From NCBI GenBank assembly GCA_038087875.1, contig CM075990.1:13456001-13520000 (forward strand): 64,000 nucleotides of DNA. The letters run 5' to 3'. Shown piece after piece: positions 1-64,000 of the stretch. Position 1 is the stretch's first letter. Every line of letters starts with the position of its first letter. The notes below the pieces were generated by a model. The model was not told where the DNA came from, did not search any database, and saw only the letters and a list, made by a program, of their open reading frames with translations. A program made the position numbers and the translations under genes. The stretch is from Malacoraja senta (taxonomy: Eukaryota).

Positions 1-2
1 AC

Positions 3-131
<129 letters not shown>

Positions 132-905
132 CTAAAATAAAGAAAAGTTGCAATGAACTTAATGAATGTTCAGGAGCAACTTCTTCCCCACAACCATCAG
201 GCTATTAAACACTACAACATCCAAATAAGCTCTGAACTAGACACACTTGGGGGTCATTATCCTTGAACTATATCTCATACGACAGTAAAACACTCTTGAC
301 TCTTAAATATTTAACAGCTCCATTTCTGTTGATTAATACGTTCAGAAGTAGTCACTTAGATGCATTTACATGTAGTACATGTAACAATATTTTTTTCCCC
401 TGGTCATTGAATTAAAAGTCATTTTATTTCTTCTTCACAGATTTAAGAGGGGTATGTGGGAAAGAAAGAATCAAGCGAACAAATTACAAATACAAATAAC
501 AAATTGCACATGTTGGGATTTTCCTGCCTTGATCACCTTAAAGCCAGGGTAAGATAAATTTCCCTCAGAACTATTGTAATGCTATAGGTTTAGTGAGTTA
601 TAACTTTAAAACTCTTTCCATTAGTGGATGCCACTCACTGAATGGTGTATTGTAGGAGCAGATAAGCTGATACAGGAATGAGATGTTTATTCACTCCAGG
701 TGTGGCTGCGCCAAATGTTGGCAGAATTATTCAATTATCAGCATGTACCACAAATAATATTAAGTGCAGGTAGAGAATAGCTTAACTTTGCATCATATTT
801 GGCACGGCCATTATGGGCAGAAGGGTCTGTTCCTGCGCTGTACTGTTCAATCTTCTATCTATCTTCTTCTCATGCCTCATCTCAATGGTGCAAAAAGTCT
901 GTTCA

Positions 906-1139
<234 letters not shown>

Positions 1140-1628
1140 TCACTCGTGGTAAAAGAAGGAAGAATTGAAAATCAATTGACCCAATTCATAAAAAAATATT
1201 TATAGATTCCGTTGATTAAAAAAAGATACAGTAAATGTGACTGACTGCAATGGCTTTTTTTTTGCCCTGTACATTGTGTTATTTTCATCATGTATCTAGA
1301 TTTATTGAAATCTAACCTGAATTTGACTGCTCACACGCTAGAATCGATGCTAAATTAATATTTGGCAATATAAAAGTACAAAATCAGTAAGCTATGCTAG
1401 AACCAGAAATCATTCCAAGTTTCTGGATCGAAAGTGGAAACATTAGAAATGGTTAGATAAAGCTAAGAACTCACCTGTCACTGGAGGGTTACGCAGCATT
1501 ACTAAATGCTGAAGTGCATTTTCCATGACAAAATTTACATAGAAATTGTGTTTGTTTCTTGTAACTTTTTGATGGGAAAGAAAATGTGTTATATTCTTAG
1601 GTATTAATGAAGACAGATAATGAGTTAC

Positions 1629-1807
1629 CTTTGAATACGTCTGTTTATAGCTTTGCGAATGGGCTCTGTTGCCAGGCACTTTTCCGAATGGGTGGGAAGC
1701 AGGCTGAGGACTTCAGGGATGGTCGGATTGCCAGCCGGTAACCAAGATAGTTCCCCTGTGTTCTGAGGGAGTGGTATGATGTGCAACTCCCCATGATAGA
1801 AAAATAC
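1629..1807 (-). CDS. ECD: ECD coding exon 4
   Basis: tag|GTA TTT TTC...; VFFYHGELHIIPLPQNTGELSWLPAGNPTIPEVLSLLPTHSE...IRKAINRRIQ; donor AG|GTAACT. Confidence 0.95.
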
Positions 1808-2937
1808 CTAACAAGGATTAAAAATAATAAAACTTCAGTTCCGTCTAAAATGTCAGGGTCAACAATCTATCTACAATTATTGAAGGCGCAATTACCAGTT
1901 GCATAAGGAGCTAGAGAAACATTTAGTACAAAAATTAATGCCACCAATTAACATTTTTTCAACATACAATGTTCCAGTACTAAAACAAGATTTCAAATTT
2001 CATACAACCAAGCATCCTTATGGTTTTGTTATCTGATTACACTTTTAGCTCCAATAAGGCCCCAAATTTTTTTTCACTGAATTGCTGTTTCTGCACTTTA
2101 CGTGCAAAATGTATCGATTTCCTTTATAACAGCCACAGCTTATGGGAAATAAAAGACTTGCATATGTAGACATATATTCTTTATACCTTTTTTACATTCC
2201 AATTAAGTGATATTAATATGTCATCACTATTGTAACACAAATAAGCTCCCATTAATAATATCCATGATCAGATAATCCATTTTAACAAAAGTTAAGGGTG
2301 GCCCAAACATTAACCACGTCGCTGGGGAGAACTCCATAATATTCAAATGGGAACGTCCATATCCATTTGCAAGAACAATATAGTCGATATTTATAGTCTA
2401 TTATAGAATATATTTCCATCAACAGTGTGTTAGCAAACAAATTACTGTGACATTTTCATTCAACTTGTTCTTTGATGAATAAATCCATATAAGTTCCTGA
2501 AGTAATTATGGCGCTACTTTTCACCCCTATAAGAATTTTATTGTTCGGATCCTGGTGTGGCAATTGGCAATCTATGGCATTTGATAAACTATGGCAATTA
2601 AATACTCTCAATTCTTAACCTTGTTAGTAATTCACTATTATAATTTGTATTATGTGACGTTAAATAGTCACGTACCCAAACTTTTATCCTAATGTAGTAG
2701 TTAGCACATAAATCGTTGATGGACTAGGTTTCTTTCTGTATTGTATATGACAAAAAACTACTCTTTAGTTCTTCAGAAACCACCATAAACTTAATAGTGA
2801 ATACCATATACATTTAGAAAACTAATAAGTATGCTCTGTTTATCTAATAGACAGAATTATAGCAACTTCTTTATTGTATTCAGTCCACTACAACCCATTT
2901 AGACTTTAATTCTAAGTTAATAAAAGCGTTTGCACTA

Positions 2938-3084
<147 letters not shown>

Positions 3085-3141
3085 TTAATGTTAGCTTGAC
3101 GTACAAAGGGTCTCGTTCTCTAGAGATATTGGAATATATTA

Positions 3142-3351
<210 letters not shown>

Positions 3352-3427
3352 CTAAGTGTCCTCACACGCTCAGAATTAGGAATAAGCCTTATCATAAAGG
3401 ATCATTGACATGCATAGATATAGCAAT

Positions 3428-3670
3428 GGGTAGCACTGTGGCGTAGCTAACAAAGATGCTGTATCACAGTACCAGCGACCCGGGTTCGAGCCTGACCTCG
3501 GCTGCTGTCTATGTTGAGTTTGCATGTTCACCCTGTGACAACATGGGTTTTCTACGCATGTGCTGGTTTTCTTCCCACATCCCAAAAAGCATGTGGGTTT
3601 ATTGGCCTCTGTAAATTGCCCCTAGTGTTAGGAGTGGATGAGAAAATGGGTACAGAACTTGGGTGAACAG
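3428..3670 (+). mobile_element. tRNA-derived V-SINE
   Basis: GGTTCGAGCC B-box and V-domain. Confidence 0.75.
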
Positions 3671-4204
3671 CCGTGCCTGTAGGCCGAGGGTCAGCGGGTC
3701 CGAGATGTGCTTTCCCAGCCTCACATGTTGCTTCCTGTCTGTCAGGAAGTTGGTGATCCACTGACATAGGGGTTCAGGCACAGTCAACTGGGAGAGTTTG
3801 GAGTGTAGTAGCTCTGGCACAATGGTGTTGAATACAGAGCTAAAATCCACAAACATTAATATATTTAATTTTCACATCTTAATAAAGATTATGCTTTTAG
3901 TTTAGTTTAGCGATATAGCATGAAAACAGGACCTTCGGCTCACTGAGTCCATGCTGGCCATTGATCACCTGTTCTCTTTTACAATGGAAAGTCAATACCA
4001 GTCATATCTTCCTACTATTGGTGATACTGAAGAGAATCATTGTACAACTTAAGTTTTATGAATATGGCATGTTGACATCCTGACTAATATGCATATTACA
4101 AATGTCTGCTCAATGTGGGCCAATATAATTTTTAATGAAAATGTAAATAAAATACTTTAAAGTTTAACCTATGATAACATCTGAATTGGTTTGTAAATTG
4201 AGAA

Positions 4205-4675
4205 TAGACACAAAATGCTGGAGTAACTCAGCAGGTCAGGCAGCATCTCACAAAAGATATAGATGATGTTTCGGGTCGAGACACTTCTTCAGACAATTGT
4301 GTGGGCAGGCAGCAGCTGCGGAGATATAACCCATAGGATAATGGGGTAGCGTAGGAAGGAACTGCAGATGCAGGTTTACACTGAAGTAGGCACAAAGTGC
4401 TGGAGTAACTCAGCGGGTCAGGCAGCATCCCTGGAGAGAAGGAATAATGTAGCCCAGAAACGTCACACATTCTTCTCTCCAGAGATGCTGCCTGATCTGC
4501 TGAGTTACTCCAGCATTCTGTGTCTACCTTCATAGTATAATGGTGCTTGACCAGAGGAAGAGCCTTTGTCTCTCCACTGACATCAGTCTGAAGAAGGGTC
4601 TCGATCCAAAACATTCTCTCCATAGAATAGATGCTGCCTGTCCCGCTGAGTTACTCCAGCATTTGATGTCTACCC
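4205..4675. mobile_element. Cluster of three Penelope-derived hammerhead/hairpin elements in ECD intron 1
   Basis: Repeated GCTGGAGTAACTCAGC / GCTGAGTTACTCCAGC arms, with CTGAAGAAG(G/T)GTCTCGA cores on both strands. Confidence 0.8.
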
Positions 4676-4699
4676 ATGGATTCAAATACAGATTGTGGA

Positions 4700-5255
4700 A
4701 CCACAGCAAGGCTTCGCGGTGGCAGAAGGCCGTGTCGACGGTAACTGAAGTTGCAGGCAGAGTAAGTTCACTGCCTCCCGGAGATCCACTCACCCCGGGC
4801 CGCCGTGTAGTTCAGGCTGAAGGCCTCGTTGTGCCAGATGTACCCGGCGGACAGCAGGGCCAAGCGGCCGATGATCGCCTCCCGCTGCCGCTCCCATCTG
4901 TCCCTGCAAGTCCGGGGGTCGGAAAGCGAAAGGTGGGCGCTGAGGTAGAGCCGGTAACGCACCGTGTCCTGCAGCACACGCTGCCGCATCCCCTCCACCA
5001 GCCCCTCCATTACAAGCCGCCTGATGTCCGTCACTAAAACACCTCCGCTCGGTTCGTTCCAACCCTCAAACGCTTCCCCCCCTCCCCCTTCCCCCCCCCC
5101 CGGCGCCACGTGATCGTGCCAATGACGTAATCACGCCCGGGATGCTCTGCGACGTCTTTCGTCACGGAGGCCACCCCCCGCGCGGGACGACACCGCGTAC
5201 AGAACGTCAACTGCCCCTCAGGTTTGAATCTGACCTCCCGGTGACGTGTGCGGGA
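4700..5255. promoter_or_regulatory. CpG-island promoter of ECD, possibly shared with the divergent HGSNAT-like gene
   Basis: GC- and CpG-rich island over ECD exon 1 in an AT-rich background. E-box CACGTG 5107-5112, CCAAT ~5119-5123, CRE-like TGACGTAA 5123-5130, further TGACG/CGTCA half-sites, and a poly-C GC-box-like tract. Confidence 0.75.
4794..5010 (-). CDS. ECD: ECD first coding exon
   Basis: MEGLVEGMRQRVLQDTVRYRLY...GYIWHNEAFSLNYTAAR-G matches the ECD N-terminus (EDTVEY.LF...YIWQNQPFNL.Y). Donor G|GTGAGT at 4793, phase 1. The start could be the ATG at 5010 or the one at 4989. Confidence 0.9.
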
Positions 5256-5703
5256 AGGAACTGCAGATGCTGTTTTAAACCAGAGATAAGCACAGAGTGC
5301 TGGAGTAACTCGTGTGGGACAGGCAGCATCTGTGGAGAGAGGAATTTGTGACACTTCGGACTGAAGAAGGGTGTCGACCCGAGGTGTCACCCATTCCTTC
5401 TCTCCAGAGATACTGCTGTAGGACTAAGTTCCAAAAGCTGTTGGAGGTCACGGCGTACAATTCATTAACCTTGGGTGTGCAAGCAAAGAATTTCACTGTG
5501 ACTTGTCACATGTGACAATAAAGTATTCAATTCGAACCAACACGGCAGCTAATATTTGCCATTTAACAAGCCCACTGTCTTTAGCATTATACCTCCGATT
5601 TACACAGTCTGAAGAAGGGTTTCGGCCCGAAACGTTGCCTAATTTCCTTCGCTCCATAGATGCTGCTGCACTCGCTGAGTTTCTCCAGCACTTTTGTCTA
5701 CCT
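5253..5703 (+). mobile_element. Two Penelope-derived hammerhead elements plus a short Rex1-type 3' tail
   Basis: Hairpin copy at 5253-5420; intact core at 5609-5636; tail at 5468-5530. Confidence 0.75.
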
Positions 5704-5939
5704 TGCTATTAACACATTTGTTGCCACTACCTTTGAACTTCAGAAATCCGTGTGAAATTCAGAAGATGCCGGCCAGTATCAGTTGTCAACATATTCATTG
5801 TCATTACCTTGACACACAGAAGCCATCAGAGGAATTTGCCAGTAACACATTCACTGTCGTTATCTTTGTGTCCCGTTCCACGCAGAAGGGAGAAGTTGCA
5901 ATCTAGTGCCAGTTATTAACATATTAAGTATCACAGATT

Positions 5940-6445
5940 CAGGGAACAGCTCCATCCGAGACCGCAAGAAATTGCAGAGAATTGTGGCCGCAGCCCAGAC
6001 CGTCACACAAACCAACCTCCCTTCCACTGACTCCATTTATACCTTACGTTGCCTCGGCAAGGTCAGCAGCATAATCAAGGACGAGTCACACCCTGGCTAT
6101 TCCCTCTTCTCCCCCCTCCCATTGGGCAAAAGGTATAGGTGTGAAAATGCACACCACCAGATTCAGGGACAGTTTCTTCCCAGCTGTTATCAGACAACTG
6201 AACCATCCTACCAGAACTAGAGAGTAGTCCTGAATTACTATCCACCTCATTTATAGATCCTTGGACTATTTTTGATCAGACTTTACTGGTTTTATCTTGC
6301 ACTAAACGTTACTCCTTTATCATGTATCTGTGCAATGGTTTGATTGTAATCATATATTGTCTTTCCGCTGACTGGTTAGTATGCAACAAAATATTTTCAC
6401 TGTATTTCGGTACAGGTGACAATAAACTAAACTAAACTAAACTTT
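5940..6445 (+). mobile_element. Rex1/Babar LINE 3' fragment with (AAACT)n tail
   Basis: DRKKLQRIV..AQ...SIIKD.SHPG.SLFSPLP.GKRYR. Related 3' ends lie at 13060-13280 and 32820-33105. Confidence 0.85.
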
Positions 6446-6529
6446 TATAGCGCTATTGCAGCAACAGTTTGCATTTCTATGACACATAATAATTACCCAC
6501 ACAGTTACAATAAGAGCAAGATCCATTTA

Positions 6530-7430
6530 TATCCTAAACAAAAAGAGAAAATATTGGAAGGACTCAGCAGCATCAATGGGAAGAGATATATAGCGAATGT
6601 TTCATGTCAAAGATCCTTTATGTGGAAAAGAAAAACATCAAATGTACCTTAAGTTGCAGAGAGAAGGAAGGGTGGTGAGAACAGAGGGAATGTTCAAGAG
6701 GATACATACCAAACTTGTCAAGGCATCACTTACTGAAGGTGGAAAGGAATAAGAAATTGAAGCAGAAAGACTGACCACCATTTGTGATGTGCTGGGGAAA
6801 TAAAAGGCGATGTTCACCTGAAATTGTTTAATTCAATATTGTTCCAAGGGCTACAAAATGTACAGATCTAAGATGAGATGCTGCTCCTTGAGCTTACATT
6901 GAGCAGTGTTGGATGAATGTAGGAGGTCGAGGAAAGGGAGATTAGAATGGAAATGGGAAGTCGAATTAAAGTAACAGATGAATGGAAGTTCACAGTTGCT
7001 CTTGCTTTTTGCAAAGTGGTCATCCAGTGTTTGGTTTCTGCAGTACAGAAGGAATCATATTGAATGCACCAAATGCAATACACTAGATTGGAAGAAGTGC
7101 AATGAATTACTGCTGCTGGAAGGACTGTTTGCTTCCCTAGATGACGAGAAGGTAAGGGGTGAAAAGGAAGATGCATTTTCTGGAGTAGCAATGGAAAATG
7201 CCCAGAGAAGGGGAGTGGTTGGTAGAGATGAAGAGTGAAACAGACTATAAAATAAACAGTGAAATAGAATGAAACAGAGAGAATAATCATTTGGGAATGT
7301 TAAAAGAGAAGGGGCAGTTATGTCTGATGTGGGAATATTGTTGAAGAAATTGTGGAAGATGATCCTTTGAATGTGGTGCAGTGGAAAGTGAGGATGAGCG
7401 GAGTGCTGCATAGGGGGTTAGTTTAGAGTG
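6530..7430 (-). mobile_element. Old degenerate Penelope-like element (GIY-YIG remnant)
   Basis: ORF 6868-7290 contains HCTSSNLVYCIWC...AETKH, similar to the 30272 ORF; frameshifted. Confidence 0.65.
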
Positions 7431-8396
7431 AGCAAGGGCAGTGGTTAAATTGATCTTACATTAAACAGAAAATACTGGAAGCACAGGTCAAAGCATCAGG
7501 AGGGCAAGAAACATGACTGATGTTTATACAGTGCTTTTACATCAACAATGCATTACCATGAAGTGTTACATTAACAACATCCTATTTATTCAGCACATTT
7601 TCTTCTTTATCAGGTAGAGATGTCACCATACGATCACCGTCTGAAGAAGGGTCCCGACCCGAAATGTGATCTATCCACGTTCACCAGAGATGTTGCTTGA
7701 CCAGATGCATTACTTCAACACTTTGTGTGTTTTTATGTAAATCAGCATTCTCCAACAGGATCAAGAATGACTTGTATCCACTTCAGTTTAGTGGGTTCAG
7801 AGAAGACTATGAGGCTCACGTGGGACTCTGGACAGGAGGTGCTTGGCAGGTGAGTCAATGGGCAGTGGTGAACTCCCTCTGCCATTTGCTTTGGGCTTCT
7901 GTGTACTTCTGACAAATGGGCTCAAAGTACGTAGTGCCAGTCTGAACATTCCTAAACCATCCTGGGTAGTCACAAACTGCGGATTCTGATAAGTAGTGTG
8001 GATGCTACACCACCTCCATTGGGCTTTGAGAATATGCTTGAACATTATTAACTGTGAAGTACTTTGGAAAGTGTCGACAGAGTGGAAAGTAGGGTTATTA
8101 CAGGAGATTTTCTAGCTGCAGTAACCCTAACCTTAATTATACATTGACTTAATGGAGAGTTTAACTGAAATGGAAAAAAATGCGATGTAGCAAATAGATA
8201 TAGCCAAAGGTTACATTCATTCTATGGACTACGTTAGGACTCCTTAGCTGTAAACTGAAATATTAATATCTAATTTATTGTGCTCACATAAAGTAAATTA
8301 CTTTGATTATTTCTGCAGCCGTTTATCTGATTTTGAACTTTGCTCTCGCCCTTTAAAACAAAGACCAAAGTTCAAATCCTTATGCACTTGTCAAAC

Positions 8397-8466
8397 ATGG
8401 AGGTGAAAAAGGCTGTGGTTGGCATGGTTTTCGCTGCAATGATGAGTAGCCAGGGAGTTTCTTTGG
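8397..8466 (+). CDS. HGSNAT: HGSNAT-like coding exon 1 (signal-peptide-like)
   Basis: aaacATGG Kozak context; MEVKKAVVGMVFAAMMSSQGVSL; donor G|GTAAGA, phase 1, which fits the next exon (G+AT = Asp). An in-frame upstream ATG lies at 8382. A possible acceptor at 8318 and donor at 7849 suggest a 5' UTR exon. Confidence 0.7.
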
Positions 8467-9923
8467 GTAAGAAATACAAATGGAGACTGATAGTGGATTG
8501 CAAAGCAGTGATTTGGTTGTGATATTCATATCATACTGACCTGTTGGATTGAATATCTCCTGGTTTAAAATCTAAGACTTGATAGCTGCCTTGCAGATTG
8601 GATTCATGTATTTCATGTTTTATGTGTTTTTTTATTTGTGGACATGAATTCAGGTTTTGCTGTTGAATGAGGCTGGCAAACAATGTTGAACTTTAGGACA
8701 TAAAGGATCGCTGAGTATCCAGTATAGTTTTGTGCAGAGGTTAAAAAAGAAGACAAATGCTTGCTGCATTTGCATGGTATCTTTCACGTTTCTTTTAGAG
8801 GATCCCAGAGCACTTTCCACTCAATGAATTGTGGTGACTGCTGTGAAGTGCAGGCAAAAGGGACTAGTATAAATGGGGCATCTTGGTCAGCATGGACGAA
8901 TTAAGCTGCAGGGTCTGTTTTCGTGCTGCATGACTCTAAGTTAGAGACATTGCAGGCTACCTCAAGCAGCAGAGTGATAATAACTAGATAATCTATTCTA
9001 GAACCACGTGCTCTTTTACTTTTACATTCTTTAGGTTTATATGCCTGGAATGTTGTGCAAGCAAGACTTTCCACTGCGCCGCACTTAATCATATGACAAC
9101 AAACTTGACTTCATCTGAGAGAGCAGATATTTCATGGTTTAACATCTCGTTAACCAGACAGTTCCTTTAACACAATAGCACCTTTTCAGTCATGCAATGA
9201 TTTGCATGCTCCTGTACCTTCTTCCCAATGGTAGTGGGAAGAAGAGAGTGTGGCCGGGGTGGTGTGGCTCTTTGATGATATTAGCTACTCTCTTGAAGCA
9301 GGGCTTCATGTCGATCCCTTCGATGGTGAGGTCAGTATCTGTGATGCACTGGGCAATATCCGGTGTGGCCTCCTTCATCTTTGAAGGTTCAAATTTCCAA
9401 ACCAGTCACAATTCTTTCCACCATACAATTGTAGAAGTTCAATAAGCATTCGGTGACATGCCGATTCTCCTCAAACTTCGGAGGAGGTAGATCCACGGTT
9501 AACATTTTTTGTGATTGTATCAATGTGCTGAGCCAGTTAAGGGTTTTTGAGTCAAAGTTCATGTAAGGAATGTGCCAAATTAATCCAGCCAGACTTTTGG
9601 GGCTGAGGAAAGAGTTGATATTAAGTCATGACTCTTAAACATCTGCACCACACAATGTGTACAATACTGTCATTGGTTCGAACATCATTATGACATGTTA
9701 TTTACAAGGCAATTGGGCGTAAATAATTTGGCTTGTGCGAGGAAAAGACTATGCTTAATTTTCAGCTTAATGTACTTGAATCTTGTTGTCAGAGTGCACA
9801 AATCCACGATTAGGACTGAGACAACCTTCCAGTTTAATGAAGTGCAATGGATGGGAGGAAATAGAAAGACTATCAAAAGGAGATGAGACAATTTGCTGTT
9901 CGTTTGTTTCCCATTACCTCTAG

Positions 9924-10015
9924 ATCTGAAGATTGATCAAGCCCTGGTTATTCTGCATAACACCCTGAGCCAGCATAATGTCAGCATCCTCTACCTGTCT
10001 GATTACTGCTACAAG
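9924..10015 (+). CDS. HGSNAT: HGSNAT-like coding exon 2
   Basis: tag|AT CTG AAG...; DLKIDQALVILHNTLSQHNVSILYLSDYCYK vs human [31 protein letters not shown]; donor AAG|GTAAG. Confidence 0.9.
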
Positions 10016-11295
10016 GTAAGAGGATGTTAGTCAATACATTTGACTATCCACAACATTCACTCTTCTAACAATAGTGAAGTCCATGTGCACTACTTTATGT
10101 ACTTTAGCTACATTCTTCCAACTGCTGATAATTGAAATGTTTATAAGTTAGGTTGGAAGTTAGCTGTCACTTCAATCTTGCTTACACATCTAAATCAATG
10201 AAATTGCCTGCCCACTAGTGTCAGTAATCACACATTAGAGGCAAGGTGAAACTGTATTTTATATTCATTCAAAACTGTAGCAGTCTATTTATGCAACATG
10301 GCAACTAAAGAAATATTATCGTCTAATAATATCTCCAGGCGTAATTGAAATTATAGCACAGAGAGAGCCTCTCGAGTTTGATGGGAGTATCAGTCGAGCA
10401 AGTTGCTGTTAGTGGATGATAGTTACACGATAGGTATATTGTGTGCTTGTGCAAAATCATTCCTGGTTGCTTATGGTCTCCAGGCATGATCAGTTGTGGA
10501 ATAGTGGTGCCACTATTTATAGCAGAAACATTTTGCATGGGTGGATCTTATGATCCGCTTCTCCTTGTTGGCTCAGGAAACTAGAAAGAAAAGGTCAGCC
10601 TTGCTGGCTGTAGTTGTCCCATGGCTTGAAGGACTCGTACATGACTTGTCAACATTTATCCCAGAAATAAAAGCTTCATGTGTCTCCATTCATCTCAGGG
10701 GTGTTTACAGGATATTGCTGGCAAACGGCAATCACCTCATTGTCTGCGGGGCAAACGTATTGTGCATCAAAGAAGATATTTATTTTCTGAGTCACTGTAC
10801 AGTGTTTCCACATGGAATTCAGTGTGTAAAAACACCAAAATAAGAATGTTGAAAGAACAGCATCATAAAAAGCTACTTTTCTTAATTTGACTTCTTCCAA
10901 ATTTCAAAAAGACATATCAGTAATCCCCAAAAGCATCTATGGACGGAAATAGTCTGAAGAAGGGTCCCAACCTGAAACATGATTTATCCATTTCCCTCCG
11001 CAGATGCTGCCTGAACCGCTGTTCCAGTAGCCCTTTAAAAAAAACACTTTTTAATATGAAAGCCTATCACTGGGTTTTCTCCCAGGACAATTTAAAGCCC
11101 TTGATTTAAAAAAATGATAATTTCTGATCATTCAGTCAACTTTCCTATGATTTCCTTTTTGTTACCATTCTTGGAATATGTTAACATTTTATTTTGAGTT
11201 TCACTTATCAAGGTGTTCAACATCTTTTAAAATTCCCTCTTTGTCTTTGGGGTTGTACAGGTAAACAAATAATGGGAATAGGCTTCAAGAACATT

Positions 11296-11600
11296 GGCAA
11301 CCTAGTGGCGCAGCTGGTAGAGCTGCTGTCTCACTGCAGCAGAGACCTGGGTTCAATCCTGACCTCGGGTGCTGTCTGTGTGGAGTTTGCACATTTTCCT
11401 GCGACCGCATGGGTTTCCTCTGGATGCTCCAGTTTCCTCCCACATTACCAAGGTGAGTGGGTTTGTGGGTTAATTGGCCTCTGTAAACTGCCCCAAGTGT
11501 GTAGGGAGTGGATGTGAAAGGTGGATAACATAGCACTGGTGTGAAAAGTTATCAGTGGAGGGCCGGAGGGCTATTTCCATGATGTATCTTTCAATTAATC
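11296..11600 (+). mobile_element. tRNA-derived V-SINE
   Basis: GTGGCGCAGCTGG A-box, GGTTCAATCC B-box, V-domain. Confidence 0.8.
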
Positions 11601-11826
11601 TAAGCACACTCATCCTTAATGTTGGAAGGGCAAAAAAAAAAAATCAGCACAGGTAAGTTTATTAAGTTTAGAAAGCAAGTGTGGTCAATATTATAATGTA
11701 AAAATAAATCATCAGATGTGGTAATTCAAGCAGTGATAGGGAAATAATACTTACCATAACTGCATGTCATTGAATATATTTTTGTTGTAACTTACTTCTC
11801 CTGAAAAAGAACGTGATCTTCATATG

Positions 11827-11928
11827 GTATGAGTCTGAAGAAGGGTTTCGGCCCGAAACGTTGCCTATTTCCTTCCCTCCATAGATGCTGCTGCACCCGC
11901 TGAGTTTCTCCAGCACTTTTGTCTACCA
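11827..11928 (+). mobile_element. Short Penelope-derived hammerhead element
   Basis: HHR core at 11835-11862. TSD TGATCTTCATATG at 11814-11826 and 11929-11941. Confidence 0.85.
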
Positions 11929-12451
11929 TGATCTTCATATGTTGCTTCTGTTGGTTTGATTTATTGCTAAAACAGAAACAGCTGATTTATCAACTATCAT
12001 CATTACGTGGAATCTAAAGGGAGAGAGATGCACATGTACGTTTTCGTCTGTCTTTCCTTGCTGGGGATAAATATTAAGAAAAGGAAGAATGTTACTGATA
12101 AATTCTTCATGTTAGCCACCAGGTGGTGGCAGAAGCTAGCTATTCTGATTATAGTTGTGCATTTGCTCAGCATATGTTTCTCAAACTGTTTTGAATGATC
12201 CACGCGTGGAAACACGTACACAAGACAAAAACAAATCCCACAGGTGCTTCTACATTTGCAAGCTTGTTTTGGCTTGTGGAGTCTATTCTCATATTTGAGT
12301 CAAGGACCTGAACGTTCAAGACCCATTCCAGAATGTGATTGTAAAGGCTTATGCAGAATTGAAGGAGTGGTGTATTGTTAAATATGTTATCTGTCAGATG
12401 AGAGCTTTACTGAAATCCTAAAAAGTTCAGATGGATGTTAACCATCTCATA

Positions 12452-12632
12452 TGTGTAAGAAAGAACTGCAGATGCTGGTTTAAATCAAAGGTAGACACAA
12501 AATGCTGGAGTAATTCAGCGGTTGAGGCAGCATCTCTGGAGAGAAGGAATGGGCGACGTCTCAACCCGAAACGTCGCCCATTCCTTCTCTCCAGAAATGC
12601 TGCCTCACCCGCTGAGTTACTCCAGCATTTTG
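12452..12632. mobile_element. Penelope-derived hairpin element (inverted pLTR tails)
   Basis: About 70-bp inverted arms. TSD TGTTAACCATCTCATA at 12436-12451 and 12633-12648. Confidence 0.85.
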
Positions 12633-15600
12633 TGTTAACCATCTCATACTTCTGTAAAAGAAAAGGAGGTTTCTATGACTATTTGGGGCAACACCTCTCC
12701 CTCAATCAATATCATATACTAACTGACTTCTATTACATTTATGTTTCCATGATCTTCTTTGACATATTTTGCTATCTGTTCTGCAAAATCTAACACCAGT
12801 TGCTGCATTTACAATATTGTAGCTGAAATACTTCAATAGGTTATGGGAAGAAGTGCCAAATAAATGGAAGTCTAATATCTTTCCTTCAGCATTCTGCTTA
12901 TTGTCATACCTACATTTTCCTTGTCTTTTGCCAATGGAATATCTTGCAGCTGTCTTACTTTATGTACTTTTAATTAGAATCAATTCCACTACAATTGTAC
13001 GAATTATACACATACACAGGAACCTTTCAGCTCTTCACAGTTCCTCATCCTACCACAACCAGAGAGCAATGTTGAACTGCTATCTAATTCATTGCTGACC
13101 CTCGTACTATCCTTGATCGGACTTTGCTGGCTTTCCCTTGCACTAAATGTTATTTCCTTATCATGTATCTATACACTGTAAATGGCTCGATTGTAATTAT
13201 GTTTTGACTTTCTGCTGACTGGTTAGCACACAACAAAAGCTTTTCACTGTACCTCGGTACACGTGACACTAAACTAAACTGAAGCGTTCAAAACTTATCT
13301 CAAAGACCCATTTGCATTGCTTTTAACATCTGTCTCATCTATTTATCCAATTCTTTCACAATCATCTCTGCCTTGGCCATACTCTAATGTAAACATTAGT
13401 TGGTCCAAGAATCCATGAGGTAAAGAAATAATTTCCACAGAAGAAGCATCATCATGGAGCATCACATCTGGCTATGCCCTTTCCATTAGTTTGAGAGCAT
13501 ACTGAGATAAAGGAACCTTTTGTTCGTATAACACAAAGTATGTGAATTTATGATGTGCTTTGATTTACTTTGGGACAAAATAAATCAACACTTGCAACAT
13601 TTCATGGGATAAATTGTCAGTTACTGAAATTATGACTAAGATGAAATTAAATTTAGTTTGAGAAGACAAACTGTTCATGAGAACCCATCTGCCAGTTGAA
13701 AAACACACTTTGTGCTGTCAGGTAGTTTACAGTTAATGATTAGTTCAACTGATTTGTTATCGTTGTTTGTTCAGTGAGGAGACTGGATACTGTACACAAT
13801 GTGAAATACTGAAATAAAGAATTATTCCCTTCCTTGGGGGAAAAAAAGCACAGCATTCCTATGTTTTCTTTCTGGCGCTGAACATCAGATTTCAATGTAT
13901 CCATTTTCGCTTTAATTGACTTAAGTGCATGGTGGATAAGATTCTGTAATGCAATTACCTGGTCCCAAAATCACAAACCATCCATTCAATTCTTCCTTGA
14001 ATGTTATTCAGAGATCAGTATCTGGAACTCTTTGCCAAAGGAGATGGTTGAGTCAGATACAATCACGATATATAAGAGACATATTTAGAAAGCACTTAAA
14101 TAGGCAAGGCATACACAGAAAGAAATGGACCCAATGCAGGCCAATGGGATTAATGTAGATGGCAAAAGGTTGGCATGAACTTGGTGGAACAAATAGGCCA
14201 GTTTCTGTGTTATACATCTAAAATGCTGGGAACATTTCTTTGTGGTACTAACCAGTTCAAAGACAGCTCTGAATGTTCTGTTCTCTAATCTGCTGAGTGT
14301 TTTCAGCATTTTTTTGCTTTTACGACAATGTCCAGATTTAATTGACTTACTGCTCCACCCACCCCTCTCATTTCCCAAATTGATGAGCTGGATGAAAATG
14401 GAGTACTACAGCATCTTTTTGAACTATGATTTGCAGTTTATCGCCCTATTTCATTGTCTTTCTTTCAGATTGTTTTGCTCTATTTTTTATTGCATGGCTT
14501 CATCTTAAAAATAACAAAATGGTGGGTTGATATCTGGGGGAACAAACCCTTTCAGCACTTTAATGTTTCCACGTGGTAATAAGAGAACTTAATGACATGA
14601 AAAACATGTTTTATTACATTAAATGATGAAAAATTAATTAAAAACATGTGGTATAAAAGTATTCTGGTGAGAATTGAAACAGACATGAAAAATATTACAT
14701 GTCTCGGCCTCTGGACTTTTACTTCCTAAAACTCTTGGTTTGAACTTTTTCCATCTCCTTCAAACTTATTTGACCGAGGATTTTATCACATCTTGTTGTT
14801 ATTCTTGTCTTGTTATTTGGCTCTGTGTCAAATTCTTTTGATTGATGAAGCAACTTTCAGAGTGTCCTCAGAACTTGCACGGACGAGCTAGCAGAAGTAT
14901 TCATAGACATTTTTAGCCTCCTTATTATAACCTGTAGTTCCCATGTGCTTAAGCTAATGATTACCATACTGGTGCCAAAGAAAAATAAGGTAGGGTGCCT
15001 TAATGACATACACCATCGTGAAGTACTTCAGGAGGCAGGTCATATTCATATTACCTCCAGCCTTGATCCACTGTAGTCCACCTACTGCCATAACAGTGCA
15101 TTGCAGAAGCCATCTCCCGGCCCTACATTAATGCAATCTCCAAACTCCGAGACCAAGGACTCAGGACCTATTCTGCAACTGGATCCCAGCCTTTTTGACC
15201 AAATCAGTAAGGAGAGGCAGCAAAACAGCCTCATGATTATTTTCAACACCCAAAGCTGTGTGTTTCAGCTGCTTATTATACACCCTCTGCACTCACAACT
15301 GTGCAGCTAAATTCTGTTCCAACTCCATTCATAGTGGGCAGGATCTGAAACAATGACAACATGGAGCACATGAAGGAGATTGAGAGCTTAGTAGCCTGTT
15401 GTTAAGATAACAACTTTCTAACCAAAAGGCAAAAATGCTACCAAATGAAAAAAATGGTTACATAAATATATGGATTGTTTAAGAAGTCCTGAAATGGAGG
15501 CATAGATCATTTGGTTTCTCCAATCTGTTCCATTGATTAAAAACATTGCGACCCAATGCAGGCATGAGGCACAAAACCTTATCTTCCATCTCAGTACATT

Positions 15601-16650
15601 GTAGCCTTTCTAGACTCAATATCAAATTCTTCAATTTTAGGTAATTGATATTAGGTATCAGAACTTGCCATTTCTACCCATCTTCATTTTGGTTCAGGTT
15701 TTCGTTTCCTGTTTGTGTAATCTGGTTGCTGGGTATCATAAGTTCCTAAGGGATATGAGTAGAATCAGGCCATTTGGCCCATCAAGTCTACTCAGCCGTT
15801 CAATCATGGCTGATCTATCTCTCCCTCCAAACCCCATTCTCCTGCCTTCTCCCCATAACCTCTGGGTACATTCCAACAAACATTATACAGACAAAGATGC
15901 ATAATGCCACAGGAATTAATTTGGCCTCACCCTGTCAGAAATATCCCTTTTTTTTTGCTATCCTTCCCTCCCCTATCTTCGCTGCTACTGAAAGTTTATT
16001 TGTAACCTTCTCTTTCGCAGCTCTGACAAAGATTCACAGACCTGTATCCCTAATTGCTTACCATACCTGCATATTTACTTTACATATCACATGAGCCAGA
16101 ATACTGGGGATTCTTTGTAGACCAACGTTTATTAGGTTTAATACATATTTTGTTTTTCTTTTATTCATATCAAAGCACATAACTTCACATTTTTCCTCTA
16201 TACACCATTTGCCAGTTTCGAGGACACATACTTAACCTGTCCAAATCTCCTTGTAATCACTTTGCATCCTCCTCACTTTTCCTCCAAGCCCTTGATATAC
16301 ACATAAACATATGAATTAGAAATGTAAGACAACCTGCTCATTCCATATATATGTTTAGTAAGCCTTGTTTGAACGGCTTCCACTGTATAAACATCCTTCC
16401 TCACTAAACACAGTACCCCAGTTGTGGTCTCACCACACTCTATAAAACGGAAGCATAATCTCTCTATTTCTGTAATCCATTACTTTGCAATAAACAACGA
16501 CATTATGTTAGCTTTCATAATTACATGCTGTACATATATACTAACCATTAATGAATCATGCACCAGGACACCCAGATCCCTCTGCATCTCAGAATTCTGC
16601 AGTCTCTCACCATATAGATAATATGCTCTTTTATATTAACTGTCAAAATG

Positions 16651-17010
16651 TTTGGCAAACGTGGATGTGGAGAGGATGTTTCCACTAGTGGGAGAATCGA
16701 GGACTAGAGGTAATTGCCTCAGAATTAAAGGACATTCCTTAAGGAAGGAGATGAGGAGGAATTTATTTAGTCTGAAGGTGGTGAATCTGTGGAATTATTT
16801 GCCACAGAAGGCTGTGGAGGCCGTCAATGGATATTTTTAAGGCAGATTAAGGCAGATTCTTGATTAGTACAGGTGTCAGTGGTTATGGGGAGAAGGCAGG
16901 AGAATGGGGTTAGGAGGGAGAGATAGATCCGCCATGATTGAATGGTGGTGCAGACTTGATGGACAGAAAGGCCTAATTCTGCTCCTATCACATGATCTTA
17001 TGACCTTATG
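16651..17010 (+). mobile_element. CR1 LINE 3' fragment
   Basis: MFPLVGESRTRG...VVNLWN.LPQKAVEA plus the CR1 3' UTR. Confidence 0.85.
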
Positions 17011-20000
17011 AAAATGATTAATTTCACATTTGCAAAATCATACTCTTATTTGCTATATTTTAGTTCACTCACTTTACTTCACTATATCCTTTTGTAGCCT
17101 CCTCATGACCTCTTCACAAGTTACTTTCCCACTTTGTGTCATCGGGCAACTTAGCAATTACCGTATATACCTTCTGTGCCTTCAAGTTATTTTTGGAAAC
17201 TGAATTTTGAATCCAAACTGACCCAACTAGTCATAATCTGCCAAACCAAAAGTGTCCATTTTGTTCCTACTCTCGGCTTTCTGTTCTTTGCCAAACCATT
17301 ATTGGCCATTATTTTATGTAACAATCCTTTGTATAGTACCTCGTCAAACACTTTAAAAAAATGTTGCTTAACCTCCTTCTGTTCTATTACATCAAATCAT
17401 CCCATTCACTCCTATTTTTGAAAAGCACAATGTAGAATGTCATTCCCCAATCGCTCCTGAAAGTAAAGAATTCATTTGGACTAAATAACCTCTTAATCAC
17501 TCCACGATGAACAATGCCCCTGAGCCACATCACTTATCATTCAGTGTGCAAAATTCCTGGTCACAGTTACAAAATATTCCTTTGTATTGTGCAATATTTA
17601 TCATTGATTATACAAGTCATACACATTGGTTTTTTTTTTATAAGTAAGGCACACGGATTATTTTATAAGCATGTGTTGTTGCCAAAATGCAAATATTACA
17701 CCTTTAACAGTTTTATCTTGACATAAGTTATAATTCAAGTGCAAGAATTCTTGGCAGGTTAGTTATGCCAAAATCCATTCATCTATTCACTAATGTCAAT
17801 GGTTTAGGACAGCTTAAAGGAATTCAGAATTACATTTACATTGGCAAGACTCCAGTAGTTACTGAATAATGGGAGTGCCACAGTGATCTATAGGATGAGC
17901 GATTAAACAGATCAGCATTTGAGAAACTAGGAATCGAGGACCATTAATCTGTTACAAAGTGTGCATCTGGAATAATAAGCTGTTGATTTAACCCTTTCCA
18001 GTTACACTTCTGTACTGAACAAATGTCAAAATAATTCAACTAATTCTGGTGCATGTCATAAATTAGAGGTAAATGATTATGTTACTTTGCTGTATAAGGA
18101 GATTCGCTTGACACTGTAATGAAATGGTCCCCTATTTTCATGAAGCTTTAGCTCCAACAGATTTGCACATCTAAAATACAAGACAAAGGAAATTAAACAC
18201 AAATTTATTAATGCTCAATGCATTGACCGTTAATTGAAGAAATGAATTTCAACACAAATTTAGTTGGGTGGCTGACATTCAAGCAATTACAATAAAATAT
18301 AAATAAACACACACAAGAAACTGCAGTTCCTGGAACCTTGAGTTATCACTTTGAATTGTTCAATCTGTTTCTCTCTTCTTTGTTGACGGCTGCCCCGCTG
18401 AATATCTTTTTCAGATTTTAAGTTTATTTTACTTCTTCATTATTGTCCTAGAGTGTCTTGTGATCCTGATCACTGGAGGGATTGAGTTATCAAGCTAATA
18501 ATCAGGCTTCAAAATTCAGTGGAGCTGGAAGGAGAAATGAAACAAATCCTTCTGATTCCATTAATTTTAAATCATTGTGTTGTTCCCTTTTATGCATATT
18601 CAGTAGGACTGTATGTAGATTTGAAATACACAGATCATGTGTTAATTTTGTTCAGGCAGTCCAATTTCAGGAAAGAAACCAGAAATGGCTTCATGGTTCC
18701 CATTGCTGCATGTAGAAGGGATTATTGTCTTTTTCTGAACTCTTGGCTATTACTATATTTTGTTTTGGCTGCAATGTCACAAAAGCAATAGAACTGAAAC
18801 GGTGCAGAGATGAGCAACAAGGTGATGGAAAGTATAAGGAAGATGAGTTATAAGGAAAGCTTAACAGAACAAAAGCTTTGCAGTTTAGGTTAAGTGGGGC
18901 CCTCATGAAAGTATATAAAACATTTTCTAGATAGGCAATGTAAGTGCTGAATATTATTAAATCACGAAAGTAGGGCCAGGAGAAATAAGTGGAAGTGAAT
19001 GAAAAGTTAATTGAAAACAGATATGTTATCTGATGCTTTGCTCAGTATGATAAATGTTAAAATTATCTGCTAAACCAATGAAAGCAAAAATATTGGAGTT
19101 GTTTAAATTATTATTGGATGATATTATGTGGTAATCAAGTCAACTTTGTTGCAAAGTTTTGGTATTGAAGGGATAAGTAATAATAGGCATTAATGGGTTG
19201 GCTCTTCATGGGTGACTTGGCATACCAGAGGGATAACCTTCAGTCGCTTGTGTGGTCTTTTCTTGTATCTGACTTTTACGCTGAGTCAAAATAAAAAATA
19301 ACTTTAAATTGTAACTGCTCAAGTTGTAAAATTGCCAGTCATAATCTTGTTTGATTATCTTAGTCAAGGCTATTTTCTATGTTTCTATGTTTCTAATTTC
19401 CATCAATTGTAATCTACGATGATTATTTTATCTTCCACTGGATAGGAAGTATAGATTGAACAAAGATATGGAAAATGTCCCATCTCGTTTTGGCATTAAA
19501 GAAACAGCGCAGGTTGCTCCATTTGTGAAATTAGCATTGGTACCTGTCCATGGGAGGTTTGCAGAACAGTGATGTTGGGGATTTGCCGGTGTGCAATAAC
19601 CTGAAAATGACAAATGTTTTCCATGCTGTGTTGTGTAAGCAGGTAAGATCTTCGTAAGCTAACAATCTCCCAACTCTGGGACAGTGTTGCCAATTGGTGA
19701 AGAAGGCTTATGGTATGCTTACTTTCACTTGACAGGGTATTGAGTACAATAGTTGGGATGTCATCTGTTAGTGAGTCCACACCTAGAATTTTGTGTGGAA
19801 TTATTGGAATATTTGTGGAATATTGGAACATTTGTTTTCAGATAATATATAGAGGAATTAAGTTCTTCTTGGCCAGTCTTAAGTCATTAAACCATTCTTG
19901 TATCATGGAACAATATTGAGAGAGCAGGCAGTGGAGGAGAGAAATGGGTGACAACATCTTGCTGTCAATGAGAACGAGAGGCTGAAGTGTCATTCTGTTG

Positions 20001-20053
20001 ATCATTGTGGACTCTTGAGCACTAAGGATAATCAGAATATTCTTCTCTTTTAG

Positions 20054-20192
20054 TGCCTTTATCAGGTTCTCCTGCATGCAGGTACTCAACAAGGAGATAG
20101 CCCGACCAATTCCAGTGCCGTTGTGAGCGTCCTGTTCCCCTGACATTCCAGATTGTTATTGGAGATGATCATAACCATTCTGTCATCTGCAG
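20054..20192 (+). CDS. HGSNAT: HGSNAT-like coding exon 3, with an apparent 1-nt deletion (frameshift) in the C run at 20137-20140
   Basis: tcttctcttttag|TGC CTT TAT CAG GTT CTC encodes CLYQVLL (human CLFQVLV). The frame reaches TGA at 20141. The shifted frame reads LTFQIVIGDDHNHSVIC-AG|GTAAAG (human ...KEVCR). The exon is 139 nt; 140 nt would join exon 4 in frame. Confidence 0.8.
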
Positions 20193-21244
20193 GTAAAGAT
20201 AAGTTACCTTTTGCAATGTGGCTATTATTTTTAATGTGTGAAACATCCATGAAGTCCATTCTTATCCAACTTCTTCCAGCCATTCCCACTTTCCCCTGAT
20301 TTTGCTGCTTATGTCTTCCTATAAAATGAATTCCTGTTTGACTTTATGTTTATCTTTCATAATTTCTTCAAAGTCGTTTCAACTAATTAAAGAACCCTGG
20401 AATAGTAATTCAACAGATAAACAGCTGAGTCAAAATAACATGAGGCTGTACCTGAAAATGTTTGGAAGAAGATGGATAATAGGTGACTCGTGTAGTTGAG
20501 AACCTGAGAGCATCGTAACGTGTGAAGGTATCTGCAGTACTGCAATGATCAACTGTAGTCCAGCTGATACAAATAAATTGCCTGTGCTGGGAAATTGAAC
20601 CAAGCCGAATTTGTGCAGTTAAACTTTCCATTTCAACTTCTCTCGTTGGAAATCTGATGCGATAAGACTTGCTGTCTAACATTTTCTAACTTTGTTTCAG
20701 AATTCCAGCATTCATGGTTATTTGCATTTCTATTGCAGGAAATAGAGCATAGTTTTGCTCTGAAACTACGTTACTTTCAGCTCAGGTTATTTGCATGGTA
20801 AAGCTCCCTTTATTAAATCTTAATAATGCAGATTTAACGTCAGTGTCAAGCAAGCATCAATATTGCACGTGAGACGCTTCTAATTCACACCACAGCTTCC
20901 CAATGACTCCTAAGGGGGCAACTGTTCATTTTCTTAACTGTGGCAATTACGAGCAACGGATTTGCACTCAGTTTATAATGGAAACCTCTTAAACAAAACT
21001 GCAAAATGATCAGTATTTCACCAGCAAGGTTAAGATTAAACACCTTGACCAGAGGTGAAAGGCCAGTGCTGATCTTAGTGGAGCAGGGATTCATGTTCAT
21101 TACACATTATGTAGCACTAAACCATTATTCCCAACATTTTAACATTGTTCACTTATTTCATTCCACTCTCTCGGTACGATCACTTTATCAAAATGCATTT
21201 GTAAAGTTGATAAGAGTTATGAAAATAAGTTACTAAATACTAAA

Positions 21245-21568
21245 TGGGCGGCACGGTGATTCAGCGATAGATTTGCTGCCTTACAGCACTTACAGCGCCA
21301 GAGACCCGGGTTTGATCCTGACTACAGGTGCTGTCTGTACGGAGTTTGTACAGTATGTTCTTCCCCGATTGCGTGGATATTGTCCGAGAGCTTCGGTTTC
21401 CACCCACACTCCAAAGTCGTACATATTTGTAGGTTAATTGGCTTGGTATAAATGTAAATTGTCCCTAATGTGTGTGGAATAGTATTAATGTGTGGGGATT
21501 GCTGGTTGGTTCGGACTCGCTGGGCCCAAGAGCCTGTTTCCGCGCTGTATGTCTAAACCAAACTAAAT
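21245..21568 (+). mobile_element. tRNA-derived V-SINE (HE1-like)
   Basis: GGGCGGCACGGTG head with A/B-box remnants, V-domain (GGAGTTTG...GGTTTCC.CCCACA), CR1-like 3' hairpin and (CTAAA)n tail. Confidence 0.8.
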
Positions 21569-22702
21569 ACAGCTGCAATCGGGAGAGGAAAGGAAAATGG
21601 CTTTCTCTTTGTAAGGATGTAAATCCAAGAGCAGACGGGCCTTCTTTCCAATGATCCACAATTTGATTCATTAGAAATGTTAGATTTATCCCTGAATTTT
21701 GCAAATCGTCAACATTTCCACTAGAATGCCCTTTTTTTTTAAGGCACTGGAGACTCCTGATCTGAATGAGCACTTTTAAAGCTTAAATCAGACATGGTGC
21801 ATATGATTGATAGGGATGAGGAAAGCTTTAAACTTTGGGAGGATATAAATGATCTGCGCAGTTGGACAAAAAAGTGGCAAATTAAATTTTCCCAGAAAAA
21901 TATGAGGTAATGATGTGAAGACAAGGGAACATAAAATAAATCTGGGGATATTGGGAAGGTTGGAGGAATATAAGCACCTTGGAATATATAAGCGTTGACC
22001 TGAATGATGGCGTGACAGGTCTATAGGATGTTTATATAGGGATATGGGATGTTTTCCTTTATTAGCTATGGCATAGAATGTAGTAGCACAGAGGCAAATG
22101 CTAGAATTTTGTACAATACTTGTCAGACCACATCTTAATACTACACTTTTGGCCACCACATTACAGGAAGGATGTTTGAACTGGATAGGGTGAAGGATAT
22201 TTCCAAGTATGTTGGCCGGACTGGAAAATTATAGCTATGAGGAAAGATTGGTTATGCTGGTATATTTTTCACTTGAACAGAGAAGCTTGAAGGGAAATTA
22301 AGCTGAGGTGTATAATATTTTATGTGGCCTCGATAAATAGGAAAGGTCCTTTTGCAAAGATTTAAAATAGTTGACAGAAGAATTAGAAGGGTGATGGATA
22401 AAGTTTTATTCCCATCCAGAAGATAGTAGAAATGTGGAACTCACTACCTGGATGTGAACTTTCAGTCAATAACTCAAGCACTGGAAGGATGGATAGATTT
22501 TTTTTTATGATCAGCATCGACACTTCACTGGCAATAAAATGGTATTTCCTCCAAAATAATCCTTTCAGCCTCTTGCTGCTCCCACTCAAACAGATTAACT
22601 TGACACTTTTGTTTTGGCGAAGTCTGCAAAAGGATTGTGCATCACTGCAAATGTTCCTTCCTTTGTGTGTTGGGCAGTTAAAACCGAAGGTGCTGGGACA
22701 TT

Positions 22703-23800
22703 TAGAATAGAATAGAATAGAATGCCTTTTATTGTCATTCAAACAGACAAGGTTTGAACAAAATTTCATTCCTGCAGTCATGACATTACAAAAAAAACAA
22801 GACACACACTTAACACAATTTACACAAACATCCATCACAGTGAATCTTCAACATCTCCTCACTGTGATGGAAGGCAAACCAAACACCAAACCCAAACCCA
22901 TTAGGAGCAGACGAGGACATTCGATCCAATTTGAGATTCCAGCTACCAAGACAGATGTGTACAGCAATTCATTCTTCCCCCGCACAATTAAAGCATGGAA
23001 TAATCTTCACCCTACCATAGTTACCCAACCAGATGCAACTAAATTTAAGGTAGCTCTTTCTTCCCAAAAACCCTTTCTGGCTTAAGTCCTCCCTCCACCA
23101 CCTCCAGTTTAAATTCCATTTGGAATATTTTGGAGGACCAAGAAACCAAGAACCAAGAAGGCAAAAGTCTTATCTCTTCCCTTTGTTCTTCTCCCACGGT
23201 CCAGCAGTCCAACTGCAGCGTCGAGGCGACTGGGGCTCACGATGTTAAAGCCCCAAGCGGGCGATGGTAAGTCCCGCGGCCGTTTATGCCGCGCCGGGCG
23301 ATGTTAGGCCCCACTCTGAGTCATTTAAACCCCGCGATTCCGGCGGGAGAAGTTGCCGTTGCGGGGAGCTCCGAAAAGCGGTCTCCCACCAGGGACCTGC
23401 GAGCTCCCGACGTTCCTGTCCACCTGGCCTGCGGCCGGAGCCTCCGAAGCTCCGAAGTCGGGTTGCAGCCGCGCGCCACCACAGCTCTCCCCGCTCTGAA
23501 GTCGGCCTGCTCCGCGATGGCGAGTCCGCAGGCTCCGCGACTGGAGCCCTCAGGTTGGTTCCGGTTGGAGGCCGCTGCCGGCTCCACGATGGTAGGCCCA
23601 ACGACACCGGAGACCCGAAAGTCTGGTCCCCGTACAGGGAAGAGAGTAAACGGTTTCCCCCAACCCCCCCCCCCCCCCCACATATACACAGCTAAAAAAT
23701 AATAAAAATTAGAACTAAAAACATACAGCTAACGGGACAAAAATTTAAAAAAGACAGGCGGACTGCAGTCGAGCCGCTGCCGTTAGGTGCCGCCACACTC
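22703..23800 (-). mobile_element. GC-rich non-autonomous retroelement with a Rex1-like 3' end and (TTCTA)n tail
   Basis: 3' end GAAATTTTGTTC...GAATGACAATAAA on the minus strand. A second truncated copy lies at ~47700-47880. No recognisable protein. Confidence 0.6.
22879..23156 (+). mobile_element. RTE-X-like LINE 3' fragment nested in the previous element
   Basis: Encodes ...TDVYSNSFFPRTIKAWNNL...; CCAAGAA-type tail. TSD GAAGGCAAA at 22870-22878 and 23157-23165. The empty site is visible in the 47850-47872 copy. Confidence 0.7.
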
Positions 23801-25319
23801 CAGCAGAATTTGAAATGAAAGCAGAAAATGGTGGAAACACTCAGCAGAATTTGTGGAGAGAGAAACAGGTTAATGTTTTAGATTGATTACCTTTCATCAA
23901 AAACCACGTAGCATTTCTGCGTTTTCTGGTTTTATTGTAGATAATTTATTTAACTGAATGGGGTTCCCAGCCAGGGATTGACAATTATTGCAGGAGCAGT
24001 GAAGAAAGGTCCTGCCCTGCCCCAACTTGTTAGACTCTTCACAGATGCTGCCTGGCCCACTGTGATCTTCCACCATTTTCTTTTGTAAAGCAACACAGTT
24101 CTTTTGTGAGGTCTCAATTCCAGATCCTACTTAAAACAGCATGACCAATTATTCCAGGGCAACACTTTTAGGAAGCATTGTGCAGGAAATTATGCCTCTC
24201 TACCTAGATGATAAATGTTAATGTAGACGTCCAGCATTGGAGTAGTGCAATTTGTGACCAAAACTGTGCAGTTGAATTTCCAGAAGTTGTGATATGATGC
24301 AGAAATTGTGGTACTTGTGTTTTACTCTGGGAACAAGTGATTTTCATTTGCGTAGAACTGGAAAAAGTACCAGACAATTAAATTTCTAGGTGGTAACCTT
24401 TTTCTTTTGACCCTTAAGTCAAACATGATTGTTGAAAGTAGCATGTATGAAATACTTAACCATTATATTGGGCGACTTTCTCACTTGTGAACTTGAATTG
24501 AAATCCAAATGAGTACTTCCATTCCATTACTTTGGAAATCCAAATTGATTCAAAGTGGTAAAGTGATTAATTTCTATCTAAAGGGGTTCTTCATCGTATT
24601 ATTCACAAATCTAAAGCAGCCCCCCACTATGTACTCTTTCCTCCCAATTCATAAAGTAGTAAATTGTTTTTATTAATGTTAGTTGTCCTACTTCTAGGTA
24701 TTATAATGGGTGGGGTTGTGTTGTGGAAGGGGAACTCTGCATTGATTTGGAATTCAATTGGAAATTTGAGCATGAATGATTGTAAATGAACCGGGAACAA
24801 AACCCTTTGATGCTTCTTTTCTTAAGTAATTTACCAGATACAGTTCTTTTATGTCCTCTTTAGTACATAGTGGCAGGTTTTAATCTATTATTAATCATCT
24901 AAATTAACAAAAACAAAAGCTTTCAGTTGTCTTGATAGAAGATAGAAGTCAATATCCCTGTTGAATTGATCCCTGTTTGTTTCTAAATTATTCTGCTTGG
25001 TTTCAAACAATAACACTGAAAATAAATGTTTGCAAAATATCTATACAGAACACATCTGTGTACAATCATTTACCTTTTGAATGATGCTCTAACAGTGCAA
25101 TACTGAGGGAATGTTTTATATTAAATGTTAACCTGGGACATTGTCACTGGATTTTCAGTATTGATAGAGCAGATTTTTCCCAATGTCCTGCCAACAGTTC
25201 TGCATAAAATTAAATTCCAAGATTCTCCTCCAAGCTCTTCGAGAGGCATTCATATGCTGAAAACACATTTTCTTAAATGAGGTCCATTTCCAGTTTGAAG
25301 CCAGAGGCTATGATATTCT

Positions 25320-25410
25320 AAGGTAGACAAAATTGCTGGAGAAACTCCGCGGGTGCGGCAGCATCTATGGAGCGAAGGAAATAGGCAACGTTTCGGGTCG
25401 AAACCCTTCT
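25320..25410 (-). mobile_element. Short Penelope-derived element
   Basis: Reverse complement of the family tail and a partial core. Confidence 0.7.
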
Positions 25411-25749
25411 ACGACATTCACTCACATGCAATGACATTTCCTCCTTGATTTCACCCCACTGTGGCGAGTGGAGTCTGCAAATTATAAGTGTGGGGGATGA
25501 GGTGATATTCACCATGAATTAGAGGATACAAGAAGAACTGACTTTATAAGGAAATTTCACATCATGGACACCCCACAGCTAATGCTGACCAGACCTCAAC
25601 TCTGATTAGAAACTACTCAAGTGTACAAGGCCCAGTTACTTCATGCCTGGTTAAAAGTCATTTGGATTATTTAATCATGTATAATATGCTGACCAGCATT
25701 ATGACATGCCCTGCAGTTTCCTTGTATGTGCATCTCGTAAGCATGGACA

Positions 25750-26225
25750 GCCTGGAACTAATTTCTGCAAGTGGCATTCTGACACGTAAAAGCCCTTTTC
25801 ACTTATAGAGACTGGGGTACTGGGGTTTTTAGATAAAATTCAATCACATGGTGCATTACTATGTTACAGCATATCAGCCAACAGAGAAAAATAATATTTG
25901 AAGACAATGACCTCAAACTGTGCACGAATGTATTGTATGCTTGGGAGACATGGGCTACTTACAATGCACCTCAAAATATTGGAGATATATTCACCAATGC
26001 AGCCTCTATGACATTCTACAAATCCATTGGCAGGAAACAAATGAATCAACATCAGCAACTTTACCACATGGCCACATTTTCTCCAACACCAGACGAGCAG
26101 AACAGGCACTCTCTGCATTCTCACCATGGCAAGAGGTTTCCTTGAGAACTGAGAAAACAGCTCCATCATTGGCTGTGGGAAACTCTCAAAATGGAAAAGA
26201 AGCATCTGGCAAGGCATTGGAAATG
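25750..26225 (+). mobile_element. Old RTE-clade LINE remnant
   Basis: Frameshifted pieces VLYAWETWATY and HQCSL..ILQIHWQE resemble the RTE motifs LLY..ETWT.Y and HQ.CLR.IL.I.WQD. Confidence 0.55.
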
Positions 26226-26234
26226 TCGTTTTAT

Positions 26235-26784
26235 CATAAAGGGGTCCTACTGCAGTTGTACAGGGCCCTGGTGAGACGACATCTGGAGTATTGTATGCAG
26301 TTTTGGTCTCCTAATTTGAGGAAGGACATCCTTGCTATTGAGGCAGTGCAGCGTAGCTTCACGAGTTTAATCCCCGGGATGGCGGTACTGTCATATGAGG
26401 AAAGATTGGAAAGACTGGGCTTGTATTCACTGGAATTTAGAAGGATGAGAGGGGATCTTATAGAAACGTATAAAATTATAAAAAGGACTGGACAAGCTAG
26501 ATGCAGGAAAAATGTTCCCAAAGTTGCGGGTCCAGAACCAGGGGCCACAGTCTAAGAATAAAGGGGAGACCCTTTAAAACTGAGATGAGAAAAAAACTTT
26601 TTCACCCAGAGAGTTGTAAATTTGTGGAATTCTCTGCCGCAGAAGGCAGTGGAGGCCAAATCACTGGATGGATTTAAAAAAGTTTACATAGAGCTCTAGG
26701 GGCTAGCTAGCGGAATCAAGGGATATGGGGAGAAAGCAGGATGATCAGCTCGAAGGGCCAAATGGTCTCCTCCTGCACCTATTT
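26235..26784 (+). mobile_element. CR1 LINE 3' fragment; its tail resumes at 27631-27660 after the Rex1 insertion
   Basis: Closely similar to 41318-41900; LYRALVRRHLEYCMQFWSPNLRKD. Confidence 0.9.
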
Positions 26785-27630
26785 CAATTCAATTCAATTC
26801 AATTCAATTCAACTTTAATGTCATTGCACAAATACTGAGTATGGGTACAACGAAATGCAGTTTTGCGTCAGTCCGTAGTAGTAGTGCAATATAGAAATTT
26901 TAAAAAAAAGAGGATACAGAATAATCAAAAATACAGAATAATTAACAATGGGGACGGAGGGTCCGGAGGAATCTATCGGCGGGACTCCGAGTTCAGCAAT
27001 GCGACGGTATAATTGTAGAAGCTGTTCCTCATCCTACTGGTACGAGACCTGAGGCTCCTGTACCGCCTCCCTGATGGGAGGAGGGCAAACAGTCCATGGT
27101 TGGGGTGGGAGGGGTCTTTAATGATCTTCCCAGCCCGTTTCAGACACCGTTTTTGGTGGAGGGCATCCATGGCAGGGAGCGGGGCACCGATGATGTGCTG
27201 CGCGGTTTTCACCACCCGTTGTAGTGCCTTCCTGTCCGCAACAGTGCAGCTGCTGTACCATACCGTGAAGCAGGTGGTCAGGATGCTCTCGATGGTACAG
27301 CGGTAGAAGTTGGTCAGGATCTGGGGGGACAGGTGGGCTTTCTTGAGCCTCCTCAGGAAGTAAAGGCGCTGCTGTGCCTTTTTGATCAGCTTGGAGGTGT
27401 TGAGGGACCAGGACAAATCCTCCGAGATGTGTACCCCGAGGAATTTGTAGCTGGAGACGCGCTCCACCTCAGTCCCGTTTATATGGATGGGGGTATGTCT
27501 GCCCCCTCTGACCTTCCTGAAGTCGACAATAATTTCCTTCGTCTTCTTGGAGTTGAGGACGAGGTTATTGTTGGCACACCAGGTTGTCAGGTGCTGGACC
27601 TCCTCTCTGTAGGCTGACTCATCGTTGTCA
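26785..27630 (-). mobile_element. Rex1/Babar LINE, 5'-truncated, inserted in a CR1 tail
   Basis: ORF: DESAYREEV..L..WC..NNL.LN.KKTKEIIVDFRK...KKAQQRLYFLRRL...LPSGRRYRSL. (TTGAA)n tail. TSD CTATTT at 26779-26784 and 27631-27636. Confidence 0.92.
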
Positions 27631-29799
27631 CTATTTTCTATGTTTCTATGTCTATGTTTCGATGTAAGAACATACAGAAGCCATGGATGGATCACAGCAC
27701 CTCCAAAAATGCTCACTTGCCCTGTCAAGTACCTTCTGTCTCAGCTGAGTATGCGCACATCCAAGAGAGGCTCCAGCAGCTGCAGAAATTAATAACCTTG
27801 GACTAGAGGGACTGCTTCAGAATAAGGAGAATCTGAATAAGGGTCCTGACCCAAAACACGCTTTGTCCTATCTCCCCCTGATGCTGCCTGACCCGCTGAA
27901 TTTCTTTTGCACTTTGTGATTTTCTCTAAAAGGATAATCTGTTTGAGGGAGCTTATTATGTTTAAACTGGCTGCTGAGTTTCCTACGTTACAAAAGAAAG
28001 TACTTGTACTGACTGGAAATGTGTTATAGAAAGGTGTCTTTTTTCTCAAATATGAACTAACCATTATTTTAAATCATGAAAGAATATTAACTAATATGAC
28101 ATCAGAAGTAAAATATAGTCTGCTAAATTGGTTGATAAATACATAAATATAACCAAATGACATTGCAAGGAGACTAGTCAAACTACAAAGTTTTAATTTT
28201 TTTAACGTAAAATAACGTTAAAAAAAAAGAATTTTTGCTGTTAAATGGAAGAACATGACCATTCTCTAACTGTTGCAGTGATCGAGAAATTAATCCATTG
28301 AACACCCTTTTAAAATATTGTGGATGGGAACTGCTGGAAACGCTTCAAGCATTTATACAATAATATTCACAAAGAATAAATTCAAGGTCACTAGAAATGT
28401 TCTATGTTAATGCTCATCCTATTCTTTGCTCAAAGGAACATCGACTAATATAAAAAGGCAAATATAATATGCTCTGGTAGATCAATAGAGGGAAGGGTGA
28501 GATTAAAGAGGGAATGTACTAGGTCCTGGGGGAATGCTGTCTGTTCAAAACAATTCCCTGGTGTAATGAGAACAGTCATGCTCAATAATATTGATTGTAA
28601 AAAAAACAATAACATTTATTACTCCCATAGAAAGCAACTCACCCAGTCATCTTGTTGCTAAGTCACACTGTGGTGATAATGATAGTGAAGTAAGCCAATT
28701 GATCGCAGTTTGAGTTTTGTCTTAAAATTAGCTTGTATTTTCAGAAATGCTGTTGATTCAGGACGGATATCATACTGGTGGGGTATGCCTGATCCCCTAT
28801 AAAATACATGTTGTCCTGCGGTTAGCATGGTTCTTAATTTGGGTGAAGAGTAATTTTACAAGCTCCACAGTGTTTCTGGTCTGCAAAGCATGATGCTTCC
28901 CCCTGCCAGTTACATAACAATCACTTCATTCAGAAGTGCCCGCTCCTGTTCAACATTTCCTTCAGAAACACATTAGAGACCAAACACTTGGCAGAAAAGG
29001 ACACTTAACCTTTCCCCCTGCCATTCATTGGTGCTACATACTGTTCTTACAGTTCATTCTTTCTCCATTAGCGATGAAACTGGACAATCCAACAGTTTAT
29101 CCTAACTTTATAATTAAAATGATAGGAGCCACTGTGTTTACAAGTTTTGCTCCATATTAGTTGATTCAACAGGGTGGCTAATTGCCACACTCCCATTTTA
29201 ATTCAACACACAAGAGTATGTCTGAACTGTTAATTGAAGTACCAGTGTTTAACAAACTCCTTCATTCTGATGCTTCCAGTAGGGGTCAGTTGCTTCCAAG
29301 AGCGAGAGTTGATTAAGAAAAAGAGTGCTAGAATCATGCAGAATGGAAACAGGCCCATCAGCCTGACTCATCTATGCCAATTAAGGTGCCCATCTAAGCT
29401 AGTCTTATTTGCCCGCATTGACCTGTTTTGCTCCAAACCTTTATTATCCATGCACCTGTCCAAATGCCTTTGAATTGCTGTTATTGTGCTACTTCAATCA
29501 CTTCCTCCAGTAGCTCCAGTAAACATTTCCTAGTAAATGTTTCCACTTCCATCTTAAACCTTTGCCCTCATTCCCCCCCCCCCCCCTCATTCTAGTTCTT
29601 GTGATATGAGCTGTGGCATCACTGTGAACTGGTGGTTCCTCGGAATGTCATTCTGACTGGGAGTGTGTGAATGTGGAATTCTTTGTCCCCAAGGTATACT
29701 TAGTTCACAGTATATGGAGAAAATACAACCCGGACAGTTTTTCATTCTATTCATTGTACCATCAGTTCATGCATTTGGAATATTTTCAGTTTGCATTTG

Positions 29800-30168
29800 C
29801 AGTTCTGGTCACTACTGGAAGGATGTGGAGGCCTTGGAGAGGGTGCAGAAGAGGTTTGCTAGAATGATGCATGGATTAGGGGGCAAGAGCTTGGACAATC
29901 TTGGATTGTTTACTTCGGAAGCCAGAGGTTGAGGGGAGACCTGATAAGGTATATAAAATTACGGGAGACATAGATGGGGTATTTTATGGGACAGAACCTG
30001 TCCTAGCCTGAAACGTGCTGCTGCGGTGGTGGTGGAGGCAGATACATAATAGTGAACATGGATATGCAGGGAATAGAAGGATGTGTGCAGGCAGATAAGA
30101 GATGGCCTTGGCACAGACATTGTGGACTGAAGGACCTGTTAACTGTGCTGTACTATTTTCTATGTTTT
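29800..30168 (+). mobile_element. CR1 LINE 3' fragment (older)
   Basis: HYWKDVEALERVQKRFARMM.GL; 3' hairpin and TTCTATGT. Confidence 0.7.
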
Positions 30169-30192
30169 AGAGCTGCTATACTGCATTAGATT

Positions 30193-30797
30193 TTGCAACC
30201 GCAAGAGATGGAACACTTGTCCCTTCACCTCCCCCCTCGACTCCATTCAAGGACCTAAGCAGTCGTTCCAGGTGCGACAGAGGTTCACCTGCATCTCCTC
30301 CAACCTCATCTATTGCATCCGCTGCTCTAGATGCCAGCTGATCTACATCGGTGAGACCAAGCGGAGGCTTGGCGATCGTTTCGCCGAACACCTCCGGTCG
30401 GTCCGCAATAACCAACCTGACCTCCCGGTGGCTCAGCACTTCAACTCCCCCTCCCATTCTGTATCTGACCTCTCGGTCCTGGGTCTCCTCCATGGCCACA
30501 GCGAGCAACACCGGAAATTGGAGGAAATGCACCTCATATTCTGCTTGGGCAGTCTACATCCTGGGGGCTTGAACATTGAATTCTCCCAATTCTGCTAGCC
30601 CTTGCTGTCCCCTCCCCTTCATCAGCCCTCTGGTTGTCTCCTCCCCTCCCCCAGCTCTCGGGCTCCTCCTCCGCCTTTCTTCCTTTCTTCTCCCCACCCC
30701 CTATCAGTCTGAAGAAGGGTTTTGGCCCGAAACGTTGCCTATTTCCTTCGCTCCATAGATGCTGCTGCACCCGCTGAGTTTCTCCAGCATTTTTTTG
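30193..30797 (+). mobile_element. Penelope-like element, 5'-truncated (GIY-YIG endonuclease plus pLTR with hammerhead core)
   Basis: ORF 30272-30598: FTCISSNLIYCIRCSRCQLIYIGETKRRLGDRFAEH...HFN...GLN. HHR core at 30709-30736. 16-bp TSD TATACTGCATTAGATT at 30177-30192 and 30798-30813. Confidence 0.92.
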
Positions 30798-31994
30798 TAT
30801 ACTGCATTAGATTGTTCTGTTTGTAACTTGTGGAAATTTACCTTGCATTCCCCCAAAAACATCAGAGGTGCCATTTTTCAGATGAGAGTAAAATAAGGGT
30901 CTGTCTTCAATCTTTCAACAAAAGTTCTCCTGATACTTATTTCAGAAACTAGATTGCTAAAATAGATATTCTGGTTGTCACATTAATCTTTGTGAGATCT
31001 CATCATTCCCTAATTAGCTGTTAATGTTTGTGCATTCTAACCGTAACTACACTTAAAGTACTTCGTTGATTGTGGAGTGCCTTGACAAAACCTATATTTG
31101 AGTAACGCACCTTACAGATTGAAGGCTTTATCTTTAAGTATAGAGAGAAGATAGGTTAATATTTCTGGTGGAGAATCTTTTGTCTTAATTATTCTAATAA
31201 AGGTTTCACACCAAAGCTCTGATAAATTAATTGCATTAAAATATAACCAATCTTTTCCCCTTTCCAGTATTTGCTTGTTTATTTCTCCTTTTTATCCTTA
31301 TGCTAAATCCCCTTTGGCTAAAGTGTTTGAATATGATACTAACAATTGTGACCCCTATAACGATGCCTCCCCATTAATAAAAATTGATGTTGTAAGACAG
31401 AAAATCCCTCTAGTTTAAAGATTTTACAAGATCCTATTAAAAATTTAGAGGATATAGAGGCTAAACAATACATCAAATGGCTGTCCTTTTCAAGGTATGT
31501 TTTCTGTCTGTATATATAAATAATCTGAATGAAGTAGACACTAACACTGAAAATCTCATTTGGGGTCAGCTTTAGCTGAACTTTGAAAGCATTGGATTTC
31601 TCCCTGCCCTGTTCTTGCCTGGGACTGACCCAGCATATCATCTTCAAATCAATGCCTGGGTCCCTTTCTGTTTTAACCCAACTATCTATCGACCGGTGCT
31701 CACAAAAAAACCTCAGGCTTCCTTGATCATATTATATATCTGCTGGGAAATCAATATGGGCAATTTTAAAATATAAGGGAGAAAGAAAAATGCCTCCATC
31801 CCATTCACAGCTGAATGAAACCTTATCCAACAGGGGTTGAACAGGCACAGATGGCTGGTGAGCTCTGAAGGTGGCACTCCTGAGCTTGCGGAATCACAAT
31901 GTTGAGTTTGAAGGCTGTGGATTTAAGCCCTGATCTAAGATTTGCATGTAAAATTTGGCCAGGACAGTGAGGGCATTTAAAAAAGCAGAATGTT

Positions 31995-32791
31995 AAAGAA
32001 GGAACTGCAGATGCTGGAAAATCGAAGGTACACAAAAATGCTGGAGAAACTCAGCGGGTGCAGCAGCATCTATGGAGCGAAGGAAACAGGTAACGTTTCG
32101 GGCCGAAACCCTTCTTCAGACTGATAGGGGGTGGGGAGAAGAAAGGAAAAAAGGAAAAAGGCAGAGGAGGAGCCCGAGGGCTGGGGGAGGGGAGGAGACA
32201 ACCAGATGGCTGATGAAGGGGAGGGGACAGCAAGGGCTAGCAGAATTGGGAGAATTCAATGTTCAAACCCCCAGGATGTAGACTGCCCAAGCGGAATATG
32301 AGGTGCATTTCCTCCAATTTAGTGGAGTTCAGGTTGAGACCAAGCGGAGGCTTGGCGATTGTTTCGCCGAACACCTCCGGTCGGTCCGCAATAACCAACC
32401 TGAACTCCCGGTGGCTCAGCACTTCAACTCCCCCTCCCATTCCGTATCTGACCTCTCTGTCCTGGGTCTCCTCCATGGCCACAGCGAGCAACACCGTAAA
32501 TTGGAGGAAATGCACCTCATATTCCGCTTGGGCAGTCTACATCCTGGGGGTTTGAACATTGAATTCTCCCAATTCTGCTAGCCCTTGCTGTCCCCTCCCC
32601 TTCATCAGCCATCTGGTTGTCTCCTCCCCTCCCCCAGCCCTCGGGCTCCTCCTCTGCCTTTTTCCTTTTTTCCTTTCTTCTCCCCACCCCCTATCAGTCT
32701 GAAGAAGGGTTTCGGCCCGAAACGTTACCTGTTTCCTTCGCTCCATAGATGCTGCTGCACCCGCTGAGTTTCTCCAGCATTTTTGTGTACC
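31995..32791 (+). mobile_element. Penelope-like element with an inverted pLTR (fold-back)
   Basis: About 295-bp inverted arms (~32026-32321 and ~32497-32792) with a GIY-YIG C-terminus between them. 17-bp TSD TAAAAAAGCAGAATGTT at 31978-31994 and 32792-32808. Confidence 0.92.
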
Positions 32792-33749
32792 TAAAAAAGC
32801 AGAATGTTGTCCACAAGCTATTCTGGGACAGTTTCTTCCCAGCTGTTATCAGGCAACTGAATCATCCTTCTACAACCAGAGAGCAGTTCTGAAGTATTAT
32901 CCACCCCATTGGTGACCATCGGACTATCCTTGATTGGACTTTGCTGGCTTTACCTTGCACTAAACGTTATTCCATTATCATGTATCTATACACTGTAAAT
33001 GGCCCGATTGTAATCATGTATTATTTTTCTGCTGACTAGATAGCATGCAACAAAAGCTTTTCTCTGTACCTCGGTACACGTGACAATAAACTAAACTGAT
33101 AAACTGAAGCTAATATATTACTTTAGTCCATTTAGGACTATTATTACAAGCTGCCTACCTTGGAAAATTATTGGACATTTACCTCAGATGTAATAGCTGC
33201 ATTTTTCTCTATGAACAGTAATACCTTCACTTTAAAGTAATCCATTGTAAGTGAAACACTGAATATTTTAAGTGAGAAGTGATTAAATTGAACAGCTAAA
33301 ATCTGTTCTAAAGTTTATATTTTATTTTCCTGTTGTTCTTCCTGAATATAGCCACTATGTGGCAATGTAATAAAGTTTCTAAGATAAAATTCCATCGATT
33401 GTCTAACTCTGCCAAGACTGCAATGGTCAGACTCACGCCAAAACTGTGTCATTAAATTTATTCGATTTTCCTCTGCAAACGCCTCATAGATTGTCATATG
33501 CCTCTACACTAAGCCAATTATGTAGATCAAAAGCATAATAATATTCCATTTATTAGCCATGGTTGTGTGTTTTATAAATTACAATTCTCAATCTTTTTGC
33601 CAAGGTATAAATTCTCCAATCGTATGGAAAGGAGTTTGGTTCACAAGATAGTGTTGGAATGACTTAGTTCAGTCTTATACCTATATACCCCATTGGGGCT
33701 CTGCATATACTGAATTTATCCTTGTTTTCCATAAAAACTTTGGTAATAG

Positions 33750-34370
33750 TGTTGATATTGGTTTATTATTGTGAAATGTAGTGAGATACATGAAAAAAAA
33801 TCTTGTAGGTTATCTAGCCAAATCACACTAAACATGAGTACAATCAAACCATACACAACAGGTAATGTAAAGAGAAAAATAAATAGAATATAGTTTGTAA
33901 TATTACGGTTGCAGAGAAAGTGCAAATTTAAAAAAGGTGCAAGGGCCATAATGCGGTAAATTAACAGATTGGGACTAAATCTTTAGTTTATAAGATCTAT
34001 TTAATAGTCTGATAACAGCCTGATAACAGCGAGCAAGAAACTGTTCGTTAATTTGGTAGATCTGCTTTCAAGCCTTTTTATCTTCTACCCAATGGGAAAA
34101 GAGAGAAGAGGGAATGATCAGGGTGTAAATGTCCCTTGATTATGTTGGCTGTTTTCCTGAGGCAGCATGAAGTGGAGGTGGTCGATCAGGGAAGGCTGGT
34201 TTGCATAATGGACGTGGCTACATCCTCAGCTCTTTTCAATTTTTGGAGGTCATGGGCAAGGGGTTGCCAAAGCAAGTTATGATGCATCCTGATAGGATGG
34301 TCTCTGGTGCATCTGAGGACATTGGTAAGAATCATTGGAGACATGCCGAATTTCAAAGGCCTTCTGAAAG
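33750..34370 (-). mobile_element. Old Rex1/Babar LINE fragment
   Basis: Reverse complement of the Rex1 3' region. Similar pieces lie at 3680-3858, 9195-9530 and 14850-15420. Confidence 0.6.
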
Positions 34371-34819
34371 TCTAGGTGAACAACACCCACTGAGTCTCCT
34401 TTGTATATCCTGCTATTTATTTTCTGAAAAAATTCCAACAGATTTGCCAGGCAAGATAATCCCTTCACAAAACCATGCTGACTTCGACCTATTTTATCAT
34501 GTGCTTCCAAGTACTCGCAAATCTCATCCTTAATAATGGTGATGTCATCTGCAAACTTAGAAATGGAGTTAGAATAGAATTTGGCTGCACGGTAGTGAGC
34601 GTATACGGACTAGGGAACGGGGCCGAGTGTCCATTACTTGTCCCCACTTGTCCTGAACCAAACACATCGATTTAAATCTCGGCTGATGCTACACTTCTTT
34701 GAAGTCAAAATCTAAATTCAACCTATTCCATCCACAGCATTGCAGATGGGTAGGTTAGATTTAAATTGGGGCTTTAAATTTTCTTTAAAACACCCTAATT
34801 AGTTGTGCACAGTATGTTG

Positions 34820-35296
34820 TGCACATCGTGGCTTGGTTCGGCAACTTGAGTGCCCTGGAGAGGAAAAGACTACAAAAAGTAGTAAACACTGCCCAGTCCA
34901 TCATCGGCTCTGACCTCCCTTCCATCGAGGCGATCTACCACAGTCGCTGCCTCAAAAAGGCTGGCAGCATCATCAAGGACCCACACCATCCTGGCCACAC
35001 ACTCATCTCCCTATTACCTTCAGGTAGAAGGTACAGGAGCCTGAAGACTGCAACGACCAGGTTCAGGAACAGCTACTTCCCCACAGCCATCAGGCTATTA
35101 AACCTGGCTTGGACATAACACTGAACTTTATTAGCCAATACTGTTATTTGCACTTTATCAGTATATTGACCATTGTGTATATATTTATAGAATGCCTTGT
35201 AGTAAATGCCTACTATGTTCTGTTGTGCTCAAGCAAAGCAAGAATTTCATTGTCCTACCAGGGACACATGACAATAAACTCACTTGACTTGACTTG
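34820..35296 (+). mobile_element. Rex1/Babar LINE 3' fragment
   Basis: WFGN...RKRLQKVVNTAQ.IIG..LPS...IIKDPHHPGH...LLPSGRRYRSL; (CTTGA)n tail. Confidence 0.85.
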
Positions 35297-35682
35297 TACA
35301 TATTCTCAGCTATTTTTGCTGAGTTTTGTGGTTCATTGTTAATAACCTTTTTTTACATTCACCTAAAAAAGAAACTACTCTTCTATTCTTTAAATCCTTA
35401 TCATGTTCTAAATAGTTCAATCAGATCACCTCAGTCTCTTCATCTCCAGAAAATATAATAAAAATATCATTGTATTTCTTTAATTGGCATTCTACATTTC
35501 TTTCTTTCTGCGTCTGTAGTCTTTTCTTTCTCACTGGACCTTTTTGTCTGGAAACTATGTGTTCAGACCACAACTTGGAGTTGAGAACATAATTTCAGTG
35601 AACCATTAATGTAGTACAGAGAGATTACTGCATAGTCAGACTGTTATCCTTTATCCTTCAGACAAAACAAAAATCTCCTGAG

Positions 35683-35871
35683 TAAGAAGGAATTGCAGAT
35701 GCTGTTCTGAACCAAAGATAGACACAAACGCTGGAGTAACTCAGCGGGACAGGCAGCATCTATGGAGAGAAGGAATGGGTGACGTTTGAGATGGCCGGAA
35801 GAAGGGTCTCGACCTGAAAGGTCACCCATTCCTTCTCTCCAGAGATGCTGCCTGTCCCGCTGAGTTACTCC
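35683..35871. mobile_element. Penelope-derived hairpin element
   Basis: Inverted arms of the same family; degenerate core. Confidence 0.8.
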
Positions 35872-35874
35872 CGT

Positions 35875-36110
35875 TTTTTTTTTTTTTTTTTTTTTAATTA
35901 AAAAAATATATATATATTTTATTGAACATGTTAAAAAAAATATACAAACACAAATAAACTTATAAGCAATAAAAAAGAAAATAAAACACAAAGGAAAACA
36001 AACAAATAAGTAACTCAAATAATACAAATAATATCGTTCATGTTCAAAAGGGGAAAGAAGAAGTTCGAAACTTTTCTGGTCCTACCCCCTCTTATTTTCT
36101 ATACATAGGT
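35875..36110 (-). mobile_element. Short L2/Crack-type 3' end with A-rich tail
   Basis: TTCAAAAGGGGAAAGAAGAAG resembles the 52043-52065 3' motif of the LINE inside the Tc1; poly-T on the plus strand. Confidence 0.5.
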
Positions 36111-36875
36111 TTTGTGACTATCTAAGAAAAAAACTATCCTATTGTTTCAGACTGGTTAATGGCCCACTGGGCAATTTTTAGGATTCGTCTGCCTCATCCA
36201 ACCCACATTCATTCCTCAGTGAACCCCAGCAAACGGAATTTGGAAAACTGGTATTTGTGATATTCTGTTGCACAATTGCTTCTCATACCGAACAAATCAC
36301 TGCACTTAAATGTAATTTGTTATTTATAGAGTGGTTTGAGATGTACAACGGTTCTAAACTCTGCTCATATTTCATCAGTTTGCTCTCTTTTTTTGTTTCA
36401 TTGTTAAAAACTAAGATTCTTAAGAAGCTCCAGAGGTTTTTTTTGAGGCATTGAGAAAAACCTCATGGCAACTCACAGTTCTGTGAAAAACTTCAGATAT
36501 GCAAAGCAGAACCGTTGACTGGAAATAATTAAGGCTATATTTAAAAATTGCAATCATAATTCAATGGTCATTAATCTTATGACTATTTAAAACTTAATTT
36601 CATTATTTGACTTACAAAATGAGACTGTCAGATAAAAATGGCTTAAGCAGAGTGAACTTCTCTTCAATTAAATAAAAAGGCAGATTGGTTATTGCTAATT
36701 GATTTTAATATAAATTATTGGTTATGATTAATCACATAAGTTTTCAGCGTAATGTGTAGGCTCACTAATTGACGGTATTCGAGTTCACAATGTTGAAGAC
36801 CAGTCTTGAAGAATGAAGCATGGTTGGTGGAGCTCAGAACTAGACATCTCCACTGACATTATCCTCCCGGATAAT

Positions 36876-37000
36876 CTTCTTCTTGTGTATGGCGTGCACA
36901 GCCAACTTGTTCTATTTGATCTTATTTGATTGTGCACGCCGGGTTGATTGCATTAGTCGAAACAGGACAGACCACGTGAAGGTTGCAATCTCCCGCCCCT
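36876..37000 (-). mobile_element. Ribozyme-headed short non-autonomous retroposon (SINE/SIDE-like) with (AAG)n tail
   Basis: 12-bp TSD CTCCCGGATAAT at 36864-36875 and 37001-37012. 5' HDV-like ribozyme, internal 10-bp stem GGCGTGCACA/TGTGCACGCC, 3' AAGAAGAAG tail. Confidence 0.8.
36946..36999 (-). ncRNA. Minimal HDV-like (CPEB3-type) self-cleaving ribozyme, predicted
   Basis: Minus strand reads GGGGCGG-GA-GATTGCA-ACC-TTCACGT-GGT-CTGTCCT-G-TTTCGA-CTAA-TGCAATC, i.e. P1-J1/2-P2-P3-L3-P3'-P1'-G-tiny P4-C(catalytic)TAA-P2'. P2 is a perfect 7 bp, P3 is 3 bp, and P1 is 7 bp including the G1-U wobble. Confidence 0.8.
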
Positions 37001-37212
37001 CTCCCGGATAATGAAAGGCCTAGATAGAGTGGACATGGAATGGATGATTCCAGTAATGGGACAGTCTAGAACCAGAGAGCACAGCCTCAGAATAAAATGA
37101 CCTATATTTGGAATGGATCCCATCCATCCATCCATCCATCAGGACCCACACCATCCTGGCCACACACTCATCTCACCATTGACATCAGGAAGAAGGTACA
37201 GGAGCCTGTAAA

Positions 37213-38251
37213 TAGCAATGTTACAAAATTTTGAGATTTTAAAAATAAAGTCTGCAATTTATCCCATCAGATAAAGCATAAAAAGAAGTTTAATTTGACA
37301 CCTAATTCACTTTCATATCTTCAGTATTAAAGAAGTTATGGCCATTTACATACTCGGAAATTAGCATCTTGTTCCCCATTGCTTTTCCATTGACTTAACA
37401 CAAAAGCTGTGATCGAGGACAGTTAAAAGCCCATGACTTTCTTAAAAATTAAGATAACTGAAAGAAATTTTCAGTTATTATAGATTGAAGCATTCTGAAA
37501 CAAATATGAAACAATCTTACTTAGAAGACATGAAATTAAAGCATATAATTAGTTAGTTACCTAATTGTAGCTAATTACAAAATTCAATTACTAGATCTAA
37601 ACATCTATCAATTTCTTAAGAATAGATTAACATTTTTAAATAGCCTAAGTGTCCAAATAACATTCACACAATAATTCACAATATAACATAATTTTTAAAT
37701 CTAATTTTCATGAATTTACAGGCCAAATGGAAGGAATTGAATGTTTAATACCTGTAAATTAATGGGGATTTAAATCTTGTGAGTGAGGATTTCTGGAACG
37801 CGATCATTTGGAACGTTCATTTGGCGGTGAATTTAACCCCGTATTGGCATGAAAAATACTGCCGTTAATTCGGGGAATAAAATCACCGTGTCGCATGGAA
37901 AAATGTGAATTAAAGGCTTCTTAAGAAGCACTTTTATACATTTAAAGAAACCACTTTCGTTTACCTGTCCCGTGTGTGAAATCCGTCCCCGTTATCGGCA
38001 TTGATGCTTCAGGAGCTGATTTTAAAATTACTCTAGCGCTGACATTGACGATTTAATAAAAATAAAAAATACACAAAAGGCCACTAGGAACGATTTGTCA
38101 GCCAACGCTTGTACTCCAACAAAATATTAACCAGGACAAGGGAGGAGAAACCCGCGTTTTAACCCCGCCCCCCCTTAAAGGCGCCAAAATCGCGCACACG
38201 GCCAGTGGCAGAATTACAGCGCGACTGAAGGTAAGTTTTGTAACATACCTA
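37213..38251. mobile_element. Non-autonomous TIR DNA transposon (hAT-like termini, 7-bp TSD) inserted in a Rex1 fragment
   Basis: Ends TAGCAATGTTACAAAA and TTTTGTAACATACCTA are imperfect inverted repeats. CTGTAAA is duplicated at 37206-37212 and 38252-38258. The flanks rejoin into a continuous Rex1 3' sequence (compare 35030-35075). Confidence 0.8.
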
Positions 38252-39217
38252 CTGTAAACTGTAATTTCCAGGTTCAGGAACAGCTACTTCCCTACAGCCA
38301 TCAGGCTATTAAACACAACAACGAATAAGCTCTGAGCTCTGAACTGCAAAAGACTTTATTATTATTGCACTATATTTGTTATTTATTGAACTTTTTCTTT
38401 TTTCTCTCTCCTCCCGTTATGTACTATGTTTACATATTCACATATTCTGTTGTGCTGCAGCAAGTAAGAATTTCATTGTCCCATCCGGGACATATGACAA
38501 TAAAACACTCTTGACTCTTGAGGAAGAATTTCTTGAGCAAGAGGGTGGTGAATCTGTTGAATACATCGCCAGCTGTGGAGACCGAGACGTCGGGCATTTT
38601 CAAAGGGGAGATTGATAGATTTTGCATTAAGAAGGGTGTCACAGATTGCAAGGAGAAGGCAGGAGAATGGGATTGAGTGGGAAAAATAGATCAGCCATGA
38701 TGGAAAAATGGAGTAGACGATGGGCTGAATGGCCTAATTCTACTCTTATGTCTTATGGTTGTATGGTCTAAACCTAGTTAGTGATGTGTCACTGCCACGT
38801 TGTCCCTTTGGGCAGCACTCTCTTCCGTAAGTTGAAGCCCCACTCTAGAAACAAGCAAATAAAGAAGGCTAGCACTTGTCACAGTGCTGTATTCTTCAAA
38901 GTACTGTCTTTAGGATGGAACATTATACAAATAAAGGTTTGCTTTTTCGGTGAAAGTAAAAGATCTTTCCCCTCTCACCTTAAACCTAAGTCCTCTGGTT
39001 CTTCAATCCACTACTCTGGATAAAAGACTGTGCACTCACCGTGAAGTTCAATTTTTTGCAGTAATTGTCAAAGAAGAAGTGGACAGTGAGAAAGGATGTT
39101 CCAGTGTGCAACTGGATCTAGATCAGTTTTGAAATCGGGCCAAGGAAAAACGAATGGATGTCTGGTTTGTCAAATCAGGGCAGATCTTTGGTATGCAAAA
39201 AACTACGACATGACTTA

Positions 39218-39887
39218 AGGGACTGTCCCACTTACGTGTCCTTGGTCGCGTTGAGGTGCAAGGGCATCGTATGGCCATGCGGGGCCGGTCCCACTTAGAA
39301 GCGCGGAGGGGTATGTAGTTGTGCTGACATCGCGCGGGGCTCCGAAATTTTTGTAGCGAACGAAATCTTCGCGCGCCAACGGCCTGTCGCGGAACTGAGG
39401 GCCAAAGTGGGACAGGCCCAAGACCCTGGCGCAAAGCAACGTCTCAGCTCCAACAGCAGCAGAAGCAGGCAAACGATAGCCGAGCTCGGCCTGGGGCTCA
39501 CGGCCGTTGCGGTCCGGATCCGCCCCCACTCCTACTCCCAGAGCGGGGCCAAGAAAATTGAAGATGGACACAAAATGCAGGAGTAACTCAGCGGGACCGG
39601 CAGCATCTCTGGAGAGAAGCAATGGGTGACGTTTTGGGTCAAGACCCTTCTTTTCAGACTGAAGAAGAGTCTCGACACGAAACGTCACCCATTGCTTCTT
39701 TCCGGAGATGCTGCCGGTCCCGCTGAGTTACTCCAGCTTTGTGTCCATCTTCAAATGACATCAAGCGCTCCAGACGGCTGTGCGTACGCATGAAATCGCG
39801 CGCGACCTTAGCAGGACCGTCGCGGCTCAACGCGACCATGAGGACGCGTAATTTGCGTGCCATGGACACGTAATTGGGACAGACCCT
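39218..39887. mobile_element. PIF/Harbinger-type MITE containing a Penelope-derived hairpin
   Basis: TIRs AGGGACTGTCCCACTTACGTGTCC and GGACACGTAATTGGGACAGACCCT, with TTA on both flanks. GC-rich body; hairpin at 39558-39753. Confidence 0.75.
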
Positions 39888-40734
39888 TTACACAGTGAAT
39901 GGCAGAACATTGGAGCGTATTGCAAAACAGAGAGTTCATCTGATATCACCTTCTGGACCAGTTTACCATGTGGGATCTTGTCAAAATCCTTGTTAAACAA
40001 TGTATACCACTTTGTGCCCATCAATCTTCTTGGTCACCTCTTCAGAAACTCAATTACATTCTTGAAATACGATTTCCCAAACACAAAGCCAGAGTGAACA
40101 TACCCAATCAGTCATTGCCATTCCAAATGCAGATAGATTTTGTCTCTCAGAATTCCCTTCAGTAACCTGCCCACTGTAATGTTAGGCCTCATGACCCGTA
40201 GCTCCCTGTCATGGCCTCGCAACCCTTTTTAAATAAAGGCACAATATTAGCCAAGACAGAATCTTTTTCCCAGGTTCGCAATTTCAAATACTGGGAAGGT
40301 ATAAGTTTACACTGAGAGGGAGAAAGATTTAAGGAGAAGGGTATGGCAAGTTTATTTTTAAGAGGCAGAAGGTGATTGGTTTCTGCCATATGGTACCAGG
40401 AGAGATTATAGAAGCAGATATAATAACTGTCTGAGTAACAACTCACCCATTCCTTCTCTCCAGAGATGCTGCCTGTCCCGCTGAGTTACTCCAGCTTTTT
40501 GTGTCTGCCTTCAGATATAATAAACGTTGTTTAAGAGCCATTTAGACAGACAGGCAGAGATTAGAGGGATATGGAGCGTGTTGATATAGGTGGGATTGGT
40601 TTAGATTGGTATCATGATGGCATAAAATGTTGGGCTGAAGGGCCTTGTTCATGTGCTTTACTATAGTATGTACTAAGGTTTATGTTCTAAAACTGCATCC
40701 ATGTTTACTGGTGATAAGAATTTGAAGTGTCTTT

Positions 40735-41915
40735 GATAAGCCTTTGATAAGGTCCCGCATGGGAGACTGGTGACTAAAATTAGAGCACATGGTATTGGGG
40801 GTAGGGTGTTGACGGATAGAAAATTGGTTGGCAGACCGGAAGCAAAGAGTAGGAGTGAACGGGTCCTTTTCAGAATGGCAGGCAGTGGCGAGTGGAGTGC
40901 CGCAAGGCTCGGTGTTGGGGCCGCAACTGTTTACCATATATATTAATGTTTTGGAAGAGGGAATTAGGAGCAACACTAGCAAGTTTGCGGATGACACAAA
41001 GCTGGGTGGCAGTGTGAGCTGTGAAGAGGATGTTAGGAGGTTGCAGGGTGACCTGGACAGGTTGAGTGAGTGGGCAGATGCATGGCAGATGCAGTATAAT
41101 ATAGATAAATGTGAGGTTATCCTCTTTGGCGGCAAAAACAAGGGGGCAGATTATTATCTCAATGGGGTTAGGTTAGGTAAGGGGGAGGAGCAGCGAGACC
41201 TGGGTGTCCTTCTACACCGGTCACTGAAAGTTGGCTTACAGGTACAGCAGGCAGTGAAGAAAGCTAATGGAATGTTGGCCTTCAAAACAAGAGGATTTCA
41301 GTATAGGAGTAAAGAGGTTCTTTTGCAGTTGTATAGGGCTCTGGTGAGACCACATCTGGAGTATTGTGTACAGTTTTGGTCTCCTAATTTGAGGAAGGAC
41401 ATCCTTGTGATTGAGGCAGTGCAGCGTAGGTTCACGAGATTGATCCCTGGGATGGAGGGACTGTCATATGAGGAAAGATTGAAAAGACTAGGCTTGTATT
41501 CACTGGAGTTTAGAAGGATGAGGGGGGATCTTATAGAAACATATAAAATTATAAAAGGACTGGACAAGCTAGATGCAGGAAAAATGTTCCCAATGTTGGG
41601 CGAGTCCAGAACCAGGGGCCACAGTCTTAGAATAAAGGGGTGGTCATTTAAGACTGAGGTGAGAAAAAACTTTTTCACCCAGAGAGTTGTGAATTTATGG
41701 AATTCCTTGCCACAGAGGGCAGTGGAGGCCAAGTCACTGGATGGATTTAAGAGAGAGTTAGATAGAGCTCTAGGGGCTAGTGGAGTCAAGGGATATGGGG
41801 AGAAGGCAGGCACGGGTTATTGATAGGGGACAATCAGCCATGATCACAATGAATGGCGGTGCTGTCTCGAATGGCCGAATGGCCTCCTCCTGCACCTATT
41901 TTCTATGTTTCTATG
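40735..41915 (+). mobile_element. CR1-clade LINE, 5'-truncated young copy (RT C-terminal half open)
   Basis: ORF 40828-41823: SGVPQGSVLGP...KFADDTKL...LYRALVRPHLEYCVQFWSP...FFTQRVVNLWNSLP. 3' UTR hairpin and TTCTATGT tail. Confidence 0.95.
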
Positions 41916-41984
41916 AAGCTGAGTGGCACTGAGTTGCAGCCTGAAATAGCACGAGTATATGTCCACCAGACTTTTGTCATAGAC

Positions 41985-42156
41985 AGACAGCATCTCTGTT
42001 TCGAAGGAATGGATGACGTTTAGGGTCGAGACTCTGAAGAAGGGTCTCAACCTGAAACCTCGCCCATTCCTTATAACCAGAGATGCTGCCTGTGCCGCTG
42101 AGTTACTCCAGCTTTTGTGTCTATCTTCGGTGTCAACCAGCATCTGCAGTTCCTTA
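41985..42156 (+). mobile_element. Penelope-derived hairpin element
   Basis: CTGAAGAAGGGTCTCAACCTGAAAC plus the family tail ending CATCTGCAGTTCCTT. Confidence 0.75.
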
Positions 42157-43214
42157 CTAGACTTTTGTAATAACTGTTTTTGGAGAGTTTCCAAAGCATA
42201 ATTTTCATCTGAGAGCTCTTGCATATTTGGACTGCATTGCTCAACTTATTAGATGGCAAACATCGAATACAATTTGCTGGTGCTGCAGTTATACTTTTTC
42301 ACTGCATCAAACTAATGTATCAATAAAGGTCCCATTTTTACTTTGATGATTTGTTATGTTTTTTTTCAGAAAAGCTTTTAAATATTTTTATTTCCTGTGG
42401 GTATAAGCAATAAGAAGGCAGGCACTTTGTGGTAATTTTAATTTCTGACTGTCAGCTGGCCTTATTTGCCGGACTCCAGGGACATAGGCCAGAAGTTTGT
42501 AGGAGGTTTGGCTCAGATTCTCAGTCAATACTCCAGTTCCAGAGGATTGTTCAGGATGCAGACTACAGATTAGATCATAAACTGAAGCCCTGATTACCTA
42601 TTCAGGTATTTAGGAGAAAGTAACTGCGCAGTCATCTTAATTTTACTCTCCCATTGTACCAGTCCTCCCATTCCAAGGATTGGTTCGAACACCCTCTGTG
42701 AAAGTTGGTTCTTACACCCTCTGTGAAAGTTTCCCCACGAGACCACATTCATGATTTGTCAAGCCCCAGCAAACCTTCAATCTACTAATTACTTTCAGTG
42801 GTAAAAGTTGACATTGACTTTCATTCCCTTGAATACTTTTTTCTAAAAATCTATAAAGTGCCTTGAAAACTTGCCTCCTTTCCGCCACCACTATTGGGCT
42901 GTTATCTTTCGTTGCAGTATTTGTGAAAAAAACAGGGGGTTGTATAACATTTTTCTTTTAATCAATATCACCAAAGCGTAAATCAATGATCTTACCGATG
43001 TTAGTGAAATCTTTCTGTGCGCCAAACATGGTTGGTACATAGCAACTGTCACTGTACAGCAGTTGTAGTCTCAATGTTCATGCATTATTTGATCAGGTGG
43101 TGAATGAATGTCAATTATCCATGGCCTGCTTCCTTAAAATTCCTGCTCCTGAAACGACCTCAGAAACAAATTTTTGGTAATAAAAAAAGGCGAGTTTGAA
43201 ATTTTGTGTCAGAG

Positions 43215-43680
43215 TTGTGCGTTACCTCTCTGATACCTGCGTCCAGGATGTCTCTGAGCGGCTGTAGAACCTTCTCAAGAGTGAGTGTGAGCAGCCAGAA
43301 ATCGTTGTGCACATTGGCACAAATGACGTAGGAAAAGGGGTGAGGTCTTGCGAAGCGAATATAGACAGTTAGGCAGAAGAGTAAAACGTAGGAGCTCAAG
43401 GATAGTAATCTCTAGATTACTCCCGGTGCCCCGTGCTAGTGAGGGTCGGAATAGGAAGATAGGATAGGTGAAAGCATGACTCAGCAGTTAGTGCAAGGGG
43501 CAGGGATTCCGATTTTTAGACCATCGGGATCGCTTCTGGGGCAGAGGTGATTTAAAAAAAGAGGGACAGGTTGCATCTGAACTGGAGGGAAACCAATATT
43601 CTTGCAGGGAGGTTTGCTAGTGCTACTCAGGAGGGTTTCTCAGGAGAGGCACGGGAGTTGGAACCAGAGTAGTAGGTCAG
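43215..43680 (+). mobile_element. CR1 ORF1 (SGNH esterase-like) remnant
   Basis: Degenerate VQDVSERL...QPEIVVHIGTNDV...LLPVPRA motifs. Confidence 0.7.
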
Positions 43681-44713
43681 AAGGAGGCATTGCTCATTAT
43701 TGTTCAACACACCAATATTACTCAGCGCTTGCCAACCTTTTCTTCAGCACAACCCCATCTAATCACTTGATTTCTATTGCAACCCGAAATGATGTAGCCA
43801 ACATGACATAGATATATGACACAATATCTGCTCATGGGCGTCATGCTGTTGACACAAGATTGATGTAAAAACTCAGTATTGCAGCGCAGAAGTGGGATCT
43901 TCAGCCCAACAGGACCATGCCAAGGTTTTTGCCCATCTATAATAATCTCATTTACCTGCATTACGCCCATCTTTTAAACTCATACCATGAGGAAAAGATT
44001 CTGATTAGTCTATTTATATAATTGTATCTACCACTATCAGCTCACCTCTCAGTCTCCTTTGCACGAGGAAAACACCCCAACCTATCATAGCTCTCCCAAT
44101 AACTAAATTCCTTCCAACAAGGCAGCATCCTAGTGAATCTCCTCTGCTCTCTCTTCAGAGCAACCCCGTCTTTTAGTGTGGTCTAACCAGTGTTTTGTAA
44201 AGTGGCCACGTAACATCCCAACTTCCATATTCAGTTTCCTATCATATTAATAATCATATCCCTACTATACAAAGACAAGAAAGTCATATGTTTTCTTCAC
44301 TACCTGTAAACCTGACATTAATCTATGTTGAATAATTAAATACTGCTGTGTTGATTGCATCAAAAGCACGAAAGGATAGGTTTAGGGTGAGAGGAAGGAG
44401 GAGAGGTATGATGCGGGGTTTTACAGTGAAATTTCTTTACACAGAGAATGAATTGGAGCTCGCAACCAAAGAAGGTGGTGGAGTAGGGCACAGTCAAGAG
44501 ACATTTAGACAGATACTTAAAAAGGCAAGGCATAGAAGGATTTGGACTTTATGTGGGGGAAATGAGATTAGCGTAGATGAACTAAAAGATTGGCATACTA
44601 TTCTACACTAAATTATTTACCTTGGCAAATGGAAAAATATTATCCGATGCTTTTAACTCGTGTTGAGTCACCTCCTCAAGGTTGGGAAGCCTTCAAATTT
44701 GTCTAATGTGCAG

Positions 44714-45025
44714 TTTAGTTTAGTTTAGAGATAGAGCGCGGAAACAGGCCCTTCGACTCCGCACCGATCAGGGATCCCTGCGCATTAACACTACCCTACA
44801 CACACTAGGGACAATTTTACACTTACGCCAAGCCAATTAACCTACATACCTGTATGTCTTTGTAGTGTGGGAGGAAACCAAAGATCTTGGAGAAAACCCA
44901 CGCAGTCATGGGGAGCACGTACAAACTCCAGCCCGTCAGCACCCGTGGTCGGGATCGAATCCGGGTCTCCGGCGCTGCAAGCGCTGTAAGGCAGTAACTC
45001 TACTGCTGCGCCACCGTGCCGCCCT
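44714..45025 (-). mobile_element. tRNA-derived V-SINE (HE1-like)
   Basis: Full-length reverse copy of the same family. Confidence 0.8.
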
Positions 45026-45447
45026 AATTATCCAATTATCCAATTGCAGATCCAATTGTCTTTTGAAAAACACCAATCTTTCAGCTACGTCACACCGGAT
45101 CTTAACAAGAATTATTTTTCTTTATATTATCAGCATGGGAAAATACAGAAAATGGAGAATGGGTCTACTGCAATTGAAATATTTTGGGTGCCTGAATTTA
45201 ATTTTCCAATTTTCCTTAGTTGTGATTGGAACACCTATTGCATGCTTGCAAATGTATATATTTATTGTTTGTTATACTTTCTTGTAAGAGCTGACGTTTA
45301 CAATAGAGAAAGGCCATTCAAGATCTTAAACTTGATAAAACTTTGAACTCTGACATGTATCATCATACTAACTTGCCTGGATTCTGTAAAGTATAACAAT
45401 GCTTTCCTTGCATGAGATGCTAATTTTAACTTGTTTTCTTTTAATAG

Positions 45448-45575
45448 TTATTATGACTCATATGGAGAGTTTGGTCATTACTCAATCTGGGTACACAGCA
45501 CTTCAAGCGATGAATTAATAAGCAACCTCTTGTGCAGCTACATCACAGACCAAGCACCTGTCAATAGCTATATAC
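45448..45575 (+). CDS. HGSNAT: HGSNAT-like coding exon 4
   Basis: ttttaatag|T TAT TAT GAC...; YYDSYGEFGHYSIWVHSTSSDELISNLLCSYITDQAPVNSYI-C|GTGAGT vs human LEYRFGEFGNYSLLV...IACDLAVNEDPVDSNLP. Confidence 0.9.
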
Positions 45576-46761
45576 GTGAGTATGCGTAGAAGTGCAGCAA
45601 CGCACATGCCAAGCAATGACTTGGAGTTCATTAGGTTCGGTCAAAGTTGATAAAATATATAAGTATTCTCTCACCCCTCATCTGAAAGATTCGTGGAATA
45701 TTCTTATGTTCCAAAGTGCTACCTACATATCTAGGCCTAGTTCATAATCTTTTTCCTAAGTGTTCAGAGCCTTGTTTTGCACATGAGTTGATTTTATCCA
45801 TGTTAAGATCAAATGCTGAGAATGACTACAATTTTACTCTTGCACTTTGCACAAAGTGGAAACTAGTATTTTAATCAACTTGGTCTTGGTCTTCACACGT
45901 GTGATGTTCAAGCATAGGAACGAAAGGAAATTGAAAATTGAACTTGAATTACCATTCCCTGCTGTCATGAACTATGTTTCGGCTTTGTGGAGAATCTGCA
46001 GCTTTCCTTACTTCTGGCATCCAGAGCCACATGTTGTGAACCATTTGAGAGCAGTCTAATCTCCATTTATATCTCTGTCATTTCCCATGTGCATCATTTA
46101 ACCAAATCTAAGTCCTCATATTTTTAGCTGAACTAAAAGCTGCCTTACCAATGCCCCACCGTGCTGACATTTTTAAATACAGTATGCTCATTGGGTTGCA
46201 AAATTCTTGGCGTGTCTGTTCTTCTTAACTCCCGCAGCTTTTGTTAAGCAATCATTCTCTCTAATATTTCAAAATTCATGTTACAAATGTGTTAGTTCCA
46301 TGCACAGTATGACCCCCACGACCTTTTCATTTGTTTTATGTGTAAATAATTCTAAAGTAGGTGTTCAGAGCTCATATTTCAAATGGCCTCAGTCTTTTTA
46401 TGGTCTCTGTCTTGAGATGGAAGTTCAGTGAACTTTATTTATGAATGTTGGAGAATAACTTACGTTGTATTCTAATTGGAGGATAAATTAAAATGGGTGA
46501 TATTGAGGAGGAAGAGCCTGCTGTGGGTTTGTAAGATGTGTCCCTATACAATTTAAAGTTTTAATTTTGTATAATTTTTGGTTAATAATGATTACATTTA
46601 CAATGATGATGGAAGAACAATACATATGATACCCATATTGTTTTATTATCAGGGATTACTTTCGGTAACTGGTGAATAAGTAGGGATGAGAATTTTGAAC
46701 CTGTTAATACCATAAAGCCCCAGTTAATTGAACTTTCAGTTTGCCTAAAACTTGCTTTAAT

Positions 46762-47195
46762 GCGGCACAATGGCGCCATGATGTACTGTGGTGTTTTTTT
46801 AATTTAATTTATTCCGATTATGTGTTTATTTTTGTTTTGTTGTGATTCTATGCATTGTAAGGTGTCCTTGGGTTTTAGAAAGGCGCCAGTAAATAAAATG
46901 ATTATTATTATTATTATTATTATGATAGAGTTGCTGCTTTACAGTGCCAGAAACCCGGATTAGATCCTGAATACGGGTGCTGTCTGTATGGAGTTTGTAC
47001 GGTCTCCCTGTGACCACATGGGTTTTCTCCGGGTGCTCCGGTTTTCTCCTACATTCCAAAGACGTGCTGGTTTGTAGGTAAATTGGCTTCTGTAAGTTGT
47101 CTCCAGTGTGTGTAGGATAGTGTATGCAAGTGATTGTTGGTTGGTGTGGACCCAGCGGGCTGAAGGACTTGTTTCTATGCTGTATCTCTAAACTG
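46762..47195 (+). mobile_element. V-SINE with a short L2-type 3' end (ATT tail) inserted in its tRNA head
   Basis: The insert at ~46784-46921 ends TGTAAGGTGTCCTTGGG...GAAAGGCGCC...TAAATAAAATG(ATT)n. ATGAT is duplicated at the junctions. Confidence 0.65.
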
Positions 47196-48284
47196 AGCTG
47201 ATTTTATTTCTCAGAAATATTACAGCTAATTTTTGTGGATTTATATATTGTCATCTATTTTATGGATGTATGAGATATCTTTAACAGTCGTACTATCATC
47301 CTCAAATATATGTAAGAGTGACAACGATAACACAGTCAGCTAGTGAGTTGGGGTTGGGCAAGGCTTTGGACAAATGGTCTATTGGAAAAGAGAATTTACT
47401 TAAAGAGAGAAGTAAACACAAGTTAAGAATGAACGACAGCAACTTCTCTTAATAAATGCAAGAGATAATTTTGCTGAATAAATGTTGTGATGGGAGAATG
47501 GTCACGTACAGGTCTAATGCAAAGAATCAATCTCGGCCATGCACAGTGAAGCTGCCAGACTTGCTTGCTGGGAATAATTACCCAATTATTTCCACTCCGA
47601 TTGAAAATATTATTCACATTCTGGGCAGTGAGTAAGTGCTGCACGGGAACACTTGCTACTGTGAGAAGCAAAAAAGTGCAGATGTTGGAAGTCTAAAATA
47701 AGAGATTAGAGATTCCTTTATTTGTCATTCAGACCTTTCGGTCTGAACGAAATTTCGTTGCCTGCAGTCATACATATAATAATAAATAACAAAACACACA
47801 ATAAACACAAATTAACATCCACCACAGTGAGTTCACCAAACACCTCCTCACTGTGATGGAGGCAAAAGTCTTAAAGTCTGTCTCTAAATAACAAGAAAAT
47901 GCAGAAAATACTTAACAGTGTAAGCAGACAGTAAAGAGAGAAGACAAAAAAAAATGTTTCGTTGGTTTGTGGAATTAATGAGGTCTCCACAGATGTTGCC
48001 TGACCTGCTAAGATAATTTGCAGGATTTTCTGTTTTTATTTCAACTTCTGCTCATGTTAAATAATCCGGGCCTATTTGTATGGGATTTATACCTGATCAT
48101 CCTTCAGTGCATCCATGCGTAAGAAACCCATCTTTCGGATTATCTATTTTGTATGGTGTATTGTAGATATATTGAAATCTTTGTGTCCTTGTATTTGTTA
48201 TGATTCCCTTTGATTTTGTAGAGGGATCTTGTGCTCTGTCAATAATTTCCTGATTGTGGCAAAACAAGTAAATAGAGTTTAAAA

Positions 48285-48905
48285 AAAAGGCATATGGTAT
48301 TCTTCCTTTCATAGGTCAGGGCATTGATTACTGTATAAGAGTCCGGAAGTCATGATGCAGTTTTATAGGATTTTGGTTAGGTTGCATTTAGACTATTGCG
48401 CGCAATTCTGGTCGCCCCATTACAGGAGGGGTTCGAAGCTTTGGAAAGGGTGCAGAAGAGGTTTACCAGAATGATGCCTGGATTAGGGGTATTAGCTACA
48501 AGGAGAGGTAGGACAGATTTGGATTATTAGGTTGCGGGGAGGTCTGATAGAAGTCTGTAAAATCACGAGAGGCATAAATAGGGTAGACAGTCAGAACCTT
48601 TTTCCCAGGATGGAAAAATCATATACTTGACGGCATAGCTTTAAGGTGAGAGGGGCAAAGTTTCAAGGAGATGTGCGGGGCAAGATTTTTACACAGGGGT
48701 TGTGAGTGCCTGAAACATGCTGCTGGGATTTGTGGTTGCAGCAGGTATGACAGAGGCCATCAAGAAACTTTTGCACAGGCCTATGAATATGCAGGTATAT
48801 AGATTATAGTAGGTAGATAAGAGATGGTCTTGGCATAATGTGTGGCCACAGACATTCTGGGCCAAAGGGCATGTTCCTGCATTGTACTATTCTTTGTTCT
48901 ATGAT
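48285..48905 (+). mobile_element. CR1 LINE 3' fragment (older)
   Basis: Degenerate QFWSPHYR...ERVQKRFTRM.PG and the 3' hairpin. Confidence 0.75.
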
Positions 48906-50840
48906 CTTATACTTTTGCTCTCTCTTTCCCTTGAGATATCTGTTCCTAAATGCTTCAATTATAATTTATCCTGGATATAATTCATCAATTCACCCTCCTC
49001 TTTAGACTTTGAATTACCCATTGCTTTCAGGCAGCTTCTTGGCAGCTCTTCCACACCGAGTACTTATTGGAGGGACTCCATGTGGCAATCTATGACTCGG
49101 TTATCAATGATTTATAAAGGCCAGGACTTCTCCTCATCTTTTGTTGAACACAGAACCAGACTGGTTGTCATTGTTTGCCCAGGAAATGTGTCCTTCAGAG
49201 ATTACACTGATATTATTCATCTCCGGTCTTTGAAATTGACGGCTATTGACACAAAAGGCCAAAACTGATTGATGCAGTCTGTGATGACAATGGGACATGT
49301 TAGCTCTGCTGTGGTAATTGATAACAGGAGCATAGTCCCAGTAATTTAATAACTGGATCTTAGCGTGATATGTTACCTTTGAATCAGCAGATTGATGCGA
49401 GTTGGGACGTAGGAGTACTGAACGAATATGCAATATCTTAATTCATTTAAACCAGATTCCAACAACTTCTGCAGCATCCCACAAAGTGCAAGATGTGAAC
49501 CTGAAAAATAATTGTTTCGATATTATACTCTTTCCTTTGTTTAATCTTCTTAAATCTGCTAGAATCACTAAGCCCTTCTTTGCTTTTATCAACATCAATA
49601 ATCAGTACTTATCTCAGTAATATTTCATAATGGTCTGCATTAATGGGCATTTAGTTAACTGCAAAGTACAATGTAGTTTGTGCTACTTGGGAAATGTATA
49701 CCATACATAAAGGCTGCTGGCAACATTTTGATTCATTCGTGAGATTTGGATATCGCTTTGAAGCCCAGAATTTTTGTCCATCCCTAATTTTCTTATAATT
49801 GAGTGACTTGTGAGGCCATTTCAAAGGTATTCAACGTCAACACTTGCTATAGGCTTGGTGTCATGCAAGTATGACCTGAAAATTACAATAGTAGATGTAA
49901 AGTACATTTATCAACCAGATGTGATTTTATGATATTCTTATAGCTTCATGGGAATCCATACTTGATATCACCTTTTCAACATGAACACAGAAAATGTTGG
50001 AAATAATCAGCAGGTCAGGCCGTATTTGTGGGAAGAGAATCCGAATTAACATCTCAGATAGAAAACACTTTGTTAGTATTGAAACATTAACTCTATTTCC
50101 TTTTCCACAGATGTGGCCTAACCTGCTGAGTATGTCCACTATTTTCTGTTTAGATTTTATATTTCCAGCAACTGCAGATTTATTTTCTAATTTTCATCTT
50201 GTTAATACAGGATTAAATAAATTAACTGGATTCAAACTGTAAAGCTCCTGCAGTAGGATTGGAATTATATTCCAGATCATTGGATTACTAATCCAGTTAC
50301 CATCCTGTAGCGAATAAGCAGTTACTGTGTTAATGCCTTGTGTTGAAATCTATTGAAACACAACTCACATTTCTCATAATGCTGTGGGACATATACGTGC
50401 ATTTTTAACATGTTGTTGCTATTTCCAGTTAACAGTATTTGTAGGTATTTTAAATAACCATGAATGACAAGACCAAAGACCATTTGAAATTGATGAAAGT
50501 ACCAACAATTCAGCAAAAATTGTGTTGAATTGTACCTCATAAGGTTGACCTTAAAGTTTGACTTTTTTAGTTTGTGTCCCCTTTCAGAGGATGATATAGC
50601 TTAGTAGATTTTTTTGTATATACATTGGCTTGCAAAAGTTTTCATACCCCTTGAACTTTCCCACATTTTGTCACGTTACAACCACAAACGTAAATGTATT
50701 TTATTGGGATTTTATGTGATAGACCAACACAAAGTGGTGCATAATTGTGAAGTGGAAGGAAAATGATACATGGTTTTCAAATTTTTTTACAAATAAAAAA
50801 ACGAAAAGTGTCGCGTGCAAAAGTATTCAGCCCCCCTGAG

Positions 50841-51849
50841 TCAATACTTTGTAGAACCACCTTTCGCTGCAATTACAGCTGCAAGTCTTTTGGGGTATGT
50901 CTCTACCAGCTTTGCACATCTAGAGACTGAAATTTTTGCCCATTCTTCTTTGCAAAATAGCTCAAGCTCAGTCAGATTGGATGGAGAGCGTCTGTGAACA
51001 GCAATTTTCAAGTCTTGCCAGAGATTCTCAATTGGATTTAGGTCTGGACTTTGACTGGGCCATTCTAACACATGAATATGCTTTGATCTAAACCATTCCA
51101 TTGTAGCTCTGGCTGTTTGTTTAGGGTCGTTGTCCTGCTGGAAGGTGAACCTCTGCCCCAGTCTCAAGTCTTTTGCAGACTCTAACAGGTTTTCTTCCAA
51201 GATTGCCCTGTTTTTGGCTCCATCCATCTTCCCATCAACTCTGACCAGCTTCCCTGTCCCTGCTGAAGAAAAGCATCCCCACAGCATGATGCTGCCACCA
51301 CCATGTTTCACAGTGGGGATGGTGTGTTCAGGGTGATGTGCAGTGTTAGGTTTCCACCACACATAGCATTTTGCATTTAGGCCAAAAACTTCAATTTTGG
51401 TCTCATCTGACCAGAGCACCTTCCTCCACATGTTTGCTGTGTTCCCCACATGGCTTGTGGCAAACTGCAAACGGGACTTCTTATGGCTTTTTTTCAACAA
51501 TGGCTTTCTTCTTGCCACTCTTCCATAAAGGCCCGATTTATGGAGTGCACGACTAATAGTTGTCCTGTGGACAGATTCTCCCACCTGAGCTGTGGATCTC
51601 TGCAGCTCCTCCAGAGTTACCATGGGCCTCTTGGCTGCTTCTCTGATCAATGCTCTCCTTGCCCGGCCTGTCAGTTTAGGTGGATGGCCATGTCTTGGTA
51701 GGTTTGCAGTTGTGCCATAGTCTTTCCATTTTCGGGTGATGGATTGAACAGTGCTCCGTGAGATGTTCAAAGCTTGGGATATTTGTTTATAACCTAACCC
51801 TGCTTTAAACTTCTCCACAACTTTATCCCTGACCTGTCTGGTGTGTTCC

Positions 51850-51851
<2 letters not shown>
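50841..51851 (-). pseudogene. Tc1 DD34E transposase, open from codon 4 to the stop; ATG (53008) separated by an insertion
   Basis: KEHTRQVRDKVVEKFKAGLGYK...VLWSDETK...FQQDNDPK(34 aa)...SPDLNPIE...AAKGGSTKY. The first codons, ATG AAG CCC AAG GA, lie at 53008-52995. Confidence 0.92.
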
Positions 51852-51904
<53 letters not shown>

Positions 51905-52994
51905 TTCCGAACAAGTAAAGACATTAAAGACATTGATATTAACAAAATCGAAATTATCAAACAATTGAACATTGCAATCAACATTTACAATTGAGAAGAA
52001 CAAAATCAAGGTTCCAATGTCCAACTCAGAGTCTGTACAAGCTCGAAAAGGAGTGAGAAGAAGAATAACTTATTAAATCTCACCCCTTTTCCCACACTTC
52101 TATCGTATTTAAAAATCAATTCCTTACTAATAATAGTACTGCCCTAGGCAATTTCCCATAATACATACAGACACTTATATACATTCAACTATTATGTACA
52201 TACAATCTTCATATTTGAAGTACCCAACATCAGTGAACAATAGTAAACAAGATAAACATCAACAATAGTAACAAGATAACATCAACGATTGTAAATAAGA
52301 TAAACATCAACCCCCACTTGTCAACCATCCCCTCCATCCCTGTACCCCTTGAGCATTATTTTTTTATATATCATTTAAAAATGATTCATGTTTGTGCATT
52401 GCTTCAATTCCCCGTTCAATTTATTCCACACTCCTACTCCACAAACCGAAATACAAAAGGATTTTCTAGTCGTACGGACTTGTTGTTTCTTAAAGTTAAA
52501 TATTCCTCTTAAATTGTAACCCCCCACACGCTCGTTAAATAATTTTTGAATGTTTCCAGGTAAATTTTTATTTTTGGCCCTAAACATTATCTGAGCTGTT
52601 TTGAATGTGACCAAATCTTCTAATTTTAATAATTTTGACTCTAAAAATAATGGATTCGTATGACCCAGATACTTAGCATTATGGATAATACGAATTGCTC
52701 TTTTTTGCATCATGGTTAATGAGTGTATCGAATTTTTATAATTATTTCCCCAGACTTCTGTACAATAATTTAAGTAGGGTAAAATTAATGTACAATAAAG
52801 AATACGGAGTGATTTGTAATCCAGAGCTTGCTTGGCTTTGTATAATACAGAGATACTTTTTGATAATTTTAATTTTACATGTTTAATATGTGATTTCCAG
52901 CTTATTTTATCGTCAATTATAACCCCAAGAAATTTATTTTCATGCACTCTTTCAACTTCCACCCCATTTATCTTTATACTTACTAGGGGACTTA
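51852..52994 (-). mobile_element. 5'-truncated L2/Crack-clade LINE inserted in the Tc1 transposase
   Basis: ORF 52375-52962 encodes an RT C-terminus (KFLGVIID.K.SWK.HI...LYCTLILPYLNYC.EVWG...QKRAIRII...HTNPLF). (TAAA)n tail at 51852-51905. TCCTT is duplicated at 51847-51851 and 52995-52999. Confidence 0.85.
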
Positions 52995-53639
52995 TCCTTG
53001 GGCTTCATGATGCTGTTTCTTCACTAATGTTCTCTAACAAACCTCTGAGGCCTTCACAGAACAGCTGTATTTATACTGAGATTAGATTACACACAAGTGG
53101 ACTCTATTTACTAATTAGATGACTTCTGAAGGCAATTGGTTGCACTGGATTTTATTTAGGGGTATCAGAGTAAAGGGGGCTGAATACTTTTGCACGCGAC
53201 ACTTTTCAGTTTTTTATTTGTAAAAAAATTTGAAAACCATGTATAATTTTCCTTCCACTTCACAATTATGCGCCACTTTGTGTTGGTCTATCACATAAAA
53301 TCCCAATAAAATACATTTACGTTTGTGGTTGTAACGTGACAAAATGTGGAAAAGTTCAAGGGGTATGAATACTTTTGCAAGCCACTGTATATTAAAGATC
53401 CAGAATGAGGACTTCTTAATTGTTTGCTCGCTAATATCCTTGCCTCAACTATAACCATCTGATGTATCATTTTGTGTGTCGGTATAAATAGTAAAGATGA
53501 GGGAGTGGGGGCTCGGAAAGCGGAAGTCGTTAAAGAGACGAAGGGCATATGAGGTATCTTGGACATAGGTCAGGAGAGATTGGACCAGGGGGGGGGGATA
53601 AGATGAAATTGAGGTAAGTCTATCTTTGATGTATCATTT

Positions 53640-53731
53640 CTGAAGAAGGGTCTCGACCCGAAATGTCACCTATTCCTTCGCTCCATAAATGCTGCCTCAC
53701 CCGCTGAGTTTCTCCAGCATTTTTGTTTACC
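53640..53731 (+). mobile_element. Short Penelope-derived hammerhead element
   Basis: Core starts at 53640; TATCATTTCT is repeated on both flanks. Confidence 0.75.
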
Positions 53732-55288
53732 TATCATTTCTCTGTGTGTTCTTTCTTGATTGCAGCTTTATGTACTGGCTGCCAATTTGCATGCAATAAC
53801 ATATCAATAATTTAAAGTAGAAAAGAGAAATACTATGTTTTTTGCCACTTAATCATCAAACTATAAGCAAATATTTACAACCATCGCAGGTTGAGCCACT
53901 TGATCCAGAAGAAACATATTTCCAATCCCCAACCACCCATTCTCCTGATATAAGATTTGCCATCATCCATCTCATGTTCAAATGAGGACTTCCCACCACC
54001 CAGATCAACCAACGTCCACATCAATTTTATTCATACTTTCTCCAGGATATATAAGTACAATCGGCCTTGATTGACAAATCACACATCTTAGACTTGGAAA
54101 TGTATCAGTACCATTCATTCTTCATTGTTCAGTTTAAATCATGGAACGTCCTGTGTAGATTCCCAGTAATTCAAGGTAGTTACCACTACATTCTCAAGGG
54201 AACTTAGGGCAAAAGCTGCTCATGAGGGTCTCACCCAGGTCCCATACGAGAAGATTAAAAACTGCATTATTTTGGAATTTAGTTCATGTATTGCACATAT
54301 CATAACTGGTCGACACATTGAATATAATTTAGATGCATTTATTTTCTGGCTCTCTGGTTATAATTGCAATTTTTAAGGTTGGCAAAGCTAGATAAGAACA
54401 ATCTTATCATGATTAATTGCTGTTAACCATTCTAAGCTGCCATTTGATGGGCCTCCACGTTCTGAACTTTATAGCTGGTAATGAAGCTGCACTTTACAAT
54501 GATGTAATGTTCACATTGTCATGGTAACACATTATACAGGCGAGTAAAGAACTTGCTGATGGCTCACTTGCAGTGTTGCATTCCTCAGTAGGCCATGAGC
54601 TTGTTAAATTATCTGGAATGAAGTGTGAAAAAGACCATTTCCCCCTATAAGTGGAAGCAGCCACTCGTTCTGGCTGGTTGGCCATTCATCAATAGTATTA
54701 TGCAGACTTTCTGTGAAAGTCGTTCTACAGATTGTTGACTTTCTCATGTGTCCATCTACAAAAGTTTAAATTCACTGCAATCTCTGACAGACCCCCTCAA
54801 TTAACAGGATTCTAATATGTAACTGACAGACACTGAAGCAACTGAGTGGAGTTTGATCTCTGACAATCCAGTTTTCAACAGTGGAGAGAATTTCAGAGAA
54901 TTCGGTATGACCAATATAGATTTTTGAAAGGGAAATCATCTTTGGCAAAACATTTAAGGGACCTCTGAAATAAAAATAGAAAATTCAGGCAGCATCTGTG
55001 GACTCCTCACAGAAGGCATCGGAAGTTAGTATCGAACTACAGCTCGCTGGAGTCATGAGGCAACATTTCTATTAACTCCAACATTATACACAGCTTTGTG
55101 TTTATAACTCTTCTGTGATCGGATACATTCATAACAGCTCAGTAAAATTGAATAGTTCCTTGCATTTTCTTGAATGCCCAGTTTTGGAGCCATAATACAG
55201 GACTATTATCAATCATCAGAATGTGCCTTAGAGTCATAGAGTTACACCACACTCTTCAGCACCACATCAGCCCATCTAGTTGCTGTCT

Positions 55289-55497
55289 AGGAAGGAACTG
55301 CAGATGCCAGTTTACAGCAAAGGTAGACACAAAATGCTGGAGTAACTCAGTGGGACAGGCAGCATCTCTGGAGAGAATGAATGGGTGACGTTTTGGGTCG
55401 AGACCCTTCTTCAGATTTTGGGTCCCGACTCAAAACGTCACTTCTCTCCAGAGATGCTGCCTGTCCTGCTGAGTTACTCCAGCATTTTGTGTCTATC
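55289..55497. mobile_element. Penelope-derived hairpin element
   Basis: Long inverted arms; minus-strand core at ~55387-55414. Confidence 0.8.
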
Positions 55498-55654
55498 ATT
55501 AGTTATTGTCTAATTCTATTTACCTAGCATAAATGTCAATGGAAAGAACAATCAAGAATGTGTGTGCAACTTTTGACCACATTTGACTATTTAATGTTCC
55601 TGGAAATTTCATGCTATAATTTCATTTTATAATTAACACCATTCTCTCATTAAC

Positions 55655-56000
55655 TAACAGGACGTACCTTTAGAAAGGAGATGAGGAGAAACGTATTTAG
55701 TCAAAGGGTGGTGAATCTGTGGAATTCAATGCCACAGATGGTGTGGAGTCCAAGTTATTGGGTATTTTTAAAGCAGAGATTGACAGGTTCTTAATTAATA
55801 AGGATGTCAAAGGTTATGGGGAGAAGGCAGGAGAATGGGGTTGTGACAGGAAGATAGATCAGCCATGATCTATCATGATGGGCTGAATGATCTATGATCC
55901 ATGATCTATCATCCATGATCTATCATGATCTATGATCTATCATCCATGATCTATCATGATGGGCCGAATGGCCTAATTCTTCTCCTATGACTTAGAAACA
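55655..56000 (+). mobile_element. CR1 3' fragment with an internal (CATGATCTAT)-type tandem expansion at ~55864-55960
   Basis: Similar to 16730-17000, with locally amplified repeat units. Confidence 0.75.
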
Positions 56001-57267
56001 TATGATTTAGAGTAATTGATACGAAAGATTTTGGAGTTCCTAAAGATCTGGGTGTTCTGATGAAGAATCATCCATCAATGACAGAATGATAAGAAGAACA
56101 GCACTTTGAAAACTTTCACTGGAGTTGTACCAGAAAAATCAGAAAGTAAGGAGTGCTCGAGCTTGCTGGAATTTGTAGGTCAGATTGTTAAAGCTAAGTA
56201 GATGGAAACGGCACATGGGCATTGTCTTTGCATCTCTGGGTCAGAGCACTGATGGATTGGAAGGTATATTGTTTCGACTCGGACATTTGAGAATCTGAGG
56301 AAGAGTTCAAAGGGCTTGGAATCCTGAAGACCGCAATAGGTTATTGGGAATAGAAACTATTGGGCTTTATGAGTGGAATCGATGGCTCAGAAACCAGCCT
56401 TGTGTGTGTTACATTGTTCATTTTTGTACTTGTGACAGCTGACACAGCTTAAATATTGAAAAGCTGAATAATAAATGAGCGAAGGCTGGCGAGGTTAAGT
56501 TGGGTATTAAAGCATCTGTCACTGTGACAAGTATTTAATGGTAGGATGATTGCATGACATTTTTATGACACTCAAATACTAAATCAAGCTCTAAGTCTTT
56601 CAAAATAAGTCAAACTGTTCTCCTACTGATATTGTAAACACAGGAAGAAGGATAGATACATAAATAAGTAGGCCAATCAAATCTCTTTAAGAAGGAATTT
56701 GTGGAATGGTATTCTATTTTCTTTTTATTTGATATATATTTTGAAGTCTGTACTTTTCATCCCTGTTTTGTAAACAGCATGACTTTGGTCAGAGTGTGCT
56801 GAGTTGAAAGCTCATCTCTTATTCAGTAAGTTATTGCTGAATTGGGGCCACAACCTATAGAATTGTTCACATAATCTTGGCAAAGAGAGCGCTGCTTTGT
56901 CTGAGGTGCTGTGTTTCAGATGAGATATTAAACCATCTTTACGTAATTACGACACAATTTGCAAGATAGCAGGAATCTGTGGGCATTCTGGTCATTGTCT
57001 ATGCTGCCTGTCCCGCTGAGTTACTCTGGCATTTTGTGTCTATCTTTGATCAGAAAGACTTCATCAGCTCTCAAGACACATTTTGTTCTCCTTGAATTGG
57101 CAAGGAGAACAGCATCAATTCTTTTTTGTGGAAAAATGTAATACCTGCTTTCAATCTACAGTATACAGTCATGCATGTCAACCAAGTTCTTTCACTCTTA
57201 AATATTTTAATCAACAACCTGTATTTCCTCTAGCCATTGTAATAGATAAATTGAAAAATTATAGTGT

Positions 57268-57360
57268 CTGAAGAAGGGTTTCGGCCCGAAACGTTGCCTA
57301 TTTCCTTCGCTCCATAGATGCTGCTGCACCCGCTGAGTTTCTCCAGCATTTTTGTGTACC
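57268..57360 (+). mobile_element. Short Penelope-derived element starting at a minimal hammerhead core
   Basis: CTGAAGA-A-GGGT-TTCG-GCCC-GAAACGTT at 57268-57295. 18-bp TSD ATTGAAAAATTATAGTGT at 57250-57267 and 57361-57378. Confidence 0.85.
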
Positions 57361-58325
57361 ATTGAAAAATTATAGTGTTACTCCTCTTATACACAAAGCC
57401 ATTTTTGTAAAGAGTGTCATCCTTTAATTTGCTCTTGAATGATTCGATGTTTTGGTCACACTATTTTTTCTGCAATTGTTTCCAATATATGCAAATATCT
57501 GCATTTTGATTACAGCATTGTGGAATTAATCAGTTTTTAATTGCTACTTGTTCCAAAGTTTACCCTACAATCAGGGCTATGCCCCTTGACCTACTGTCAT
57601 GGTTTAGCTCGTGGCAGGCGGGTTCATTGGCAAATGCAAAAGGTGTTGCGGTGTTTCTCTCTAGACTAGGGTCTTATTCATGTTCACCAGTATATCTGTA
57701 TAGCAAAGACCGTAATAAATCCAGTGCTTTTATCCCTCTTCATTATATTCTTAATTGCTTGCTAAATATTGCTAAAATGCAACGCTTTTAATTTGCTCAA
57801 GTCATATTTGAAGAACATTTTCAGGCAAGATTTATTTGAGTACAATTGCACTTTATTTGGCATTTGGCTTGAGGAAGCAGTCAGACTCATGGGTTTCATT
57901 CGGATCTTGCAGTGCTCCACATTACAGTCTGCCATGTTAATTGTTTTGTGGTGCTTTTGTGGGATGAGATAATGCCATATATATATATTCAAGTCTGTCT
58001 TTTTCATGATAGGAACCAATGATATTGGATATGTTTTGTAAGGTAGCATTAGTGAATAGATTGCCTTAGAAGAATCAACATCTGCTTCATCCATGGATGT
58101 TTGCCCAGAGGCCACATCTGCTAGAGGTAATGTCTCATACACCTCTCCCCTGAGGTTGGCCTGAAGCCATCAGGGTAGATAGATCTAGTCAAAACTTATA
58201 GAGCAGTATAACCTAGAACTCTTAACAGTTATTAAAGGCTGAGCAAATGCCACAATAAAAGAATTCTACAAATAATACAGGACAGATGAATATATGATAC
58301 TGCCAAAGGTTACATGAAGTAAAAT

Positions 58326-58639
58326 AGTTTAGGTTAAAGATATAGCGCGGAAACAGGCCCTTCGGCCCAGCAAGTCCGCACTGACCAGCGATCCTCACAT
58401 TAACTCTATCCTACACACACTAGGGCCAATTTTTACATTAACCAAGCCAATTAACCTAGATACCTGTACGTCTTTGGAGTGTGGGAGGAAACCAAAGATC
58501 TCAGAGAAAACCCACGCAGGTCCCAGGGAGAACATACAAACTCCGTACAGACAGCACCCTTAGTCGGGATCGAACCCGGGTCTCCGGCGCTGCAAGCGCT
58601 GTAAGGCAGCATCTGTACCACTGCGCCACCGTGCTGCCC
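58326..58639 (-). mobile_element. tRNA-derived V-SINE (HE1-like)
   Basis: Full-length reverse copy. Confidence 0.8.
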
Positions 58640-60416
58640 AAGATTAATAATCTCAGGGGGATGTTTCTAACAATACTGTACAGGTATCATCAGTTCAAAA
58701 TGCTGCAAACCAGCCTGTTCTATCTTTCCTAACATCTTGCCACAATTCCACTGACCATGGTTCTATGGAATCCTACATATCTAGAATTTGATGAAAATGA
58801 ATTAAAAAAAAACATAGATGCTAGAAATCTGAAACAAAAATGGAAAATGCTGGAAAAGCTCAGCAATTCAGCAACATCTGTGGAAGGAGAAACAGTTCAT
58901 GTTTCAGGTTCAGGTTCAGGTTTTTCATCAGAACCGTAATCAGATCTTAGCTGCAAATGGTCTGTGTAACCGAGGCTTCTTTTTATACAGACAGTGGAAT
59001 AATAATTAGTCTTCAAATGTTGGATAATTACACAATATTATTCTTTTTCTGATCATTACAGGCGACTTTTATACATCTGAAGCCAATGGCTAGTTGGATT
59101 TGCACACGTTGAACTGTTTCTCATGGTTCATCTCCCAGGAGATCATTGTGCAGCCATTATCACAATCAAGGGAAAGAAGCCATTTCAAACCGGGAAACCT
59201 GGGAAAAATTAATCACACTCATTAATTTCCCCTACGTTAACCCATTTAAAAATTCTAATTACCACTTGACCGTGGAAAGAGAATAATATATTTTTAGATT
59301 ATAATATAATCTGGCCTCTATGCTGCTGTTCTCATTCAGTCTTAGGGTGATGTTTCTAACAATACTGTATAGGCATAATTGATTCATAAGTTATAGGAGC
59401 AGAATTAGGCCATTCGGCCCATCAAGTCTACTCGTCATTCAATCATGGCTGATCTATTGTTTCCTCTCAACCCCTTTCTCCTGCCTTTCCCCCATAACCA
59501 CTGACACCTTCAGTGAAGCGTGACAGGAAGTGTGCAAGGCTTCTAATATTATATAAATATAATTAGGTTCATTGCTTTGTCCCCATTCTTTTGATTATCT
59601 TCATATTATATTGACACTAGTTGGGCCTTAAAAGTTAGGAAATATTTGTGAATTTAGGAAATTTGTTTGGAAATAAACATAAACCTCAATTAAATGTTGA
59701 AATTGAGTTTGTGTTGACAATAAGCACCATATTAAAAAGGCATCTATCAAATTAGTGATGGTCTGGACACAGATAAGGATCAGACCTCTCTGGTACAAAA
59801 TTGTCACGGTTCCTATCACTTTGCCTCGATTATACTCCGATTTATGCATTTATGATATATATTTTTGAAACTATCCCTTATACTCTACAAGATTATTCTG
59901 CAATGACAACAAAATTGCCCCATTTGTTCCATTTCAGATTCACCATAATGTAAATAATGACACAAAAATATCCATGCAACTGCTGGAATAGCACAAAATA
60001 CCTGAATACCATTGCTAGACCCAAGCACAAAACTGTCCTTGAATTTGGAAATCTAATTAGGGATCAATTATTACTTGGAAGTAAGGTTGAAATAAACAAC
60101 TATGGTGTAGGGGCATAAATATGCTCAGTTGAGCAGTGATACTTTGAGTTGTCTGGTGAAGTTTCCTGCTCAGTCTATAATTTAGCTATTCAGCAATGCA
60201 GTACACTGTAAGGGGCCACATTTGTATGTCCATTTGTGTCACGATTAAATTGATTAATCAAGATGAAAAAAGAAAGTAAACAGGGAATAAACATAATTTG
60301 TAAGTGCGTGCGTGCATCAAGAATCATTTGCTCTAAATGCTTATGACCCAATTGAATTCATTGTGTTTTCTTAATTAAGGCATGACCTTTCTTTGCATAA
60401 TGAACAAAAACAACCT

Positions 60417-60628
60417 AAGATGGACACTAAATGCTGGAGTAACTCAGCAGGACAGGCAACATCTCTGGAGAGAAGGAATCTGTGAGTGACAGACTATGGA
60501 GTCTGAAGAAGGATCTCGACCCGAAACGTCACCCATTCCTTCTCTCCAGAGATGCTGCCTGTCCCGCTGAGTTACTCCAGCATTTTGTGTCTATCTTCGG
60601 TTTAAACCAGCATCTGCAGTTCCTTCCT
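60417..60628 (+). mobile_element. Penelope-derived hairpin element with hammerhead core
   Basis: Core CTGAAGAAGGATCTCGACCCGAAACGTC at 60503-60530, flanked by inverted arms. Confidence 0.8.
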
Positions 60629-61929
60629 AAATAAAGACAACCTGTTGAACAGATCAACAAATCCTTTCTAGTCATTGGGCGAATTTGTCAAAACCTCACT
60701 TCTCCTGATCCCCAGTTCCTCTCGAGGTAACACCAAACACATCTAAGTATTGGCTTGCTGCTTCTCAAAGAGATGAACGCCTGTAGATTGCCAGCTTGAG
60801 CCCCGTGTTCATTCTCTCAGCTAATCAATAATGCATTCAGTTTATGTAACGGCTGAATGGAGCAGCTAATTTTGCATTGCCTGCCACTCAATAAAGAAAC
60901 ATCAGCTCCTTTTTTTCATTCATAGCCAAGTGACAAAGTGTATTAACTCTGAATTTACTACCCCTTCAGGTTTAATAGATTATCCTTAATTTGTTAAGGC
61001 TCCAACAATGATAGCCTGCCTGAAGGCATGTCTGCAAATGTTGTTTTTGAAACTTTGATGTTTTTAGATACTCTTTAGTTAGGAAAAGATGAACAAGCCA
61101 CTTTCAGTTTATAACAACTGGAAATAAGGTGGCACATTCATTGTATTTCACTAAGTGCACTAGAGTCAATGCTCACTTTATAATGCCTCGTATCCATTTT
61201 AACAGTAGCACCTCATCCTATAATAATGGACTAGCAATGTGTGGCAATTTCAGTGGCTCATTGGTGCAGTTATTTTATTTTGATGCTTAAGGTGAAGAAT
61301 AATCTGTGACTCAGGTCATAAATTATTACAGAAGCTATTCATTCCCACCCATTTATTTACAGCAGAGTAACATATTGATTTCAATATTACAATTTCTCTA
61401 ACTCAATTCACCCCTCCCCCTCTAACACCAGCTAAGTAAGAGGAGCGATGAATTGATCCTTCTCAAATTAGCAGGCTGTGACCAGTGAGATATCACAGAG
61501 ATCAGACCTTGGCTCTGACTATTCACAATCTATATCAACCGTATGGCTGAAGAGATTAATGTAACATATCCAAGTTTGGCAATGACACAAAACTAAGCAG
61601 GAATATAAGTTGTGGCGATGACAGATAGGTAGTATATACTGTAAATATATGCCTGACCCGCTGACCAGCATTAGTGTCTTTCTTTGTACTTGGACTCCTA
61701 CATTCCCTTGCTTCTCCTTGCTACCCTTCTTAAATCATGGTAGATCATTATTTGTCCACTTTAATATAGTCTGAAAGAGGTATGTAGATCTCATTTTTAA
61801 TGAGTTCTTGCTTGTCATATAATATTAATTAGAAACTGAATAGATATGCCGAGTTGGGGTTTGTTTTAAAGTCGCAAGGATCTGGCCCTTTGTTCAGATG
61901 CCAGTACTGATTACTTAAGATCTGAGTAA

Positions 61930-62038
61930 GTCTGAAGAAGGGTCTCGACCCAAAACGCTCCATAGATGCTGCCTCACCCGCTGTGTTTCTCCAGCATTTT
62001 TGTCTACCTTCGATTTTTCCAGCATCTGCAGTTCCTTT
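61930..62038 (+). mobile_element. Short Penelope-derived element
   Basis: Degenerate core at 61932 plus the family tail. Confidence 0.7.
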
Positions 62039-64000
62039 TAATCTTCAGATCTATTGGTCATCATAGATATGTAGAGTTAATGCACTCACCTTTAAAAAAA
62101 AAAAATTTCAGCCTGACCTTGTCTAAATTAGTTTGATTGAATCAAATGGAAAAATCTGTTTCAAAGTCCTTTCTTTTGAGCAATGGTCAGTAGATTTGTT
62201 TAAATAACTACATTGCACTGTAATAAATACAGATCCATGGACGATGGGATATTGATTGATGCCAGGCATTTGTGGCCTTGGTTAATCAACAGGATGCTTA
62301 TACTTGTGGTGCTGTACTCCCTCAATACTGCACAAGTTTCTGAACAACTCGACCACGATAGGCCAAAAGGCTTTCTTTAATGTCTCAATGTTAATAATGT
62401 ACCTGCAGCTGCTGAACCTCTGACTCTGGCCCATTGTTGCCTCTTCTGATATACCACAGACATTAACAAATGCCCCAATATTTTGAGATAATGCTTTACA
62501 TGTAGACTGTCTGCAGTCTGAATTGTAGTCTACACACCATATATGTTCATTGGAATGGGTATATGCAATTACACCCCTTGAACTTGCACTGCATGTCACA
62601 GTAGGGACTCATCTACGACTTAATTCCAGATGCCTCGATTTTTTCTTAACATTATATAAATATCTGTCAATCTCACATCTGAAATTATTAAGTAGTCTAG
62701 CACGAATGACTATTTGCAGAATATAAAATTTCATCCTCTGTATGGTTCCAATTGAATCACAAGTCCTGACTAATCTTTAGATTATTCTCCCCACGGCTCA
62801 ACTTGCCAAGCAGCAAAAATATTTTCTTTACTCGACCACATTTATACGATCCATTTGCCCTCCCCAAGGTTTAATGTCTTGAAAAAATTCACTTCATAAC
62901 CTAACATTCTGGGGGATTTAACTTGAGGTTATGCAAAAGTGCACAAAAGAATGCCAGAAATGCTCACTAAATCAGGCAATGAATATGGACAGTGAAACAA
63001 CGTTTCAGGTCGAGGACCTTACATCAAAACCAGTTTGTGCAGTCTCTATATGTGCAGCAATCCATTTCATTTTTTTAGATTTGGGTATTGGTGGCAAAGC
63101 CATGGATTGAACCATGGTGAGGTGGTCTATTTTGTCAAACTGCAGAAAATGGTTGCCATCCATCACTGTCACCCTTCCACTTAATCAGCAATAACCAGTG
63201 CACTTGCTTGGATCACTTAGTCAGTGTTTCCGATTTCAATAGTTTTGCGTACTTCATAACGTGGAGCCCCCTACCCCCCACTCCGTGTTCCATTTTAAGA
63301 TGCATTAAGTTATCACAGGGACTAATGGAAATAATGGACTTTAAAAGCAAATATCAGTTTAGTCTTGGACGGTGAAGATTTGCTAAATCATCTGAGAAAC
63401 TGCAACGTAAGGCCTTTTTGCCTTTTAAGTTCTTCCTATCACTAACATATTTTTGTAAATAGAGGCTCACTATTCTTCTCGGATTATAAATATAAGAATT
63501 AATGGAAATCTGAACTGTGTCCAAATTTATTTATATCTGTTTGCTCCTTTACTTCCTGTGGGATTTAGCTTCAGTGAAGGAAAATATGATGGCATTGCGT
63601 GATTTAATGGAACCAAGTCACTCAGAGGCTCGTGGATACAAAAGGTATTACGAGCAGACATTCTGTTGGAGACACTGTCAGTGGGATCGCTCTGAATTCA
63701 AACCGCATCAAGTTTTGAAACTCTTAAGTAACTTTGTTAGTGCCCTTTATGTGGCAACTCTTTGCATACCTTGGGTATGCAAAACAAAGAATTTTACAGT
63801 GACTTGTCACATGTGACAATAAAGTATTCATTCCTTCATTCAATACAAGTTTGGATAACAGTAATGGCATTCTTCACTTCAAGAGTTTGAGTCTGACAAA
63901 TGGTTCCATTGGATAACATTTACATTGGCACCACATTGTAACTGACAATACACTTCTGAATGTTCAAACATCTTTGCTGGGACAAAGTAATCCAAAATTA

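Follow-up and report, generated by a model that had tools for sequence, protein, structure and literature searches.

We found that a short repeat on the minus strand of the analysed stretch of DNA (64 kb, hereafter the window) is one copy of a family with thousands of matches in the genome, and that the 5′ end of the family coincides with the first nucleotide (G1) of a minimal HDV-like ribozyme fold. The element probably arose from a Vingi-type LINE by internal deletion and is non-autonomous, with a 5′ end cut by the ribozyme and with mobilisation in trans. By Vingi-type we mean an Ingi-related LINE with a single ORF, which encodes an endonuclease together with an RT but lacks RNase H. The element would keep about 95 nt of the presumed LINE 5′ end and the last ~40 nt. 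The fold and the repeat element are themselves real and well bounded.

When the sequence was re-read, the minus-strand letters and pairings from 36999 were the same as in the preliminary description, and its HDV-like double-pseudoknot order, its CUAA junction and its 12-bp TSD, 1 nt from G1, were all confirmed (Table 1). In the window copy, 17 of 17 stem pairs form, in the nested HDV order P1, P2, P3, P1.1. All seven pairs of P1 are present, three of them G-U (G1-U and two more); P2 has seven of seven Watson-Crick pairs and P3 three of three, and L3 (UUCACGU) is followed by the G-U. The G1 wobble lies at the predicted cut site and J4/2 carries a C in the arrangement C-N-R-A, as in HDV-like ribozymes. 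The two extra G-U pairs of P1 had been attributed to C-to-T decay, which agreed with the C>T differences from the majority sequence CCGCCCT. The size of about 125 nt given earlier holds for the TSD-bounded copy; the family measures ~138 nt, and this copy was shortened by a 14-nt internal deletion in the body, and with it went the stop and the last codons that come from the partner LINE. Similarly, CUAA is the J4/2 of the window copy, whereas the family majority is CGAA. P1 is weaker in the window copy, the predicted energy of P1 and P3 being -9.4 kcal/mol versus -12.4 kcal/mol in the copy L060. As a ribozyme, this copy has probably been weakened.

Table 1. Positions in the window of the element, its parts and its flanking duplications.
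Feature	Position	Strand	Remark
12-bp TSD copy, upstream of the element	37001..37012	-	100% identical repeat
Single base between TSD and G1	37000..37000	-	Possibly untemplated, or else base 13 of the TSD with a mismatch
54-nt fold of a minimal HDV-like ribozyme; G1 = 36999 = family 5′ end	36946..36999	-	Fold and 5′ pile-up
P1, 5′ strand, partner 36964-36970; G1-U wobble	36993..36999	-
P2, 5′ strand, partner 36946-36952	36984..36990	-
P3-L3-P3	36971..36983	-	L3 identical in phage theta-type matches and metagenome Vingi-like heads
P1.1 G-U and 5-nt P4 remnant	36957..36963	-	5-6 nt here in theta-type matches
J4/2 CUAA; putative catalytic C at 36956; second base G or U by subfamily	36953..36956	-
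Body hairpin, 10-bp closing stem; inverted arms 36891-36905 / 36926-36940	36891..36940	-
3′ end common to Vingi-type LINE: 3′ UTR and (AAG)3 tail at 36876-36884	36876..36903	-
TSD copy downstream of the tail, 12 bp	36864..36875	-	Exact direct repeat

A strict HDV descriptor of our own matched only once on both strands of the window, at 36999. A looser descriptor gave three matches in the window and five in ten shuffled windows. No Rfam match in the window reached the gathering score. The best one, RF02682 over 36946-36999, had 15.1 bits (cut-off 44) and E = 2.9, which is far under the threshold and counts against the fold. RF02682 was the only HDV-type model that matched at E ≤ 10; the CPEB3, tRNA, 5S and 7SL models did not match at this level and ARAGORN found no genes, as was expected from the earlier statement that the element has no tRNA, 7SL or 5S head. 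Compared with shuffled sequences, the body hairpin had a z score of -5.0, and none of 200 shuffles was equally stable. The minimum free energy structure of the window head was an alternative hairpin (z = -0.74); this result came from a folding model without pseudoknots and counts against the proposed explanation. In phages, theta ribozymes have their cut site beside the 3′ end of a tRNA; the element has no tRNA, and the variable TSD lies upstream of it. Nor was there a head from tRNA, 7SL, 5S or snRNA, by which SINE1, SINE2, SINE3 and SINEU are recognized.

Three motifs of the element had 2,664, 3,807 and 4,845 (core motif) exact matches in the 1.94-Gb assembly, which are minimum values; the reversed controls had none. 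The repeats in the flanks suggest a cartilaginous fish as the host. The other copies that the preliminary description expected throughout the genome therefore exist. Among 87 distinct near-full copies, a set partly selected by likeness, the majority length was 138 nt and the mean divergence from the majority sequence was 4.6%. In this partly selected set, G1-U was present in 73 copies and C44 in 84. P1 pair 5 occurred as three pair types (U-G in 65 copies, U-A in 8 and C-G in 6); the majority has U5-G where the window copy has C5-G. Beyond this pair, no two-sided covariation was found within the 87 copies, which counts against the proposed explanation. As both P1 variants lie on a CpG, they might also result from plain decay. 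The stems of the metagenome heads and phage matches described below differ, yet they pair. In 44 copies chosen by their 3′ end, only three head variants occurred in at least seven copies, and all were compatible with the fold: G8A in J1/2 (17 copies), G32A in P1, which turns U-G into U-A (7 copies), and G45U in J4/2 (9 copies). G32A was linked to a body variant in six of its seven copies.

Among the first 100 of the 4,845 core-motif matches, J4/2 started with CG in 57, CT in 29, CA in 8 and TG in 6. Thus, the catalytic CpG decayed symmetrically (TG 6 vs. CA 8). A protected catalytic CpG had been suspected from hand-picked loci, in which CA far exceeded TG, and this excess was gone at 8 versus 6 of 100. 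Read-based counts were left out of the comparison; the reference carried the CA state. The catalytic C is lost neutrally in individual copies. The symmetry of the decay implied that inserted copies are not kept for function and that any selection acts on source elements.

The element was also present in public runs from six coded organisms and two metagenomes, belonging to 12 studies; of the 20 run entries that contain it, 10 may derive from the source of the window itself. For the near-identical short elements in the six coded organisms, and for the protein P0001 from a metagenome, shared ancestry, contamination or horizontal transfer is possible. One locus (L126, G000:C20:6844484-6860554) had a tandem repeat of ~3.1 kb with five element copies, all from a subfamily in which the middle differs. 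The middle of this subfamily was also found in 22 of the 43 matches of a 3′-end search in which the upstream letters were foreign to the element. This 3.1-kb tandem and a 12-mer upstream in the same 22 of 43 matches had been taken for the LINE; they proved to be the short-element subfamily in a tandem duplication.

To avoid selection bias at the 5′ end, we examined 50 copies that were chosen by their 3′ end only; two pairs of them were duplicated loci. Of these copies, 46 aligned from position 1-3, one more with an internal deletion did so by eye, and three were without head. The stacking of 5′ ends at G1, which had been named as a check, was thus seen in 47 of 50 copies. In four of four runs, used as assembled contigs, G1 marked a sharp rise in depth; the most frequent 5′ loose end lay at the G1/G2 boundary with unrelated flanks. 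The pile-up is compatible with cleavage or with initiation alike. TSDs of 8-16 bp (mode 12) were found in 68 of the 87 copies; in a search limited to -4..+3, 50 of the 68 had a TSD that stopped at G1 or included one base of the element. The base preceding G1 was T in 42 of the 87 copies, compared with 30% in the flanks (P = 4e-4; position -1 was picked post hoc), and it was mostly inside the TSD. This T excess might reflect annealing of the run-off cDNA end to the target. Dispersed copies, variable TSDs, a microsatellite tail and some 5′ truncation were all observed, as in TPRT products.

The source of the 3′ end was revealed by the search with foreign upstream letters, which led to a frame ending L-D-L-Q-L-stop. 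The ORF-end pattern W-x-x-x-L-D-L-Q-L-stop was joined to the element's 3′ UTR at 198 places in the genome, and the last ~40 nt, including the stop codon, are common to the element family and the LINE. A search for an autonomous LINE with both ends in common had been proposed in the preliminary description; for the 3′ end it led to a Vingi-type ORF end that is contiguous with the 3′ UTR of the element. At L086, a 5′-truncated LINE copy of ~230 nt with its own 10-bp TSD encodes a peptide with a Cys/His motif and aligns to the last 42 nt of the element; element positions 55-100 have no match in it. The JGI metagenome protein P0001 was 83% identical to this peptide and continued into AVHAIRKKK, which is the element's 3′ UTR and tail translated. 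Among 139 genome matches to P0001, 105 were 65-91% identical, many of them at the 198 ORF-end places. Two partner copies differed at 7 of 108 bases, which suggests an age like that of the short element.

In its own genome, the partner ORF was seen only as the last ~290 aa. No open frame longer than 463 aa was found in partner copies among the 134 scored of 10,543 candidates, which counts against the proposed explanation. Its full-length relatives, P0153 (68%, the closest), P0011 (47%) and P0042, are ~1,000 aa long and contain an endonuclease as well as an RT; RNase H had no match in the three proteins. Vingi elements are described, in the available text of PMC13708176, as having a single ORF with endonuclease and RT and without RNase H. 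A compact single ORF with an APE endonuclease plus an RT, but lacking RNase H, was found in P0153, P0011, P0042 and the P0001 C-terminus. Thus, the partner LINE looks Vingi-type and not RTE from its sequence, and the choice of Vingi over Ingi follows domain content rather than a tree with named references.

We also attempted to find the LINE 5′ end. Among the 100 listed of 105 matches, no recurrent alternative continuation of the head was seen, which counts against a LINE origin of the head. Three 33-nt probes taken ~2.2 kb upstream of long partner copies gave no head match, a weak result given the possible truncation of these copies. The 3′ strand of P2 contains an ATG that was considered as the LINE start codon and rejected, as no full-length homolog begins so. 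Frames without a stop, 986-1,014 aa long and with 38-39% identity to P0011, were present at G000:C4794:29592-32462:+, C8:934719-937562:- and C4:35486720-35489563:-; they seem to be Vingi-like LINEs from a different family that are still intact. Yet another family, with 45-46% identity to P0001, was mostly stop-free over the 3′ part (34 of the 139 matches).

Similar heads were found outside this genome. In metagenomes, 80 loci were related to these Vingi-type proteins and the upstream sequence was read for 17. Eight of the 17, all of one family (L151, L155, L157, L182, L184, L195, L201 and L211), had an HDV-like head ~200 nt before the endonuclease motif. These heads have the same L3, the same G-U and mostly the same J4/2, with different P1, P2 and P3 and a real P4. 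The heads have a P1 of 6 bp and are decayed, neither descriptor matched them, and one family counts as one observation. A similar tail (ATACG..AAG) was present at the 3′ end of L139 and L203 among 12 loci examined. A search with the P3/L3 motif gave nine viral contigs, six of them with the fold directly behind a tRNA, and with a 7-bp P1; as these were selected by the element's own P3/L3 motif, the likeness in P3/L3 is partly built in. The folds of the viral contigs fit theta ribozymes as they are described in the accessible text of PMC10879173. Six phage loci (L128, L129, L132, L134, L135 and L136) carried theta-type ribozymes near 3480-3560 behind tRNA-Glu or tRNA-Ser, and L136 has a second one elsewhere. 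Another HDV-like fold, well paired but unrelated, lay in the flank of a Vingi-like locus at L150 and L154 (near 3760, minus strand).

It seems that these observations can be joined in the following course of events. Transcription of a source copy would most likely start at host promoters and read through into it. The ribozyme would then cut just 5′ of G1, and the folded 5′-OH end would resist exonucleases; cleavage and protection are suggested by the fold, the 5′ pile-up and the known behaviour of HDV-like ribozymes. A Vingi-type protein may bind the 3′ end in trans, and TPRT would be primed on the AAG tail; the 3′ identity and the TSDs were observed. RT would proceed to G1, and the 5′ joint would form beside a target T or TG by a presumed route of joining, at the boundary and with the T excess that we observed. 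Afterwards the inserted copies decay neutrally, as was seen for the J4/2 CpG. Head and tail might well have a common origin.

Other explanations of the head and the tail have to be considered. In a Vingi-derived element, a promoter inside the head might instead fix the 5′ end; it could resemble Pr77 of L1Tc or be a Pol III promoter in degenerate form, with the ribozyme slow, secondary or only protective. The 5′ pile-up would be the same in this case; the heads of L1Tc and NARTc double as promoter and ribozyme (PMC3383444, in the part available), and the accessible account of R2 has the HDV-like fold aiding template insertion by structure, not necessarily by activity (PMC11331408). However, the end lies exactly at the G1 of a G1-U wobble, the C is kept in the main subfamilies, and a B-box-like stretch (matching the consensus only with 2 mismatches) occurred at chance level, with 17 found and 19.6 expected. 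We consider an internal promoter unlikely. It is also conceivable that the element is a chimera, whose head came from a different LINE family or was once a free theta-type ribozyme and whose tail is Vingi-type, like the R2/R1 hybrid SIDEs that are reported to exist (PMC3414825, available text). The partner 5′ end was not found by the probes or the continuation search, positions 55-100 are without match in the 230-nt LINE copy, and the 7-bp P1, P3/L3, G-U, 5-nt P4 and J4/2 layout are as in the tRNA-adjacent phage matches. Nevertheless, the viral likeness in P3/L3 is built in by the motif selection, Vingi-like LINEs elsewhere bear such a head, and Vingi is known to yield bipartite derivatives according to the part of PMC5786205 available to us; a chimera therefore appears rather unlikely. 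We likewise doubt that the head is a captured minimal theta-type ribozyme instead of the partner's own 5′ end, with a catalytic RNA replacing a Pol III gene. If this were true, no vertebrate genome would have a larger stock of P4-less HDV-like ribozymes than these thousands of near-intact copies, which would cut any host pre-mRNA in which they lie on the sense strand.

In the preliminary description, the element was thought to be mobilised by an RTE LINE. One RTE family here does have an AAG-type tail, TSDs of 10-12 bp are given as typical of RTE (PMC6007223, available text), and ribozyme-headed and bipartite RTEs are known (PMC5786205, same limitation). However, we inspected the 3′ ends at 14 of 150 PF20049 matches, representing three families, and none resembled the element, the best local scores being 14-18 for three of these ends; the Vingi-type ORF end is contiguous with the element and has the same 3′ end. 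An RTE partner is therefore highly improbable, and the descent of the tail, as read from the sequence, already largely refutes it. The multi-copy retroposon with its 5′ end at G1 of an HDV-like fold and its need for a LINE RT have been retained from the original interpretation, and RTE as the partner has been replaced. Finally, the fold might be a chance or self-fulfilling reading of the 5′ end of a repeat, as could be argued from the Rfam E value of 2.9, the little covariation and the chance matches of loose descriptors. The sole strict match in the window, the 17 of 17 stem pairs and the identity of G1 with the family end argue against it, and we give this reading almost no weight.

A ribozyme-headed, internally deleted LINE is a known architecture, found in R2 SIDEs and NARTc, and the element would act as they do; here it occurs in a vertebrate, with a minimal ribozyme and a Vingi-type LINE. 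In the parts of the sources available, the bipartite LINEs of Ingi and Vingi (RIME, NARTc and the Vingi-1_EE derivatives) also consist of 5′ and 3′ LINE ends without the ORF (PMC5786205), NARTc and SIDERs are ribozyme-headed deleted LINEs, and NARTc heads are tested HDV-like ribozymes that cut before +1 (PMC3383444; PMC4035085). Unlike RIME, NARTc and the Vingi-1_EE derivatives, our element has a vertebrate host, ~138 nt, thousands of copies and almost no P4. R2 SIDEs and R2/R1 hybrid SIDEs of Drosophila similarly combine a 5′ HDV-like ribozyme with a LINE 3′ end and are moved in trans (PMC3414825, as accessible). Few SIDEs exist and they occur only in 28S rDNA, whereas the element is dispersed and abundant, with TSDs of 8-16 bp. 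Retrozymes, according to the available text of PMC7761336, are also non-coding, ribozyme-bearing retroelements of animals and plants. They are hammerhead-based, tandem or LTR-like, with circular RNA intermediates; the element, by contrast, is monomeric, and its only HDV-like fold lies at the 5′ end, opposite a LINE tail. At its 3′ end, the element has an end common to an ORF-bearing LINE, as bipartite non-autonomous LINEs do, and this term, in Kojima's usage as far as PMC4494074 was available, fits better than the earlier label of SINE-like.

The earlier comparison with CPEB3 rested on the loop sequence, as L3 and the following G-U are presumably those of the CPEB3 ribozyme. The CPEB3 ribozyme is single-copy and has a long P4. 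The Rfam CPEB3 model gave no match, and the phage theta ribozymes and the heads of Vingi-like LINEs are closer in appearance. Minimal HDV-like or theta ribozymes likewise have no real P4 and have a 7-bp P1 with G1-U, and the P3/L3, G-U and J4/2 of the motif-selected phage matches are identical to those of the element head. Unlike theta ribozymes, the head has no tRNA and sits at the 5′ end of a retroposon. In the accessible part of PMC10879173, theta ribozymes are active in vitro and a C-to-U change abolishes their cleavage, and nearly 99% of the minimal or theta matches are in phages, human, mouse and protist genomes having been searched as well. The element would thus bring P4-less HDV-like ribozymes, almost phage-confined so far in that account (PMC10879173), into a vertebrate genome in thousands of copies.

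Vingi does not appear among the six clades with ribozymes that are named in the available part of PMC5786205 (R1, R2, R4, RTE, Ingi as well as LOA). Our literature search, which covered the main text of mostly open-access articles, found no report of the 138-nt family or of a Vingi ribozyme; Repbase and Dfam, outside its scope, may record either. If the head cleaves, 5′ HDV-like ribozymes would be extended to the Vingi clade, which is under development for gene insertion (PMC13708176, available text), and a natural minimal template would consist of a 54-nt ribozyme, a hairpin and a ~40-nt tail. It could also be tested whether ribozyme-defined 5′ ends explain why bipartite derivatives occur only in RTE, Ingi, Vingi and R2, as the accessible text of PMC5786205 has it. 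Sense-oriented, intact copies are predicted to be depleted in introns.

Two further identifications in the window were not confirmed. An RTE remnant had been placed at 25.8-26.2 kb from a likeness seen by eye only; this region had a single genome location and gave no protein match, no Pfam match and no tblastn match with three RTE peptides. The host gene had been called HGSNAT-like. Pfam gave no match for the 138 open frames at 33-50 kb (a subset of 174 listed), and the sole match to HGSNAT motifs was GMNS at 61345, far from the element. Elsewhere in the window, exon-like frames at 903-5130 on the minus strand presumably belong to the ECD (ecdysoneless) gene. We take the segment at 26973-27740 (minus) to be an L2-type fragment, that at 40813-41823 (plus) to be a CR1-type RT fragment, and the 338-aa frame at 50841-51857 (minus) to be a Tc1-like transposase.
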